A stretch of 64,000 nucleotides of DNA from Kudoa neothunni (lineage: Eukaryota > Animalia > Cnidaria), in assembly GCA_964304625.1 (NCBI GenBank), contig OZ199838.1, positions 8,953,045-9,017,044 on the forward strand, in the 5' to 3' direction. Positions within the stretch are counted from its first letter, which is position 1; each line of letters begins with the position of its first letter. Shown piece by piece: positions 1 to 64,000 of the stretch. A program made the position numbers and the translations under genes. Below the pieces are notes generated by a model. That model was not told the origin of the DNA, ran no database searches, and saw only the letters and a list, made by a program, of their open reading frames with translations.

Positions 1-897
1 CTTATGTGAAAACCTGAAATATGATTATTTATAACGATGTCATAATTCAATTTCTTAAATATTATTATTCTCAACAACGTTAGTCTCAATATACTCTTAA
101 CTTGCATTAGTGTCCATTACGCAAATATTATCACGTTAAAGCTCCCACGCGCCCTTGAGTATTTTGAACTCAAAATGTATTTATAAATTGAATATTTGAA
201 AACAAATATTACGACTAATTGTTTAATAATAGTTATTCGTCTGGCAAGATTATTTTCATATAATCACGTAATTTCATACTCAATTGACACTATCATATCC
301 ATCAAATTAAAAAAAACTTATATCGTATTTATAATGATATTAAATGTTACTTCAAATGAAATAAAACTAAAGGAATGACCCAATTAACGTGTTCGAGCCA
401 ATAAACATTGCGTAATAACTATTAGATCTGAAAAAATTTTGTAGCCCTCCAACGATCTGATGAACCAACGCTTTAACGATCTTTGAGGAAAAATGGATCC
501 AGACTCTTGGAAAGAAATTATATGTAGAATTTTACAAAGTTTATATATAGCGTTGGAAAAATTTGTCATGGGAAAAATATAAATATAAGTGACAATCATT
601 CATTTAATCCAGTTATAATCTGATTTAAGATAATCTCACAACGCTTCAGGTTGTTTGAGGAAAAACACGAATTTTGCAATGTGGCTCCTTGCGACCCTCA
701 GAGTTATATTTTATGTAGGAGGTTCTTATCCTGCAATCTCTAATTTTCGGGATTAATACATTTATAAGCTCAAAAATAATCCAACGAAATATTAAATTTA
801 TTTTCTCTTTCCTTGAAAAAGTCATTATATTGTTTTGAACTTTCGTTGCTAACATAGAGGTTACATTGATAACTTAAAAACAACACTAAATTTTTAC

Positions 898-2996
898 CAG
901 ACAATGCACTTTCGTTCGTGTTCGTGTCGCCATGACAGTTTGAATTAGCCGTTTGAGCAATTGAATATCAAGATACTTTTTCCTTAAAGGGGACTTTTTA
1001 ATTACCATATTGAGGATATTAGTATTAACTCACAGGGTCGAACTAACACAAGATATTTCGTTGACTATAGCTGTACCTTGTTTATAATGAATATTTTAAT
1101 TAAATTTCTTAAAAATATTTGATAATCATTTAAGTAAGTGAATTTAGGTTAGTAGGTGTTTATTAAAATTGAAGTAATTAAGTTCTAGATCAAGTTATAA
1201 GGTAAGATAAAGAATCTAAAAACAACATTTTGAGCGTCATTTTTTAACTATTCTTATGCGATCGTGAAAAATTAAATAAATGAATCTCTAAAGCAATGAT
1301 TAAACTAATTGTTATAACTTCCAATTTCGGTACCAAATCCCAAATACAACATAATCAGCACTTGAAAAATCTTCGATAGATTTCTAAAAACCAATGAAAA
1401 CTTACTCTATTATTCTTCCATTAACTTTTAAATTGATTATGTGTCGTAAAAACATTTTTAATAATGTTTCGTTTTCAAAATTATATGATTCAGCCATTTA
1501 AATAAGCTTCACACATTTAATAATAATAAATTATCTTCTATATCATTATTTATATATACACTATAAACTTTTTACAAAAGTATCTAAATTAAATGATAAA
1601 TTTTTTAGTTTATATATTTTTTAGATGATAACTGATTTGAATTAGGAGTTAAATTTTAATAGTAACCAAATGATCAGCTTTTTAATTTCACTACAGTAAA
1701 AATCTGTAAAAAAAATTTGTTATCAATTAATTTTTCAATAGTTATTTTTTAAAGGGTTAAATTAAAGTAATAAAAAAATGAAATAAAAATACCATGTAAC
1801 TAAGATAGTGCCGAGTAAACTTAATGTAGTAGTCTTCGTATTTTTGGATACATATGGCTTATAAAATTTTCTATTTAATCTGATTTAATATTTTCACAAT
1901 TAACTATTACATTTTAAAGTTTCTATTTTATTACGTACGTAAAAAATACGTATATCAACTTATATAGGTTAATTGAATGGATTAGCGTATTTTTGGAGTT
2001 GTTTTGAGAGATTTTTCAATGTAAGTATTTTCGATACCGAGTTACGTTGCGCCATTGACGCTAGTTTTCTTATATAGTAGATGTAAATGCACGCTGTTTT
2101 AGCTAATCACACGAAATTTGAATGACTCCCTCAATATCGAAATTTCGAATATTCAATAGTCTCGACATTTGTATTTTTAAACCTCTATTCAAGATGTTTT
2201 CCTGGAATATTGATGATGTGAAAAAAAGTTTAGATAATGGTGCTCTCTACCCGCGGAATATGTCTAACGCTAAGACCAATGAATGAGACAATTTTCCATC
2301 CTTATTTACCAGCGACGGAGACGAAATCTCCCAATTCAACTTAATTATTTGCATGAAATGCAATGGATAGTTTGGATATAAACCTATGGCTGGCAATCGT
2401 CAATCCATCAACCAGAATATATTTCACCTCAAGTTCAAATTTACATCAATGTTCAAATTTACTCTCGTTAAGCTATATATTTAGAGGTTTTTAATAAAAT
2501 AAACATTTTTTGAAATAAAAACTCATAATAATTAAGTTCCTATCAAACAATAACATTTGTTATGTAGTAACAAGCACTAGAAATTTTTATTCATAGGAAA
2601 TCACACTATTTTGTCGCTTAAATCTGTCGGATCACGCATTACATTTTTCATCACGTTCACGTTCACGATTTTTAGAAATCATGATAATAAATTTATATAT
2701 CCTAGAATCAACTAAGACGATTTGAATATGATATATAATTCGAATTGAGAAAAATTATTAAGAATACGATTTCGTAATGTAAATGGCATAAATATTTGTT
2801 ATTGTTTTCTTAAGGATTGCCTTATTACTAGCATAAAATTTAAGGGGTCATAAATTTCGATATATCTCAAAAACTCAACTTCCCCACATAAAACCCATGA
2901 ATATGGTTTCGTTCATGTTTCGTGCTAAAATTTAGGGCATGGTATTTAATTCGTGAAAACTCTAAAACGAACGAATACACGAAAGTGTATTGTCTG
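898..2996. mobile_element. Degenerate TIR DNA transposon, unclassified (possibly Merlin-related)
   Basis: TIRs CAGACAATGCACTTTCGT (898) and reverse complement CAGACAATACACTTTCGT (ending 2996) match 17/18. Flanks AATTTTTAC/AATTTCATC match only partly. No intact ORF inside. Confidence 0.65.
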
Positions 2997-3348
2997 AATT
3001 TCATCCACTAAATTTTAATTATTTCCCCGATTCATTCAAGAAAATTTTTCACAAATATGAAATTTAAGTGGAACCATTAATTCTCAAAAAATTCAAATAA
3101 ATGCTCGAATTAATCCCCTAATCGTGATTAGTTTTGTATCTTCGTTGTTATATAAATATGTATTTTTCATTTCAACTAGTAATATTTTGGCATTAAGTCA
3201 TCATAACTAATTAATCAATACTCATTTTAAGAATTTAATGTTACAAAATAAAGGCTGCAATAAAAATAGAATTCAGGATACAGAATGTTTAATAAGGTTT
3301 TATACGTCCTTCATTATTTTTGACACATCCTTTATCCTTTATCTACTA

Positions 3349-6201
3349 TAGGGGTGGGCAAACTACTATTCGCGAAAAGGCTCAACACCAGTCGCCAAAA
3401 ATTATGTTTATTTCTAAAAAATTTAAATTTATATACCTAATTCTCATAATTAAAATGTTTATTTTAGTTTAATGAACTTTAATGTTCATTGTATTTAATA
3501 GTTTTAAAATAATTCATCACAAACGTCATGCCTAAGTGAATTAAGTATTAAAATTCTAATATTGCTAAAAACAATCGTTCCAAAGGAGAATATAGTTAAA
3601 AAAATAAGAAATAATTTCATATCATAATGTAATTTCTAAATATTATCTTTTACGTTTGGGCTATAAAGGGATCATCGATAAAAGGACTATATATATTAAA
3701 ATGATCTCAAATATCTAATAAATAACATCAGTCATAAAAATTAAAAAATCACTCCTTATTTGTCCTCTGGAGCTAATTAATTGTGATATAGTAAACTCAC
3801 TATAAATTATTTTCTACCAACTTTTAAAATCGCAATGTAGACTTCGTTTAACCGGTATTCATGGATCTACTGATCGATGAGCTGTTTCTATTCAAATTAT
3901 GTCGGGTTTTATATACATAGGGATAAATAATTTTTACCATAATTAAGTGATGTAACTAACAAAACATAACGCTCTCAAAAAAAGGTGAAAAATAAGCCGA
4001 AAGAGGACATTATAAATAGCGGTTACCCCTTTTATACCCTTGCCGAAACATTCTTTAGTATACAATGTTTTTTGAGATGACTAGTTTCAATCAATCTAAA
4101 AAAAGAAAAATTGAAGACTAATGTCGAAGTTTCAATCACGAATGGGCTGAAAAGTACTTGTTTAACAACATAAATAATAAAACTGTATGTTTGACTTGCC
4201 GTGACATACTCGCTGTTTACAAAGAATAAAACTTGAACACCCAGTATCAGACTGAATATTCCAATTTGTCACAGGAAGAATTGAAAAATAAGGCATCTGA
4301 TATAGTACGAAATTTAAAACGAAAAGCAAAATTCATTTGAAAAAGCAACATCCATACAAAGAGATGCAACGGTGACTAGCTATATGCTTTCCCAAAAATT
4401 AGCAAAATGTAACAAGGCATTATTGGATAGGGAGTTTATTAAAGAGTTTTTTATGGATGGTGTTAACGTTGTGTGTGCCCCCAGTCATCTCGAAAATTGA
4501 AACTATTCCTCCATCATGAAGAAAAATCGTTCGAAAAAATTATTAATTTTGAGTACTATTCTATTGGTTTGGACGAAAGTGCATATGCTACCGATACCGC
4601 TCAATTACTCATTTTTGTAACAGGAATTGACCATAATTTCGAAATTAACGAGGAGTTCTTTATCACTTGAATCTTTGAAGAATACCAAAACTGGACAAGA
4701 TTTTTTCGATAGCGTTATGAATAGTTGGAACAGTTCTGGTTTAAGCTTGGACAAACTCATCAATGTCACTACTAATAGAGCACCTTCACTCGTGGGAAAA
4801 CACTCTGGGCTAATAAAACTGACGAACGATAAAATCAATGAAGATTTCCCATCACATAAAATTTTGTTATTTCATTGTATCATACACCAAGAAACATTGT
4901 GTAAATATTCATTGACATTCAAGCATGTTTTGGACCCTGTAGTGTGTGCTGTTAATGTGGTAAGATCAAGGGCTCTTCTACATAGGCAATTTAGGAGCTT
5001 TTTAGAGGACAACGAATCTGATTTTACCGATATACTCCATTACACTAATGTACGATGGTTAAATATGGATCCTAAAAACCGAAATTTCCCCCTTTTTGAA
5101 CATAACGGACACTAGTTGCGATTTTGTTGATAAAATCAAGAATCATGCATGGTTACGTGATTTCGCATTCGCAGTAGATATGATGAAAAAGATGAATGAC
5201 TTGAAAGTAAAATTACAAGGAAAGGCTTATTTGTTCACGAGTTATATTTGGAAGTGGAATCCTTCCAAATAAAACTTCAGTTATTTTCCAATCAACTTAA
5301 AAATCAAAACTTTGCCCATTTTCCAACATTGAAGGTTCAAAATCCCCCAAAACATTTCGTGACAACTATAGTTCCCAGCTAATAGAGTTTAAAGAAGAGT
5401 TTGCCAGAAGATTTTCCGATTGTAGGTTGAACGAAAGTGACTTTACTTTGCTCTGTTCGCCTGTAACAAGTGACATTGAAACATTCCCAGAAGAACTGCA
5501 ATTAGAATTAATAGACCTGCTAGCCGACATTTCCCTAAAAAAACATTCGAACCAAAAAATTTGATTAAATTTTACTCTGCTACCAACAATGAAAGTTCCT
5601 TAATTTGATAAGGTTTGCCAAAGGAATGTTTTTTATTTTTGCATCAACATATATACGCAAGAAAACGTTCTCTGTAATGAAAATAAACATGTCTCAAAAT
5701 AGAGCGATAATGACAAACTTCAATCTTCACTCGATTTTGAGAATAAGTATAAGCTCATTAAAACCTGATTTTGATAAAAGTATTAATGATAGCTGCCAGT
5801 TCCATAAATCGCATTAGTTCTTTTTATTTAATAGTATGTTTTTTATGATGTCTGTTTTTATTTGTCTGCGAATGAAAAACTCTACCTATTAAATTAAATT
5901 ATTATAGAAAATTTTATAACTAGAATACTTTACGTTGTTTTTAAGAAGACAAATTATTTCAAATTTTCGGAATAAGGCCTATTTTAAAAGCTCATACGAT
6001 TTTGAAATTTATCCTTGTGTAAGTAATACTTAGGGTTGTAATAAGTAAAAATATTTAGGAAAATATTAAAATTTATTTTAATCAATGGAAACATGCAATC
6101 GATAAAAAATGAGTTCTAAAACATTTTCCATCTTTTATCATTACAAGAAGCTATTTTTTATGGGTGCGGTCCGCGGACCAATAAAGTTTTCCCCACCCCT
6201 G
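3349..6201 (+). mobile_element. hAT (Buster/Charlie, GTF2IRD2-like) transposon with a disrupted transposase
   Basis: TIRs TAGGGGTGGGCAAACT (3349) and rc CAGGGGTGGGGAAAACT (6201). Flanks atcTActa/tttTAcaa fit the Buster nnnTAnnn target. Transposase ~4077-5817 shows KKRKIED*CRSFNHEWAEKY, SIGLDES..TDTAQLLIFV, FHCIIHQE, VRWL and FASTY..TFSVMK, with stops and frameshifts. Confidence 0.92.
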
Positions 6202-6495
6202 TTTTACAAGCTTCTTTTAAAAAATATACTCATGAACGCAGACATTAGATCTCTTAATTGAACCTCAACATTACTCATAAAAAGCCTTTCTAACTTTCGC
6301 AAATTTTGTTAATAATAATTATAATTTTTATATAAAAAGTAAGAAAGAAACACGTAAAAGGCTATTTTCCTACCCGCGTTTATACATAAAATAGTTAGAA
6401 ACCATCCTTTTATGGGTGAAAAAACAATGTACACCGTAAATTTACAAAGAATAAAAGCCGAAATGGAAAAATCTGATAGCAAAAAATTCAAAAAA

Positions 6496-7371
6496 TTACA
6501 TTTTGATTTGTTGCTTAATCTATTTTTGAAATATATCAGAATCAAATAGTATTGCGAAATTACCTGATTTGAAACAAAGTCTCCAACTGCACGTATAAAA
6601 GAATCTCTCACGTGATTGTATTGGATCTTGTGATATCCTATTTTTTCCATAAACTAAAACAATTCAAATGTAACAATCCCTGTTTATCATCAATAATTAC
6701 ATCTTTAGTATTTTTAGCAGAATTCTTCGAGGTAATATATATTATTTGAGAATTAGCATCCATAACAACAATTAAGAACTATGCAATTTTCATATACATA
6801 TAATAAAAAGCAATAAAACTTTTTCTATTCCATCAGAGCAACCAGATATCGTAGCGCAAGGTGTACAAACGAGAGGGATGCCCGAGTGAAGTAGTGAAAG
6901 AATGGTTGCGTTTATTGCGCAAAACAATACCTTAAGCAAATCATAGATTTTTAGTGTAATTGTTTAATTTGTATTACATCATTTTTATTGTTTTGTTTTA
7001 GAACACGAACTATTACATACAACGAGGAAGAATTAATTTTTTCGACGAACACACAACTTTTCAGTACATTTTGTATAATTGTAGAGTAATATTTTTCCAT
7101 GAGATCTATATCTCCAATATAAAAGAGAAAACAAATGAAGAACTAACTCAATCCAAAAAGGTTGTTGTAAAATTTCACGTCAATATTTACTTTGTTATCT
7201 TCTTCGACATTTGGATTATTATTTGGACCATATATTATAGCCAAAACAGAAGTCCCATCTATTTTTAGTTGAAATATTCCAAATCATCTAAATAAGAAAA
7301 TAACTGTATGAAAATGATGCAGATCCGTCATTTGAACTGTTTTCTAGTAAACACGAAGTGAACTCCACCAT
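6496..7371 (-). CDS. EXOSC5: Exosome component Rrp46 (RNase PH-like), multi-exon
   Basis: Manual splicing gives MVEFTSCLLENSSNDGSASFSY|NGTSVLAIIYGP...VLFCAINATILSLLHSGIPL...GDFVSNQ|IKQQIKM*. This matches the Rrp46 DGSA.F..G.TSVLA.VYGP and LNA...AL..AG.P motifs. Introns are short GT-AG. Confidence 0.8.
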
Positions 7372-8474
7372 ATTTCACGCATGCGGATGCACGTGTGTAA
7401 ATTTTGTCATAATTAATTTCTGTGTACCAGAAAATCAAATTTTCTAAGTATATTCCAATCTGAGAAAATGTAAGGCTGATAAAAGTATACCTTGTGATTC
7501 TAAGAATTCATCATGAGAATACATGTTTGTCACTCTAAATTTTAACGATAATATAATTCACGGAGATAAGATATTATAACTTTACTGTAGAATGAATTGT
7601 AGGAGTATGATGGATATATGCCTAGAATGAACATTTAATCTGAGATAGAACCAAAACATGGGACTTTTGCACGCCTTGAGTTCAATAATTCTACAAATAA
7701 TACATATTGAACGACCGAAGCTAAGTGAAAGAAACCTAAAATCTTATATTAAAGTTTTTTCAATTTTGTGGATATGAAGCTACATCGAGTCACAATAGAA
7801 ATGTGATACTGGAGCACACAGAGAAGATCGATTATCCCTCTAATAAATGTGAAAATATTAAATTTTTTAATTGTTACCTCTTTTCGTAAAACGACCTAGA
7901 AACAAAAAGTTATATCGATACTATTCAAAAATTCGTTGGAATCACTAAGAAACCCGATTACAAATTTTGTAAAATATCAAATATAGTAACCTACGTGTTT
8001 TGCGTGATCAAAAGGGAAACCATAATTAGTACTAAATAAATAAAACATTTTAGCCGTGTAATCAAAAATTACAATTTGTTTATTACATCAACCAATGAAA
8101 TCCATATTTTCTATAAATTTATTATGTAATTATCTTTCTTTTCATAATTGAAATCTACACATTGAAATAATGATAAAGCCAACTTGTAGTCGGATAAATT
8201 CTTGCGGAATTTTAGATGCTTAAATCTAAAATATTATGTTTTTTCAACAATTCCAAAGACTACTTTTGGAAAAAATAATTATCAATTCTTACAATTCTCT
8301 CTTAATCCTTAATGTGTGTAGTCTTGAATGACTTCATTTTCATTTTCTCGTGCTTCACTCGATAAACTAGCTTTGCTGACTTCGAAAAAAATTCTCCAAG
8401 TACTATTTTAAATCATTATACAATTTTCAGAATCAGGCAAGTTTTAATTAGAAGCAATACTTAGTCTATTTTCC
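7328..8474 (-). CDS. Putative orphan multi-exon ORF; start codon not resolved; 3' end overlaps the EXOSC5 start
   Basis: About 12 short exons join stop-free (...RIKRELFKHLKFRKNL...SSLCAPVSHFYCDS...YTRASACVKYGGVHFVFTRKQFK*). Introns are GT-AG plus one GC-AG (7622-7674), with an 18-nt exon at 7878-7895. No homology recognised and no in-frame ATG found. Confidence 0.45.
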
Positions 8475-8696
8475 TAAATTTATTAAAAGATTTTTCGAAC
8501 TACTTGAAAAGGATTTATGGTTTTATTCGACCCAAAAATTATTTTAATAACAGTTTTCACAGAATTTTTGGTAAAATATATTCAAAAGTATTCACTTAAA
8601 CATCGTTAAATATAATTTTACAAATTACTAAAACTTTTGATTGTCCGTTGATCTAATGTGGACTCCCGCAATTCGAGTGTGTTGTCAGAACAGATA

Positions 8697-9395
8697 CAGT
8701 AGGTGACATATGGTTCGTAATGACATGTAGTTCGTAATTTGAGAAAATGATACAAAATTAACGTACATATAAGATTATAATAATTTATTTATTCCTCAAG
8801 CTATTTAAAAACATTTATTTGACCTTTAAGAATACAAATAAAATATTTCTAAATTAATTAATCAGGTTTTTAATGATTATTTTGTAGTGACGTGTAGTTC
8901 GTAACTTTTCAGGTGCGTTAATATTTTCGTTTTCGATTAGTGGCGAAATGGAGGATAAAATTAAAAATTAAGTTTGGACATTAAAAAAGAAATATGAAAT
9001 AATAAAGATTTTCAAAAACTAGTGAAGGTATGGGCGGAAACAATATTGCAAAAGACGCCAATATTAATGATTTTATAAGTGATGGTAACTGTCACAAAGT
9101 AGAAAAGTTTCGTAAGTATTACTACAGAGAACGAAAAATTATTCCGTTCTAAATTGCCTCTCTCATTTGTCTGATTTAAGACATTATTTGAAATATCAAG
9201 GCCGAAATAGTTATAAACATCAAACGGATATTGAACGATAAGTTTATAATGTAATTGTCAGAAAACTTAAAAATATTACTATAACTAAGTAATTTCCTTC
9301 AAAATAATTTATCATTATAGTTGATTCATATCATTTATCTCTCTGACACATTTCGCGCGCAATCTTAGAAATTACGATCCACCCCTCACCCACTG
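8697..9395. mobile_element. Non-autonomous Tc1/pogo-type element with TA TSD
   Basis: TA|CAGTAGGTGACATATGGTTCGTAAT ... ATTACGATCCACCCCTCACCCACTG|TA; TIRs match 19/25. Same TIR family as 26116-27412 and 31360-31599. Confidence 0.7.
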
Positions 9396-10466
9396 TAATG
9401 ACTAAATCAGAAGGCAGAAATATATATATACTTAAATCCTCCGCTGTAATGAATTTTTCGTAATGAAATTTAAAAATGGTCTAATATATTTATATTTTGA
9501 CATTTAAAAATAAACTTTTTCTGCAGGAGGAAAAATATAACGAACATTATACATTTTATGGGGGAAATGGCTAGTTTTATCTTGAGTTTTTTCCCGAAAT
9601 TTAATTGATTTTATTTATATTGAATTTAATATTTTCCATTCTTAAATGATGGTTCGATATCGTTAAAGACAATACTTAAACGACTCTATTCGTTACAATA
9701 AGATTAGTATCAAACAATCAGTAAAAATAATAAATTTGTTTGGGATATAATTTAATCTTTATTTTGTTTTTTCACATTTATATCTGGAATAACAGGGGTA
9801 CTATTTAATTAAGTCGGTTTAATTTATTATTTAGCTTCTTTAAATGCTGAGAAGATCGATTTTTAAAATAGGGGGACACTATACATATGTTGTACAATAA
9901 AAAACTATTTTAACTTTATCATTGACCACCGCATTATATCATCTAAGGGAGAATGTCAATTTTAATTGAATATCTCTTTAACATCAGCGAATTATAATCC
10001 TATTATTTAAACCGTGTGATCCGTTAAAAAAAATTTAAACCCGAAAAATTCACTTCTTGGTGAATGATTTTAGATTTTCTGATAATGCGAAAACATTTTA
10101 AAAGATTATTTCGACGCCATAAATTATTGAAAGCTCCATAAAACATTGTCAATAAGAAAAAAAATATGTCATACATGTGCACATGCCAACACATACGCTG
10201 ACAGACAAGGATTTTTATATAAAGAAAATAACAACCGTATACTTTACTATTGTTCTATCTAGATTGCGAAATAGAAAATAATACTTTTTTTAATGAAAAC
10301 TATTCAAGTTGCAAAAAATAATTAAAACCATATTCATAGTCCTTGTCCAAAAAATTTCACGTTATTATTAATTAGAAAAAGAAACCTCTAAAAACAACAA
10401 AACAAGTAATCATATAATAAATATAGATAGATGGAAGAAAATTTTCTATGCATAATGTGTCGACTT

Positions 10467-13400
10467 TTAAAGAGCATTAATGAAATTCCGAGGATCAGTA
10501 TATTGTCGTTTCCAGGTCCAAATTAATATCAGAAATGGCGGAACCAATGATATAATAGACAACACAAAAGTTGTTATTATAAATGCGTATTTATGTCCAT
10601 CTGAAAATAAGAATTTTCTTTTAATTTTATCGTCGCGGAGGTTCGATTTGATAATCGTAGACCAAATAGTTTTGATAGTTTCGGCGTAACTGACACTGCC
10701 TTTGGAGTAAATTATTGATGTTATGGAAGTAATGTCAGGCGTAAATGACGATGAAGTTGTTTCTGAGACTTTGCTAATAGTTAAGAATACCACTGAAGTT
10801 ATTGATTTTTGTTGTTCGCTGTGGAAATATAAGAGCAAAAAATAAATGGTATTTACCTGATAGTCCCTTCGATATCCAAAAATATGGAACCGAAAAATGA
10901 GTCAGCAAATAAATATATGTACATGTTGTTTTTATATAAATTTGGCCTTAAAACATTGATGCACATTTATATTAATTAAAAAATGTACATACTCTGGTCT
11001 AAGACGTATAATGGTATCTTGGTCTTCCAATAAGGAGTCACTTAGCAGTGCGTAAATTACGCCCAAATTGAAGCATTCAAGCAAATGATTTTTAACTCCC
11101 TAAAGAGAATTTTGAGTTGAACCATATTTAGAGGCATTCTACATCATTTTTTATTCTTGAATTATAGGAGCACTTTTCAGCTCCATACTTAAGTAATGCT
11201 CGTTTCAAGCCACTATTTTTTATCCCCTCAAAATTAAAATAATCATTAAAAATCTACATTTAATCAGAAAATCTCCGTTTAAATGTAATACGTGGATTTC
11301 TTTGATCTCTTTTGAGATAATTTTTTTATTAACAGTTGAAAAATTACAGGGTTTTTCGTTTTGACACACATTTCTATTGCGTATAATGGATTTGATCAGT
11401 ATGCTGCAGGCCTCAATGTTAAATTTTCCAAAAAATATAGCATTGACTTTGTTTATTGGTTCCATTATACAGTCGTGACTTATACTTCCCATGTTAACGT
11501 GTTCGTTAAAACCATTTATAACACAGGGGTGAAAAATCTCTAGGTTATTGTAGCTAGTGCCTGAATTTAGTTGTTCCTATTTATTCATATTTATTGTTAT
11601 TAGTTAAACATTTGCATACTCTAGTTAGTTGGTGATACGTTTCTAGAATTACATTGTCCACAGCCAAACAATAGAATTCATTTACCAATGCCGAGTATTT
11701 TTGACTTCCGATGTAAAATTTCTTTACAATCCAATCATCATATAGTTGCGGATTATTTGTTAAAAACCCAATAGAGAATTTTTTAAAGGATAATCTGATA
11801 AATGGTGTTGACACTAAATTCTATCAGAAATTATTAATAAATATGTATGATACCAATTTCTCTGTCTTCTACCTTATAATTATATTTTAAAAGGTCAATC
11901 AAACCACTGATTTGTTCGTTTACTCTAAACTGACTATTTAAGTTATCCTGTAGTTTTTAAATTGGGTAATCTTCTCTGTGTCTTTATCCAAAATCTTGTT
12001 GTATTCCTCTTCAGTATAACTTTGAATAAAATTTTAATTCTAAATAAGATTTAAAAAGTATACTTATAGCTGAATTCCAACGAATAGACATAATTCAGCA
12101 CGACTTCGTGTTTTTCATTAGTATCCCATTCACATTCATTAGCAGCTTCACGAACGCACCATTTTATTGCCCAATCAACTAACAAATATTAATATTTTTG
12201 ATATAGTTTCATATTTATTAAAAATCATGTTTTTATCTATTTGGCTAAAAAATTTTTATGGATCAATTAAATTCGTATTTTATTGCGAAGGCATGTGTAG
12301 TGTTGATATATCTCCAATCGGAAAGCCAACGTGTGCACATAAAATAAATGAAACGGTTAAGCTTGCAACGAGTTTTTGCCCAAATTTATCCATAATAAAG
12401 AAATGAATTTAATGAGAGTTTTTATTTTCACCTTAAAACTTCATTAATTCAAATATTTTTTACTGAAAAATTTAATTTATATGTTATTATAAAGCTTTAT
12501 CCAACAAATTTTAACCAAATGGAGTTTTGCGCGTCTTTTACGACACCTTAAAAATTTCGTCATATTTTTTAACTTAAATATATTAGAAGTGCGCCACTTG
12601 GGGCAATCTTAAAAATATATAGACATTTTATAGTAAATAATTAATTCTACCATCCCTATATCATTGGACTTTTACGTTAGATGACTTTTGAGTTCAATAC
12701 CGCGGATTTTTTTTCTTTCGCATAATTTTCTGAATTTGTTTAATGTATATGTACAAAAAATCTTAAATTAGATAGATAATACGAAAATATAGTAATTTAA
12801 AATATGATATTTACATTGATCTCACATTTATTACGAAATCACCTTCGGGGTAAAACCACATAGGAGGGATTTCTAATTCGTGCAAAAGACCTTCGGTTAT
12901 AAAAATTAAAATAATATTAATTTTCTATTGATTAAATAAATCTTTTGAGTGGAATTAAATTTGTCCGTGATGTATTGAAACTGCGAAGCTAAATATTGTA
13001 ATATCGATGTTTTTTGCTTTAATTAATAATGAACTTTTTTTGTACAAATAGTGTTATTATTACAGAGAGATTCATTATTATTGTCTTTCTAAATCAGCGG
13101 ATATTTACTTCAGAACGTCAAAATAGCTGAACATGAATCACATTAATTTTTTTAAATAGTTTTAATACACATTGAGGTCGCCTTAAGGAGGAACTGGTTA
13201 AGGGTCATATAAATATTTGACAATGCTTTATCATTTATCTCGTAACAATAGATGAATTATTTAAAAAAATATAAATAATAAATTTTATATAAAATTAAAG
13301 TCGAAACATAATGTTATTAGACAATTCATTAGATTTATATTGATAAAAATACAGTAAACGATGACATTTAGCTTTCAAATCACGCTCATGAAAAAACTAA

Positions 13401-16066
13401 TTGTTACTCAATGAAAATTATTATAATAAAATATTTTCTTTCGGCACTTTAAAAATAGTATTAAGCTGATTTAGCCTATAAAATAACAGGTTAATATTAA
13501 AGTTAGCTGTAAAAATTTCATTTAAATTTAATTGCGCCTATAATTTTTCGTGGTAAATAATTTTGATAATTTAATTGCGATTAACAAAAGTATCTTAAAT
13601 TAACAACATATTAATGAAGAAAATATTTACATTCCCTGCTAATTTAATGTAAATTATGTTACGAATAGGCATGACTAAATATTCTAAGCATGAAATTATT
13701 GTAAAATATTTTGTTAATTGTATTATTAGTTTGAATAAAAATAACCGAAGAAAAAATTCTAAGGACAATTTATTATTTTTTTTACATCGGAGTTGTATAA
13801 ATATGACGCGTTATTTCTTGTCCCACAAAATCTAGTAACACCTTCACCTTGATCAAAATATGTAAATTATCATCTTTTATGCATAATCATTGATTTTTTT
13901 AATTTATAAATCCTATTATTATGGAATACAGTCGTTTAAATTTGTTTGGATTAAATATTCATAATTATAGATTTTAACTAAATGTAATAACGTTCGTGTA
14001 ACGTACATAGTGTTAATGAAACAAAATAATTTTAATAAAATTTATTACTAACTAAGCTTCGTTCTTGCTATGGTTTTGAGCTAAACTTCTGTAGAAAGAT
14101 AAAGATACTACTTGAATTGCATAAATAAAGGCTATAGAATACGTAATAGAATAATTTGTTTAATTTACTATGTTCACATTGGCATACATAATCGCAAAGA
14201 TAACAAAAATTTCATAATTGTAATAAAAAAATATTATGATTACTACCGGGTTTTTACTCAGAATACGGACTGTGTGGAATTCAAATCCGGATTTGGAGTG
14301 ACCAAGATGCCTAAAAGAATCGAAAATCCAAACTCAACTAGCGAAATTTCGTTATATCTTGTCATTCAGAAGGGTAAATCACCGAAATAAGTTTCTCAAG
14401 ATTTAAAAATTCCACGCTCTACACTGAACGATATTATTAAAAAATACGACTTAAGTAAACTCACTTAAAAGATCAAAAGAGTAGAACAAAAAACACCAAA
14501 TTAACGAGTGATGTTCAATAAAGGCTTCTTTCTATCATTGTGGATGATCGCACTATCACTCTGAGAGGAATTATTGAAAAACTTGGAATACAAGTCTTCA
14601 ATTCTACCTTATATAAATAACTTAAAAAGTCAAATATAACTTTTCAAATGACGAGGCCGATTCCTAAGAGTAGAAATTGTTCTAGCGTAAAAGCAGAAAG
14701 GTTAGAGTATGCCAACTGGTATACTGGAATCCCCCATCAACTTAATATAGCGGTTTTTTCGAGTTGAGTTTGGATTTTCAATTCTTTTAGCCATCTTGGT
14801 TACTCCAAATCTGGATTTGAATTCCACGCAGTTCGGATTTAGAGTAAAAACCCCGGTATTATTTCATTCATTTACAATAATTTTTTTAATTGTTAGGACA
14901 AAGTGTGAATACATCTAACTATGAGAGAATTTTAATACAAATACCTTGGTATAATTAAAGCGAAAATTCATATCTATTTTTGTGCAACCTGCCATTAATT
15001 CGGAACGGAGGTGCTAATGGTTAACAGCTTATAACCTATGCTTAAAAAACCGTTAATCATAAAAAAACAAAATCTTACGAAATTATTGTTAAATTTTAAT
15101 GTAATACGTTTTTACTGTATGTAACTTACGAGGTTTTGTAGTTATTCCGTTAATTCCTTATTGAGAAATATTCTCCTGTTTTTTATATTTATTATATTCA
15201 AATCGAATTAGTGGCGTATAGGGTAATGCTAATATTTAGTTATTTAATTTTTTTAATCAATTTAGGAAAATTTCCTACATTTAATTCAAATTTTTGATAA
15301 TCGTTTACGTTAATTATTGGATTAATGGAATAAGTGTTAAGTATATATTATACAAATAAAAAACAAATAATTATAAGTACATAAATTACATATGGATAAA
15401 AAATTTTTAACTAAACAAAAAAAACTATTTTTTTAATGTTAAAATAACTCCATAGTAGGAGATTAATAAAAGAAGATCGTCGGGTCAAAGTAATTAGTTA
15501 TCGGTTATTATTCAATGTTTTAATACATGGCTTCAAAAAGTTTGTCGCAATAAATAATGGTCATAATAAGTAATGTAAATTTTGGTTTTTTAACTAGTTA
15601 GAGTACAATCATTGCTCGTCAGTCAAAAGAGGATGCGTGAGAGAATTTACATGAAAACCCCGTTTTACAATCACCTTTATTCTTTCGTTTATTATAATTT
15701 TCTCAATCAATCAAAATAATTTTGTAATTCAGTTTAAAAAATACGATTACGAAATTTTCTGTAGAAAATATTTGGATTCCGCATCATGCGTGTACAAAGA
15801 TATATTACGTGAACAGTGTCCAATATGGATGTTCAATTTGTCTACCAAATCCTTTTCATCATCATCAAGCAATTTTATTCTGTCGTAACAAATGAACACA
15901 TCCTGAGTCATTCCTTTGACTACCACTATTCCATACTTATGAATTTAGTTTAAATTTTGGAGTAAAAAATAGTAGTAATTACTTGTAAATTTTGATTATC
16001 CGTTGAAACTAATAAAGCGCACAACAAGAAACTTTTAATAATATGGTAAGCCAATGGTTTCGTCAT
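10467..16066 (-). CDS. Divergent NTPDase/CD39 (GDA1_CD39 fold)-like membrane protein, probably catalytically dead
   Basis: Exons 16066-15983, 15935-15809, 15758-15751, 15681-15651, (3472-nt intron), 12178-12064, 12019-11983, 11947-... down to the stop at 10467. Product: hydrophobic N-terminus, Q|YGIVVVKG, KWCVREA, KYSALVNEFYCLAVD, HPCVINGF, GKFNIEACSILI, CQNEKPCNF, LECFNLGVIYALL, Ser/Thr-rich stalk, C-terminal TM. These blocks are collinear with CD39. One intron needs a GA donor. Confidence 0.65.
14246..14856 (+). mobile_element. Internally deleted Tc1/IS630-like element with ~100-bp TIRs and TA TSD
   Basis: TA|CCGGGTTTTTACTC...CTCAACT (14246-~14340) is mirrored at ~14760-14856|TA. It encodes a disrupted transposase N-terminus (MPKRIENPNST...LKIPRSTLNDIIKKY...DDRTITLRGI...RNCSSVKAERLEYANW) and lacks the DDE core. 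It lies in the long intron of the NTPDase-like gene. Confidence 0.9.
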
Positions 16067-17124
16067 CACTATTTCATTACGATTAGAAATATTATTATTA
16101 ACAACAAATTTTAATTTATGATGAAGCTTAGGTTTAATAAGTTAAATTTTGGAAGAAATATGGCCACAACCGAATTAAAATTGTTTTCATATATATATTT
16201 TTATTTCTATTGTCTAATCTATTCTAAATTTTAAATAAAGAACTTTAAAAATTCGGAATCGTTGAGCTGTATATTATTTGTGACTACTAAGAAGATCCAG
16301 ATCTTAACTCATACCTGAAATGTTTTATAGTTTCTTAATGGGATCTGTGTAGATATTTTTGTCTTGATCTGTTTAAAAATATACGAAAATAGGATTTTCA
16401 AGTTATCAAAAAATTTTATTGACAAAACATTTAAAAAGTCACACATCACTGAATAAACTGATGATCAATAATCTGATCTGATGCTGCTTTGCGATCATGC
16501 GTATCGAACCTGACATACAGTAGAGAACCACTAATTCACAATCCCCTCGGGAAAGGGAAGTCACTATTTACAGGTCGGTGACGATTAATTCATAATAATT
16601 TTTGTACGTGCAAGAGATAAACATACAATGAAATATTGATTTGTTGTATTTAATTTTTAAGAATTACCAAAATTATCTGTTATTTTTATGAGCTGTTAAA
16701 TATGGTCATATGCATAAGACTCTAGTTTAGCCAGCTCCATCACTTGCAGAGTGACCGGCGATTTTGACAAATATTTTCAAATTTTAACAAGCATTAAAGC
16801 GTCTTTAGAAGGGAATTAAGGATCCATGGGATTATCTTCTATCTCTAAAAATTGGCATGACTTTCCGTATGATATAATCTTTAAATTACCACATACTGGG
16901 AACCAGGACTGCCAGGGCTTGAATTTTTTGTGGTCACCTTGGGTTCTTGGAGGCTTTTTTTATTTTTTACAACATCTTGGGTTTTTACTGAAAATCTATA
17001 AACGTTGATTAATAACACAAAATTTTATACATGGGACATTAATATTTATATTTGTATAACGTATCCTATTCAGATTATATATTGCAGGGTTTAAACATTT
17101 ACTATTTTTAACGGCAGACTATAA

Positions 17125-17445
17125 AGGGATGGTCAAACCGAGGCTCGCGAGCCGCATATGGCTCTTGGAAGTTGAAATTCGGTTTTTGAAAAATTTACAT
17201 TTGACTTATCGTTTCATTAAATTTTGCTCATAAAGTTATTTGGATACTTTGAAAGTCATAGGATCATGCAGTTATCCGGAATAAGAACGCATGAATTTAA
17301 TATCGATTCACTATTAATAAAAACGTATAGACAAAATATAAATATAATAACAAATCCTGAAATTTAAATTTTACTTCTAGTGGTTCCGAAAGATTTGAAT
17401 TTCGTTGAATGCAGCTTCTATTTTGATTAAGTCCGGCCACCCTTG
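17125..17445. mobile_element. Non-autonomous hAT (Buster) MITE
   Basis: Degenerate termini AGGGATGGTCAAAC / rc CAAGGGTGGCCGGAC, subterminal GGCTCGCGAGCCGCATATGGCTC, and 8-bp TSD gacTAtaa/gccTAtta (6/8). Confidence 0.65.
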
Positions 17446-17799
17446 GCCTATTAGATTGTTTAACTTAATACGATTCCATAATTACTCAGTAAACATTGTT
17501 GTACATTATTAGAAAATGTAAACGTTACTTTACAATATATCTTGAATTATGAGGTAATTAATTGTGAGTATACTGATCTATACTAGACATTAAGTAAGAG
17601 TAAATGTTCGCGCCAAATAATTTTAAAAAGACGACAAATTTAAATTTAACGTCTGAAGACGTAATTATTGGATCGGAAGAAGGTTAAAAAATTTAATAAA
17701 TACGATTCTCTTTTTTTATTGTACTTTAAAGTAATGTTTCCTCGACTTTGGGTTTTTAACCTCCGCTGGCATCCCTGCTGGGAACAAACTTTATTCGTT

Positions 17800-18480
17800 G
17801 TCTAATTCATCGGTTGCTTGTCGAGTTGCAAGATTATGTGGAAATGCAATTTGGTTAGAACTTACTCGTTTATTTTCCGAGGTCGTTAAGCGGAAACCAG
17901 ATTTAGGAAAGCAATTAACACTTGTTTCAAGATTAATGAATTTTAAGACTCCTTAATCAGAGCCATTGCTTCCAGCATATTTACAGATTTTATGTTCACT
18001 CATATACTTCAATATGAAGTGTATACCGTCTTACTAGGTATTTTCGAAAAGTTTGTTTAATAAAATGAATGAGATCTAAATCCATTAGTAATAGGGCTGA
18101 AATAGTGATACTGGGAAAGTAGACCATTTGTAGGTTAAAAAGGTGGATTAAAGTATATTTTCTAAAGATATGACAATGATAAGGCAGAGGTGATGTCATC
18201 TATTCCTGGTGGGTTTAAGTTGTCGATAAATGATAAAAAAGTCGTTAAGCAATTTTTATAAACGCTTTGCGGCTACAATTCCGTATTTGTTCTCATCATC
18301 GACAAGAGAAACAAAATTTAAAGAATTCCGCTTTTAAGTTAGAACGTATATTTATACATAATGTATTGAGATGAAACATGAAACTCTTTTCCAGAATATT
18401 TTTTTCTAAATATGAAATTTGAGACGTAACCAGAAAGAGATTATTGATTCTTTTTGATAGCACTTCTATATTTCCTTAAT
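17800..18480 (-). mobile_element. Probable Helitron PIF1-helicase C-terminal relic
   Basis: Broken frames give FVSLVDDENKY, FIDNLNPPG, NPPF*PTNG and CFPKSG...KRVSSNQI. These resemble the Helitron EFLNSLNPPG...LNP..GLCNG...CFSHGQLYVA.SRV blocks in the right order. Confidence 0.45.
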
Positions 18481-18862
18481 GACACTCGTACTGAGTTGAC
18501 AACTAACACCCTTAAATGAGTTTGGGGTCACTTTTGACACTAGGATAAAAACAATAGTTTTACAAATAAATTACTTAATCAAAACGGCACACATTTGAAA
18601 ATTTTTAAAATATAGTTATATAATTATAATTTTGGATGCCAATTTCACGCAATATTGAAAAATAGGACTTACACATAGGTTTCATTACAATTTTAGTGAA
18701 AAATTGAGCGTTTGTTATTATGCTCTCTAGGGCAAATGGAATATCTTTGTCTTTAATTTAAATGTCGTTTTTAGCGATATTTGATTCTGGTTAGTTATAT
18801 TGTCAACTCCATATTCATTTGGGATTTCCTCAACGAAACTAACATTATATTTTCTTATTGTT

Positions 18863-21800
18863 CAGGGGTGGGAAATTATATTTTTACAGAGGTCGTATTA
18901 ATATGAAGAAAATAAATTTGACTACATAGGTCAGGAAAAAAATTACTGTAAAACAACTTAATATTAAAGTAAACTGAACTTCACTTTAACTAAAATTTAA
19001 TAAAAAATATAAATTTGATTTTTTGAGTACTGCACAGGTATAATGCCAAATCGACAAACGGCTTTGGGTTAGTATATATAAATAAATTCATTTCGTTCAA
19101 ATCTTTATTAAATACAAGGCATCCGTTATTAATTTTTTTTCCTAAAACCCCCTAGGGTTAAAATTAAACGTTTTGTGAATGAATTCTGCGTTTAATTGGT
19201 TTTTCAATAATTTTTGTAATTATAATAGGACGCAGCAAAAAATATTTCGAGCTTATTTTTGTTCACAAACATCAAAAAATTAAATGACTTACTTTTTAAT
19301 TGATTTTTATATAGATTATTGAGTTAGGTAGTTTGTAGTGTCGTAATTTCATTGCTTAAAGTAGAGTTAATCTGTTTATAACAGTGTTTCCCACCGAAGG
19401 GGCCTAGAAATTTTTAAACGTTTGATGAATCGCTATGGTGGGATGCAGAAAATCCTGAGTATTGGTGTGTCAGAGATGATGGTGAGGTAATTGGGAAATA
19501 TGACGTACTTTGAAGCCAATATCGCTAATTTTTAATTGACGGTTCACATCATAAAAAAATACAAAAAGAAACGAATAATTATATAAAGATTAATAAAAAT
19601 AATTAACGAGTTATTCACCCGAATAGAATCAGAATGGTTTGAATCTCAATCTTGTCTCATTTAGGATAATATATTCCAATTTATTTAAATTTAATATAAT
19701 ATCGAATAATTTTTTATTTATATTATTTATTCTCCGTTTATTAGCTTCGTATACAGGAATACCTCTCCTAATGAAGGTTGGATCACCACGAGTTTTATTT
19801 GACGTTGTTTTCGACGGAATAAAGAACTAAAGATGTTAATTTTTAAAGTCTGCCTATAAATCAAGATAGATCTGATCGAATAAAATTTAATTTTAATGAG
19901 AACAAAATCTTTATATATTAATTGCCTCCAAATTTTAATGTGACTGGGAGCTTTATTCATGCCTAAAAACCGGTTAAGTTACAAAAATTAATACTTTCTG
20001 GAAAGATGGGGCATGGAACTTTTTTCGGGAAAAAGTGGGGCGCCATAAAAAAAAGTTGAGAAACACTGGTTTATAATAAGCGTCATTCCAAAAAATATAA
20101 ATAAAAAAGTTTCCTTTTACGATTTTTTGGATTTGTTAACATGCATAACTTTTGTGACGCCGCATACTTCAGTTAACTCATATTCCTCATTTCTTCAAAT
20201 AGTCGAGATATTGTTGGCCAAATTTAATAATTACAGTTGTGCAGGGATATAGACATTTTTTTGGAAAAAAGACTCAAATGCGTAATAAACCTGCTATACT
20301 TGATATCCATTGATGGCGCGTGCGTGTATGGCGATTTGATGGGTGCGCGACCTCTTTTTCTGCTTTTTTATTTATCCCCTCGTTGCATTAATAATAACTT
20401 TAATAGTGTTGGGTCTCAAGCCTTCCACGAATTGGTGCCAAAACGGAATCCCCGCTGCAGCCGTTGAGGTAAGAATTGGAAACCATGTCCTTCTTTATTC
20501 AAAGAATATTTGGTCTCGTTTCTTTATGAATTACACCTCTTGCACTATTCCTTCGATTTGGCGAAGAAACGTGGGGCCAATACACCCCTCAACATTGATC
20601 ACATTATGAAACCTTCTTATTATCGAAAGCGGCGGTACAAATTGTCAGAAATGAAGGCCGGACAACATCGGGATTTAGAGACCCTAACCCTATTTAAATT
20701 AAGGTTATATTTTGCTTAGGCACTCTCTCGCGCACTTTCAATTAACGTTATGTTTTCTTTTGGCATTTGGCGCGTATGCAACAAATAGAGACGTGCAAAA
20801 TTTTCGTAATAATTTTTGTATTGTTCACAGAGTATTTTTAAAATTAGTAAGGTAATTTAAGACAATTGTTTTTTCAACAAGAAATTTGTTATTTCTCTTG
20901 TTTTTAACGAAGTTTACTTTATTTTGCAAAAGGAGGAATTTAACTTTGGAATGTGTTCCGGTGTGATGGATCTTGAATATTTTTTTTATTTCTTTTAGAT
21001 TTTCTATTTAATTTGTTCATTTTTAGATTAACTCTCGAAGCAAACTCATGGAACTGTCCTCGACCGACAATTTAGGAGTGTTATCTTTCGTGTCATCCTT
21101 TATGACATTGGCTAATTTATTTTTCTATTATATTGTATTCTCTGGACAGCTTTATATTTCTCGTTCTTGGAAGTTCGATCCATTCTTATATCGAGTAGTT
21201 TGAATTTTTTATAATAGTTTTGCGATAAAATCTTAAATCACTTGAAATAAAGTCTGAAAATATTTTTGATTTTATTGATGCAATTGTATTCTATTCAATG
21301 TGGTGACTGATTTGAGGCCGGGCGCCTAACGATGTTTGCTTTAGAGCCACTCTTAATTCCAAATTTTTCTGACTATTTAATAATCTTCACGTTTTATTCA
21401 AGTAAGCGATAGTTTTTTCTGGTTTCCTACTGCGTATTAACCATGCCAATGTAATCAAACAACAGATTTCAGGCGAGTGATAACCATGAAGTGTGTAATA
21501 AGCATGCAATCCTATTTTTTCCAACGAAAAAATTATTTCTTAATTCTATAATTATATTTATCGATATATTTTACTCCAATCTCATGATTTATATCTATCG
21601 TTAATTCATATATTTGAATTTTCGGCACTATTTCTAAAGGTGCGCAATAACCATCCTACCGTGATATCCCTGCGCTACTGTATTTATGTTCCTAATTGTA
21701 AATTTAACTTAAACAGTTATTAAACTTGAATATAAAAATATGGCAGCTTTATGTTTACGAATGAATTAACATTATTATGGACTTTAAAATATCTTAGAGA

Positions 21801-21926
21801 GGAACTAAAATCCTAATCTATAAAAATAAATAAATTCTATAGTAAATTTTGTTATTGTTACCCGATGGCCGAGTAAAACATCATGAGGCAAGACCCTGCC
21901 CGTGGACCATATTTTACCCATCTCTG
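18863..21926 (-). mobile_element. Heavily decayed hAT (Buster) transposon
   Basis: Termini CAGGGGTGGGAAAT (18863) / rc CAGAGATGGGTAAAAT (21926). Minus-strand relic THAPSMDIKYSRFITHL...LHNC at ~20230-20330 resembles TDGAP.M.G...G....L...HC. TSD not recognisable. Confidence 0.55.
19382..20068. mobile_element. hAT MITE with perfect 8-bp TSD
   Basis: GTTTATAA|CAGTGTTTCCCA ... TGAGAAACACTG|GTTTATAA. Internal sequence is shared with 27582-27879. Confidence 0.9.
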
Positions 21927-22179
21927 TCTAAGATATCTCCAGCAAACCTTAGAAAGATTTTTGTATCAACGATAATATTTAAATTTATTTATTATATCGA
22001 AATGTTAATGCTATAATATAATTATTTATTCTTGGGTCAAACATGACCCCACACACATTTAAAGGTGAATTTAGGTCAAAACATGAATAAAACCGCAATG
22101 GATTAAAATATAAGAACAACACTTTGTAATAATAAGTAACATATGTAGAAATGGATTTGCAATAATAAATTATATTTTT

Positions 22180-22860
22180 TAATGCTCTTCAATATAGCTA
22201 TTAAGAAGTGAACTATTCTCTGGGGTCACTTTCGAACCCAAACTCAGTATGAATGTTAAATGCTTACTCTTTGACTTCAGTTGTACTTCATGGATTCCTT
22301 CGTTAGATAGAAACTTCGTCTTATAAATTATAATGCCGTGATTGGATTTAAGGCTTGCCAATCGATTTTAGATAGTCCAGCCGTATGTTCATATTATTGA
22401 TTTATCCTCCACATTTTCCAGGATGATTGTCACCGAAATATGTGGGATTTAGCAGCTTCGATATCTTTATAAAAAAGTTCCAGTCTCTATCGATACCACC
22501 TATTATCGAACATTGTTGGGTTTTTAATATCCAGTCAACAGTTTAAGATATTTTACAGTTGGCAGTCTCATCAATATGCATTATTTTTCTGTTACCTTTA
22601 ATTTTCGAATAACCATCGCAAACTGCCCAGCGTTGCTTGGGAAAGATTTCGCCTGAGGACGTTCTATTATGATAGCGCTCAAAAAATATTTTGAAATTTC
22701 GAATTAACCCATAGAAATAAAATAACAAAGAAGTTTTCAGCAACATACTTTAACGATTTGGATTATGAAATTAAAATTATGATCATTTCTTTGAAGGAGT
22801 GTTCCAATCCCGGCGTTCATTTAAAAATTTCGTGGCTCGGCACCAACGCTAAAAAAATTA
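22180..22860 (-). mobile_element. Merlin/ISXO2 (IS1595-like DDE) transposase relic
   Basis: IKGNRKIMHIDET, IIGGIDRD, IILENVEDKSII*TYGWTI*N.L...HGII...KF..NEGIH match the Merlin IGG.GK.VEIDES / WV.GGI.R / I.TDGW..Y..L....H..VNH..F...G.HT motifs. Confidence 0.75.
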
Positions 22861-24456
22861 GGGTTAGCATCATATTTTGTTCGTTCCTGAATTATTTAAA
22901 TCCCGTTAAAGTGTAATCTAAAACGTTGTTTTTCGGCCAGAGGGATTTATGAAAGTCAAATTCTGGCCCAGTTCGGAAACTGTGCGCACCGCTAAGTTTT
23001 TAAGAGAAAAAAATAGTAAAAGTAATAGAGATAGAAGAAAACGTATGAAAATTAATTGATATTGCTAAAATTAGCATCGCTTGGCCCGGCATAAACATTA
23101 GTGCACTTTTCTCAAACAAATAACAAAAATCGCTTCGATATCAACATAAATATTTCATATAATTAGATGAAATAAGAGTACCACTATCTGCATTGAATTT
23201 AATCACTGGAAGTTCAACATTGCGGGCGATTTCAACTAAATTTACGGCCACAATGCTTGGATTTTAAAGGTTCAATCTACCTGATTGTAGAATTCCTCAC
23301 CAAATCGCTATTAATGATGCAAACATAGACTTATTCTCATATTTTAAACCATTAATAGAACTTTTAGAATATACTTATCAAGTCACATACGTTAAAACTC
23401 TCTACCGAAGAAGTGAATCCGTGCAAAACCCCAAATATACACACCAAAATTACATAAAAAGTCAGATAGCAGAAGTTAATCAGAATTTGATGAAGTGTAT
23501 AAGGAGGAAAGTTAACTTCATCCAACCATCAGCAGGTGTTAATCCTATTGTTGAATTCAAGTAATCCGTTTAACAAACTTTGAATCGACAAAATCACCAT
23601 TTTTTAAACACTTATAGGAACATTTGGTAACGTGAAAACTATTGAATGATTTTTTGAAACATTGTGATTTTTAAAAAATTTCATAAATGTCTCTCTATAA
23701 GGAAAAAAATTTCGACGCACATGTACACTTCAGCTTTGTATATACAGTAGATAGATAAGATAGCCTCATTTTGGAGTAAAAAATGTGTTTCACTCCACTT
23801 TTTAATAATTGAAAACAATTAAAATAACTAAATTAAATTATTTCAGTCCCTCTGAGGAATATCTGTAACATATTAAACGTACTTTTAGACTACACAAAGA
23901 TGTATATTTTCTGCAGCAATAAGATGTATTTACATTCCAAAAAGGAGTTGTTAATGTGAGATCAAACAATGTTATAAATATTAAATGGGATGTTTGTTAT
24001 ATGACACTTATGTACGATTTAGAACATTATCATCAGGGAGACAACAACAATAAACTCTTATAATAATGAATCATTTACTTTGAAAGATGGTTTATGAATA
24101 AGTACGAAATTATTTAATCGAAAAGAAAATAAGTCCATACATATGAGTTTAGCACGCCCGATTTAAAATAAGTTGGATTACTGTTCGCAGGAAAAGACTA
24201 TCTATAACGTAAGTATTAATCCCAGAAACTTTACTTACAAGCCAAATACAAATTTAATTTGTTAGAATCTGCATAATATTAATTATTGCTGGCTTACCAA
24301 TTCCCCCATAAGGGCCAAAAATAATTAAATATAATCAAAACGAATGAAACCTGAATATTATATAACATACAAATAGCGACTTTCGTGTTTATATTCTTAT
24401 ATTTTGAAGATTAGGGCTGCACGTTTCGTTAATTCACTTTTAGGGTTTAGTGTGTG

Positions 24457-27400
24457 ATGACCAATCAGGTACGTTGAGTGATTTTTCAGCAGACTGACCA
24501 GGTTTAGATAACAATAATAGCACATGGGGGAGCCGCTAAATACTCTGAAGAAGAGAAAAGTGTATGTGTGAAAGGTGTAGAAGAAGCCATTACTGCTGGA
24601 TACGCTGTTCTTAAAAATGTAATCTCATTTTAGTCATTTCAAATCTATTTCTTATAGGGAGGCTTGGCCATAGATGCTGTTAAAGAAACTGTAATTTCCC
24701 TTGAGAATAACCCACTTTTTAATGCTGGTTATGGGTCGTGTTTGAACGAAATGGGCAAGGTCGAAATGGATTCAATGATAATGAATGGTAGCACGTATGA
24801 ATATGGTAATTAATTTGTTATCTCTTTGATTCTAAATTTAATATGTTAGTTTATCAATTTTTAACAAATAACCTTTATTATATTATCTGGTATTAACAAG
24901 GTATCCAAGGCTTAAACAATAATTCTGAGGTCGCCGTAGATAATTTTTTACTTAATCCTTGTTGGGTTTCTAAGATAAACGAAAAGACTGAAAAATGTTT
25001 AAATAATCCAGATTCTAAAAAATATTGTTTGTTCTTAATACATCAAAGTCCATTCGGATAAAAAACATGCCCACCCAATCGTACATGCTATTCGGGATTA
25101 ATTTGGGTTATACTAATACTCATATCTATCCACTAATCTATGTCGACTAATAATAAGATTGTGTAATACATTCGAAATACTTTGACCGAATGGTGCAATT
25201 TTACATTGATTATTCCATAAACTATTCAATCATGTAATAATGGGAAGATCTACTAGCATATGTTTTCATCTGTTCGGTTTAAAGTCATCTTTTAATTCTA
25301 GAAGAACGAAAAGAAGTCTTTTGAAATGTTGTCCCTTAAATTATTGATTTATTTGCAATTCGAGAAAGTAGTTTAATTTATTCTACATTTAATATAACAA
25401 ATTATTTATAGAGATCGTTTATTTTACACTGCTTTAGTCATCTGATATCGTCTTTAATCAATTTATCGTTTTAAATTCACGAATTTTATTTGTAATTTAT
25501 CAAAGAAATTTTAGCGATTAGAGCGATGAATTTTTTTATTTTATTATGAAATATTACTTAATTAAAACCAAACTTAAAGAAAAAATTAGATAAATTTATT
25601 ATACATTTTTATTAAGTTTCTTACGAATTGTGAAATACAAATCAAATAATATATATAATTTATAATTAACAATGGGACTCATTTTATAAAATATTTTAAA
25701 AGTGCCTTCTACGACTAATATTTTTTATAAATTCTTATGCGAGGAATTTAATTCCATTTATGTTCTAGAGGATAAATTTTGGGGAGCTATGTTAAGATTA
25801 TTTTAACATTATATATAACCTTTCTTTTTTATCACTTTCATAAAATTATTATTAAGAAATTATTGACACGAATCGCAATAATCCAGGTGAGTGCAATTTT
25901 GGCTGTATTTATTTATTCATTCATGTTTGACCTTTAAGGGCGGTGGCGATTGGTCCAAAATAATTAAATACAGCAAATTATAAAAAACTTGATACATTAA
26001 GTATATTGAGACTTGTTGGGGATTAAAATGTGCAATACGCAAGCGTAGTTGTCATTTAGGATTAAAAACATCCGTGTTAATAACCAGTACCAAATTATTA
26101 ACGGACTTATTTATACAGTAGATGACGGGTCGTTCGTAATCCCATTGGGACGTCAAAAAAGTTACGAACCTCACGTGCAATACGCGTGTTTCGTAAATTT
26201 TGGAGGATGCGCGCGCTTCGTTGTTTCAAATCACACAGGGTGGATGGAGTTGATAATTAATAAAATTTATTTGTTGTAGAAATATTCCGTGTTTTTATAA
26301 TTATTTAATGTATTTCGTCTTCAATATCCTTAAGTATATTCGTATTTTTTCGAACCATGTTCGATAAGGTATTGCTTAAGTTTGTCAAAATAAAAGGGGG
26401 CAGTTTTAGAAGTTTATTTTGTTATATCTGAAATAATAAATATCCTCTTTGATTTCGGTTTCTGTGGCATCGCCTGGATACTCATTAATTTTATGATATT
26501 TTCATGTTAATCGGAAAAATTGGTATTTCCGATAGCCACGACGTTCGATATTATTTAATCATTGTTCATTTCAATTATCTTATTAAAAAACTTGTATTCT
26601 CAATTTTAGTCGTCGTTTTTATCTAAATTATCAGTAATAATAGAAATATTGTTTGCGATTAAATTTCGCCATAACAAAACAATTAAAAATAGTTGATTTA
26701 GTCATCGAATCCCAAGAATTTGCAATCAAAAAATTTTATTCAAAATATTAGGAGATAAAGGTTCCATCGAAGCTTTAGTGGAAGAAATGTGGAGTTTTAT
26801 CGTATATACTTTATAGTGGAATTTAAACGAGTATATTATCCTCTCATCTGTGTCGAAAAGCACTCGTAGTATTTTTGGGAAGAAAAATTAATTGAGTATT
26901 TGAATACTCCAATTTTACATGACAACTTGCTTTGTCTAAAAACAAAAAATCATTTCTTTATTGATTTTTAAGTGTGCCGTATTTTCTTAGACAAAACTGC
27001 GCTTAAATGCGAAAATTATATCCTTTTTATTTAAAACAAAACAATGTGGGTAGGGATGATGCATTAAAAAGTTTTGTAGTTCATGATTTTACCTCCGCTT
27101 TGACTGACTATCAAAATAACTGATTATTGTTTATTTTTCAGAAATAGATCCAACATCGTTTTGTATTTTTATCTTCAATCAATAGTTTATACAAACAAAT
27201 CTAGACGTTGTTTACGAGAAGAGTTACGAGCCACACGTCAGTCTATAAAATAAGGGAAACATACCAAAATTTATTTACTAGGCAGCTGATATTTTTCCAC
27301 TTAATGTGTTTACTCTAATGTGTATTTTGAGTTAAAATTTAATAATTCATTTTCTTTATAATTTCTAATTTTTACATATTTTTGAAAGTTACGAACCACC

Positions 27401-29868
27401 TATCATAGACTGTGTTACATTAACCTTGTAGGAAGTTAGTTGTTTGTTATTTCTGTGTTTATGAGTATGCGTTTAATAAGTATCGTTAATATTTCATTTT
27501 TTTAAATTTTTGTTCGATATATTTACAGATGATATTATTATTGTTTAATAGGATTGATTATATTTTTGAGTTTTTGTAGAGCAATGTTTCCCAACGTGGG
27601 ACGTGAACAATTTTTTGTGGAGTATAGAAATTTTTAAACGTTTAATGAATCGCTCTAGTGGGACGCGGAAAACCCTGAGTATTGGCGTATTGGTGTGGCA
27701 CGGATAATGATGATATAATTGGGCAGTATGACGTATTTTGAAATTACCATCACGATTTTCGATATCGATAATTTTGGAGTGGCGATTAACATCACAAAAA
27801 ATTTTGAGAAATATTCGGCACGGAACTTTTTTTTTCTGGAAAAAGTGGGACGGGATACAAAAAAGATTGAGAAACACTGATGTAGAGATATCCAAAAATG
27901 CTAATTTTATCGTATTCTCATAATTTATTTGATATTTACATTAATATCGTTATCTTTTCATACTTAAATTAACAATTTGTTATTTGAATTTAAATTTTCA
28001 TAATAATTTATTTTATAATTGTATATTTAGTCTATAATTTAATTTTCCGAAGCATTGTTTTTTAATTTATATGTATCTGGTTATTAAATAAACATTAAAT
28101 TTTCTTTTTAGATATTTAAAAGGTTTATTGAGTCTGGACTTAAGAGTGTTTTTCTTTTTCTCAATATTATTGTTTTGGAATACACATTGGATTCAATGGG
28201 ATTATTTTCAAATCTGAGTCAGTACATCTCATCTCTTAGTATAAATTTAAATAATGGCTACTTTTTTTATACAAGGCTCCAAGAATAATTGATATCAAGT
28301 TCGAGACTTGCTGATGTTTAGTGGCGTAGAGTTAGAATATCGTCATTTGTATGTTTGGATAATTTATACTTATTTTACTTATAATTTTCATTATATTCAA
28401 ATGAAAATACATTTGTTTAATAAAAATTTATTCCGACACGTAAATTTGAGATTTGAAGAGTTGAGTTAAATTTTTATATTCCGTAATCACATGGGGATAT
28501 TTTACTGACTGAACATCGACCTACCTAAAAAATTTCTATTTGATAAAATTAATGTATTTTAGAGTGTATCTTCATTATTGCAGCTATAAAAAATCACTTA
28601 ATGATGATATTTAAAATCTTGATTTTCTCCAAATTTGGTTAGATTTGCTGTAAAAAGCGTTCCATAAATTATATGTATGCAGATTATTAAAATGATTAGA
28701 AAATATTTTTAGGCAACTTAATTTGTTAAAATCTCAAATTTTGTTATTCCCGCATCTTTCAAGACTTGGGAAAGTAGATTAAGCATGTAAATCCAAGATT
28801 ATAAAACACTTAATTGAAGATTTTATTAAAAGGGATTATTTATTATATGATTAACATTACAAATTTCAAATAGAGTCAATATATTCCAGCCTTCTTTATT
28901 TTATTTTTTTGAATTTCCTGACTGTGATATTATTTGTTTTTAATTTCTATTTAACAAAACAAATTCTAACTACCAATTGATAATTTTTATTTTCAACCTT
29001 ATTTGATGTACCCTAGTTTTCAAAAGTTGCAGTAATATAAACATATTAATTTTTAATAAAGACAATTTTTGACCGAAACTAATTTCGTATTTTTCAGGAG
29101 CTGTCGTTAGTGTCGACTGTGTGAAAAATCCTGTAGAACTGGCATACAAGGTGATGAAAGAAACTCCACATTGTATCTTGGCTGGCGAGGGAGCAAGAAA
29201 ATTTGCTAAAACCACTGACATTCCAGTGTGTGAGAATTCCCATGATCTTGTTTCAAAATCGCAATTGGAAGTTTTCCACAAAACACCATCTTTCAAGGAA
29301 TGGATAAAGAGTGATATGGCAAGCGCTTCAGGTGTTCTTCGTAGCGATGGTGAACATGACACTGTCGGAGCTGTTGCATTGGATTCGTATGGAAATTTTG
29401 CTTGTGCTACGTCAACAGGTAAATATATTCATCCCAATAGTTATAGCAACCCTAGTATTGTAGGTGGCATCAATGGAAAAATGTTGGGAAGAATCGGAGA
29501 TTCTGCAATTATTGGATCTGGTGGATATGCCAATGAATTCGGTGCGGCGGCAGCCACAGGACACGGAGAATCTTTTCTCAAAGTTCTTGCTTGTTATTCG
29601 GTAGTCTTCTTGCTTTACGTTTAAATCTCTTATTTTATTTGAGCAGGCTGTTGAAAAAATCGAAAATGGCGAAAGTCCATGCGCTGCTGCATCCACCGTC
29701 CTAAAAAAAATAAGTCACGTTCTAAAGAGTAAAGGTGGCATTATTTCGGTCAACAAAGATGGAGATATTGGTTATGCGTACACTACCGAATTCATGCCGT
29801 GGGCAGCATATGATAAAAATGGCCATCTTCGGAACTCTCTGAAAGATAAAAATAACCTTGAGAATTAA
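24457..29868 (+). CDS. ASRGL1: Isoaspartyl peptidase/L-asparaginase (Ntn hydrolase), 6 exons
   Basis: Exons 24457-24468, 24508-24618, 24658-24805, 29098-29418, 29464-29600, 29647-29868. Motifs IAHGGA, LENNPLFNAGYGS, VEMDSMIM, HD/TVGAVALD (autocleavage Thr), ATSTGG, GRIGDS, TGHGE and MPWA. Confidence 0.95.
26116..27412. mobile_element. Tc1/pogo-type element in ASRGL1 intron 3
   Basis: TA|CAGTAGATGACGGGTCGTTCGTAA ... TTACGAACCACCTATCATAGACTG|TG. Both ends align with the MITE at 31360-31599. Confidence 0.8.
27582..27879. mobile_element. hAT MITE in ASRGL1 intron 3
   Basis: TTGTAGAG|CAATGTTTCCCAA ... TTGAGAAACACTG|ATGTAGAG (TSD 7/8). Shares TAGAAATTTTTAAACGTTT.ATGAATCGCT...CCTGAGTATTGG with 19382-20068. 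Confidence 0.85.
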
Positions 29869-30239
29869 CTAATACAAATCTAATCTCAATTCTAAATTTT
29901 TAATTTTTCATGTTTATTTCTATTTATCTCTGTGCCCAACACTCCCCACATTTGGAAATTGAAATTTTAAGAATCCAAATCGGAAAGGTCCAACTCTAGT
30001 ATGACATGTTATGGAATGATGAAAATAAGATCATCGCATCATACGCTGAGTTTCTGTTGTTAGAACATAAATTTCTTTTGTCATCTAAAAGAATACACTT
30101 CAGTTATTAATTAAAATTACGATTTCTATTAAGCCCGAGTAAAGTGTGGTTGTATACGGAGGAACGATGATATCATTCACTAAATGATTTCTATTTTAAG
30201 GAAATACATAATAGGGGCTTAATACCATGTATATAATTT

Positions 30240-30480
30240 AGGAAGTGACTATTGACACAGATCATAATTTCCAGGTAGGTGTAGTTTTCACTGTATTTAA
30301 TTGTTTTTGGTTCATCGCTACCGCTCCTAGGTGCCAAAAACAATTAAATTTAGCAGATTCTAAAAAATAAAATTTATAGATCAACTATAAATAGGAGTAG
30401 CCAGGATTAAGAATCGACGCTGTGCAAGCCGAGTCACCAGTTTGGATTAAAAACTTCCATGTCAATAGCCAGTGCCTATA
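30240..30480 (-). pseudogene. Exon relic with a weak CUB-domain-like pattern; paralogous copy at ~38080-38330
   Basis: SILNPGYSYL|..FNCFW/LAPRSG...YLEIMIC with frameshifts. The DNA aligns with 38083-38330 (GACTATT...CATAAT...CAGGTAGGT.TAGTTTT..TATTTAATT). Confidence 0.3.
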
Positions 30481-31359
30481 ATTTAAAGAATTCTTTAATT
30501 TCTAGGTACTAAATCGGTAAAATTATAGATAAACTGAGTGAGTGAATATAAAATAATCGAGCTGTTTTTCCAATTTTTCAGTATATATTGATAGACACAG
30601 AAGTAAAAAGTATTTAAAGCATAAATACAACACCAAAATATTAGATGAAGCTTTACGTCAGTTTTTTCAGTAATACAACATTTTTGTGGCCTTAAATTAA
30701 TTGAACAGAGCTCATAATATGTTTAAAATTATCCTTACAATTAAAAAGGCTATTGTGTAAGTAACATGAGGGAATATAGTAAACAAAGAATATTTCACTT
30801 TAGAAAAGTATACTATTAAGACTCCTTGTCTTTATGTAATTCCATGAGTCGAAACGCATACAGAGTACGTTTTTATTGATAGCGCCAATAGCTTCTAATT
30901 AGGTTTTCTATTCCTGGCGCGTTTGTTAATGCTCGTTAACTTATCTGCTGATTTAGGTTGGATTGTAATTATTAGGACAACCTATTAACGATAATTGGTG
31001 ATCACATTAAAGCGGTATGAAACCCAATAATGACTGGCGTGTTTTTTAACTCAACAAAGTGTCAGGTTTTATAATACTTATCGATTAACAAAGAGAAAAA
31101 AATAGCGTAATTAATTAAAAGATTGCATAGTTTAAGGTTTTAATCTTGTTGTGAAAGATAATGAAGATTTTCCACCTTTTTAGTTAAATTGTTTCATTAA
31201 ATTAAGCGCATAAGTAATCTGCTTCGCTATAAAATTTTTTATTTAACTTTTCGTAAGTAGATAACTGTTAGTTGTATTACTCAGTGAACAAGAAACATTT
31301 TGAGTTATAGATATCCAAAATTTTACTTAAAATAGGAGCTCCGAACCTAAATACATATG

Positions 31360-31599
31360 CAGTAGATGACGGGTGGTTCGTAATCCCATTGAGATCTCGA
31401 AAGAGTTATGAACCCCACACACCTCAGTCAACATAAATAAGATAAAATCACAAAAATTGAATAATTAGAAAGCTCCTATTTCTTCCAATTAATTTACTTA
31501 CTCTAATGTGTGTTTGAGCTAGCATTTAATAATTCAATCCCTTTATAACTTCTAATTTTTACATCTTTTCGAAAGTTACGAACCACCCGTCATCGACTG
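31360..31599. mobile_element. 240-bp Tc1/pogo-type MITE
   Basis: 24-bp TIRs CAGTAGATGACGGGTGGTTCGTAA / rc CAGTCGATGACGGGTGGTTCGTAA (23/24), flanked by TG/TA in a palindromic ATACATA..TATGTAT site. Confidence 0.92.
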
Positions 31600-32579
31600 T
31601 ATATGTATCCGTCTTTTGTAGAAATTTTAAAATTTAAACGGATAGCTTTTTATAAAGAACAATGATGACTGATACACCCATGGATAAAATCTCGTATCAT
31701 CGCGATCACATTCATTTCTCATCCAATCTACCCATACCTCGTCTGATGGTGGCTGAAATCGATATTACAACTGCTTCAACAAGGGAAGACTTTAACAAGG
31801 CTCAAAAATCACAAGAAAAAATTGTCAAAACAAACCAACTTCACCCAGTAAAGGATTACAATATCTCAAAAATATTATGGGGTAGGAGTTCACAACTAGC
31901 ATCAATTAAACTTGAAACAACAAATACTCAGCCTACCGACACCTCTTTAGGAAAGTCAAAAGTAGTAGCTACGTCAAATAAAGGCATACAGAATAGAAAA
32001 ACGACTATAGCGTCTCACAAAAGAATGATGGCCAATGAAAATAATCATTTTAAAGACAACCAGGATAACTTTTCCGATGAATATCAAAGCGGGAAAACCA
32101 GTATCAACCGGTATGCATCTTCTATAAACGGTTTCCATATTAACAATATTGCAATCTAACTCATGCTAAACAACTTTAACAACTCGATGAAAGATATACC
32201 TTCCAAACAAAAGAAATTCTCACTAACGATAAAGGACCGAAATATTCAAATAAAGAAAGTTCCAATAAAAGGAATCTACTCATAATAAGAATTTCCCCAC
32301 CAAAACTTAACAGTCTGTACTACAAAATAAAGAAGAGATTGGTAGTACTAATAAATTTCATCAATCAGACTATATTTTATTCACACGTGAGGTTAATTTA
32401 AATAAATCTCAACAAGAGGAAAAATGGAAGGAAGAAGAACAGATAATAACTCTTTTCACAAACAGATTACCAGAAACGCATTAAACGATGTCTTAGTTCG
32501 CCTCTTCGGTACATAACCTGTATCAATCTCTATTACTTTAAAATTTATCATTATACTTTGATCAATAAAATTATAATTC

Positions 32580-33130
32580 ATAGAGGTATGAATCTCCTTT
32601 AATGAGGTGTGTAGGTGATGATAGCCCAGAAGCTAATTGCGTTTGTGACTTTATCAAATCACCAAGAAACAATTAATGCTTTTGAGAATATCAGAGAAAT
32701 GTTTAGAAAAAACGATCGGTTTATTAATTTCAACTTTGGGGTGGTTAGATCAAACATCTCTGGGCATGGAGGTCGGAATAGTAAAATAGCCCTTATCAGT
32801 AATAATCAATGATGTCTTAATAATTATGTGTAATATATTTAGAATGTATTCCCCCAAGAAAATTACTATTGTGCTCTTTCATACCAACATGACCTAGGAT
32901 ATTTATGTATCTTGCTTCTCCATGTTAACCAAATCCAGTTGATAACGAAGTTAATTCCCTACAGAATATATCACACGTTAATAGCCCACCATGTGTGTTC
33001 ATATTTACAAATTCTATGATACTTGCCGTTTTAATTCTGTCTCTATATAGATTGTTTTAAGAGCGAGGGGATGTGATGGATATTCTTTTCCAGTTGACAC
33101 TCTTCACATGCACGGCATTAGACCTTATAT
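32580..33130 (+). mobile_element. Mutator-like (MULE) transposase relic
   Basis: LIAFVTLSNHQE..NAF and NVFPKKITIVLFH resemble the MULE VAF.LL..E...Y..F and VFP......C.FH motifs. Multiple stops. Confidence 0.45.
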
Positions 33131-35242
33131 TTACAAACACAATGAAAAATTTTTAAATTTAATCTTTTCAATATATATGCTTACATACCAAAGTCAAAAA
33201 ATATTAAATCAATAAATTTTACACCATAGTAACTTAAAAAATCACAGGGTAAAATGAAATCATCCCTAAAAATCCCGTCTCAGATCAAACTGGTCGCCCG
33301 TAAGCGTCAAATTCATGAGATACCCCCAATTCTGGGATTTAATGTACTAAAATGTCTTATTCTCTAGTGAATTCTAGCATTCATAAAAAACGTGCACTTT
33401 TACTAAATCATTGTTTTATTTGATTGCGCATTGAAAAAGTTTTCATTAATTTATATGCACAGATAAAATAAATACTTATGAACAAGTCTATTTCCGGTTC
33501 AGCATTTGTGACAAGGCTGACTTTGCTATGTATTACCGATAACTGATTTAATTGCATTTAGATTTTTCCGTATTGGATAGAATTTTGTTAATTATTTTAA
33601 TTCCTCGTTAAAATATTTTGGAATATTAAAATAATTTTTTTAAAGCAATATTGGCAAAAATATTTTGTACTTATAAAGAAATGTATTTAACTCAAATTTA
33701 TGGGCATTTTTTTAAAAAGTTTAAACCATCCTGAAACTCCAATATAGTATTATATTACAAAAAATTATTTAAAATATTAAAATGTGTAACATGGGTTATT
33801 AATCTGAATTTTTTATATAAGTATGTATAAATATAATAGTGGCCATATGTTTCGGTGTGTTCGCACAAATCTTCTTCTTGCACAGGGACTTTAATAAGAA
33901 TTTTATTTATTACAATATGAAGGGTAGTATAATTATTCATGCTGAATAATAAGGAAAATAAAAACCCAATGTAAGTGCATACGCGCGTGGTGTACATAGC
34001 TCCGAGGGGATTGCGTATTATCGATTACCTACTGTAATTTATATATATATATATATAAGCTAATTAAATTATCTTACTTTTAAAAAATCTTTTGTTTATA
34101 CTTAACATTTTTTTAAAACAGTGAATGTTTGGAGAGACCAATCCTCTTATTTTTAGCACGAGCAATCTCTTCACAAGAACAAATATTGACTTTTAACTTT
34201 TTCCAGAATTTGAAGACAATAGAATTAAGCATTAACGGTACAAATAAAATTTGGACAATATAGTTTTAAGTTATTGCATATTTTTAGGTTAAATAAATTG
34301 TGTCTATAATATCCAAGAATGTTTATTTACGATAATATCAAGAACACATTAAAAATATTGCAAAAGATAGATGATACAATTAAGAATAAAAATTAAAAGA
34401 AATTAAAAAGTGATATTGTTCATTTTATAGAATACATATGATAATTCCAGAAAATTTAAAAACTAATTTTCTTTTTCTCAAATTTATCTGTAGTTTAACG
34501 ATCTAATATTAGTAATAATTATTTCGTGATATTTAATAAAATAAAACCAACAATGAAAGAACAAACATATGAACAAATATCATATAGAGAATAGAATTGC
34601 ATCTATTTTGAAATATTAAAATTATAATCATATTATTTATTGCTTCTCTAAGAATAAAGTTTATGTACTGAAATTCACCACAGACCACATTTTACTAAAG
34701 CGTTTTTCTTTATGTTTTCTGTGGTTAAGTTACTCGCGAAATATACATAAAAAGAATTTATTCAATAAATTGAAAATCCATGATTAGCTGTTTATTTAAA
34801 TAATAATTATTAAAATTTTCACACCGTAATATCATTTTATTAGTGTTTTTTATCGAATACTTTTTCCATAATGTCATTATATCATTATAAAGTCACGCAA
34901 TACATTAGTTAGACTTAAGTGGAGGTTGAAAACCAAACGAATACAATTTTAAAGCATATACACTACTTTATATCGCAATATAATTACAAAAATTATAATT
35001 TATAGGTCATATTTGAATGTTTTTTTATAAATTTTAGGTCCTGACAAAGCCAGGTTTTTCGTAGGTATTCCTGTTACATATTTAATTACTTTTTCGTGTT
35101 ATTTAATTGATAAAATAATTGTTTAAAATTTTCTATACATTTTCCCAATTTTTTGTGTTTTATTATTTTATAATTAAAACGAGAGCCAAGATCTAAGATT
35201 ATTCTTGTTGTTAACAAAGTGACCGCGCAGTCATAGATTTAA

Positions 35243-36470
35243 ATGTGGTTCCTTAGGTGGAAGTATTCTCAAATTAGTTTCGCTGCTCTGAATAGAGTGT
35301 ATGGCATACCTAAATTTTGTAGAAGTATTGCGACTCCAATCGACCTTACAAATCATCCAAAAGAAAACTTCACCCCAAGGGTGGTAAAATTAAGATTTCT
35401 GATTGCTGTTGGCTTATTAGGTGTTTACGGCTACAGTAAATACCTATCGTTAAAAAAAATAGACGATCCAGATATACCTGTAAAATTTATATATCAGCTA
35501 GAGGAAGCACAAGTTAATTTTGGGATTTACCGCAAGGATCCAATCGTTTAATTTGATCATTTTTATTAGCGACTGATCCGGTTAGAAAACTACGATGAAG
35601 CAACCGAACAATTAAAATTAGTGCTTGAACTGAGACAAAAAATCGGCGAAGATTGCGCTTTTATCTATTACGTCAAAAAGTCTCTTGTAGCCACATCGAT
35701 AATGGTTTGGATAATTTTAGTTTGGATATTTTTTATTTATTACAACCTAGATGGGAAATCTATGTTACAGAAAGGGGCTTATTGATAGGGTAAATAAATG
35801 AAAAATAACATTTTATATTTTTCCTAGGCTATTGGATTCTATAAAGACGCTTACAATGGACAAAAACAAATTGATAGACCTGTATTATCTAAAATGTCGT
35901 TATTTTTTATTCTCAATTCTTAATTAGGATTCCAATGAAACCGTACATATATTGTTAAAATTAGCAAAATCTTTAAAAACAAATAAAAAGTTTACCATTT
36001 TTGATAAGCGATTTTTTACAATTTAATAGATATAGAGAAGCTCAACAAGTTTATCATAATTGTTTGACTAACCTGAGTTCACATGCACTCGAACATGAAG
36101 ATGATAAGGCCCTTCTTTCTTATTCGATATTAAAATATGGAGAATTTCTAGCTTTTCTTGGAAGGCACGATGCCGCTCTAAATCAACTTAATAAAGTTTT
36201 ATCAATTATACAGGATTTGCCTTCTTTTTCTACTCATGAAGTAATTTTTTATTATAAAACAATTTATGACCGACTTGATTTTATTAGATTGTTTATGTTA
36301 GGAGCATTATTGCAAGTGTGTTAGTTGACGCTAGAAGAATAGATGAAGCTATATCTTTGATTGGCCAGCTATTGGATCAATGTCAAAGTGAAAATTTTGA
36401 AAGAATCTATATCGATACTCTTTTGTATAACATGGCATATGTTGAATGTTTGAAAGAAAAAATTACATAA
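35243..36470 (+). CDS. TTC19: Mitochondrial TPR protein, TTC19-like, ~7 exons
   Basis: Arg-rich presequence-like N-terminus and TM (FLIAVGLLGVYGY), then TPR-like helices (ENYDEATEQLKLVLEL, MGNLCYRKGLIDRAIGFYK, YGEFLAFLGRHDAALNQL). Six short GT-AG introns; last exon 36288-36470 ends in TAA. Confidence 0.65.
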
Positions 36471-36553
36471 CTTGTGTATTTAAACTGGTCCTTTAATATA
36501 GTTTGGAATTTTTCAGCAACTTATCAGAAACTGGCTTTTCGCGCCTTATTTAA

Positions 36554-38073
36554 CCCTCCGAACCTCTTGGGGTCGTAATTCAATCAATGATTTTCTCCCT
36601 CATAACTTACTTTCATTTGCTAAATATCCTATCTATTCTTTTATATTGATCGATTATTTTGGAAGACTATTAATTTTTCTTGAACAATTAAGGGATGGTT
36701 ATGTCTCAAATACCTGACCCCTTGAAGTCGAAATAGACCCCAAAGATTTTTACATATAAATTTAGTAATAGTTTATTCTGTATTATTTTAGTTAATTTAA
36801 AAAAATAACGACATAATTTAACCAATTTGCGTGTGCGAACATTGACCAACTCTTGTGGCAATTTTGAGGCTTAGATTGCGACTTCTCGCTAAAATAATAA
36901 CGCGGAAAGCTTTTCCATCGTAGGTAAATTAAAGACTTAATCTAAATACAATAATTACCGTCTGTTTCTAATAATTCTGACATTATATCAACAGACCTCT
37001 TACTGGAAAAAATAATAACATATGGAGCAGATCCCTCCTAGAACAACAAACATATGAAAACAAAACATATTAAATCCACCTCCTTGTATAACAGTCTACG
37101 CTTATCAATAATAAAAACCGTTCCAGATAGTTTAACATATTCTTTACTTATCAACTGTTATTACAATTACCCATATGGCCTATAAATTTGGCCGTTATCA
37201 CTACGGTTCTTCTTGTGATGATGTCTATCTGAATGAGTTTTTTTCATACGTTAACATATTGATTTACATGCTATTTTTTATAAAAAATGTATAATCTTTG
37301 GAGATGTTTTGAATCCTTGATAGGGATCGTGAAAATTTTTTAGACCAGTTATGTTTTAAAATAATAAACACAAATCAAACACTCGCTTTACTTAGACGAT
37401 CTTGATGCGAGAGGAAAGGAGAAATATTTTGTGCCTTGTGAAATATATTTTACTGAAGTTTGTCTATGATATGATAGTAACACTATATATAGTAGAATCC
37501 ACTTATTAATTATTCGCTATTTTTATTTCAGCTTTCTATGGACATGTTAAATTAAAGTTTAGGAACATTAAAAAATTACTCGCCTAGAGGTAGATGATAT
37601 GTTTTAATATAATGATTAATTTCAAAGAATTTCAACTATAAAAAATTTGTTGTTATAAACGATTAAAACCCAAAGAGGGAGTTAATAAAAATATATAAAT
37701 GGATGAAAAATCCATATATCACTTATAAAGTGAGAAAATTAATTTTTATTAAAATTTCAATCACCATATATTAACTACGTTTTATATAATATTCTTTAAT
37801 TAGAATATTACATTCTCGAAACTTAACAACGACTTAAACTGCAAAGATTGAACCAAAATATGCATTCGGGAAAATAACCGAACAATTAGCTATACACTAT
37901 ATAATTTTGTATATTGTAACTTACTGGGAACATTAATTAATATTTAAAATGCCATGTAATTAATTAAAATACTATTGAAATTGAAATTTGTTGATTATAC
38001 AGGATTTTGTATTGAGATCTTTATCGACCCCAAAACTGCCAAGTATATAGTATATTTTGAGGCACTAGGAAGG
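36554..38073 (-). mobile_element. Decayed piggyBac-like element
   Basis: TTAA|CCCTCC... and ...GGAAGG|TTAA termini, subterminal GGGGTC/GACCCC motifs (36569, 36715-36742, 38026), and faint minus-strand G(G)VDL relic near 37080. Confidence 0.45.
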
Positions 38074-38733
38074 TTAATTGGAAGCGACTATTCTTTTGAT
38101 CCATAATATTCAGGTAGGTCTAGTTTTGATTATATTTAATTAATTCAGTTCAACACTTCGCTCTTATGAACCGTTGGTAATTAAAAATATCAGATTTAAC
38201 AAATCTAATGGCGTATATCATACATAAATTGAAATTGTTAGGATAATAAATGTGTACCGCGTCAAGCGTACACTCTATATAGTATTAAATTTAAATGTAA
38301 AGGCAGCCACAATCCATTGGGTACGTCTAGATTCTGAGTAAATTTCTAATTGTTATCTATTTAATAATTTACTTTAAAACAAAATATTCTTTGTATCAAG
38401 GAAACTGCAACGAGAATTTATTTCAAAAGGTAAACAAAATTCCCTCATAAATAATAGCCGAGAAAAAAATGGCTCAATCAAAAAATTAATCGCTAGGAAT
38501 AGATTAAAAATCAATAAATATAACAAATTTTCAGATTTACTCAAACAATAATATCTATGGCATTTATAATGGACATTCGAAAATATTACCTAAATTTTAC
38601 ATCGAATAGAATCACTTTAGATCTTTATAAGTTGAGCAGTGGATATGTGAAACAATAATACTAAGCGCATAAAAGTTTAATCTAATTATTAACAGCACTT
38701 GGAAAGATAAAATCAAGATATTGTAAAAAATGT

Positions 38734-39865
38734 CTAAATTATATTTTGTTCCAAACAATATTGTTCAATATTTGACAAATCGGTTTGAGGTTCATATACT
38801 TCTAAAGATTCCCACAAGGCCTACAATTATGTAAGTGGGCGGTTATCTGATTGTAAATTCAATTATATTCTCACTTTGAAAATGGCTGGATTGTCAAAGT
38901 TATTTTGTGAGGTTTGAACCGTTGGCATCATTGGATTGGACCCTATTTAATAATTATTTTTCATAACTGAATATATAAAGTTCGCACAATAAAACCAATT
39001 TATTGGAAATTCAATGCAATAAAATTGCCTCAAGATGTTAACACACGATGAAAACTTTATTTCGATAAAACATAAAATAAATATGACTCGCATTTCTTAC
39101 CAGCAACAAAACTGTCACACTCGCACAAATACGTTATAATGTCTTGAGTACCAAAAAGTGCCAAAAGATACCAAGAAACCGAGCTCACCCTGAAATTAAG
39201 ATGACTCTCAATAGGTAACCACAAAAAATATCGTACCAAGAAGGATCCAAGTCTACTCCTTCAATGCTGCTCTGAAGCATAGCTCTAAAGTTGTTATTGA
39301 GTGAGAAAGGAACTCTAGCTATATGGAATTATTGGAGAGACAGATGAGATTGGGTTATTACTGGCAATGAATCCAGAAAACATATAATTGATAATCGCAC
39401 CAATGATTATCATAGGCATCATGCCAATAGTGGAACCTTTGAGCATATCCATAGCAGCGTTCGGATCTTGAAAAGGAGAAGGGGTAACGGGTTGGGTGCT
39501 TCCATCAATGAAACTCGATAGATATCCACAGTTAGTATCATTAAATTGATATCTTCTCAGTTCCAATGACTAAGAATCAATCAATTCGAAATCGAAAACA
39601 TAATTCAATCCAATCTCTACCTTTTTACCAAGCATATAACCATTGTTAAGGATATTATTAATTCGTTGAATCATTGAGCTTGAATAAAATTATGTATTAT
39701 TCAGATTTAAAATTATTACATCTTTTGAAGTTCAGCGTATGTTAATTTTTTCTTATTTTGAATTCCCTCAAGAAGGTAATTTCTCACTAAACTGACCAGA
39801 ACGGCAATAATTGCGATTGGAACAATAACCCAAAATCTTATTTCATCATCGATAACCAAAAACAT
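38734..39865 (-). CDS. EMC3: ER membrane protein complex subunit 3
   Basis: MFLVIDDEIRFWVIVPIAII...DPNAAMDMLKG...PMIIIGAIINYMFSGF..RVPFSLNNNFRAMLQ..IEGVDLDPSWVSSVSWYLLALFG...IFKALWESLEV matches EMC3/TMEM111 motifs. Confidence 0.93.
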
Positions 39866-41347
39866 GGTGGTGACGATTTTAGCGTGTTTTAGGGTCGATC
39901 ACTTCCAACTTCGAAGTATAGCGATTACTCACGATAAAATTATTATGTTTTGGTTCAACTTATTAAGCATCCTCCTTTCATTTTTCTATCAATCAAAAAT
40001 TTTAAAAATCTGTAAAATAATTAATTACCCTAATTTTCGAACTGATAATATCACCATGAGATGTGTCAAAAGTTTAAGAATTCAGATTCAGGTTGATATC
40101 AAATTATATTAGACTATTGATTTTACCTATTATTATTTTTGTTTTTTTATATATAATTTAATGTCTAAAGTAGTAATTTAGCAACAAGGGATTATCTTAT
40201 CCACTTAAAATAAAAAATTAGAAAAAAACAATGCTTTATAATTATGTTTTCATACATTTATGAATAATCGATTTTAAGTGACGTTTTGACCACTATATTA
40301 ATATAAAAAAATCCTTACTTTCAACAAATTCCATCCCCATAACTCTAATTTTCATTCAATAATGAAGAAAAGTTTATCTTGTTGCAATTTAAAATTCGTT
40401 TATAATTTCACTTTGAATATCACCTAAAACGTGTAGGTCGAAATCATTTCTTAATGGATAGCTCGTTTGTCTTTCTCCAAAATAGAAATTCTGGTATAAG
40501 GATACAAGAATGATTCTGGAGCTATGGCTTCAAGTGAATAATTTCAATAATGACAGATAAAACTTGTTTGTTATAGGCGTTATTATAAATCTGCGGTAAA
40601 ATCTATCGAGTTAGTTCTCATTGAAACAGTTTGTGACTTTTTTGGAGTCTCGTCAATATAAGCTGTCGTTTAATTTAGGAATGGTAACTTTTCACTGCGA
40701 TCTCTAATATACTCCTGACTTTACTAAAACTCGTGGTCTACATTGAGTGGGTACTGCCGACAATATTATCAATGGTGTAGCTTTTATTTTTTTATATTAA
40801 CTCCAAATGTTTTATTGAATTGTATTTTTTATTTATTATATGTGTATTATGAAGGTTTTTGTCAACCATACATACAAATCAAATAGAAATAATGCCTGCA
40901 CGCGTTTTTAAGGCCAATTTCAAGGAAGATGATGCGTATTGCCCATCAATGCTTTCAAATATCAACATTTTATAGAATTTTTATCAGAAAATTCAATTTT
41001 TTTAAATGTAAAAATTCATCTAGATTAAATTAATAAACGTAAACTTAAGTGATGTGTTCAACAAGTAGTAAATTCTTTGTGAGAAAGCAAAAGTGCGTAT
41101 TAGCCGTCACCAACTGTATATAGTAGATAGTAGATTTTTTATTTAATGAAAATTCATATGTATAATATAATAATGTGTATACAAATAAAGAAATGAATAA
41201 AATTTGAAAAATTGAGTTTTACTATGTAAGAAAATTAAAAGTTATTCATCTGTGAACTTTTTCATTTTTGACTGGCATCTCAAATATTTAGTTTTCCTTC
41301 GAATTATATCCTAAATTTATTTTGTTAGTTTCATTTTATCAGTGATT

Positions 41348-42971
41348 TTAGTTATACCAACACAAAAACCAATACGAAGTACATTCCCTTTTCACATCCT
41401 TAGAGGTTGGATTAGATCCAGCATGGGCCGACTTCAAATCATCATCAGTAGATTTGGTATCAACGTCAACAACTGTTAGCCCTTCTTTACTTAAAGAACC
41501 ATTTGGTTCCATAGTGTTCTCTTCTCTGATAACTTGAGTTCCTGGATTATTATCGACATGCTGCTCAACGACTCGAGTGGGTTCCTTACCGGAATCGCCA
41601 CTATCATCAACAGTGGCGGCAGTCAATGGCGTTTTGCAAATTGCTAAGCATGCTCCTTCGTTTTCAAAGTTATTCAAGTTCATTTCTTTTCCGTTAGATA
41701 TAAATTTCTGACAAGTCTTTGCATTATCGCCAGATGTTTCGTAGTAAAATCGATCTATTTTGTATACATCATTATCACTAGCAACTCCAATCTTTGGTTG
41801 GTTACACACATCAACACCTTTAAGTTCACCAACGTGAGCAGCTATTTTTAGAATTTTAATGTCGTTATTAAGTATTGAACTTTTCTTGATAGAGAAATAC
41901 TTGCAGGACAAAAACTTGCGCATAGTTCGACTGAGCTAAATATATTATTTTCACCGTCGTTAACTTTGACGGTTTGATTAGGTGGTAAAGTCAAAAAAGG
42001 GAGGCAAGCTTTTCTTGTTTTGTTAAAATAATAATATTCTTTTAATATGGTTTGATCAATAACTTTATTTTGAGGTGGCAATTGGTAGGGGCTGGTTGCA
42101 TTGCAAGCAGCGACGTAGTTAGCTATGTGCGATTATGACAAAGATCTTAATACAATGAGTACTTATGCATGTATCTACGCATGTTGGTAGATCATCAAAA
42201 TAACCTCTTTTGGCATCCATACCCACAGCGGCATAAACACATTTCTTTTTGTCTTTATGGAGGATAATTCCCATTTTTGGCGTTTCGTTGTCTATTTCTG
42301 CTGAAAAAAGACAATCAAACTCATTAGGGACTTTTGTCAATTCTTCATCCCTAGTTTCACCATCAACAAAACCGTTTCTTTTATCTTAAAGGATTTATAA
42401 ACAATTCGTCCTCAAATTATATATGCTTACTTTGGCATGCATTTTTACATTCAGTTTCGTTTTCAAAATTATTGGCGTTCCCACCACATCCACTGTATTT
42501 AAATTCGTGACAAGAGTTTTTAGCACCACCGTTGACAGCAGATTTGGAGTAAAACCATCTAACCAATTTATTTCCCCCAGGTGAATTACACAAACCTGGG
42601 GATTTTTCTAATTTACACGCATTTGACTTTTCTTCCGGTGTGAATTTAACTAGTAGTAGCATCAATCAATGTAAATAACATATTAATTACGATGGTTCTC
42701 ACATACCGCTTTCGACACAAAATTGTTAAAATTTCCAAGGGACCCCAGATATTTAAATGGTTTGCATTTGGCGGTATTAACGTCGACATACCACCTATCA
42801 ATTACAGCTGCATCTTGTTGCTCTTTATTCATCCAGGAAGGAGGAGCACCGACATCCAATTTATAAGAATCCAAAACTCGTTCTACAATAAAATAATTAT
42901 TACTTATAATAAATATTGAGATAACCGAGTGAAATAGTTGTTATAAAAGAAAAAATTATCCAAATAATCAT
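41348..42971 (-). CDS. Secreted multi-Kunitz (BPTI-fold) protein with five domains and an acidic tail
   Basis: Signal exon MIIWIIFSFITTISL, then one Kunitz-like domain per exon joined by phase-1 introns: RWY..CKPFKYLGSLGNFNNF; RWFY..CHEFKYSGCGGNANNF..EC..AC; KKCV..YFDDLPTCVDTC; YYF..KAC..NIF..LCASFC; RFYY..TCQKF..NLNNFENEGACLAIC. Confidence 0.9.
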
Positions 42972-45710
42972 TGTCTAGAAAATAATTACTTTAATCAAAT
43001 CAGGCTCGTATTTTCACGAAGAAATATTTTGTAATTAAGAATAATATATATCAATTGATACATAAATGTACCATATTAAATTGGATAATACTATTATCTT
43101 ATTTATGACTTTAATTTTCGGTAAAGGAAAAATCGTCATAAATGTAAAATTCAACAAATTTAAATTCAGCGCATATTATAAATAAAATTTTGTTGATAAA
43201 TCTTTCTTGTAATGATATAATTAATTCGATAACATTATATTCTATATTTTAGATATTCTAATAACCTTTCGAGATTATTGTCAACAATTCATATCTTTCA
43301 TGAGCAAAGCCTTTACGGCAGAAATTAAATGTTTAGAAATGACTCAAATATGAGATCATATAGCAAAATATTATTTTATGAATAATTCTTATAATAAATA
43401 AAACGTACAAATTTACATGTAATGGTTTAAACATAGGTCATAGTTATCTAAGCATAAAGTATTACTACCTAGCGCAAAATCCCAGCTTTGCGTGATGGTG
43501 TATGATGGGATTTTTAAAGTCTACGAGGTTTTTAAATCGAAAAATCCCAAACGAAACCTGCTTAAATAATAAGTTAAAAAAATTAAATATTTATTCTCCT
43601 CTGCCTGGATAAGTTTATGTTTGTTGCTATTTTTTGAACCTTAACCAATGGCATTAATCCAACTATGAATAGCTTTACGATGCAACCTCGGAGTTCGATC
43701 ATAAATTTCGTGTCAGAAACATTTTTGAATTCGAACACATAGAAAGGGTATTCAGAGCAACTCCAGTCGGAGCAAAAAACGGACGGGAAAAGAAATTCTA
43801 GAAGGAGATTTGCTCAATCAAGTTTTGAGAACGTCACCGTAAGATAATCCTGTATAATCTAACGTATGAAGACCAAAGAATATTTATCACATGTAACAAG
43901 TGTATTATAAGGGTAATAATCCACCAATAATATACACGATCGAGAACGGATCGGTATGGCACCACCGCGTTTTAATGCTAATAACGCAGGTTCAAATCCC
44001 AATTCTGAGTTTGTGTGACATCGTTTATCCCACTTTTATTATTATATTTAATGTTTATTTGTTATATATTTATAAACACAATGCATGCTTGTTTTTTAAT
44101 AAATAACAATAAAAATAGTCATTCATTTGATGAGCGGAACGGATTAAATCAATTTTCATTATTTTACATGGGAAAAATTGTTTCAAAATTCGAACATACT
44201 TCTAGAACGGATTATGGTCGAAGTCCGAGGTTGCACTGTATATAAAAATGTACATGGAAGAATACTAAAAAATTAACTGTTATTATTAAATTTATATTAC
44301 ATATTATTGAAAATAGATGACATTTAATGTGTAAGCTAAATTCCGCTGTGAATAAAGAATTAAAAAAATCAACAATCTAATGCAGTGTTCCCTGAACGGG
44401 GTGCCCGTCAGAGGTTAGGAATAATTGACTGTTGTTGGTAAAAATCAATTATTACAAATTTTCTTGAGGTATATTTTGGTAATTAATTGTTAATGTTTGC
44501 AATTCAAACTAAATCTAACTCAATATTCTAAAGATATTTTGATCAATAAATTGTATAAAACATGTAAGGTTTACATTAAAATAGTCAAACCAAAACGAAT
44601 AAAAATGATTGAATCTAGATTTTATTTATTAAATGTATCGGTCTTTAATATTAATAATTGAAATTAAACTTGTTATTAACTATAGTTTCATTATAATCAT
44701 TATTTGTTCAATAAAATTATAAATATCTTATGAATCCTAAAATCAAACTAATAAAATGACGCAATGCGCCAGATTGTGTAAAACCCGTATTAATGTCAAT
44801 TATTTTAACGAAAACGCTTGTAATTAACGATTAATTATTTTTATTTTAGTCATTAGAATAAATATATTCATAAATTATTTTTACTATGTTTAATCTTAAT
44901 TAATCAAGGTTATAATTGATATCGTCTTACATACGCATCTATTGTAGAAAAATTAAGCATAAAATCGAGATGAAAACGTGGAAAAATAATAAATGATACC
45001 ATATTACAATCGTAATATAATAATAAAGATAAGAGTAAGCGAAAATACTTCAAATGTGTGAATTTAAAGAGATGATTTAATTTATTGTTTCAAAAATCTA
45101 GACGTTAATTAAGAATATTTTGTCGACATTGACCTTATAAATGTGAAGGGAGGATGTTTAAGGTTTTTAAAGTTGCATAAATTGATGAACGAACCATAAA
45201 AAAATCGTATTTAATTAGTTACTTAGAAAGAATAAAAATTTATATTACAAATTTTTAGTTAAAATATTTATTAGAATATTTTAATGTTGGTCAATATTTA
45301 GGTTACAGAAAAAATTTCGTTATATATTAAAGACTTTAAGAATTAGTCATTACGATTACTCAAAATTTAGTCATGTAAATCTGGCATTGGACACGAAGAT
45401 GCATTATCTGACCCAAATAAAGTATGAAAAGCAAAATATACTTACTCCATGGTTAAGAGAAAAATCGTTTTTTTTATAAAATATTGTTTGGAAAGTTAAA
45501 ACAAATGGATGTAGATCACAATTTAAACAAGCATGAAAATCGGAAAATCATAAATCATTAAAGACATGATTTTGCAACATTTATATCACAGATGAATGGA
45601 TTAAACGATAAAAATAATTGTAATTAAGAATTTTAATTGTAATGTATTAATTAAAAGTATCATAATTGCAATTAATCATTTAACCTCAATCAATTAATTT
45701 TTCCCACCCC

Positions 45711-45744
45711 TGATTCCCGTATCCCCTAGGGGATACGGGAGTCA
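45711..45744. repeat. 34-bp near-perfect GC-rich palindrome abutting an orphan hAT-like terminus
   Basis: TGATTCCCGTATCCCCTAGGGGATACGGGAGTCA, one mismatched pair. It overlaps the end of TTTTTCCCACCCCTG (ends 45712). Confidence 0.85.
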
Positions 45745-47662
45745 TTCTAGAATAAATTTAAAAATTAATCTTAATGCATTCATTTCGTAATTTTCGTTAG
45801 GCCCCGTCTAAATCATGTGAAGACGTCATTCGTGTAATAATATTATTGGTTGTTTTGTCATCAATTTTTTTCTACTCAAAAAATGAGATATGAAAAATTT
45901 ATTTAATTTATAATCTGTTTTAATTCTACGAGGTGGGGCGGTAAAGCAATAGTTTATATTAAGACTATTCAACCTACAAGGTCTATCACTCGCTATTTTC
46001 ATGTAAAATCGTAACTGTGTTGTCTTTCAAAGTAACATATTTTTATGCTTATACTGTATTTAGGTTGTCGGTATCGTTATCTACTTAGAAATACGTTTTG
46101 CGTAGCTTTGAGTTGTTTAAATAACAAAAAAATTATTTCTAATCTGATTTCTGCCGGTATCTCTCAGGGACCCCATGGGCACACGCGGAATTTTTTTGAG
46201 ATCGGTACAGGAAGGGTTAATAAAATCCATAATTTCGCCAAAATAATACCAACCCGAACTAACTTTTCTACCGCACCGTACATTAATCAGCTTTTCTTGG
46301 CAATTCAAACCTTGTATTTCACAATTCTTGTTATTCTGTTGTTGGAGCATAGAATCATCTAGTTATCGACCAGCAAAATAAATTTCACTGAGGGAAAACA
46401 CTACAGTATAATTTCTACAACATAATAAAGCACAGTTCTCGATATTATCTCTTTTGTTTTCAACTAATACCTTACTAGTGTTCATATGAAAGATTAGTAA
46501 GGATTATGCAGGGAAGGCTTTCGTTCATGAATGTCGCATTATTTTCGACACACCTGATTAGGAGTTTAGCATCTTAAATAATCTAAAAAGACATAAACAA
46601 ATTACAATTACTAATTATTTTAAGCCAAAATTAATCTTTGTTTTTATGTATAATTGTGCCCAGCGCGGATTTCACCGTATTGCATAATTTCTCTCGATTG
46701 CGAATTTTTTTTCCAATCTAAAAAAGTATCGCAATATCCAGGGTCGCCCAAATATTGTAAAATTACTCCATTTTTTGTTTGTTGAACACACGCTGAAGTA
46801 CACAAGATTGGTCGATAATGCGGTTCTGGCAAATTTTCTTCAGCCCGAGGAGATTGCCAAAAAATAACTTACTATACTTATTGAAGGTATTTTTAAAATT
46901 TATTATCATTCACCAATTTTCAAGTATTTACAATAAAAAGGTAAATCAAATTGTTCATTCACACCATTTGAGATGTTTTATTAAGTACAATTAATAGAGA
47001 CAGGTTGTTTTGAAGCTACGTTAAAGCAGGGTTTTATAACTTACGTAATTCAAGGGAACGCCTTTAAGACACATACCATGAGTCAGCAATCTTTAAAAAT
47101 ACAATGAGGTGAATATAGAATAAACAGTGATGAGCCAATAAAAACAAGTGACAACATAGTTAATCCGAATTTTAAACTATGTCGCTACCTTAACTTCAAT
47201 CATCACAGGATATAGCGTCCCTCGTTATTATTACAATAGCAAAAATATTTGCGAAATGAATGTCAATAACAAAACAACAATACGAGTCGATATTACATTA
47301 GCACATGTTAGCAGCAAAGAAAGCCATGAATCTTTTCAAGTCTATTTACAGAATTTAAATTGATCGATTCAATTAAATTATAAAAAAAATTTATCAAGAT
47401 TTAATAAACGCAAAGTAGAATAAAAATTATTGTTCGGATGGCCAAGTTTTCTAATTAATCAAGTGACACCCACCATTCATACAATGATAAGGATTATGCG
47501 CAGGTTGTCGTTGTCAGATTAATATTACCCCCACACAGTCTGTTCCTATACAGTGAAAATAAAGTTATTTGAATGAGAGATTCTGTTTCATTTATATGAT
47601 TAATATTTTAGGATTCATAAGAGGTGTAATTGGGTATTTTGTGAAGAGTCGAACATTTCGAA

Positions 47663-48735
47663 ATGGTGTCTGATTTTATTTCGGGATATATAGGAGGTAG
47701 ATATAATTCTGTGTGATGAATTTTATTTAATTGTTTGTGCTCCGAACCCCTTATTTGAATTAAAATGGCATTAATAAGAATTATAATTTGTTAAAGGTTT
47801 AGCTGGAGTGGTAGTAGGTCATCCGTTTGACACGATAAAAGTGTATATACAGACAAAAAAGTGTCACTTAGGCGCTATTGGAACATTAAAAACAATCGCC
47901 AAACAAGAAGGAGTAATTTCAACTATTTGACTTTTGCATCATGATCTACTGACATAACCAAACAAATTTAGGTCCAGGGTCTATTTAAAGGCATGACTTC
48001 TCCACTTTATGGGACTGCGTTTCTTTGTAGTATATTATTTGGCGTCAACGGGATTTGCACTAAAACCATGCCTGAAAATGTAAGGAGTACCCCAAAAGGG
48101 CAATTTGTCGCGGGAAGTATAGCAGGATTTTCCCAAAGTTTAGTGACTTGCCCAATGGAATTGGTAAAAATTCGGATGCAACTCAACAATGCCAATTGCA
48201 CCGGTTCTACGAACACTCCAAGAACAACTCTCATGCAACAAACTGCTCAAATAATCAAAGAAAAGGCTGGATACAGAACCCTCTTCAGGGGTATGGCTAT
48301 CACGTTTTTACGCGATACTCCCGGGTTTGGAGTGTATTTTGCTACCAACCAATACATCATAAACAAATACAAAGCATCATCGATAGGTAGTAATTTGGGG
48401 GTGGTTTTTTGAATGAAAATTCGATGTTAGAAAGAAACCCATGTAACGATATGATATGTCAATTTGTGGCTGGGGGATTGGCTGGTGTTGCTTCGTGGGT
48501 TCCAAGCTATCCATTCGATGTTGTCAAAACACGCATTCAAAATTGTGTAGACCCAACCGTCGATACCAGATTTATACCTTACTTGCGAAGTCTCATAAAA
48601 AGCGAAGGTGTCGCCGTGTTGACAAGAGGGATGACAACTCAATTAGTGCGAGCATTTCCTGTCAATGCCTTCACATTCTGTGGTACCGCTATCGCCGCCT
48701 CTATGCTTGGCATGACTTCTCCGTTCCTTTTATAA
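47663..48735 (+). CDS. Mitochondrial carrier, SLC25A29/45/48-like (basic amino acid/carnitine type), copy 1
   Basis: Exons 47663-47696, 47797-47912, 47972-48386, 48431-48735. Three Px[DE]xxK signatures (HPFDTIK, CPMELVKIRMQ, YPFDVVKTRIQ), plus RDTPGFG and RAFPVNA. Confidence 0.93.
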
Positions 48736-49599
48736 CATTTCCTTAGAAACTCACTTATTACTTTAGATGAATTTACAACCGTGCGACACTCTTGTTTGTT
48801 AACTCTCCGATATGGTGCGGGCTCTTTCGGAACCCCTTCTAGATATATTGGGACTGCAGATTATTGTTTAAATTTGCGTCTTTATTATATTTTTACTGAA
48901 TAGTGATACATTATAATTTTTTATATTCTTAAATTTCATTATTTTCTTAATTTTATTACACCTACGTAAAATTTTGTTAGTTTACTCAAATTTAATGGTG
49001 CTATTATCTGAAACAATTAGTTGCATCCAAATTTTTTATTTAAATTTTCGTGATAAAATATTTAGTTTAATTGAAATATTCTATCATTCAAACCAATGAG
49101 ACAGAACTTGTCGAAGGATTAGCCTGATGATTATCAACTGTGTATTATTTATGGAGCGTTAACTTACTAACAATATACACAGTCATTCATCATTTTTGCG
49201 CTATTATATATATGACTAAGTATTTTTCAAATAATTTATTTTAAGGATGTAGATTATTATTTGTTGGGTATTAATTCATTAAACTACGATATTCTATTGA
49301 TTAGAGATACTTATGAAGTCTTTCAATAATAGGTAAGATCTGCCATAACAGATTGACCTTCGTAAGAACATAATGTTCAAATAACTTGCAATACGCCCCT
49401 TAACTTTTTTATTCTAGCAGAAAAATTGTGTTTAATATAATAGTAAACATTTATGGTTATCTTAAAACTTATCGGTGTCTTAAAATAGACCGCATACATT
49501 ATTACCTGCATTTAAATAAATCTTGTAGCAAGAATTTGCGATACATATTCAATTGTATGTATCATCTTACTTAACGTTAAATATTTTTTTATAATTAGT

Positions 49600-50400
49600 C
49601 ATTATTATGAAAATTCTAGTTCTATTTTAATAGATCAATCATCATCTCCACTTATTGGAGTCTCGTTTTCAGTGTTAGTAATATTTTCATGGTGATGAAA
49701 CCAACTGTGACAGTCAAATTGAATATCACGAGATAACTATCGTGGTTATTTAATAATTTGTCTAATAAACGAAGATAATCTTCCACACTTCGTAGCTAAC
49801 AGATATTTTTTATAATATTTGATATCTCAAAACCAATTTTATTAAAAGGTAAGATTGAGATTGAAAAATTTTTCGTAATATTATATTAATTTTATAGAAT
49901 CCACAACTGTAAAATGAGAATGTATAGAAGTTTTGAGAGAAAATAATAACCGGGAGACAGAACCCCTCTTTATTGGAATCTCCAAGCGTGAATCAAGCCT
50001 AAATTTAACAGATTAAATAGACTTTTTGAGCTTGTTGGATGACAGAATTACGGTGGATTAAAATGCTCTAATTTTTGTAGATATGGTCACACTTGTCAAG
50101 TATGAAGAATTTTAGTTTCTGTTTTGAACGTTTTGTTTGATTTCGTGCATGGGGCAAAATTGGAGCACTCATCTAGCCGCCATACTATAAATAATCATAA
50201 CCTGATTTTTAATTCATACCTTATGTAAACGAATATTTTTTACTGCCGATGTAGAGTTAGCCCTTTCAGCATAAGCTTGGACCTCACGAGCCCATCTTCT
50301 TTTATTTTGTATACATTCTGTTGTTAAACTTGTTATATTCTGTGTAGTTTTATTAGAAGTTTAACTACTTTTTAAAAAAATATTATCTATCAGTAATTGA
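49600..50400 (-). mobile_element. Tc4/Tc5-like (pogo-group) transposase relic, N-terminal half
   Basis: KRRWAREVQAYA, DSRLEIPIKRVLSPG and IHSHFTVV loosely match the RRWAL.., DQSGF.LE....RTL...G and HSYTI motifs. Heavily disrupted. Confidence 0.35.
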
Positions 50401-51699
50401 AATCAAATAGGTTAGAATTTTGACAAAATTACGCAAAATATAAAGAGTTTATCCAGAAAATAATAGGAAGATAGGGACGTGGAACCCAAGGTTATCCTCA
50501 AAAGTTTAAAATGAGTTTTAAAATTCAAGTTCTCCCAATTTTATACTAGTTAACTTATTTATTTCGCATTTAATAAGTGTGGGGAATCTTTTCTCTCTTT
50601 TTGAGGACATCTTTTTTCATTGCGATATTATTTATATCATGCTCTTTTATCAAATTTATGAAATTTTTTGCGATTCTACGTTAATTCTTCAATCCATTCG
50701 AATTTAATTAAGTTATTTAAAATATTTAAATCTTTTAAATTCAGTTCCACAATATATTTTTATTTTATTATTAACTCTTTTGCGACTAATGTCCCCATAG
50801 TATCCAAACAATTAATACGACTAAAAATATGTAACTATAGTTCTTCTACAGCATTTCTGCGAATATTTTTATTACTTTTAAGCCATATTTAAGTATGAAT
50901 GCCATTTAATAAATTTTTATGTTCGATTTATCCATCATTTTTTTAATTTCTCATGTCGCAAAAAGTAACCGGCAAAAAAACATATATGAAATAGATATTT
51001 GTTTAAAAAATGTACATATTATAAATCACGACATTAAGTTTGTATATACAAATTTGGAGAGGATACATAATAAAAAATACGATGATAGTGGTTAGTCGTC
51101 ACGTGGGTACTAGGGTGGACATTTGGCATTCGTGGATTCCAATATTTGAACTCGTAGATCAATATTTGGTTTTCAAAAGTTCTAAATAGGGAAAAATTGT
51201 CACAGAAGTTATTATATTTCCTGACGATGATATTTCTGTTCCAGAAGAATATGTGGACGACTTCGAAATTTGTAACTGACAACATTATGTTGAAACTACA
51301 GTCGTGTCTCGATATTTCGTAATAGTTTGGGACTGAGGAAAAATTACGCAATATCGAGTCATCAACGTGCGCGTAATAACTTCTAATTTAACATTTCTTA
51401 CAAAATAACTTATCTACTTTATAATTTTTTATTAATTTATTGATAATTTCGCGTAAGGCATCCTTAATTTGATGTACAGAAAATAATTCAATAAGATTCT
51501 CAATGACACGTTTTTTCGCGGATTTATAAGATTTTTTACTTGAAACGTTGTAACGATTTCATCGTTCTCTATGAGATCGGGATCTTCACTCCAATAATGA
51601 AATTTACCATGATCATCTTATTTTAAATGTAAAATTTCATTTTCTTCCAACCAAACAATATCATTACACAGTATTATCTACACATATGAATATTAAAAT

Positions 51700-52600
51700 T
51701 GTTTTATTAATTACTTTATAATGTTATTTCATCATCACGTTAATTTAAATTGTTATCTTATTAATTCCTCAATAAAATTGAAGAAAAAATCAATTATTTT
51801 TGTTTGGAAATAGACGGCTTATTAACTCAATTACTAATTTTTTAACCGTAATCATTCCTGGACCAATTCTAACGTATTTAAGTAATCGAATACGGCATAT
51901 TGAAATATTTTTGGGTCCTTCTCTCCGAATAACACATTTATGCATGATATTTTTCTCTAATTGGATTTTAAGGGGGGGAATTATTATCAGATAAATTGGT
52001 TGCACAACACAAGTAGTGTTTTTGATAGAAATAGGAGCTGGATGTTTTCAAAATAATCGATTGATTAAGGACATATGAGCACTATTGTAATCAAACAAAA
52101 ACCTTTCTGTTTTCATTTAATGAACCTCTGGCTCATATCCTTGAGGATTTGGTAAAATACAGATGAAGATAATCACACATTCATTTGCGAATGGCACTAA
52201 ACTGAAAGCACTTTAATTCCTTAAAACAGCGATTTTTCCTAAAATTTTATTATTATGAGAAATTGAAATTTTTCTTCGATCATTGCAGCAGTGATAAACA
52301 TCATAACTAGCTTTTGAATTGTTTTACACGCTTATATTATACTGATTTTTAATAGTGGACGTACGCTGTATCAACTGTTCATAAAAATGAGCCGTCTCGT
52401 CCAAATTTAATATGTATTTCGGATTGTTTCATGACAATACCTCGTGAAAATTTCTCATCCATAGATAAATGTATTAAAAATCAGCACTCTTTTTCTCCGT
52501 GCGATTTGAGTTTTTCAGATCGTAACGCCTTCTGCAATTATTAAACTAACCCTCGCTTCCGTTAAAATCTTTTATTCAAATATCTTTAGCAATAATAAAA
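51700..52600 (-). mobile_element. pogo/Tigger (DDE_1) transposase relic
   Basis: PKYILNLDETAHFY (~52380-52425), LFDYNSAH and KNTTCVVQP correspond to the N.DET, LD..SAH and P.NTT...QPLD motifs. Confidence 0.7.
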
Positions 52601-53299
52601 GATTATTCTGTTGTTCTGTTATTATACATAATGCGCAAAAAAGGGCACTTTCTATTCACACTATTTTTTAGGACACACACGTGCTAATATAATTCTAATT
52701 ATGTATATTGTAATTTGTAATGGATGCCGCTTATTCCCTAATTGGGTCGGGTAGCATCTGGAGGATTATGCAGGTCCTTCAACATATTCGATCAATAAAA
52801 AAATTAGATAATAGTTTTTTTTCTCGCATTGAGACTACTCAGTTGTAACAATTATTTTAATAGCTTTATATTTCCCCGGTTTAAATATTTTTCAAGATTT
52901 TGAAATGTTTGAATCTATGGTTCCGTCTTGTTTAGACAAATTTTTATCAAGATTTAGGAGCCCTATTTTAAATTATCGAACAATATTGAAGTTAATATAA
53001 ATTGGTAAACTGGAACGTTTTACAGTAATATCATTAGAACCCGATATAGACTTAAAAAAATGATAGTAATCAATTATTTTTATTTTATCTTTATTAGTTA
53101 TTTGAGAACTTGCTATGCTTTTTCTAGTGCATCCATCAGAATAAGGGGATTAAAATAAAAAAATGACTTACACAATAGCGAGGCACAAGGTTTCTCCTAA
53201 CTTTCTTAATATCCGCTTGTTTAAAATTTTGATTTTTTCGTATAATTATCCATTTAAGCATACTGAATATGACTTTTTTGTTTTATTTAGTGAATTAAA

Positions 53300-55153
53300 G
53301 CACATAATGCTAATAAAGCTAAATTACGCAGTATCGAGTCACGCAATATTCGGAGCACAACTGTATCTCGGAAACAATTTACGATTCAGAGAGTTCTGAT
53401 GACGAAATTGTCGATACGTTTAAATGGAGTATATAAAACAATACTGACAACATTCCAAAAGAAACAGAAAACGAACATGGCGATTTTAATGAAGTTACCG
53501 ACCTGGTTTTGCCGATTGGTTATTTCAATTTTTTTGGTGAGGATTCGTTCGAGGAAATCACTGAACAGAAAAATTTATACTCCATACAAGATAACTCTAG
53601 TTTTATAGTTGATAAAAAGATATATAAAGTATATAGGAGTATTGATTATGATGGAAGTCATCAAAATTCCACGATAATATTGCTATTAGGAAAACCCCCT
53701 CAATTATCCTACTATTACTGAATGTTTGTCAAGAGTGAAATTTGAAAATGTATGCAAATATATACATTTTACTGACAATTCAGAAATTATAACAAACCCC
53801 TATCATCTTGATTATGATAAATTTGCTAAAATTTGGCCAGTTTTGAATTCCGCTAGAAAATACCGTTTGTTAGTCCAACTTGATAAAAAAATTTCATAAC
53901 GAATAATACCTCCCGAATAACCCAGCGAAGTGGGGTTTCAAGGTGTTCGCTAGGTGCAGAGTAAATGTAATGGTGCACGATTTTCATATTATACGACGGA
54001 CATAGACGTAAAGTTTCAATAAGTTGTGGATTGGTATCTGGTGACTTCGTGATAAAATTGTGCCAAAGTTTACCTTCATCCAAAATACACTTTGGGTATT
54101 TTGACAATTGGTTTATCTCGATTCCCTTCAGATCTACCTGAAAAAAAGAAATATTTCTTCTGTGGGTACAATTCTTAAGAATAGAGTTAAAGGATGCCCA
54201 TTAAAAGGTTAAATGGTTATGATAAAACAGGTGGAGGAACCTACGAAACCATTCACAAATCCAACGACGGAATTTCCATAACACACTGGTTTGACGGATC
54301 CATTGCTACACTCTCCTCAATTCATTCATCGACGGAACCAATAAAGTCTGTGAAGAGATTTGATAGATAGAAAATAAGAACGCTTACTATTCCATGTCCT
54401 GCAGTTTCCGCGGAATACAATAGCAGTATGGGCGGAGTCGACTTGTTTGACATGCTTATGTCGCTCTGTTATAAACCATAAAAGCAGAAGATATTATTTT
54501 AAGATTTTCTTTTGGGCTCTGAATACATGTATTGTAAATGCATGGTGACTCCACAAAAATAATTGTACCATTAGAATTGTTTTGAAAAATGAAACATTAG
54601 ATTTAATGCATTTTTCATTAAAAATAAGTGAAACCCTTTGCTATTATCGTTAAGTATCTTGTGCCCTCAGAGAACGTGGTACACCATCTTTAAATAACTT
54701 TATGGGAAAAAATGACACTATTGAAAGCGAAAATATTCCAGAAAAATCAAATCCACTTATCGGTCAAATAGAATTCGACCACACTGGGCATTACCAGGAG
54801 ATAGTGTCTTCAAAGTCTATATGTAGATTATGTCAACGAAAACCCCAATTTATGTGTATAAAATGTCATTGCTATTGCCGCCTGACAAAAAATAGGAACT
54901 GTTTTATGCAATTACCATATCGAAAACCTACAAAATCTTTACAAATCAAAACGATTTACTTTAATGCGAAAATGAGCGAGAAAAATTATTGTTTTACCAC
55001 GAATGCCAAATGTCTATCGTAGTACCCAGATTAAAACACATTCTAAAGATTATATAGCAACTTTTAATTCGATAAGTATCAATAAAATTGGAATAACTAG
55101 AGTTTATAAATATGAAAAAATTAAAAAAAAATCAAAAATTCGTCAAGAAAGGG
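53300..55153 (+). mobile_element. piggyBac (PGBD2/3-like) transposon with a disrupted transposase
   Basis: FEEITEQKNLYS, DKFAKIWPVL, P.NPAKWGFKVF, YFDNWF, VGTILKNR, EYNSSMGGVDLFD, IVNAW, and C-terminal CRLC..MCIKC...NCF. Right end ...AAGAAAGGG|CTAA at 55153; left end not resolved. Confidence 0.88.
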
Positions 55154-55178
55154 CTAAGTTGAATTTAACCCCTTAACG

Positions 55179-58034
55179 CAGTGGAGGGCACAAAATGCGG
55201 CCCGCGGACGGGTTTAAAGGATGAAAAATTTCGTTAGCATTTACGTGTTTTCGAAATCTAGTAACGCCAAGACAGCATTTGTCTTACATAAATAAATAAA
55301 AAACTTTTTGATGAATATTATGGATTTTTAAAAGTTAATTTTACGCGATTTTAAACTATAATTATTTATAATAGAGGTGTATCAAAATTTATCATTTTGA
55401 AGTGGGAATAGTTTTTTTATTCATTTACTTAATTTCCTCGAGTGAGAACTCGCTCAAACTTCCCTTGTTAATTGTAATTGTCGACTCCACGTGTTTGTAG
55501 AATTAAACAAACATGCCCTCCCGAAAGCGTACAGTTGTTGATGAAAACCGTAATTTTAATGATGATTGGACTCACGAATATTTCTTCACCAATTCAATGA
55601 ATAGAGCGATGTGCTTGCTTTGTCTCGAATCGGTCGCCGTATTAAAGGGATATAACTTGAAATAGCATCACAAAACGAAATCTCTAATCCAAGAAAACGA
55701 ATCTGGAGCAAGTTTTATGATATCATATAACATTGCTCGGCGAAACAAACCATTTTTAGAAGGCGAATTTGTGAAAGGGTGTTTAATGAATTGTGCTAGC
55801 GTTGTTTGTCCGGAATTGAAAAAAAAGTTTGAAAATATTCTATTATCAAGAAGGATAGTTGTGCGTCGTATAGAAATGATAAGTGAAAATTTAAGCCAAC
55901 AGTTAAAAGATTAAGCAAAGATTTTGTGTGTTATTCATTGGCTTTAGATGAAAGCACAGATATTAGAGACACCGCACAATTGCTTATTTTTGTACTCGGA
56001 GTAGACCCTAATTTTTGTATCACTGAAAAATTACTTTCTATGGAACCGATGAGAAGTACAACAACTGGGCAAGATTTGTTTGAATGTGTGGTTAAAGCAG
56101 TTGAAAACAATGAATTACCTCGGAGTAAATTAACAAGTGTAACAACTGATAGCTCTCACTCTTTATTGGGAAAGAATTTGGGAATGATTAGACTTTTGAA
56201 TGAAAATCTTAAAAAAAGTGATTCTGAACCATGCTTTTCTGTCATTTCCCGGTATTTTGCATCAAGAAAGTTTGTGTAAATCTGCATTAAGTTTAAGCCA
56301 CATTGTAACTCCAGTTGTGAACACAATAAATATAACTCGTTCAAGAGCTCTGAATCACCGTTAGTTCAGATCGTTGTTAAATGATCTTGATTCTGAGTAT
56401 GGACATGTTATCTACCATAACAATGTACGATGATTGAGTTTAGGAAAAGTTTTGAAAAGATTTGATTATCTGGGAGACGAAATTAAGGCTTTTCTTAAAA
56501 TGAAAGATTTTAATAGTGAGTTTATCCATAATATAAACTGTGATGAATGGAGGTTTGAGCTTATGTTCGCAGTTGACTTCTTTGAAATCTCAATAAATTA
56601 AACCTAAAGTCGCAAGGTAAACAATTCATGGTTTATGAAATGTTCAACCACATTAAATCTTTTGAAGCGGAACTATCTCTTTTTATAAACCAAATAAATG
56701 AAGGGAAATTTACTCACTTTCCATTGCTTGCAGAAGAAAAAATGCCTCCAACTATTGGTTTTAAAATAAAAAGCCATCTAAAATCTTTATTAGATGAGTT
56801 GAATAGAAGATTTAAAACTTTCGACAGGTTGAACCAAAATTTCAAATAATCACATCGTTATTCTCTATTGATGCCAACACGACTGTCGACTAGCTTCAGC
56901 TTGAACTGATAGATGTTCAGTTTGATAGTTTATTAAAAGAATTGTTTGTTGTTGTTCCATTAGTATAATTTTACAATTAGTTACCTGTTAAGAGTTTTCC
57001 ATGCCTTAGAAATTTCGTTACAGGAATATTTTCTATGTTTGGGTCAATCTATATTTGTATTTGTGAGCAAAGTTTCTCCTGTATGAAAATTAATAAAAAC
57101 AAGAATAGGTCTTTGCTGTCAAACAAAAATCTAGAGGCCGTATTCAGGATATCTTGAAGCAACCTAAAACCGAACCTTAAGCTATTAGTTCATGAAAATA
57201 TTTAATGATTTTTTTCCTTTTAATTTTCGTTTTATCAAGCGTCCCAAGTGCAACACTAATCACTTCAGAGTTGAAGTCTTACGATAAATATAATTTTTAT
57301 TAATTGATATAATTAGAGGAAATTGAAATAAATAATAAAAAGTAGGGAATAATAAGTTATGTTAACTCTTCCTGGTGGAATTATTATTATAAAAAATATA
57401 TTTACAAAACCTTAAAAGATGAATGTTACATCGATACTTACCAAAAATTAAGATTTTTTTTAATTTCATGTAATTTTAATCATAATTTGGGATTGTAATA
57501 TTCCCTAATAAATTTTTATAAAATTATTTCTGTAATTTGATTATATTTGTCACGAAAAATTTAATGTAATCTGAAATATTATAAATCTAATTAATTTTTA
57601 TTAGTTTAATTATATTCAAATGTATAATTTAGGTCTCGTTTTAAAGTACATGTTATATTGAATTTGATGCTTAAAATAATTATAAATAATTGTATCAGTG
57701 TCATTTTTTAAATATTTCATGTGTAGTTAATGAGTAACATTAACTTTTCATAACTTTAGTTATAATTAAAATTTATTAAGTATAAAACCTATTATTTCGA
57801 TTGGAACTTGCAATAGTATGTCGATCACAAAACTTTTATATTTATATTTATAAAAATTATTTAATTCTTTTTTTAAACTAATCTGTAGACCAACTTGTTT
57901 ATTGTACCAAAAATGTTAGAAAAGCCACCAATAGGTATTTAAGTTATCAGAAAACACTTAATCAACAGTTTGGCCCCTAAGCATCTGTAATGAGCCAATG
58001 TGGCCCGCAGATCCAATAGTTGGGCCCACCACTG
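55179..58034 (+). mobile_element. hAT (Buster, GTF2IRD2-like) transposon with a disrupted transposase
   Basis: TIRs CAGTGGAGGGCACAA / rc CAGTGGTGGGCCCAA and subterminal GGCCCGC. ORF from 55513 reads MPSRKRTVVDENRNFNDDW, KPFLEGEFVK, SLALDESTDIRDTAQL, CEQSFSCMK, with stops. TSD not conserved. Confidence 0.9.
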
Positions 58035-58043
58035 CAAAGTCTA

Positions 58044-58500
58044 CATTAGTTAATCGATTTTCCGCACTTTGGGAAATCTTACAATAAACGTTTTAGAAAG
58101 TTTATAAGTTTCAATGAATCATTATAACTCCCTTTTGTTATAATATTTGAGAAATATTAAAGCAGTAAAACACTATTTTCTTAGTTTTTTGACGAAAAAA
58201 GAATTAACCGACTTTTCGCACATTTTCCAACATTTAATCCTATTTTTGCTCCTGGGAGCATGCGACAAAATATAATGTTCCCTTAGTTGGATGGCAAATT
58301 CGTATAATGTATACATATTCTTTATCTCGTTCTCCTTAAAACGGGTTTTTATCAATCATATTTTGTTATCTTTGATAAACGTACATATTACGTTACGATA
58401 ATTATAACTTCCACTTGGATACAAATCCCATTTATGAACATTTACTGGTCGCTTTATCATGTTATTTCCTGTATTTTCTGGAGGTATTCTACGTCAAGAG
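58044..58500 (-). mobile_element. Truncated pogo-group (Tc5-like) element end
   Basis: TA|CATTAGTTAATCGATTTTCCGCACTTT terminus related to the one at 58520. Minus strand reads RIPPENTG...HYILSHAPRSKNRIKCWK, similar to IPP.TTG...H..FS.PR...IK.AW. Confidence 0.4.
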
Positions 58501-58519
58501 AAATACGAGAATCATAATA

Positions 58520-59940
58520 CAATAAGTAACGAATTTTCCGCACTTTTTGAAAACCTATTTAGTTAGAATATTGATTGGTCATTGTTTATAGAATGTTTCT
58601 TATAATATTTCAATCAAAATTTTTATAAAAGTTATTTAATAAAAAGCTGTGAAATAATGTAACTAAAAGTCACGTGATTGAGAAATTTCACACACTTTTT
58701 TCGGATACTTCGTGTTTATTGTTTAGTTAAGCCAATATTTAATGCCAACAAACTCCTAAAACTATACCTATTGCCGAGAAGTACGATATTACTTATTATT
58801 GTGAATGTCTCTATTGTAAACGCAAGAGAGAGACACCACAAAGCAACAATAACAACAATAATGATAATAATCGCGCCCCCTAGCTAATGGTTTGTTAATC
58901 TCCTGTATTAATCTACCAACATAACAGTCTCCAATCTAATGACCCAAAAATTGTCACTGTATCACGTTTTAAAATATCTATTATTTCGACTCCTAATGGC
59001 ATCCTAGAGATGAAAAATAAAATAATCAAAACCTATATATGCTGTTAGAATCTAAAAATAGAAATTATTTGTATGTGGGAAAATTTAATTCTGTTGATGA
59101 AGATGTATAAGAGTGGATTGGGTGGCCACGAAACAAAAAGATTGTAGTAAGCGTTGTCACATTAATCTTCAAGAAGAAACAATTAGCCAAAGGTAAAGGT
59201 TTACGTTCATGTGCAATTCGTTGAGGGTTTCGTTGTTTTAAAAAATGTCCAACATTAAAAAATCAAATTTTATTAGCTAATTTGTTGATGCTACATCCGA
59301 AACCATTTCAGAGCAGACCAATTAAATCAGAACATTTTCTAAAAGATACCCTGAAAATTTTATTTACAGCGTAGACGAAATTGCCTTATTCTATCGATAG
59401 CAACAAGGGGAGTATTTCATAGATCGTTGAAAAATGTCCTTGTGCTGTTGACACATTTCTCAAGTTTTAATTATTTTTTAAAAATTAATATACAGCTAAC
59501 TGGCCTTTTTAAACGTAACTAAAGCAATATTGAATGTCAATTTTTTTTCTGAAATACTCGCGCACGCAAGTGTGTGAAATTAGACGCGACCAATTTGACG
59601 CATTTTTTTCTTGGTCCGGAGAAAAATTACGTGAATTATTATATTTCTTACTGTAATATAATAATTCTAATTATAATAGATGTAGTCATAATAATAATAA
59701 AGTGTAAACGTATTGACGAGAATTCTTTTTTGCTTAGAGTACATGTCGTACATCCTATAATTTAGATTGGTTCGTAAGGGCCAGTTATTATACTGTAAAC
59801 TGAATGTAATATACTATTTAATAATATAGTTTAAATAAAATGAGGGTGGAATAATATTGTTGTATAAATTTGTAGGACCCAACTAAATTTTTCCCCTGTG
59901 GCGCGGGCATAAAAAAGTGCGAAAAATCTGTTACTCCCTG
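58520..59940 (+). mobile_element. Tigger/pogo-like deleted element with TA TSD
   Basis: TA|CAATAAGTAACGAATTTTCCGCACTTTT / rc CAGGGAGTAACAGATTTTTCGCACTTTT|TA (22/28). Contains a CENP-B-like relic (EWIG.PRNKKIVVS...FKK) and YPENFIYSVDEIALFYR at 59347-59397. Confidence 0.7.
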
Positions 59941-60143
59941 TAGTAATTCTTGGAGCACTCGGAAGATTAACCAAAACTATACACCGATTTGCTTCACTAC
60001 GATCCCGCTCTCAATATTTACGAAGGCTACCGAATTTTAAACCAAACGCAAGGGCCTTCGATATTGGGACGATAAAACCGATAACTTTCGGCGTCTGATT
60101 CAAAAACAATTGAATATATTTTCGAATAGTCAAATATCATAAA

Positions 60144-61199
60144 ATGGGGTCCGAATTTATTTCAGGTTATATAGGAGGTAGATGTTGAAATGTTCTCAAT
60201 GCACCAGTTGATATTGTTCAATTGAATCGCATTTTTAGTTTGATTCGTTCATTAATTAATATTATATTTGACAAGGTTTGACTGCAGTAGTGGTAGGGCA
60301 CCCGTTTGATACTGTAAAAGTGTATATGCAGACTAAAAAGTCTAAGTTAGGTGCATATGGGACGCTGAGGGCGATCATTAGACAGGAGGGGGTAGTTTTT
60401 CACTTTAAACGAGTCCAAATAATCGACACGAGTGAATGAGTAAATTTAGGTCCGAGGACTATTCAAAGGGATGTCATCTCCACTTTTCGGGACTGCATTT
60501 TTGTGTAGTATTTTGTTTGGTGTCAATGGAGTTTGTACGAAAACCCTTCCTGAAGATGTACGCACCATTGTACAGGGACAATTTATTGCTGGAAGTGTGG
60601 CAGGATTTTCACAGAGTTTAGTAACCTGTCCAGTGGAGTTGGTTAAAATTCGAATGCAAATCAAAAATATTGGCATCGCCACCAAAACAACTCTCACCAA
60701 ACAAACACTTCAAATACTTAACGAGAAAGGTGGCTCTAGGACTCTCTTCAAAGGTATGGCTGCTACACTTTTACGTGATGTTCCTGGGTTTGGTTTGTGT
60801 TTTGCAATCAATCAATTCATTTTAAATATATACAAACAATCGGGAATAGGTAATATTATGCCGTATTGTTATTCATAAAATAATTAAACAATAGAAAGAA
60901 GCTTTTTTAATGATATGTTCTTTTCATTTGTGGCTGGCGGTACAGCTGGGGTTATCTCGTGGATTCCGAGCTACCCATTTGACGTGGTTAAAACTCGAAT
61001 TCAAAGCACCACCGATCCATCTATTAATACCAGATTCATACCATATGCACGAAATTTGATTAAAGCTGAGGGTTTCGCTGTATTAAAAAAAGGTTTGATG
61101 ATACAGCTTGTACGAGCATTTCCAGTGGATGCAGTTATGTTTTGTGTTGCTGCGATGACAGCTCGTGCTCTTGGTTGCACTTCTCCGTTCTTATTATAA
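60144..61199 (+). CDS. Mitochondrial carrier, SLC25A29/45/48-like, copy 2
   Basis: Exons 60144-60177, 60276-60391, 60450-60849, 60895-61199. Intron positions and phases equal copy 1. Motifs HPFDTVK, CPVELVKIRMQ, YPFDVVKTRIQ, RDVPGFG and RAFPVDA. Confidence 0.93.
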
Positions 61200-61593
61200 G
61201 TCTCTACTTAAAATATAAACCAATTGTTATTTTTTATTCTCAATCTATTTTGTTTTTTTCGGCACATTTATTTTATAAGTTCAATTAATGTTTGCACACG
61301 CCATTGCTAGTTGACCTTCATTTAATAGTAGAGTATAGTTAGTGGTCGTTGTTTCATTTGGCGCGTTTTTATATTATATAAATATATTTTTATTTGATAA
61401 TGAAATAAAGTAAAATTTTAAAGAAAAACTTATTCAACAATTATTTAAGATAGTTTTCCGCATCTTTTAATGAGTTTAAAAAGGAATTGAAACATTGCGG
61501 AGTCAAGCATATTAAAAGACAAATTAATAAAATCAATAATTTTACAATGAATCTAACTCTACAAATTATATATCGAACGCACTGCAATAATTA

Positions 61594-62719
61594 TCAATTT
61601 TTCTTGACAGTTTGGAATAGATTGGATAATGTCTCATCTCTACATCGAAAACTGATTTAAATAGTTGTAATCTAAGAGGTTCACCTTATTTCATCTAACA
61701 AAAGGTCTGATTTTGGTGTGGGTGTAGCAAAGTTTCTAATCTTGGAATGTACACGATAACTAAAAATTATAAGTAACCACTACACCAAAATTTATATCTA
61801 CTCAATAAGACGATCTTTATGCGATCTTAGATCTTGTCCCGAAAGAAGAGAGTCTTTGTTTGAATTTTTGTTATTTTTAGTGTTATTGGATCTGCTCTAA
61901 GTGGAATAAAAATAAATAAACTCATCTCAAACGTTCTAATGCTACAAGAATGTCTCCTGAAATATTTTGAAAAAAGTCGTGATCATCAAAAATTTTTTCC
62001 AAATCCTCGTCGAAAAATGATGACTCTACCTAAATATACACAAAAAATCATAATTGTGAGTTCATCCTAACTTGACAAAACTACATTTTTTGGGGTCAAT
62101 GGATTTTTAATTATGCGTGAGTGGCCAACAAAGTCATCAATTTTGCTCATATCATTTTCCATTTGGTTTATTGTATTCAGTTTAAATCCAACAAACAACT
62201 ATCACCAAACACATTACAATGCGTTATGATTGGCCAATCAAGTTACGTCACCAGGATTATTGTTTGAATGTTTGTTCAATAATTCCATAAGGTCGGTAAA
62301 ATAATCTAAGTGATTTCGAATTGATTGTTGATGGATAGTTTCAAGTTGATTGTCCAAATTCTAAAATATGAATTAAATAAACATATAACAATCTTTCGTG
62401 GTTAATATTCATATTCGACCATCGAATTACATTTATATCGAACTCCAAATGGTTCGAATTAATTTTATTCAAGCTTAACCACAATTCTTGTTGTAAAGTG
62501 ACCAACCGATCGGTCATATCGCATCGGGGGAGTTGATTGCATAAACTTTGAATGTTTTGTAAGGATTCCCAACATTTCAACGATTTTAACCACAAATCTT
62601 TATCACATAGCTTATAATTAAAATATAAATTTATTTTATCTACGATTTGAGGCTTTATGGGGTTTATTTTCGAGAATTATCCTCTCCCCGAACTCCATAC
62701 TACCACCAAGCATGCGCAT
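61594..62719 (-). CDS. AATF: AATF/Bfr2 (SSU processome factor), short form, ~8 exons
   Basis: LWLKSLKCWESLQNIQSLCNQLP matches the AATF N-domain LWD.LLE.RI.LQ......NQLP. IFDDHDFFQ and DLRSHKDRLIDYRVHSKIRNFATP...ETLSNLF match the TRAUB domain. Start is at 62719 or 62698. Confidence 0.8.
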
Positions 62720-62886
62720 TGAAATATAAATTAGCACTTAGATTTTTGTTTGACATCGAATTGCTCAATATAATTTTTTTTAAACTATTCAAAGTAATTA
62801 AATGCAGATTGAAAATATTTTTACGAATAATAGAAATCGTTTATTATCCGAGTAAGAACGAATTCAAGAAGTGCAACAGCCCTAGT

Positions 62887-63660
62887 ATGTACAAACTCAA
62901 GTGTAAAATTTTTGCTCACGATAGTGATGTGAGAACAATGAGTGTAATCGATTCCAATAAGATTGTAACTGGATCGCGCGACTCATCCTGTAAAGTGTTT
63001 CAACGTATAGATGACTCGAGCGAATTTGACCCAATACACTCGGTGACAACCGATCGAAAATACGTCAACAGCTGCAAAAACTTTGTGTCTGAAGGGAAAA
63101 ATTTTTACATTTTTGGCACCGGCCTTAATGTGCTCTACGTGTACAATGAAAATTTTGAATTGTTATACTCACTTGAAGGTCATTCTCAAAATGTATCATG
63201 TATTGACTATTGCTATCGAAAATGTCATCTTGCAAGCGGTTCTTGGGATTGTCGTATCAATATTTGGGATATGAATTTGGCAGGGAAACTGATTAATACA
63301 TTGCAAGGTCACGAACAAGCTGTCTGGTGTGTTAAATATGTTCCTGGTTTTAATTTGTTATTGTCCGGTTCTGCGGACAAAACTATTCGTCTTTGGAAAA
63401 ATTATAACCATGTAAAAACTTTCATCGGCCACAAACATGCTGTCAGAGATATTGCCGTTTTGGATGATAAACGTACGTTTCTCTCATGCGGTAACGATAT
63501 GATGATTATCAAATGGGATATTATTGGCGGAACTTCTCTTCAAATCCTCGGTCACCATACCAGCTTTATATACTCACTTGCGTTGATTGGTGACAGTGGT
63601 TTCGTGTCCGCTGGTGAAGATGGCGAATTAATTGTTTGGGACGACATGAAAAAACTACAA
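62887..63660 (+). CDS. PLAA: PLAA/Doa1/Ufd3 WD40 protein, first exon (continues beyond the window)
   Basis: MYKLKCKIFAHDSDVR...IVTGSRD, LEGHSQNV, SGSWD, LQGHEQAVW, SGSADKTIRLW, GHKHAVR, SCGND, HTSFIYS, SAGEDG. GT donor at 63661. Confidence 0.88.
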
Positions 63661-63870
63661 GTATTTATATTTTTTAAATTTATGTATTAAGCATTTATTA
63701 ATAACTGTTTAATGTTCGGCGAATAAAAATAAGGTTGGTCGTTTATGCTATTTTAAGAAAATAAAAAATGGCGCGAAATCGATCGCTTGCCCAAATTATT
63801 TTCGGTATGCGTATGTTGTAATAATTCTTGTTGAATTAATCTTCATTGCTTTTGAAATTTTTTAAAAAAT

Positions 63871-64000
63871 ACAGTAGGTGACCGATAATACGTAATCCCC
63901 TCAGGACCATAAAAAAGTGCGAAAAAATGGTCTCGACCAGAGCGTCAAAACCTTAGGATTTTTCTACTAACCTTGGTTTCTTGGGGGGGGGGGGGTTCGT
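63871..64000. mobile_element. Start of a TA-flanked Tc1/pogo-type element in the PLAA intron (truncated by the window)
   Basis: TA|CAGTAGGTGACCGATAATACGTAAT resembles the TIR at 8697. ATAAAAAAGTGCGAAAAA is shared with 59909. A 13-G run follows. Confidence 0.5.

What the first reader, a model, noticed from the sequence alone, without database searches (positions are those of the whole stretch)
10467..16066. Hidden CD39/NTPDase-fold surface protein with all five apyrase motifs erased (candidate pseudo-enzyme)
Seen: exons spread over 5.6 kb splice into one protein with a hydrophobic N-terminus, a Cys scaffold (GHC...KWC, FYC, HPC, EAC, C.....C.F, EKC, LECF), a Ser/Thr stalk and a C-terminal TM. 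Known: this order matches CD39-type ecto-apyrases, whose catalysis needs ACR1 DAGSS, ACR2 ATAGMR, the ACR3 Glu, ACR4 DLGGAS and ACR5 W.LG. The aligned positions here read VKGMT, YVYSLE, unclear, RLSFKK and FFGS. Inference: a fold kept without catalysis, possibly a nucleotide sensor, decoy or adhesin at the host interface.
Basis: partly seen in the sequence, partly recalled or inferred. Interest (0 to 1): 0.8.

Follow-up and report, generated by a model that had tools for sequence, protein, structure and literature searches.

The report
Dead apyrase-like parasite surface protein
This gene of a fish-muscle parasite (very probably the myxozoan Kudoa neothunni) encodes a membrane-anchored protein that descends from the ATP-splitting enzyme CD39 but has lost every catalytic motif; it is one of about 40 such genes kept under selection, so probably a large, undescribed family of non-enzymatic surface proteins, although this copy carries one frame break that may be real or an assembly error.

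Summary
A ten-exon gene (16066-10467, minus strand) encodes a signal peptide, a CD39/NTPDase-derived ectodomain, a Ser/Thr stalk and one TM helix. All five ACR motifs are replaced; the catalytic Glu of ACR3 reads Ser. Homology rests on Pfam, profile-profile and Foldseek hits, eight conserved Cys, and seven intron phases shared with fish NTPDase3 and two intact-motif ecto-NTPDases of the same genome.

Two corrections. Exon 2 ends at 15809 and joins 12178 directly, so 15701-15651 is intronic.

The gene is not a singleton: about 43 loci match in this 40-Mb genome (probably Kudoa neothunni), plus two in a probable codfish gut metagenome. No member read keeps an intact ACR. Family omega is 0.25, and this copy's branch is the most constrained. 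The former phosphate loops are among the least conserved segments, which argues against a nucleotide sensor and for a diversified binding or decoy scaffold (inferred). I put the break at about 60-65% assembly error. No RNA check was possible. The scan found this family before on other DNA (s1-690130, s1-701620).

The parts
15983..16066 (-). Exon 1: start codon and signal-peptide-like hydrophobic N-terminus (28 codons)
   Evidence: hydropathy peak 1.52; similar first exons in gA, gC, gK
15809..15935 (-). Exon 2 (corrected end): first beta-strand; ACR1 position reads VKGMT at 15920-15906; ends Cys-Ser plus a phase-1 donor
15651..15701 (-).
   Evidence: phase clash with exon 2; no such exon in compact paralogue gK; 13 of 14 paralogues have the phase-1 intron at residue 70
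12179..15808 (-). Intron 2, 3630 nt; holds a MITE-like element (14241-14861, 107-nt inverted ends) and a second dispersed repeat (about 12524-12960)
12064..12178 (-). Exon 3 (E4 in my notes): helix with KWC and the conserved C-x-W; ACR2 position reads YVYSLE at 12092-12075
11873..12019 (-). Exon 4 (E5): ACR3 position QISG at 11914-11903, catalytic Glu replaced by Ser; contains the single frame break
11938..11956 (-). One-base frame break (best placed near 11942) with a TAA at 11940-11938 in the upstream frame; left as X in all models
   Evidence: paralogues read open here
11620..11820 (-). Exon 5 (E6): ACR4 position reads RLSFKK at 11796-11779; FYC
   Evidence: a paralogue E5-E6 model retrieves only NTPDases in the Foldseek rows listed down to rank 47
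11292..11576 (-). Exon 6 (E7): Cys-rich part of the C-terminal domain (HPC, HDC, EAC, C.....C.F)
   Evidence: Pfam GDA1_CD39 E=5.6e-4; profile vs fish NTPDase3 prob 96.5, E=9.6e-10
11143..11253 (-). Exon 7 (E8): EKC
10993..11099 (-). Exon 8 (E9): LECF
10857..10946 (-). Exon 9 (E10): ACR5 position reads DSFFG at 10903-10889; the family motif is D-P-x-x-G
10467..10818 (-). Exon 10 (E11): Ser/Thr stalk (32-36% S/T), TM helix at about 10586-10518, 17-residue tail, stop codon

Best explanation
The gene belongs to a family of about 40 Kudoa genes that arose by duplication of a cell-surface NTPDase (CD39/NTPDase1,2,3,8 type), lost catalysis, gained a Ser/Thr stalk and expanded by birth and death. Shown: descent, loss of all ACR residues, type I anatomy, purifying selection, copy number. 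Inferred: the disulfide-braced two-domain fold is displayed on a stalk at the parasite surface. Without the two DxG aspartates, the glycine loops and the ACR3 Glu it neither hydrolyses nor specifically binds nucleotides. It serves instead as a diversified scaffold for contact with host or parasite proteins (adhesion, binding of host immune factors, or antigenic decoy), while two intact-motif ecto-NTPDases keep the enzymatic job. This copy was under selection along its whole branch. Its single frame break is more likely an assembly error (about 60-65%) than a very recent loss.
For: Homology: family HMM vs fish NTPDase3 E~1e-17 as a pairwise value, vs the intracellular-type L001 0.07; hhalign prob 97-99, 311-378 columns. 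Intron phases 0,1,2,0,0,0,0 are shared by this gene, L058, L082 and Danio NTPDase3. ACR loss family-wide. Selection: codon-position identity p2>p1>p3, omega 0.252, this branch p2/p3 0.28, the lowest of 14. Copy number: 45 matches. Loops variable while the Cys scaffold is conserved. Assembly noise: 8 single-base homopolymer indels in 9.2 kb between two assembled copies of the adjoining stretch.
Against: No expression, localisation or binding data. The joined protein was not folded or searched. Single exons other than E7 give weak profile scores, and both fragment models are of modest quality (pLDDT 69 and 62; VIA-align Z at most 3). Several paralogues carry multiple breaks (gI/gJ, gN, gF, gO), so real pseudogenes occur in the family. 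The surface-binding role is argued by analogy only.
Confidence: 0.6

Rival explanations
1. This particular copy is a recent true pseudogene of the family: the frame break is real and yields a truncated peptide of about 135 residues or a decayed transcript.
For: Break plus immediate stop. The best-placed site is a two-base run, not a long homopolymer. Real multi-break copies exist: gI and gJ, assembled twice, share the same five breaks. Most members show no break at all, so coding-sequence error is not frequent.
Against: No sign of relaxed selection on the branch. Only one lesion in 1.6 kb, and all splice sites are intact. Nearby duplicate copies differ by indels even in 2-to-3-base runs.
Confidence: 0.37
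2. Structural or secretory role inside the parasite (spore valve, polar capsule or plasmodium membrane building block) rather than a host-facing role.
For: Signal peptide, disulfides, stalk and TM fit any secretory-pathway membrane protein. Omega of 0.25 shows constraint, not clear positive selection.
Against: About 40 copies at 30-50% identity with ongoing birth and death are more typical of host-interface families (my knowledge).
Confidence: 0.17
3. Non-hydrolysing nucleotide or phosphate sensor or sink, using new residues such as the conserved Lys at ACR1 and Asp at ACR5.
For: K35 and D408 are conserved in at least 85% of core paralogues, and D-P-R-x-G recurs in most divergent members.
Against: The ACR1 and ACR4 loops that bind the phosphates (PMC12489842) have lost their glycines and are among the least conserved segments (0.35, 0.33 vs mean 0.49). 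D-P at a helix start can be a simple capping motif. Tails are short.
Confidence: 0.1
4. Regulatory partner of the two intact-motif ecto-NTPDases (hetero-oligomer, chaperone or inhibitor).
For: Two intact-motif relatives exist in the genome; pseudoenzymes often regulate active kin (my knowledge).
Against: Forty diverged regulators for two enzymes is hard to explain, and the stalk lifts the domain away from the membrane.
Confidence: 0.07
5. An active enzyme with migrated catalytic residues or a different substrate.
For: A conserved acidic residue three positions before the ACR3 site in many core members; gR keeps E-x-G at ACR4 and h02 keeps GT at ACR2.
Against: Both metal-coordinating DxG motifs, ACR2 Thr/Gly/Arg, the ACR3 Glu and the ACR5 Trp are absent, and no common replacement set exists across the family (91, 108).
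Confidence: 0.04

Closest known systems
Cell-surface E-NTPDases 1, 2, 3, 8 (CD39 family, Pfam PF01150 GDA1_CD39), e.g. Danio NTPDase3 (P0038) and rat NTPDase1/2 structures 3zx0, 3cj9
   Same: Colinear ectodomain over 311-378 columns, eight Cys of the C-terminal domain, first seven intron phases, C-terminal TM.
   Different: All five ACRs replaced; about 13 residues missing after the first Cys; two extra conserved Cys (C44, C86); short signal-like N-terminus instead of a long first TM; Ser/Thr stalk; two family-specific phase-2 introns.
The two intact-motif ecto-NTPDases of the same genome (L058, C3:5.318 Mb; L082, C1:0.885 Mb)
   Same: Same first seven intron positions and phases, short hydrophobic N-terminus and C-terminal TM; group with the family at weak support 74/49.
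   Different: They keep ACR1 (D-x-G-S-T), ACR2 (GTGGLR), the ACR3 Glu, ACR4 (DIGGSS) and ACR5 (WTLG), and have no stalk.
Parasite pseudo-enzyme expansions: scabies mite SMIPP-S and SMIPP-C (PMC9725168), inactive Trypanosoma cruzi trans-sialidase-like proteins (PMC5020489, abstract only)
   Same: Multi-copy, catalytically dead paralogues of a secreted or surface enzyme kept beside active ones.
   Different: Unrelated folds, and their host targets are partly known; here the scaffold is an NTPDase and no target is known. This is a likeness of working, not membership.
Single atypical NTPDases: truncated mt-PCPH/ENTPD5 (PMC3829800, title and abstract only), Arabidopsis APY7 (PMC10824444)
   Same: NTPDase-family proteins with a role not explained by apyrase activity.
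   Different: Single genes, either truncated or with ACRs still present; not an expanded family with all motifs replaced.

Membership tests
GDA1_CD39 / E-NTPDase (as a homologue) | Profile match to PF01150 above the gathering score (24.9 bits) | tested here: inconclusive
   Exon E7 alone scores 19.1 bits, E=5.6e-4; 5 of 16 paralogue exons match, best E=1.1e-4. The joined protein could not be scanned.
GDA1_CD39 / E-NTPDase (as a homologue) | Full-length colinear similarity to NTPDases | tested here: met
   Local hhalign prob 97-99, E 9e-12 to 8e-17, 311-378 columns; family HMM about 50 bits on fish NTPDase3.
GDA1_CD39 / E-NTPDase (as a homologue) | Two-domain actin-like NTPDase fold | tested here: inconclusive
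   Fragments only: the E5-E6 model of paralogue gK ranks NTPDases in every listed Foldseek row down to rank 47, best E=0.011, prob 1.00; the E7 model ranks NTPDase1 at 2-4 with E about 1.3; VIA-align Z at most 3.
Cell-surface NTPDase1/2/3/8 subfamily | Conserved extracellular Cys scaffold and gene structure | tested here: met
   C209, C243, C261, C282, C296, C302, C348, C366 align with NTPDase3 Cys and are at least 85% conserved; intron phases shared.
E-NTPDase (as an enzyme) | ACR1 and ACR4 DxG motifs that coordinate the metal and phosphates | tested here: not met
   VKGMT and RLSFKK; no member read keeps DxG at these sites; role of DxG from PMC12489842.
E-NTPDase (as an enzyme) | ACR2 TAGxR and the ACR3 catalytic Glu | tested here: not met
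   YVYSLE; the Glu position reads Ser in this gene and Ser, Gly, Ala or Asp in core paralogues. The catalytic role of the Glu is from my own knowledge.
E-NTPDase (as an enzyme) | ACR5 W-x-L-G | tested here: not met
   DSFFG; family D-P-x-x-G.
E-NTPDase (as an enzyme) | Divalent-cation-dependent NTP/NDP hydrolysis | not testable with these tools
   Needs a bench assay.
Cell-surface NTPDase1/2/3/8 subfamily | Two membrane spans (N and C terminal) | tested here: inconclusive
   C-terminal TM clear (hydropathy 2.39); the N-terminal segment is weak (1.52) and signal-like; no signal-peptide predictor was available.
Selected pseudo-enzyme family (vs neutral pseudogenes) | Purifying selection and mostly open frames | tested here: met
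   omega 0.252; p2>p1>p3; most members unbroken.
Intact expressed gene (this locus) | Open spliced transcript | not testable with these tools

The most novel reading that the evidence does not exclude
Kudoa-type myxozoans turned the CD39 fold into their main variable surface-protein repertoire: about 40 dead apyrases (roughly 0.8% of predicted proteins) that bind fish immune or muscle proteins, or are expressed in turn as antigenic variants. This would give a first molecular handle on how intracellular muscle plasmodia persist with little inflammation.
Probability: 0.3. Interest if true: 0.82.

Novelty: new variant of a known kind. Interest (0 to 1): 0.6.

Why it matters
Myxozoan genomes are full of unannotated genes, and little is known about their host-facing proteins. 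This gives an identity, an ancestor and a testable role to one large family in a parasite genus that spoils fish flesh. My literature searches found no expanded, fully dead NTPDase family in any organism, and the genome paper does not mention it. The genome also holds two intact-motif relatives and partly decayed intermediates, so it offers a natural series for studying how an enzyme fold becomes a binding scaffold. Intact members are candidate antigens and stage markers. The kind of system (pseudo-enzyme expansion in a parasite) is known; the scaffold is new.

Tried and rejected
Joined step: the spliced model has no reference, so it was not sent to any search or fold tool. Exons were searched one by one, and the joined model (X at the break) was used only inside local scripts. 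Host-to-parasite transfer was considered because the core clade scores higher on fish enzymes than on L058/L082 (85). The careful tree favours a Kudoa origin only weakly (74/49), and no free-living cnidarian sequence was at hand, so this is open but not favoured.
Full report
Source. The window lies on a 40.26-Mb assembly of three chromosomes plus an 18-kb contig, about 29% GC with introns near 45 nt. This fits Kudoa neothunni as described in PMC12239612 (40.2 Mb, three chromosomes, GC 30.4%, intron length 49 bp, 5,316 predicted proteins). The identification is an inference from these figures.

Observation. First, the exon at 15701-15651 cannot follow exon 2 in phase. The paralogue second exons read end near Cys-x, nearly all with a phase-1 GT donor, and the compact paralogue gK has no exon in between. 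The window has the same donor at 15809, which joins 12178 across a 3630-nt intron filled with two dispersed repeats. Second, exon 12019-11873 changes frame once, between 11956 and 11941; the paralogue profile places the break near 11942, followed by TAA. With X at the break the ten-exon model is 539 residues: signal-like N-terminus, ectodomain with 13 Cys in all, a stalk of 32-36% Ser/Thr, a TM helix and a 17-residue tail.

What it descends from. Exon E7 hits Pfam GDA1_CD39 at E=5.6e-4, below the gathering score, and 5 of 16 paralogue exons do too. The E7 profile ranks rat NTPDase1 first among solved structures (E=0.068). It retrieves fish NTPDase3/8 from 1.84 billion proteins at E 1e-4 to 8e-4 and aligns to Danio NTPDase3 with probability 96.5. 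Profiles of E2, E5 and E6 are weak alone but fall in the right order on ACR1, ACR3 and the post-ACR4 strand. A local family profile aligns to NTPDases over 311-378 columns with probability 97-99. It scores about 50 bits on fish NTPDase3, 16-17 on the two Kudoa ecto-enzymes and nothing on the intracellular-type L001. A model of the natural E5-intron-E6 read-through frame of gK retrieves only NTPDases in the Foldseek rows listed down to rank 47 (best E=0.011). The E7 model and both VIA-align searches are weak. Independent of sequence scores, the intron phases 0,1,2,0,0,0,0 are shared at matching positions by this gene, by two intact-motif ecto-NTPDases of the same genome (L058, L082) and by Danio NTPDase3.

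Catalytic motifs. ACR1 reads VKGMT, ACR2 YVYSLE, ACR3 QISG (Ser at the catalytic Glu), ACR4 RLSFKK and ACR5 DSFFG. The DxG aspartates of ACR1 and ACR4 hold the metal cofactor and ACR1-5 bind the phosphates (PMC12489842); mutation of ACRs alters hydrolysis (PMC5803232). The role of the ACR3 Glu as catalytic base is from my own knowledge. Loss of activity is therefore a strong inference, not a measurement.

Family. The E7 profile finds 45 matches, about 43 loci, a few of them duplicate assemblies. Spliced alignment shows the same intron positions in a core of about 15 loci and in about 20 more divergent ones. No member read keeps DxG, TxGxR or W-x-L-G at the ACR sites (one ETGST string in h15 was not located). 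ACR1 was read in 14 core members only. Some divergent members keep traces, GT at ACR2 in h02 and E-x-G at ACR4 in gR. Two members, one with four and one with two matching introns, lie in ENA metagenome assembly ERZ28624939; its record name suggests the codfish gut study PMC7054092 (inference). One of them falls inside the core clade (support 99), so the family, if that DNA is from another myxozoan, is older than one species. In a careful reduced tree all 13 dead members lie on one side of a branch (93/94). Dead plus active Kudoa ecto-enzymes group at 74/49. Long branches, and the ACR columns being in the alignment, make this suggestive only.

Selection. This gene is 29-43% identical to its paralogues, with identity highest at codon position 2 and lowest at position 3. 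Family omega is 0.252 (third positions are near saturation, so this is rough). Its own terminal branch has the lowest second-to-third position ratio of 14 (0.28).

Is this copy intact? Unknown. For error: two assembled copies of the adjoining 9.2 kb (the second after a 200-N gap) differ by 8 single-base homopolymer indels, some in 2-to-3-base runs, and the branch shows no relaxation. For a real loss: most members have no break, while gI/gJ, gN, gF and gO have several, and gI and gJ share theirs. I put error at 60-65%. The joined model was not searched or folded.

How it most likely works. Shown: an NTPDase-derived, disulfide-rich ectodomain on a Ser/Thr stalk with one TM, no catalytic residues, kept by selection in many diverged copies. 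Inferred: surface display, and use as a protein-binding or decoy scaffold. The conserved columns are mostly Cys, Gly, Pro and aromatic or aliphatic core residues, whereas the former phosphate loops ACR1 and ACR4 are less conserved (0.35, 0.33) than average (0.49). A shared nucleotide ligand would predict the opposite. The conserved Lys35 and Asp408 leave a small opening for a sensor role. The closest working analogues are the scabies SMIPPs, some of which inhibit complement (PMC9725168), and inactive T. cruzi trans-sialidase-like proteins (PMC5020489, abstract). Parasite NTPDases have themselves been implicated in adhesion (PMC8630654).

Novelty and verdict. It is a homologue of the CD39 family but fails every catalytic membership test, so it should be filed as an NTPDase-derived pseudo-enzyme, not as an apyrase. 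I found no paper on such a family; the library lacks most subscription journals. Earlier notes of this scan reached the same reading on other loci. I consulted them after forming and recording my own view, and they are not independent evidence. Verdict: a real feature, a new variant of a known kind, interest 0.6.

Noticed in passing
L058 (G000:C3:5317400-5320400, minus) and L082 (G000:C1:883700-886300, minus): Two unbroken ecto-NTPDase genes with all five ACRs, missed by the PF01150 genome search; likely the parasite's active ecto-apyrases and the nearest active kin of the family.
   Followed up: yes
L001 (G000:C2:7277245-7281069): A third NTPDase with intact motifs and a different exon structure, of the intracellular type by its motifs.
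   Followed up: partly
window 14691 to at least 23868 vs G000:C1:9017245 onward (L047, L057): Near-identical second copy starting right after a 200-N gap (8 single-base indels, 3 substitutions and one indel of about 26 nt in 9.2 kb); probably an unpurged haplotype overlap. gI/gJ on C2 look the same.
   Followed up: partly
window 14241-14861 and about 12524-12960: MITE-like element with 107-nt inverted ends (at least 6 other copies, 78-85%; one lies inside the long intron of paralogue gD) and a second dispersed repeat (at least 8 copies, 67-73%).
   Followed up: partly
last exons of core paralogues (L003, L004, L007, L009, L013, L017 and window 10518-10470): Seven of nine intact cytoplasmic tails end in Leu (NAL, YNL, FYL, RDL, YEL, NDL, RDL) although the tails are otherwise unrelated; possibly a PDZ-type or sorting signal.
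   Followed up: no
L055, L056 (ENA ERZ28624939): Family members in what appears to be a codfish gut metagenome, pointing to an unnoticed myxozoan in that sample.
   Followed up: partly
window 41351-41923 (minus): Kunitz domain with a reduced Cys set (Pfam E=3.9e-7); other notes of the scan describe a five-Kunitz protein here.
   Followed up: no
window 29121-29621, 47628-48735 and 60108-61199, 62647-63687: Asparaginase_2 gene, two mitochondrial carrier paralogues (68% DNA identity) and a WD40 gene.
   Followed up: no
window 4627-5115 and 55926-56279: Frames that look by eye like hAT/GTF2IRD2-type transposase fragments; no Pfam support was obtained.
   Followed up: no
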